Made by a program: the position numbers and the translations under genes
Part shown: positions 1 through 64,000 of the stretch, piece by piece
How positions within the stretch are numbered: position 1 is the first letter of the stretch
Layout of the letters: each line of letters opens with the position of its first letter
Notes under the pieces: model-generated
What the model was told of the DNA's origin: nothing
Seen by the model: only the letters and a program-made list of their open reading frames with translations
The model's database searches: none
Assembly (NCBI RefSeq): GCF_009914755.1
Contig: NC_060931.1
From: the human T2T-CHM13v2.0 reference genome, Homo sapiens
Direction: 5' to 3' (one strand)
DNA length: 64,000 bases

Positions 1-98
1 ATCAACTCGGTATTGACGGTTGCTGTTTATAGGCTGAAGGGAAGTGCTGCCTGCAGGTTTTAAAGTTTGCCTTTTCCAGTTTTCTTTAGAGCTGATAG

Positions 99-1716
<1,618 letters not shown>

Positions 1717-2625
1717 TAAAGAAACCTAAGCCGTAGGTTTGAAACCAAAGTTTGCAACCTTAACAGAAGCCCTCTACTTTTCCTGTTTTTGTGAGCTTGT
1801 AAGCTCTCTTGGCCACCAGCAAACACAAGATAAAAGGGAGAGACTTTGTCTGGGTGACAGGCATCCCTGGCCGCTGTCTCCTGAGGTGTGTGCTTCTCTA
1901 GTGTCGATGGCTCTCCACCCGTCCATCCTCCAGAAGCCATCTCGTAGGAGGACCAGCAGGGATCTTCCCACAGTCCCCTCTGTGCACACCTGTGCTGAGC
2001 CGGCCAGCCTGAGAACCCATGTCCAGGGCTTTCTGAGGCCCAGCTCCTATTCTCAGCATCCTGCACAAAGCTGGGTACCAGTTAGTCCGTTTCCTTCCAC
2101 CAGGCCAGGGACACACACTCGTGTGGAACACAACTCTCCCAAAGCCATGCCAGGCATGACACTCAGGGCAGGGCAGCCAGGGAGGCACAGATGCCAGCAG
2201 GAGCATCACGCCTGCAGACCGCACATCTATGCAGAATGTCAACTTCAGATTCTTTCCAGGTTTTTCTGATGCCATTGAAAACATGCTGGATCCGTTTTTC
2301 ACTTACTGTGTGGTTACTGATCAGATTATAAATGCAAAAAACATCTCCCTTGAGTCTCTCAGACAGGTGACCGAGGCAGCCTCCTCTTCACATGGGAAGG
2401 CTCTAATGTTACATTTCAGTTTTAATTAGCAGCGATGTAATGGAGACTGGGAATGGTGTTGTGAAAATGCTGAGTACTCTTTGGCGGTCAGTAGAGCTGG
2501 TCTCAGAACCATGCTTTTGCCTGCAGGTGTGCCGGCGAGCAGTGCAAGGGCTGGGGGCTCCCGCCTGCTGGCTGAGTCCTAGCTGTAGGGCTCATCGGTG
2601 GACCTTTGCCTTTCATTTAGGGTAG

Positions 2626-2983
<358 letters not shown>

Positions 2984-3843
2984 ATAACTGTTCTTTTTTA
3001 AAATTTAAAACATCGGCCATATCGCTTTACTCTTCAAAATAACCGCAGCTGACGCCTGAGTGCTTGTCACCTGTCAGGCATTGCCTGAGGTACACAGTTT
3101 CATTTAATCCTTTTTTGACTTCATTTTATTTTATCCTATAATTTAATATTTGGTTTCGTAAAGGACTAAGGATGAAATTTAAAATCTTCCATTTCCAAAT
3201 TTAAAATGATCCGTGTCGTGGTCTGTTAAGGGGGAAGGAGGAAGGAGGGAGTGAATGAGACTGCAGGGTGGGGAGGGGAGTTGGGGAGCTCTGGGAGCCT
3301 CTCACCTGGCAGCAGGCCTGTGGCCCATGTGGGAGAGCACAGAGCACCTGCCTTGGGGACGCTGGGGCACATTGTCACAGCCTCTGCTGCCGCTGCCTCG
3401 CAAGGTTCTGCTTGGCATGAGCCTGGGCTTCGGCGCTTGTCAGGGTGGGGTTATTTTCTAGGCTGAGAGATAATGGCCAGGACATTTCCCTAGATCCTGG
3501 ACAGGTGTCATTAGGCGGGGACTGCATCAGGGTGGGTAAGGAACCCTGTTTCCTCGTTTCAAAGTGTTAGGAAATAGAGAAAATGATAGATTCCGCATAT
3601 TTTGTACATAGATGCATTTTACTGGGGAACATAAACTTAAAATTCACGTGATTATGAAAGTGAAATCAGAATGATGAAGACAGATTAAGGGTCTGTAATC
3701 ACAGACTCCACATCCTCACTTCCCTCAGCACCTGCTGAACCTGGAGTGTGACCTCTTTTCCCTACCATCCCCATCTTCCTTGCTTTGCTTTTCTCTGGCC
3801 TGGCTGCCCTAATGGCCTTATTGCTAAATTAGCCCAACATCTG

Positions 3844-3965
3844 AGCAGGAGTGGATGTCCATAGAACTACTGAGTTAGCCCAGTGTCCCCCAGGGTGGGA
3901 GCGGGAGTGGGTGTCCATAGCACTGAGTTAGCCCAGTGTCCCCCAGGGTATAGCGGGAGTGGGCG
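3844..3965 (+). repeat. ~54-bp tandem duplication (~2.3 copies)
   Basis: ACTGAGTTAGCCCAGTGTCCCCCAGGGT occurs twice. Confidence 0.8.
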
Positions 3966-4300
3966 TTCGCTGAGCCCAGCTTTGGGTTGTTGCTCGGCAG
4001 TGCAGGCAGAGCCCATTGTTGCATTGCTGCTGGGCGGGGCTGGGTTCTGCAGAAGCTGCCAGAGCAGGCCTGCGCACCTCAGGAGCCCAGGCATGGTGTA
4101 TAGGTGGAGGGTAGCCTACATTGGATCCAGGCCAAGGCCCTGTCCTGTGCCGGGGTCCTCTGCGTGTGGGTTGAATCTAGATTTAGGTGTTGGTTAAAGT
4201 AGGTAGACAGGTGGGAGAGAGACAGTTAAACAGGTATTAACTATTACGTGGATTAAGTGATCACAGTTAGTTTTATTTGCAAAAGGCTGTTGAAGCGTAA

Positions 4301-4700
<400 letters not shown>

Positions 4701-5655
4701 GAAACATGTTTTAAAATGCAGGAGTTTCATCATGCTTGTCGATACTTGTAGGTGTAGTACAATTTTTATATGTAAACAATGGTCTTTATTTCTGTGATAC
4801 TTTATTTCAAAGAAGGTAGCATGAATTAAAGTACTTTTGGCTTGGTTTATGGAGCTCAGTTACTTGTACAAAAGTGTCTTTTGTCCAGGAGGTTCTTTTA
4901 GTTATATCTCCCTCAGATATTTCAGCAGCCGACTGTGATTCACATTGCTGCTACGAGGACTTTTTGAAAGTCAGGGTGTGTGCATGTGAGTATTTTTAGC
5001 CAGAGGAAAGTATGAGTCATTCCAAATAAATCTAGATGACAACCTGAGAAACAATATACTCAACACTTTCTAACCTAAAAAATATCCTGTTTTTTGGTGA
5101 GGAAAAAAGTGTAAATAGTGCCTTAAGCTTTTTTGTTATTCACCCTGCAGTTTCTTTTCTGATTCTGAGATGCTTGTGAGAGCTTCAGCCATCTAGGAAC
5201 GCATACGCTGCTGCTTGACCATGCTGTAGCAGGTAGTTCTATTTTAGTTAGTAAAATAAAAACTGATTTCAGAAGACCGAGAACATTTTGACACAGTGAG
5301 GATTTAAAAACACATCTTGAAGAGAGCTCTGAGTTTCTCTCCGTGTTTCTTGGAAGGTGCCCCTGGTTTCACGAGTCAGCCACTTTAGGGTTCCCCTGGT
5401 CTTTTTCTCAGGATATATTAGGGGACTAGATTATGATAGAAGTGTTCCTGGGCTTGTAACTATGGAAACACTTGTCTCGTCTGTTTAGAAAACACTGCTG
5501 CTGGCCGTGTTTCCTGTGAGTTTTGAGGGTGACCTGAGTTGAGTTGCGTGTAGGCAGCTCAGGTTGACTGAGACAGGAATGCGCTCGATTTCCCGCCCGT
5601 TAAAACACTCTGCATTTCTTTCCCGCCCTCTGCAGTATGGTTTGAAGTGGTGAAC

Positions 5656-46450
<40,795 letters not shown>

Positions 46451-46562
46451 AGACACTACTCATTATTTTTGTACATTTTTGTATATACTGGGACAGCGTG
46501 AAACACTGGAATCCTTCATGGACGAGGGCATATACAATGATGGGACAGTGCCACACTCCTTC

Positions 46563-46568
46563 AATAAA
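46563..46568 (+). terminator. Candidate proximal SUN1 poly(A) signal AATAAA
   Basis: Canonical hexamer 112 nt after the stop codon, TGTA elements upstream. Confidence 0.45.
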
Positions 46569-47994
46569 CGTGGCTGCTGGCCAGAGGACGTGAGCGTGTG
46601 ACGGGCGCCTTGGCGCCACCTGTTGGGTGCTCACTGCCTCTGCAGGTGCAGAGGGGTCAGCAGCAGGAGAAGCGTGTTGAACACGTGGCTCTCAGACACT
46701 CCTTGTTTTTAACGGGAAGCTCTTTGCATTTGCATTTCCTCAACAAAGGAGCAAAGCAGAGGAAGCTGAGAGTCTGGCGTGTTCTTGACGCTTTGGTCTT
46801 CAGCCTTGCACTGGCTCTTCTAAAGGACTTTTGGAGGGCAGATAATTTCATCTGTTAAATCCAACACACATTTCTTTCAGGGAAAAACAATGTCACCAAA
46901 TTTTCAGAGTTCTAAACTCCTTTCCTTCAAGCCGGAATTTTCCTTTTTTCAGCACCAGTAGGTACTAAGTCTCCAGATGGGGAAATAACTAAAATGTGTT
47001 TTTCTGCTTTGTTCGCTCTTACTTCTGAGGAAGGTTTCCAGTCAGGACTCGCTGTACCAATATCCATGGAGGAATATGGGAGCGTTTCGCTCTCCTTGTA
47101 GGCTGAAGTCAGTCTGACTTGAAGGGGCCTGGTTTGGATCTAAGCAAACACCCAGATGGGGTTCTCTGGTCTCAGCAAGGCTTTTCCTGTTGGGAGTCAC
47201 AGTAAACAGAAACCCAAAAATCTCATCTTGGGTGTTTTCAGGGCTTGTTTTGAGTTTTGCTGAATAGGGAGCGCAAGACGCCCTGAGCCTCCCTCTCACT
47301 GGTGGTGATAAGAGGAGCCGTCTGGTGTGTCAGGGTCACGAACCCGTTACATTTCAGGACGATCCTTTTTCCTTCAGCAGCATTTCTTACTGGCTGTGGC
47401 TGGAATCTGCCTTTTATCACAGCTGTCACCATTCTCACGTGATTCTTGTGAGACTCTTTTTGGTTATAATTACTATTTAATATTTAGACTATTTTACTGA
47501 GCAGACTTTATAAATGAGATATCTACAAGGCACTTAAAGTGTTACAGATGTTTTACCTTAAGAATTATTTAAGTTGTGTTGGGTTAAGACAGTTTTCAGT
47601 GTACCGTAAATGTTGTGTTTTCAGAAAAAGACAAAACGATGGTGCTGACTGGTTTTCTGTATATTGCACAACAGTCCTCAAATACACTGATGTATGAAAC
47701 TATTCATACATCAAGCAGCATTTTTTTCACTCTCCTTAGAATTGGAACTATGCAGTTAAGGCAGATAAAATGTACAGATGTTTCATATATTACAGGTTAC
47801 ATATATAAATCAAAATTTCCTATATAAAACTGATTTGGGATTTGGGGTGGAAATATTTTGAATATTAATTTATTTTTAAAGATGCAAGATAGGACTTTGT
47901 GCAATGTATTTTTGTAAATGCTTTTCAAAATATCTGTCTTTGGTAGTGCTTCTGCTGCTGCCACCAAATTGATAAGATGCTATTAAGAGGTTTA

Positions 47995-48000
47995 AATAAA
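47995..48000 (+). terminator. Distal SUN1 poly(A) signal AATAAA
   Basis: Canonical hexamer at the end of the AU-rich UTR, with T/GT-rich sequence downstream (~48040-48066). Confidence 0.75.
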
Positions 48001-48862
48001 GAGTTTTAATTTTTAAAAGGGCATGGGATATAAACAGTCTATTTCTTTTCTCAGTTTGTCTGTTTCTGCCCCTGGGATGTGGGAGGGACTGGGTTTGCTG
48101 GTTCTTGTTGGCAAGCTCTGTAGCACAGCCTTTGAATGGTAACCTGTCCTCCAAGGCCTTGAGGCCTCAAGTGTGCCAGGCACCTCTTTCTGTAGGGCAC
48201 CATTTCCACTTGGAAAACGGACTGAATTACAAGTTGCTTGATGGGCAGAACATTAGGAAAACTGATGCCTTTCCTCAGGACACAGTTTTCATCGCTGCTT
48301 CTGTAGCTGAAGGCAGGTGCTGGCACCAGGTCACAGACGATAGCACACACACCACACTATTTTGCACCTGGCTTTTCCCCAGTTACCAAGTGTGTCCCGT
48401 AAGAACCTTTTTTTTTTTAACAGCTGTTTTTGTCCATTGTATGCACGGCTGGATCATGTTGATTCAAGCAGGGCCCAGCTTAAAGGCCTTTGTTTCTTCT
48501 TTTTTATTATAAACAATGCTAACCTGTGAGAGTGGGCTGACCCTGTAAATCCAACGGAGGAGTCTTCGGACCGAACCGCGAACCGCCTTCAAACCCCAAT
48601 TCTTACAGCCAAGCCGTTCCCAACCCTGCACGGCTAGGGCTGGGCCTCAGGCCCCGTTTCTAACTCTGACTGGGGTTTGGACCCCGTTTCCGCAGCCTGA
48701 CAGGGCTGGAAGCTCTAGGCCGACCCAGTTCCCCCTTCCAGCAGGACCCGATCCTGGAGGAGTGAGCCGTCCACCCAGGCACAGCCGCAGGTCCCCAGCC
48801 ACGGCCAGGGAAGGACCGCAGGTGGCCTTTCAAAGAGGAGGAACGCCCCTCAGCGATCCTAA

Positions 48863-49166
<304 letters not shown>

Positions 49167-49370
49167 TATAAAAGTATTTTTAATTTATAAGCATTTTACA
49201 CATTGAACTGTATAGCTCAATGGCTGCTGTTACACCGCGCGCGTGGGGAGGGTCCCACCCCGGGACGCTTCCTGCTCGGGGTCAGCCGCCGCCGCAGCCT
49301 GTTTACGCGCAGCGCCCCGCCAGGCAGTTTCGTGCCACCCGCCATTGTGGCGCGAGCCAGTCCCGGCCCC

Positions 49371-49620
49371 GGGTCACGTGCCGCTCCCGGGCCCGCCCTG
49401 GGCCACGTGTTGCCTGCGGACCCGCCTCTGGGCCACGTGTTGCCTGCGGACCCGCCTCTGGGTCACGTGTTGCCTGCGGACCCGCCTCTGGGTCACGTGT
49501 TGCCTGCGGGCCCGCCCCTGGGTCACGTGTTGCCTGCGGACTCGCCCCTGGGTCACGTGTTGCCTGCGGACCCGCCCCTGGGTCACGTGTTGCCTGCGGA
49601 CCCGCCCCAGGTCACGTGCA
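49371..49620 (+). repeat. 30-bp promoter tandem repeat (GGGTCACGTGTTGCCTGCGGACCCGCC[C/T]CT), about 8.3 units, 9 CACGTG
   Basis: CACGTG at 49375, 49404, 49434, 49464, 49494, 49524, 49554, 49584, 49613. Confidence 0.95.
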
Positions 49621-49764
49621 GCCAGCCGGCGCGCCCGCCCCCGACTGCGCGCGACTCCTCGCGGGCCACCGTAGAAGGGCGTCGGGCGGCCGTCGGGACG
49701 GAAGCCGGGAGGCGCTGCCGACCGCGCCTGCGACAGCGTCAGCCCTGCGCGGAGCGCCGGCCCG

Positions 49765-49919
49765 ATGGCGGCGGCGGCGGCGATGGCCGAGCAGGAGAGC
49801 GCCCGGAACGGCGGCCGCAACCGCGGCGGCGTCCAGCGTGTGGAGGGCAAGCTGCGCGCCAGCGTCGAGAAGGGCGACTACTACGAGGCGCACCAGATGT
49901 ACCGGACCCTGTTCTTCAG
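49765..49919 (+). CDS. GET4: GET4 (TRC35/C7orf20; BAG6 complex, tail-anchored protein targeting) coding exon 1, [17 protein letters not shown]...[14 protein letters not shown]
   Basis: Conserved Get4 motif [12 protein letters not shown]; CAG|gtaccc donor; 155 nt. Confidence 0.96.
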
Positions 49920-50109
49920 GTACCCGCGCCCGGCCCTCGCCGCAGCCCAGCGCCCGCCCCCGCCGCCTCCCATTGGCCGCGCCGCCTCGCCCCGCGCCCC
50001 CATTGGGCCGCGCCGGTGCCCGTCGCGGGGGCGAGCTGGACCCAGGGGCCGCGGGTCGCCCGGCGGAGGGTCTGGGCCGCGTCTCCGGGGTCTGGCCCTG
50101 TGTGGCCCG

Positions 50110-51100
50110 GCGCCCCCGTTCCCTCGGCCTCTGACTCCCGCCTCGGCTTCCTTCCCCTCCCCTGCGTTCCTCCTCGGCCTTCCCCTACTCCCAGCCTCCA
50201 CCTGTTCCCTCCTCCGTCCCCACACGCCCCTCGGCCTTCCTCTGTCTCCTCGGCCGCCTCCCGCCTCGTCCTTCGGTCTCTGTCTCTCTCCGGCCGCCTC
50301 CCCCGCCCCACCTTGGTCTCGCTCTCTCTCTCTCTCTCTGGCCTTCTCCTTCTTCCTTTGCGTCTCTCTCCCCGGCCTCTCCCGGCCCCTCGTCTCTCTG
50401 TCCTCGGCCTCTCCTTGCCCCCCGCCTCGCTCTCCCTGGCCTCCCCCTGCCCCTCGTCTCTCTCTCGCCGTCCTCCCCCTGCCCCTCGTCTCTTTCTTCC
50501 AGCCTCCCCCTGCTCCCTCCGTCTCTCTCTCCCCGGCCTCCCCCTGCCCTCACTCCCGTCTCTCTACCCTGCCTCCCTCTGCCCCCCGCCTCTCTCCCTG
50601 TCCTCCCTCTGCCCACCCCCCGTCTCTCTCTCTTCCTGCTGCCCCCAACCCCGGCTCTCTCCCCAGCCTACCACTGTCCTCGTCCCTTTCGGCTTCCCTC
50701 TCCTAGCCTCCACCTCCCCTGGACCTCCCCCACCTCTCCCGTAGTCTCCCCAACTCCGCTTCCTTCCGCCGGGCCTTCACCTGCTCCCCACCCCATATCT
50801 CCCTGTCCCAGATCTCCCTGCCCGGCCTCCCCCTCCCTGTTCTCCGGCTCCACCGCCCCTCCCCCACCTCCCTCCACCTCTCCCTTGGCCCCCACCTGTT
50901 CCCCTCCCCGTGGCCTTCCCAGATCTTCACCTTCCCCCCCGGCCCCCCGCCTTTCTCTCTCAGGCCTCCCTGCCCGGCCTCCCCCTCCCCTTCCTCTGTC
51001 TCCACCCCTCCGGGCCTGCCCCTTGCCTCCCCTACCTTCCCCCCTGGCCTCCACCTGTTCCGCATTCCCCCACCTCCCTGCCTCCCTCCTCCTGGCCTTC
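50110..51100 (+). repeat. About 1 kb C/T-rich low-complexity (polypyrimidine) tract in GET4 intron 1
   Basis: Almost purine-free + strand with (CT)n and C runs. Confidence 0.9.
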
Positions 51101-51691
51101 AGGTTCTCCAGCCGGGCCCTACACCGGGCTCCGTAGGAAGTCGCTGGCGTTCCTCTCACCGAGGGTCCAGGCTGAGGGTGAAACCGCTTCTCTGTTGACG
51201 CCGCCCGGCCTGCCGAACCGAGTCAGCCGCCTCTGGACCTAGGCTCGGTGACACCTGCACGGCCGGTGTAGCCTGGAGGGCGAGCGCGAGCAGAGCTGGC
51301 TATGCTGGGTTAACTGCACGCCCCTCGGGACTGTGACCGCTTGGAAGTTCCAGGCTGCTGCGTGGCTTGGTTGATTGTCTTCAGGACTGCTCTGTTCCAG
51401 TATTTTTGCTGTCATACAGTTACTGCAGAATGTTCAGTTGTTCTGTGTGTGGCATTCTGTAAATTATGCATATCAGATTATCTCTTATGGTTCAGGTCAG
51501 GGAACAGTCTGGCCAGTCACTAGGAATTGGGTCTGTTTTAAAGATCATTTCAGAGGATTTAGTATTTTCCATGGGGTACCTTCTAAACTGCCACAGGGCC
51601 GTGAATGTTTTGATATTGTATTTAAGGGCAGTTGGTCTGGCCTTTATACAGTTTGGGCCTGGTTTTCAGGGGTTTTTTCCTTTTAATAAAC

Positions 51692-54307
<2,616 letters not shown>

Positions 54308-54779
54308 TAAATATATGTAATTGCACATTTACATTTAAATATTTATGTAAAATGTATAATTTGGTGAGGTCTGACATGAATGAACTATGACCAGTCAAGA
54401 CACAGAAGATACCACGGCACTGTGGGGCTCTGCAACCAGGCCTCCTCGCCCCCACTCCCACCCCACCCCACCCCATCCCCGGCACCCGTGCATCTGCGGG
54501 CTGCACTTAGGTGAGGTGGTGTTTCCTGGAGTTTTACGTATGTGGAATCACAGTGCGCACTTTCTGTCTAACCGCTTGAATTCATTCACCACGGAGGCTG
54601 GGAGACTCCTCCTGGAGCGTCCGCAGTTCCTTTTATCGCTGAGTGGTTTTCCCTGTGTGTCTCCAGCACAATTGTTTATCCCTTCAGCTGTCGGGTAAAT
54701 TTACCAAAAGATACTGTTTGTTGACTTATTTTTAAATATTCTTATGTTTATTTTAGCCTCGGGCAGGTGTGCAGGCTTT

Positions 54780-55425
54780 GTTGATTTATTTTTAAATATG
54801 CTAATGTTTATTTTAGCCTCAGGTCTGTGTGCAGGCTTGGTATATAGGTAAACTAGTGACTAGGGTTTGTCCTACAGATCATTTCAGCACCGGGTACCAA
54901 GCATGGGTACCTGACAGTTTTGTTAAAATGGTTTTCTGAGCCTCTCCCTCTTCCCTCAGGCCGGCCCCAGTGTGTGTTGTTGGCCCCTTTCTGTCCCTGT
55001 GTTCTCATCATTCAGCTTCCACTTGTAAGTGGGGAAGTGTAGTGCCCGGGATTCTGTCCCCGCATTAGTTTGCGAAGGATAATGGCCTCCAGCTCCATCC
55101 AAGTTCCTGCAAAGGGCATGATCTCGTTCCTTTTTATGGCTGCATAGTATTCCGCGGTGTATATGGACCACATCCTCTTTATCCGTCTGCCGCTGACAGG
55201 CCCCAGCTTGATTCCATGTCGGTGCTGTTGTGAGTGGTGCTGCAGTGGGCATTTGAGTGCGTGTGTCTTCATGGTAGAACCATTTAGAGTCCTCTGGACA
55301 TAACCCAGTAGTGGGGTTGCTGGGTCGAACGGTAGTTCTGTTTTTAGTTCTTTTAAGAATTGCCAGACTGCTTTCCAGGATGGTTCAACTAATTTACACT
55401 CCCACCAGCAGGTACAAGCGTTCCC
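54780..55425 (-). mobile_element. L1 3' fragment (older L1PA/L1PB-like)
   Basis: Minus ORF 55012..55437 reads as L1 ORF2 C-terminus (WECKLV..WKAVWQFLKELKTELPFDPA; EYYAAIKRNEIMPFAGTWMELEAIIL). Confidence 0.88.
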
Positions 55426-55609
55426 AAGAGATGCCATTTTAACTCACAGCCACAGCAGTTGAAGGTGAAGGAGAGGGAAGGAATTGGGAACCCAGCAGGT
55501 TGGTGTCCTTGGATATGTGCCCCGCAGAAGTCGGGCAGCAGTTCCTGGTTCGTGTGGTTACGCTAGAGAGAAACTGACCTGGTTCATCTGGTTACGCTAG
55601 AGAGCAGCT

Positions 55610-55825
55610 GACCTTGCCCCATGGATGGCGCGAGTTATGGGCGGCCGACCTTGCCCCGGGGATGGCGCGGGTTGTGGGCGGCCGACCTTGCTCCAGGGAT
55701 GGCGCGGGTTGTGGGCGGCCGACCTTGCCCCGGGGATGGCGCGGGTTGTGGGCGGCCGACCTTGCCCCGGGGATGGCGCGGGTTGTGGGCGGCCGACCTT
55801 GCCCCGGGGATGGCGCGGGTTGTGG
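55610..55825 (+). repeat. 37-bp CpG-rich minisatellite, about 6 copies
   Basis: ACCTTGCCCCGGGGATGGCGCGGGTTGTGGGCGGCCG units. Confidence 0.9.
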
Positions 55826-57896
55826 TCATCACCTGCTTTCTCCAGACTTCTCCCTGCTGGGACGGGGAGTCATCTCCCAGGCCAACTGGATTATTGGGGC
55901 ACTTCGGAGCCACCATCCAGGTCTTGAGGAGCCTCAGCCTTGGCTGTAGTATTTGTACATTGGCATTTAGAAACTTGGTGTGGCTGAGACCACAGCCCAG
56001 GAGGCTGTGACCTGCAGCAGCTGTCCCCGTCTGCCCGCACGGTCGTGGGTCTGGCTCTTCCTGCCACTTGGCTCCTCCTGCAGTGTGTTTGCGTGATTTT
56101 TTTTATTGCGGCCTCTGACCTTCTTTTGTCTCTTCAGTCATCTAAAGAGATTTTTAAAAGGAAAACGGTCTAGTGTGTGCGGTGCACCCCTAGCCCAGGG
56201 CCTAAGAGGAGCGTCTTGTGAAGGAGCTGTACCTGCCGGCTCAGGTCCCTTCTCGGAGTGACTCCTGGCAGAGCAGAGCAGGCCTCAGCCCTCCTTACAG
56301 GCGCGTCCAGCCAGCCCTGCGTCCGGGCGTGAGTGCGCTTTAGCTCGCGGCAGTCGGCGGAGGGGTCCTTGTGAAATCTCCTCTGGCCCCCTGTCCCGAG
56401 GCACCTGTGTGTGTCTTGAGTATTTCCTCTTCATCCTTCACGTGTCCCTGACAGCTGAACGCGCAAGCCAGCTTCCGTCTGCCAAGAGAGAAGGGCGGGA
56501 TTCGCCCCATGAGCTCGGTCTTTCTTCATTTGACACCGACAGTCTCGGCCACTAGTTCTAATGCTTGCGTTTCTGTGTTCTGCTTTTTAATGTTTTTGTA
56601 AGAGAAGAGCAAAATCAGCTAGATTGTTTGCCCAGACACTTTGCTCTGTGGATACAGATGTTTTGGCCGGCAGAGAGCACCAGCGCTCACTGGCTCTCAG
56701 CGCCTGTCAGCAGGCAGAAGCCATTTCCCTATCTGGAAGGCACGTCTGGGTGTCCACATGGCACGGCCAATAGTGCGCAGCATGCAGAGCCGGGCCGGGA
56801 GAAGGCCCGGCCATGCCCAGCTGCCCCCCACTCTCCCCGGCCTCGGGCTTGAGAGGGTACCTGTCCTGGCTTAGTCACCTGGAAACCAAAATCCTTCGCA
56901 GCTTCCAGAATTCTCCAGTACAGGAGGAGAAGCCGTCCACGTTCAGAGCCGCCTTAGACGGTTTGCCTGTCACCGGCATTCCTGGACCTGGAAACGGGTG
57001 CCCCCAGCCAGGCCGGGGACCACTGTGTGCCCAGAATTCTCCTCCCGTCCTTTTTCCCCTTGCCCGGCTCCCAGCTGCCCAGGGAAGAAGGGAGCCGGCT
57101 GCAAGGCGCAGTCCAAACCAGGCCGGGGGCCGTGACCATCGGCAGTGCCCCCCAGAGCAGGCTCCTCGTGCAGGAATATGGGTCACTGCCTTCCAGGGAG
57201 TCCTTTTTTTCTTCTGGTTTCTAAGTCGCCACCTCTTGCTTTACCTCAGATAGAAGCATCCAGAACGCTGTAGTATCGGCAAAGCAGAAGCTGGTGTGGT
57301 GCTTGCTCAGGGTCGGTGCATGCGGTTCTGCCCGTGGCCCCACTGGCGGCATCGTGAGGCCAGGCGTGTCTGGGAGCTTGTTTTTCCAGAGTGCCCTGTG
57401 CCAGACGGCTCCCGGCCTCCTCTGAGTCAGTCATGTCCCTGCAGGACTGGAACTAGGACGGCCGGTCACAGAGTCAGTGGTCCTGTCGAGGCTCCTGCTG
57501 TGGTGTTGGGGTGGGTCTCCCTCCAGAACCTTCACTGTGCGGGGAGCACAGCAAAACCGGAGGCCTGCCAACGGCCTGCAGGCTGACGGGGGTGCGGGGG
57601 CACTTTCTCTCTTGGGTGCGGGCTTTTCCCTCCTGGTGCCCTGCCTCTGTGCAGCACGAAGCGGTCTCCTGTGGGGGGAGGGCCTGTGTGCCAGGCTAAT
57701 GAGATGCCCGGATGTGGCGGGGCTGTCTGTGTTTGGGGTCCCTGGCTGTGGTGCCTTCTGAAGAGGAGCCCTTTTCTGTGGTTAACTGAGCATCCAACCC
57801 TTTGCGTTCTCGGCTGGCCTTCCCGTCCTGGCAACACCAAGGTCATTCTGGTCCTCAGTGGCGTTGCTGTGGCTCTTTATCACCTCCACTGCAATT

Positions 57897-58190
57897 GGTT
57901 TTTGTTTGTTTGTTTTGGGGGGATGGCGCCTCGCTCTGTCATCCGTCTAGGCAGTGGTGCAATCATGGCTTACTGCGGCCTTGACTACCCGGACTCAAGC
58001 AGTCCTCCCACCTCAGCCTCCCGAGTAGCTGGGACCACAGGTGCACACCACCATGCCCAGCTAATTTCTGTGTTTTTTGTAGAGACAGGGTCTCACTATG
58101 TTGCTCAGGCCAGTCTCAAACTCATGAGCTCAAGCGATCCTCCCACCTCAGCCTCCCAAAGGGCTGAGATTACAGGTGTGAGCCCCCGAA
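57897..58190 (-). mobile_element. Alu (AluJ-like)
   Basis: Diverged consensus, GAGACAGGGTCTCACTATGTTGC. Confidence 0.85.
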
Positions 58191-59171
58191 TCCGGTGTGC
58201 ACTGCTGTTTACTTAGTATTTTTCTTTAACTAGATTTATTTTTAAACAAGGCTTTGTCCAAGGACATTTGGCTCGCAGGCACAGAGCTGATTAACTCGTT
58301 ATGTATCTTTTGATAATAAGGCAGCGATCATTAAGAAAAACGTGTAGCCAATGAAATAACATGTTCTGGGCCCCACCACTGGACTGGGAGGTGCAGCGCA
58401 TCCAAGCAGAGGCTGCCTCCTGCCCTCCACGCCTGCTGCTCTCGCAGGCAGGGGCTCTGCTGCTTACAGCAGTGCGGCCATCTCGGCTTCTCTCCACATC
58501 GTCTGTCACGCGCTGGTCCCCACCATACCTCTCGCCACCCCGTGCCTCTGTCCCCGTGCGGCCTGAGGAGCTCCAGCTTTCCCTGCCAGCGGTGCTCTGG
58601 GAGTGGGGACGTGATGCAGGGCGAGCATGATGCAACGGGGCACCCCAGACCCTTCCCTCCCGTGGGGGGAGGGGTGTGGCACGCAGAGGGGCAGAGGGCG
58701 GGGACACTGGCCCCGTGGGGGAAGAAGGTGCTGTCACAGCCGTTACTGTCCCCCGTGGGACCCCAGCCTGGAGCCCCCCATCCTTTGGCTCCTGCCTGTG
58801 GCCACTCAGCTCTCAGGTGGCCACATGCACATCCCCTGCTCCTTCCCTGCGCACCTGCCCTGCCCAGTGGCCTTTCTGGTCCCAGCTACTGAAACCGGTG
58901 AGCTGCTCCAGGGTGAGGCTGCTTTCTGGCTCCTGGTGTATTTGGACACAGATAGGCCCTTAGTGTCCAGAGGCGCCCCATGCAGCCCTCATGGTCAGCA
59001 GGACACCCAGGATAGACCCCCTCCACGCAGCACCTGGGCCCTGGGAGCGGCTGCTTTTAGGATGCCACCTGTTCCTGGGCGCCTTGTTTTTAGCTTCTGA
59101 CCTGAAGATGAGCGGGGGAGCGCGGTGGCGAGGGCACGTGGGCGTGGCTCACGGTCTCCTCTCTGTGGCAG

Positions 59172-59250
59172 GTACATGTCCCAGAGCAAGCACACAGAGG
59201 CCCGGGAGCTCATGTACTCGGGAGCCCTGCTCTTCTTCAGCCATGGCCAG
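59172..59250 (+). CDS. GET4: GET4 exon 2, [26 protein letters not shown]
   Basis: ggcag| acceptor, CAG|gtaagc donor, 79 nt, in frame with exon 1. Confidence 0.95.
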
Positions 59251-59684
59251 GTAAGCCGTCTTGCTTCCTCCTGCATCCCTTTCTGCTCCGGGCAGGCAAG
59301 TGGAGGTGGGAATGACCTCCCACCTCCACTGATGGGCAACCTTGCGCTGCCCTGGGCCTCGGCCACTGGGGCTGTGGGTGGCAGAGGGGCCCAGAGTCCC
59401 CCCTGGCTTGGCTGCTCCACTCTCAAGGCTGGGGCTCTGCGCTGCATTTGTGCACGATGGGGCTGAGAGGGCGTTGTGTTGGTATAAACGTCCCCGTCCA
59501 TTTTCATGTGATTCTCGGCCAGGAGCTCTCTTTTTCGGCGGCATTGCCAAGGGACATGGTGCTCAGAAGAGACTCCTCAGCACCGGCCGCACTCTGGCTT
59601 CTGCTGGAAACCCAGCCTTGTCTTTGCTGTCCTGAACAGGTCAGGGCTTTGTTCTTGATTCTTGTGTGTTGCTTTCTCTTGTAG

Positions 59685-59766
59685 CAAAACAGTGCAGCAG
59701 ACTTGTCCATGCTGGTCCTGGAGTCCCTGGAGAAGGCGGAAGTGGAGGTGGCTGACGAGCTGCTGG
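59685..59766 (+). CDS. GET4: GET4 exon 3, [27 protein letters not shown]
   Basis: ttgtag| acceptor, G|gtgagc donor, 82 nt; SAADL motif. Confidence 0.95.
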
Positions 59767-60485
59767 GTGAGCATCCGGCCCTTCACCCCGGGACCCTGTG
59801 ACAGCGGCCCCAGTACGCCCCTCCCCGGGTCTCTGCGCTGTGTTTCGTGTCTGCGTTTGGGGGTCTTGTGTGCTGTGGGGTGAACTCTGCTGCAGAGGCA
59901 GTTCCCACCCGGTCTCAGTGAGCCAGGCCCCCTGGCTGACCCTGGCGCGAGCACACGGCAGGCTGAGCAGGACCTGCTGTGATTCGTAGGCAGGGCATGA
60001 CTGGGGCCCTGTCCTCTCCACTGCTCCGATGGACAGTGGCCTCCCCGCCAGCTGGCAAGGTGGGGCACCACTTTGGCTTGTCGGCCTGTCCTGTCGGGTG
60101 ACGTGCGGTTGGCAGAGCCCTTCTGTGAGCTGCCTGGCTGCAAGTCCCACTCCTAGTCCCTGCTGCTCTGGGAGATGCCCCGGGCCAGAGCCAGGTACCC
60201 AGAGCGGCCACAGCTGTTCCTGGACTCCAGCTCCCCACGGCACCTTCCCCAGCCCCCGCCTCGGCCAGGGCGTCCGTCCTTCCTTCCTCGCTGTGCTCTG
60301 GGGCACATGGCGCTGGAACTGCGGTGGGCAGCTCAGTGTGGTGGTCCACGGCTCACTCAGGGACGCCCAGCAGGTTCCTCTCCCTGTTAAGTAGTTGCGA
60401 ATGGAAATCCACTTCTGTGGGGAATGTGGGACAGAGAGCCGGAGTGGCCGTGCGTTCCTCTGATGAGGGTCTGTGCTGTTTGCAG

Positions 60486-60635
60486 AAAATCTGGCTAAAG
60501 TGTTCAGCCTGATGGACCCCAACTCTCCTGAGCGCGTGACCTTTGTGTCCAGAGCCCTGAAGTGGTCCAGTGGGGGCTCCGGGAAGCTGGGCCACCCCCG
60601 GCTGCACCAGCTGCTGGCCCTCACCCTGTGGAAAG
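60486..60635 (+). CDS. GET4: GET4 exon 4, [28 protein letters not shown]...[15 protein letters not shown] (gene continues beyond window)
   Basis: ttgcag| acceptor, AAG|gtaggc donor, 150 nt. Confidence 0.95.
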
Positions 60636-62747
60636 GTAGGCCTGGGGCCAGGGCAGGCGTGGGCACCTCTCTGCTCTCGGCGTTGATTTGCACTGTGCGT
60701 TCCAATACATCAGGGTCACCCACCAGGGCAGAGATGGGGTTTCACCCTGTGGTCACGCGGGCCGGTCCATGGAGACCCATGCGCCATGCTAAGCCCGGGA
60801 TCAGAGCCACTGCACCCGAGAAGCTGCGAGAAGGGGGGCAGGCGGCCGCCTCTCCAGGCCTTCCCGTGGGACGTTCTGACCCTCAGGGAGGCAGCCGTGC
60901 CTTCACGGGGCCTATGCGTGCTGCTGCTCCTTTCTGGAACATTCTTTCCAGCGCTGGGATGGTGCTGTGCCCTGTTTTTCTCCTTTACGCTGACCTCATC
61001 TTCTGATGAAGCCTTTGCGGGGATTAATCACCCTGTGGTGGGGTCTGGCTGTCTGCGTGGTGTGGTTGGTGTTTTTAGTTCCAGGTCTGCAGCTCTGAGG
61101 CGGGAGTGGTGCTGGGTAGATATTCATTGAGTGACTTGAACGAGGTGCTAATGGGGGTTTAGAAGCGTCCTCCCCAGGGCATTCCCTGGGATGGCAAGTG
61201 GCACCAGCGCTGTGAGATGGTTTCCTTCCTGCCGTCAGGCATCAGGAGGCCTGCTCGGGTCTGCATGTGCCTGGGCTTGGCAGGTGGGGAGGCGGCACCC
61301 AGGGCAGCCCCCGCATTGGAAGCTCTAGGAACTTGGATCTAGGCTGAAGGCCTTTGCTCTAGAGTTCCGGATTGCTGAGCTTGGAACAGCTCCTCCTAGA
61401 CACAGTGTGGCGCGGGAGCAGCTGCATGAGGGCCCACGTACTCTGCACACATCAGCAGCCCATCCGACCTTGTCCCTGGTCATGCGAAACGCATGCCCAT
61501 CCGACCTCCGACCTTGTTCCTGGTCATGCAGGTTCCGCCTGGGCTGTGACAGGAGGCTCGGCGCCCTCAGGCACCTGGCAGGCTTTCCCGACCTTCTCCC
61601 TGAGCGACAGGAATGGGAAGTGAGCAAATCCAAGTAGAATTAGGAGGCTCTCCTCAGAGGAGCCTGGCGGAACCCGGTCCTGGCTGTGTGCCGAGTGGCG
61701 GGGCACCCACAGGGAGATGAGCCAGTGCCTATCTCTTGCCTCAGTCTCCCCGTGGTCGCCTCCTTCCTCAGAAGGGGCTGGCCCAGGCTGGTGCCTCCGT
61801 GGCCCCTGGAGCATACCTGCTGCCGCCTTCCCTGGCCTCTGGCGACAGCAGGCCTCCCGTACTCCACCTGTCCCCCAGCCAGCATGGCTCCACACAGAAC
61901 ACGGCCGCAGACAACCCTCCTGTGTCCTGCATAGCGAACTGCCACTCTGCGTGGGCCCCACTGCCAGGTTAGGGAGGCAGGAGCTGCCCCCACCCCCTGC
62001 CCGGGAGCTGTCGTCTGTCTTTCGGATGAGTCAGGAACAAATGCGTCAACACTGGGTGGCCGCCCTCGCCACTCCTGCGCACGGGCCCTGTGGGGAGAGC
62101 CAGGCAGTGGGTGGCGTGGGACAGGTGATGCCCATGCCCAGTACTCAGGAGACCTGCATGGCAGCTCCTAAGATGGGTACAAGCGATCATAAGGAGGGAT
62201 GTACGTGTCTCATCTCCCCACCCACCACGGGATCAGGTTGAGGCCGTCCAGGGAGTGCATGGGAGGGCTGCGCTCGGCGCATCTGCAGAGATCCCCTGAA
62301 GAGGGGCCCTGGCTGCCTCCCACTGGGGTAGGTGCGGGCCCAGGTCCCCGACACCGTGATGGTGCTGTGGGACTTTGATGGACCTCACCCGGGGAGCCCA
62401 GGCCTGCTCCACGGCAAGGTGGCCACGCACTGCCTCTGCAGTCCTGAGCACAGGCTCCATACGGGACCTGAGGCCTGGGCTCCATGACACTTGGGCTATG
62501 TGCTTCCCTGGTGCTTCCCTCCTGGGGATGAAATCACACCCATAGGTAAAGGTTTGGGAGTGGAGGGAGACAGCAGGAGACAAAGCAAGGGGACGAGGAC
62601 TCTGGCAGCCACAAAGGCAGCGGGAGGGCCCTGGAGGCTCCTGTTGGGCAGCGCAGTCAGGAAAGGGCCCACTAGGTGGGAGAGGCAGGCGCCTGGTGAG
62701 TGCTGAGATCTGCACCACGAGAAGGGCTGGGCTCCCAAGGCATGCAT

Positions 62748-64000
62748 GGGGCCTGGGAGTGGAGGGAGTGTGAGCGGGTGTTAGGACGGGGTCTGGGGCG
62801 AGCGGGTGTTAGGACGGGCCTGGGAGCGGAGGGAGTGCGAGCGGGTGTTAGGACGGGGTCTGGGAGTGGAGGGAGCGCGAGCGGGTGTTAGGACGGGGCC
62901 TGGGAGTGGAGGGAGCGCGAGCGGGTGTCAGGACGGGGCCTGGGAGTGGAGGGAGCGCGAGCGGGTGTCAGGACGGGGTCTGGGAGTGGAGGGAGCGCGA
63001 GCGGGTGTCAGGACGGGGTCTGGGAGTGGAGGGAGCGCGAGCGGGTGTCAGGACGGGGTCTGGGAGTGGAGGGAGCGCGAGCGGGTGTCAGGACGGGGTC
63101 TGGGAGTGGAGGGAGCGTGAGCGGGTGTCAGGACGGGTCTGGGAGTGGAGGGAGCGCGAGCGGGTGTTAGGACGGGCCTGGGAGTGGAGGGAGCGCGAGC
63201 GGGTGTCAGGACGGGGTCTGGGAGTGGAGGGAGCGCGAGCGGGTGTCAGGACGGGGTCTGGGAGTGGAGGGAGCGCGAGCGGGTGTCAGGACGGGTCTGG
63301 GAGTGGAGGGAGCGCGAGCGGGTGTCAGGACGGGGTCTGGGAGTGGAGGGAGCGCGAGCGGGTGTCAGGACGGGGTCTGGGAGTGGAGGGAGCGCGAGCG
63401 GGTGTCAGGACGGGTCTGGGAGTGGAGGGAGCGCGAGCGGGTGTCAGGACGGGGTCTGGGAGTGGAGGGAGCGCGAGCGGGTGTCAGGACGGGTCTGGGA
63501 GTGGAGGGAGCGCGAGCGGGTGTCAGGACGGGCCTGGGAGTGGAGGGAGCGCGAGCGGGTGTCAGGACGGGGTCTGGGAGTGGAGGGAGCGCGAGCGGGT
63601 GTCAGGACGGGGTCTGGGAGTGGAGGGAGCGCGAGCGGGTGTCAGGACGGGGTCTGGGAGTGGAGGGAGCGCGAGCGGGTGTCAGGACGGGGTCTGGGAG
63701 TGGAGGGAGCGCGAGCGGGTGTCAGGACGGGGTCTGGGAGTGGAGGGAGCGCGAGCGGGTGTCAGGACGGGGTCTGGGAGTGGAGGGAGCGCGAGCGGGT
63801 GTCAGGACGGGGTCTGGGAGTGGAGGGAGCGTGAGCGGGTGTCAGGACGGGGTCTGGGAGTGGAGGGAGGGCGAGCGGGTGTCAGGACGGGCCTGGGAGT
63901 GGAGGGAGCGCGAGCGGGTGTCAGGACGGGGTCTGGGAGTGGAGGGAGCGCGAGCGGGTGTCAGGACGGGGTCTGGGAGTGGAGGGAGCGCGAGCGGGTG
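62748..64000 (+). repeat. 39/40-bp G-rich VNTR, about 31 or more copies, runs off the window
   Basis: GGGTCTGGGAGTGGAGGGAGCGCGAGCGGGTGTCAGGACG units. Confidence 0.96.

What the first reader, a model, noticed from the sequence alone, without database searches (positions are those of the whole stretch)
49371..49620. GET4 core promoter is a 30-bp VNTR carrying 9 regularly spaced E-boxes, interleaved with GC boxes
Seen: a 30-bp tandem array ends about 145 bp upstream of the GET4 ATG. Each unit carries GG[T/C]CACGTG (7 of 9 are GTCACGTG) and most carry CCCGCC[C/T]C. Established: GTCACGTG is the preferred site of USF1/2 and MiT/TFE factors (TFEB CLEAR core), CCACGTG suits MYC/MAX, binding is blocked by CpG methylation, and CCCGCCCC binds SP/KLF. 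Inference: copy number could act as a heritable dial for GET4 (ER tail-anchored targeting and BAG6 quality control), possibly linking it to TFEB/USF signalling. Lying about 1.4 kb past the SUN1 poly(A) site, the array could also shield the promoter from SUN1 read-through.
Basis: partly seen in the sequence, partly recalled or inferred. Interest (0 to 1): 0.8.

Follow-up and report, generated by a model that had tools for sequence, protein, structure and literature searches.

The report
Nine-E-box minisatellite in GET4 promoter
A 30-base repeat just upstream of the human GET4 gene lines up nine copies of one transcription-factor docking site and tops published binding maps for factors that use that site, but whether people differ in repeat number, or whether that changes GET4 output, is still untested.

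Summary
Tandem Repeats Finder gives a 30-bp array of 8.6 copies at 49362-49618. It holds nine CACGTG E-boxes spaced 29/30 bp apart (7 GTCACGTG, 2 GCCACGTG). It lies -311 to -55 from the annotated GET4 start site, inside the CpG island. The unit occurs nowhere else in this genome.

Occupancy has published support. In a re-analysis of ENCODE anti-RAD51 ChIP-seq, whose peaks are dominated by the USF motif and overlap USF1/USF2 peaks, the GET4 peak sits on the array. It is the first table row in GM12878, K562 and MCF-7 and the second in HepG2. TFE3-fusion Cut&Tag also lists the promoter.

I read it as a repeat-born cluster of E-boxes and GC boxes, loaded mainly by USF, that forms the proximal promoter.

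The "heritable dial" idea is untested. No second human haplotype or primate genome was available. GET4 is absent from the supplements of three VNTR-eQTL studies. The read-through shield idea has no support.

No paper found names the array. The closest precedent is the TRIB3 promoter VNTR. It is a new member of a known kind, of moderate interest.

The parts
49362..49618 (.). 30-bp minisatellite, 8.6 copies, consensus CCCGCCCCTGGGTCACGTGTTGCCTGCGGA. GC 0.75, 28 CpG.
   Evidence: Tandem Repeats Finder; composition; unit found nowhere else in the genome.
49371..49399 (+). Degenerate 5' edge unit (unit 1), with its E-box at 49375-49380 (GTCACGTG). It matches interior units at 20-23 of 29 positions.
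49400..49608 (+). Seven near-identical interior units (2-8), matching each other at 27-30 of 30 positions. E-boxes at 49404, 49434 (both GCCACGTG) and 49464, 49494, 49524, 49554, 49584 (all GTCACGTG). Variant positions 4 and 28 form a 5'-to-3' gradient.
49609..49638 (+). Degenerate 3' edge unit (unit 9). Its E-box is at 49613-49618, centred about 57 bp upstream of the start site. A GC box CCCGCCCC follows from 49634.
49673..49919 (+). GET4 exon 1 (annotated start site 49673, ATG 49765). No TATA box upstream.
   Evidence: Hub annotation; sequence; motif scan.
49200..50399 (.). CpG island that holds the array, the start site and exon 1. In 200-bp bins GC is 0.68-0.80 and CpG observed/expected is 0.76-1.16.
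49972..50006 (-). Two inverted CCAAT boxes (ATTGG at 49972 and 50002), 30 bp apart, just downstream of exon 1. They are probable NF-Y sites of the same promoter region (motif recalled).

Best explanation
A minisatellite has amplified one promoter module nine-fold and now makes up the proximal promoter of GET4 (-311 to -55) inside its CpG island. The module is a class-B E-box plus a GC-rich SP/KLF-type box.

Each E-box can take one bHLH-leucine-zipper dimer. The 30-bp period leaves room for all nine to be filled at once, with SP/KLF factors in between.

The most likely resident factors are the ubiquitous USF1/USF2. MiT/TFE factors (TFE3, TFEB, MITF) and MAX-network dimers can probably use the same sites when they are nuclear and abundant.

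The loaded array would keep the CpG island open and support constitutive, TATA-less initiation about 57 bp downstream of the last E-box.

Shown here: the anatomy, the uniqueness of the unit, and very high E-box-type ChIP signal exactly over the array.
Inferred: that the bound factor is USF, that binding activates GET4, and that all nine sites contribute.
For: Anatomy: nine CACGTG spaced 29/30 bp apart, 7 of 9 with the GTCACGTG flank. The left nine bases of those sites (GGTCACGTG) equal one half of the adenovirus major-late USF site GGCCACGTGACC, as quoted in PMC10570711 (passages).

Occupancy, from PMC8196894 (passages; Table S3):
- The GET4 peak is data row 1 in GM12878 (RPKM 516; sheet seen sorted by falling RPKM), K562 (1025) and MCF-7 (916).
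- It is data row 2 in HepG2 (299).
- The four lines have 5137, 7192, 3498 and 2611 peaks respectively.
- Peak centres lie -143 to -183 from the start site; the array centre is at -183.
- 73.5% of the GM12878 peaks carry the USF2 motif.
- 52%, 69% and 31% of peaks overlap USF2 peaks in GM12878, HepG2 and K562.
- Other top rows are APEX1, CLN3, HEXA-AS1, ATP6V1G1 and CDK4.

Second example: a three-E-box cluster upstream of Tudor-knot exons (probably KAT5) matches row 6 of the GM12878 table.

TFE3: fusion Cut&Tag lists the GET4 promoter among the roughly 12,534 M/E-box sites shared by four tRCC lines (PMC12081665).

Retention of the E-box: the two old, degenerate edge units keep the E-box decamer at 19 of 20 positions, against 24 of 39 for the rest of the unit (Fisher p = 0.006).

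CpG retention: all three CpGs per interior unit are intact and the region is a CpG island.
Against: - The ChIP antibody was anti-RAD51, not anti-USF. I saw no USF1/2, MAX, TFEB or MITF track at GET4 itself.
- The TFE3-fusion list is broad (about 3,900 promoters), and those fusions bind active promoters promiscuously.
- The hub annotation lists a RefSeq 'silencer' at 49254-50143 that covers the array. At least one assay therefore did not score it as an activator.
- GET4 is absent from the supplements of the USF2/TFEB competition paper.
- A tandem array inflates ChIP signal simply by holding many sites within one fragment length.
- The edge-unit statistic was computed in a register anchored on the E-box.
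- I found no reporter, deletion or knock-down data for this promoter.
Confidence: 0.65

Rival explanations
1. The array is polymorphic in unit number, and GET4 expression (and its response to USF or TFEB) scales with the number of E-box units, as shown for the TRIB3 promoter VNTR.
For: - Interior units match each other at 27-30 of 30 positions, and units 2 and 3 are identical. The variant map is polar. This is the pattern of a recently turning-over minisatellite.
- There is a precedent: TRIB3 33-bp repeat number correlates with expression (PMC7425993, abstract).
- Across loci, E-box clusters sit at the top of the ChIP table: GET4 with 9 sites is row 1 and a 3-site cluster is row 6.
Against: - No second haplotype could be examined.
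- GET4 is absent from the supplements of Bakhtiari 2021 (10 files, 1 unreadable), Lu 2023 (5 files, 1 unsearched and 1 cut; gene name and Ensembl id both absent) and the 8,222-genome VNTR study (4 files).
- ChIP peak centres on hg38 fit an array about as long as the one in this assembly. This is weak evidence.
- Nine sites may already saturate the promoter.
- Larger E-box minisatellites (16 and 86 units) are not among the 20 GM12878 rows I saw. Site number alone therefore does not set occupancy.
Confidence: 0.25
2. A bound but dispensable by-product. A neutral minisatellite happened to amplify an E-box inside a CpG island. Factors load on it, but GET4 transcription is set by the unique GC-rich core and the downstream CCAAT boxes.
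For: - E-box-bearing minisatellites are common. There are 1,754 CACGTG triplets genome-wide, against 2,708 for the reversed-word control.
- A RefSeq 'silencer' feature covers the array (hub annotation).
- A GC box at 49634, an ETS-like site at 49699 and two CCAAT boxes lie outside the array.
- No eVNTR signal was found.
Against: - The last E-box sits about 57 bp upstream of the start site, a position typical of USF upstream elements (recalled).
- The degenerate edge units preferentially retain the E-box.
- ChIP signal is the highest or second highest in four cell lines.
Confidence: 0.2
3. A barrier or shield. The USF-loaded array insulates the GET4 promoter from SUN1 read-through transcription and from silencing that spreads from the adjacent antisense Alu, in the manner of the USF-dependent chicken beta-globin HS4 barrier (recalled).
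For: - The array starts 1.3 kb downstream of the SUN1 3' end on the same strand.
- An antisense Alu ends about 200 bp upstream of it.
- USF tetramers can bridge two E-boxes (PMC10570711).
Against: - There are no transcription or chromatin data.
- No MAZ-type or Sp1 nine-base pause motifs occur in 47900-49700.
- Any active CpG-island promoter would have the same effect.
Confidence: 0.1
4. The ChIP signal reflects genuine RAD51 loading at a recombination-prone or replication-stressed repeat, and not E-box factors.
For: - The antibody target was RAD51.
- The single strand folds somewhat better than shuffled versions (z = -2.27).
Against: - Genome-wide, the same peaks are defined by the CACGTG motif and by overlap with USF peaks, not by repeats.
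- Most of the other top rows are ordinary promoters; one of the 20 rows seen is a simple repeat.
- There is no PRDM9-type 13-mer in the array and no short-loop G-quadruplex motif.
Confidence: 0.05

Closest known systems
TRIB3 promoter 33-bp VNTR (PMC7425993; abstract read)
   Same: A roughly 30-bp tandem repeat in a human proximal promoter, where each unit carries one defined transcription-factor response element.
   Different: - TRIB3 has 1-5 copies of a C/EBP-ATF element. Its polymorphism, reporter dose-response and eQTL effect have all been demonstrated.
- GET4 has nine E-box units in this assembly, and none of those three properties has been shown.
Adenovirus major-late upstream element and USF-driven cellular promoters (motif GGCCACGTGACC quoted in PMC10570711)
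   Same: The GGTCACGTG half-site is identical. The last GET4 E-box lies about 57 bp upstream of the start site, close to the recalled position of the major-late element.
   Different: The major-late promoter has one site and a TATA box. GET4 has nine sites and no TATA box, in a CpG island with interleaved GC boxes.
CLEAR-network and USF-target promoters with clustered E-boxes (the co-listed top peaks CLN3, ATP6V1G1 and HEXA-AS1; 3-4-site clusters)
   Same: Several GTCACGTG sites lie close to a start site, and they appear together at the top of the same ChIP table.
   Different: - Those clusters are non-repetitive and hold 3-4 sites.
- GET4's cluster is a minisatellite with nine sites.
- None of its sites is the full recalled palindromic decamer GTCACGTGAC.
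- GET4 is not a lysosomal gene.
Other E-box-bearing human minisatellites: chr2 at 3.628 Mb (30 bp x 16.2) and chr5 at 1.196-1.200 Mb (42 bp x 85.6), in this assembly's coordinates
   Same: Tandem arrays in which every unit carries (G)TCACGTG. The chr2 unit also pairs the E-box with a G-rich box at a 30-bp period.
   Different: - They show no sequence homology to the GET4 unit.
- They are absent from the 20 GM12878 rows I saw.
- I did not establish their position relative to genes. The chr5 array may be the recalled TERT intron-2 minisatellite, but this is unverified.
MAOA promoter 30-bp uVNTR (recalled; no call)
   Same: A 30-bp promoter repeat proposed to tune transcription by copy number.
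   Different: MAOA's repeat has no E-box, and its polymorphism is well documented.

Membership tests
Minisatellite (tandem repeat with 10-100-bp units) | Head-to-tail copies of a unit of 10 bp or more | tested here: met
   Period 30, 8.6 copies, 91% matches. Interior units match at 27-30 of 30 positions.
VNTR in the strict sense | Copy number differs between haplotypes | not testable with these tools
   Only one human assembly is held. GET4 is absent from the supplements of three VNTR studies. The Garg et al. paper is not held.
Expression-associated VNTR (eVNTR) | Copy number is associated with expression of a nearby gene | tested here: inconclusive
   There are no GET4 rows in the eVNTR or eMotif tables of Lu 2023, by gene name or Ensembl id. 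The same holds for Bakhtiari 2021 and PMC11701250. Some files were unsearched or cut, and the locus may not have been genotyped at all.
Class-B E-box element for USF / MiT-TFE / MAX-type bHLH-zipper factors | CACGTG core | tested here: met
   9 of 9 units.
Class-B E-box element for USF / MiT-TFE / MAX-type bHLH-zipper factors | Flanking T (TCACGTG), favoured by USF and MiT/TFE (preference recalled) | tested here: met
   7 of 9 units on one side only. Units 2 and 3 read GCCACGTG.
Class-B E-box element for USF / MiT-TFE / MAX-type bHLH-zipper factors | Occupied in cells | tested here: inconclusive
   Literature only. The array is the top or second row of a USF-motif-dominated anti-RAD51 ChIP-seq in four lines, and it is in the TFE3-fusion Cut&Tag list. 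I saw no direct USF, MAX or TFEB track at GET4.
CLEAR element (TFEB) | Palindromic decamer GTCACGTGAC (recalled consensus) | tested here: not met
   0 of 9. The sites read GTCACGTGTT (5), GCCACGTGTT (2), GTCACGTGCC (1) and GTCACGTGCA (1).
SP/KLF GC box | GGGCGG / CCGCCC core | tested here: met
   CCGCCC is present in 5 of 9 units (1, 5, 7, 8, 9). Units 2-4 have CCGCCT and unit 6 has TCGCCC.
CpG-island promoter | GC above 0.5 and CpG observed/expected above 0.6 around a start site | tested here: met
   Over 49200-50399, GC is 0.68-0.80 and observed/expected is 0.76-1.16. The start site is taken from the hub annotation.

The most novel reading that the evidence does not exclude
The GET4 array is the strongest natural docking site for USF/MiT-TFE-type factors in the human genome. 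It is also a copy-number-variable, possibly primate- or human-specific, built-in multi-E-box reporter. Its unit number would set factor occupancy and GET4 (TRC35) dosage. That would tie capacity for tail-anchored protein targeting and BAG6 quality control to USF/TFE activity and to inherited repeat length.
Probability: 0.2. Interest if true: 0.65.

Novelty: new member of a known kind. Interest (0 to 1): 0.45.

Why it matters
GET4 (TRC35) is a core part of the BAG6 complex, which routes tail-anchored proteins and triages mislocalised ones. Little is written about how its transcription is controlled.

A promoter made of nine amplified E-boxes is a simple, testable model of how a tandem repeat creates a cluster of identical binding sites. 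It could also show how site number relates to factor occupancy.

It has a practical side. A locus that tops E-box-type ChIP tables can serve as a positive control. It can also flag antibodies whose signal follows USF sites, as the anti-RAD51 data may.

If repeat length varies and matters, it would be a hidden cis-regulatory variant at 7p22.3 that SNP-based studies cannot see.

Tried and rejected
- Literature. The library holds no paper with 'GET4 promoter'. No relevant paper pairs GET4 with VNTR, with tandem repeat, or with eQTL and SUN1. C7orf20 had no co-mention with TFEB, USF1, MITF, E-box or minisatellite. Minisatellite + USF + CACGTG gave one irrelevant paper. PMC8196894 never uses the words tandem, repeat or copies. 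PMC4510968 concerns a GET4 gene-body enhancer, not the promoter.
- Supplements without GET4: PMC8024321, PMC10234305 (the coordinate-prefix search returned only decimal fragments), PMC11701250 and PMC11436898.
- The AJHG version of Garg et al. is not held. Supplements of its preprint are closed.
- Homology of the unit elsewhere in the genome: none.
- RNA gene in 48000-51000: no Rfam match.
- PRDM9-type 13-mer in the array: none.
- G-quadruplex: no short-loop motif, only long-loop candidates on the minus strand.
- Single-strand structure: modest (z = -2.27).
- MAZ or Sp1 nine-base pause motifs between SUN1 and the array: none.
- Primate or mouse comparison: no such genomes are available.

Full report
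**1. The observation**

The sequence at 49362-49618 is a clean 30-bp tandem array. Tandem Repeats Finder gives 8.6 copies, 91% matches and score 388 (sequence read).

CACGTG starts at 49375, 49404, 49434, 49464, 49494, 49524, 49554, 49584 and 49613. The spacing is 29, then 30 six times, then 29. Seven of the nine sites read GTCACGTG. Units 2 and 3 read GCCACGTG.

CCCGCC[C/T]C occurs six times in the array and once in the degenerate last unit. The stricter GC-box core CCGCCC is present in only 5 of 9 units.

The window holds 29 CACGTG against 8.8 +/- 3.0 in shuffles. The nine array sites are one amplified sequence, not nine independent events.

Against the hub annotation, the array spans -311 to -55 from the GET4 start site (49673). 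It ends 147 bp before the ATG and begins 1,309 bp after the SUN1 3' end. It is therefore the proximal promoter rather than the core promoter.

**2. Anatomy and setting**

The array lies in a CpG island covering about 49200-50399. In 200-bp bins GC is 0.68-0.80 and CpG observed/expected is 0.76-1.16. The array itself has GC 0.75 and 28 CpGs.

Interior units 2-8 match each other at 27-30 of 30 positions, and units 2 and 3 are identical. The two edge units match the interior units at only 19-23 of 30.

Variable positions 4 (C,C,T,T,T,T,T) and 28 (T,T,T,C,C,C,C) form a 5'-to-3' gradient. This is the pattern of old edges around a young, still-homogenising core.

In the two degenerate edge units the E-box decamer is kept at 19 of 20 positions. 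The rest of the unit is kept at 24 of 39 (Fisher p = 0.006). The caveat is that the register was anchored on the E-box.

Other features:
- There is no TATA box.
- A GC box follows the array at 49634, and two inverted CCAAT boxes sit 30 bp apart just past exon 1.
- An antisense Alu ends about 200 bp upstream of the array.
- At 10.5 bp per turn, successive E-boxes rotate by about 309 degrees, so they are not on one face of the helix.
- The single strand folds only modestly better than shuffles (z = -2.27).
- There is no short-loop G-quadruplex motif, no PRDM9-type 13-mer in the array and no Rfam match in 48000-51000.

**3. Elsewhere in the genome**

The unit is unique to this locus. BLAST of 180 bases found only the array. 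A 20-base pattern with up to two mismatches found the seven interior units plus 15 unrelated single sites, four of which contain CACGTG.

E-box-bearing repeats as such are not rare:
- There are 1,754 CACGTG triplets within the set spacing, against 2,708 for the reversed-word control.
- With the GTCACGTG flank there are 36 forward and 83 reverse triplets, in roughly twenty loci among the 100 listed rows; 19 more rows were not shown.
- These include larger minisatellites at chr2:3.628 Mb (30 bp x 16.2) and chr5:1.196-1.200 Mb (42 bp x 85.6).
- They also include non-repetitive clusters of 3-4 sites.

So nine E-boxes in a row is unusual but not unique. What stands out is the position in an active CpG-island promoter.

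**4. Occupancy in cells (literature)**

PMC8196894 re-analysed ENCODE anti-RAD51 ChIP-seq. I read passages and Table S3.
- The peaks are dominated by the USF motif. 73.5% of GM12878 peaks carry the USF2 motif.
- 52%, 69% and 31% of peaks overlap USF2 peaks in GM12878, HepG2 and K562.
- The authors show GET4 and CLN3 as example promoters.
- In Table S3 the GM12878 sheet is sorted by falling RPKM, as seen in its first 20 rows.
- The GET4 peak (hg38 chr7:876244-876513, RPKM 516) is the first of 5,137 peaks there.
- It is also the first data row in K562 (RPKM 1025; 7,192 peaks) and MCF-7 (916; 3,498 peaks), and the second in HepG2 (299; 2,611 peaks). I assume those sheets are sorted the same way.
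- Peak centres are -176, -183, -175 and -143 from the start site. The array centre is at -183.

Neighbouring top rows include APEX1, CLN3, HEXA-AS1, ATP6V1G1 and CDK4. Row 6 is labelled KAT5. It matches a cluster of three GTCACGTG within 58 bp that lies upstream of Tudor-knot exons in this assembly. That identification rests on coordinates being close and on the domain hit.

The paper never mentions a repeat.

Separately, the Fig. 3E source data of PMC12081665 list the GET4 promoter among M/E-box sites bound by TFE3 fusions in all four tRCC lines. That list holds about 12,534 sites, and the fusions bind active promoters promiscuously. Seven of that paper's supplementary files were not searched.

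**5. Best explanation**

The array is a repeat-born cluster of identical sites that forms the proximal GET4 promoter.
- The 30-bp period lets all nine E-boxes hold a bHLH-zipper dimer at once, with SP/KLF factors between them.
- USF1/USF2 are the likeliest residents. The left half of the sites (GGTCACGTG) equals one half of the adenovirus major-late USF site quoted in PMC10570711.
- The ChIP profile that ranks GET4 first tracks USF sites.
- USF tetramers can bridge two E-boxes, which could stabilise binding across the array. This is inference.
- MiT/TFE and MAX-network factors can probably use the same sites.

None of the nine sites is the full recalled CLEAR decamer. GET4 does not appear in the supplements of the USF2/TFEB paper. 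A specific TFEB link is therefore unproven.

Evidence against the reading:
- The antibody was anti-RAD51.
- I saw no direct USF track at GET4.
- A RefSeq 'silencer' feature at 49254-50143 covers the array (hub annotation).
- Many sites within one fragment length inflate ChIP signal.

The 16-unit and 86-unit E-box minisatellites are not among the 20 GM12878 rows I saw. Site number alone therefore does not set rank, and chromatin state, probably CpG methylation, matters. This is inference.

**6. The 'heritable dial' and the 'shield'**

Polymorphism could not be tested. Only one human assembly and no primate genome are held.

GET4 is absent from the supplements of:
- Bakhtiari 2021 (10 files searched, 1 unreadable);
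- Lu 2023 (gene name, Ensembl id; one file unsearched and one cut);
- the 8,222-genome VNTR study.

Garg et al. is not held. These absences are weak evidence, because the locus may never have been genotyped. At 257 bp it exceeds short reads.

The young, homogeneous core suggests turnover. The hg38 peak centres suggest a similar array length in that reference. That too is weak evidence.

The read-through shield idea has no support beyond geometry. No MAZ or Sp1 nine-base motifs lie between SUN1 and the array.

**7. Comparison with what is known, and verdict**

The closest characterised precedent is the TRIB3 promoter 33-bp VNTR (PMC7425993, abstract). There, polymorphism, reporter dose-response and eQTL effects have all been shown. 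GET4 shares the architecture but none of that evidence.

No paper in the library names this array.

I rate it a new member of a known kind, namely a promoter minisatellite that multiplies a transcription-factor site. Interest is moderate. The anatomy and the top ChIP rank are striking. The regulatory and population-genetic claims remain open and are cheap to test.

Noticed in passing
window 49964-50014: A 16-bp-period repeat (3.2 copies) just after GET4 exon 1 carries two inverted CCAAT boxes (ATTGG at 49972 and 50002). They are exactly 30 bp apart, the same period as the upstream array.
   Followed up: partly
window 50240-50676: GET4 intron 1 holds C/T-rich minisatellites: 32 bp x 7.8, 40 bp x 2.3 and 65 bp x 2.3, plus a (TC)n run. 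They partly overlap the RefSeq 'silencer' at 50194-50331.
   Followed up: no
window 39643-39799: Five hits to a PRDM9-type 13-mer (four read CCACCATCTCCCC, the first CCCCCGTCTCCCC) fall at exact 36-bp spacing inside a SUN1 intron. This looks like another minisatellite.
   Followed up: no
window about 48865-49166: An antisense Alu abuts the 5' edge of the GET4 CpG island, followed by an A/T-rich stretch that contains TATAAAAG.
   Followed up: no
window about 60777: The single-base RefSeq cis-regulatory feature at 60777 probably corresponds to rs79351189 (hg19 7:927298, nearest start site GET4, NRF1 motif). That variant is among the top up-regulating Neanderthal-introgressed variants in a K562 MPRA (PMC8760939, Table 1). 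The position match is my own arithmetic and was not verified.
   Followed up: partly
L015 1525-2022 (G000:C2:3628024-3628521): A 30-bp x 16.2 minisatellite in which each unit pairs (A/G)GTCACGTG with a G-rich box. It has the same architecture and period as the GET4 array but no sequence homology to it. Its gene context was not determined.
   Followed up: partly
L016 1499-5093 (G000:C5:1195998-1199592): A 42-bp x 85.6 minisatellite in which every unit carries CACGTGAC. It may be the TERT intron-2 minisatellite with MYC sites that I recall, but this is unverified.
   Followed up: partly
L012 827-882 (G000:C11:65706126-65706181): Three GTCACGTG lie within 58 bp upstream of exons that encode a Tudor-knot domain (probably KAT5). 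This matches row 6 of the GM12878 ChIP table. L013 (chr16 at 2.542 Mb) and L014 (chr1 at 154.22 Mb) hold similar 4-site clusters of unknown gene context.
   Followed up: partly
PMC8196894 Table S3 (not a window feature): The top rows of the ENCODE anti-RAD51 ChIP-seq read like a USF/MiT-TFE target list (GET4, APEX1, CLN3, HEXA-AS1, ATP6V1G1, CDK4). This raises the possibility that the antibody signal reports USF-type complexes rather than RAD51.
   Followed up: no
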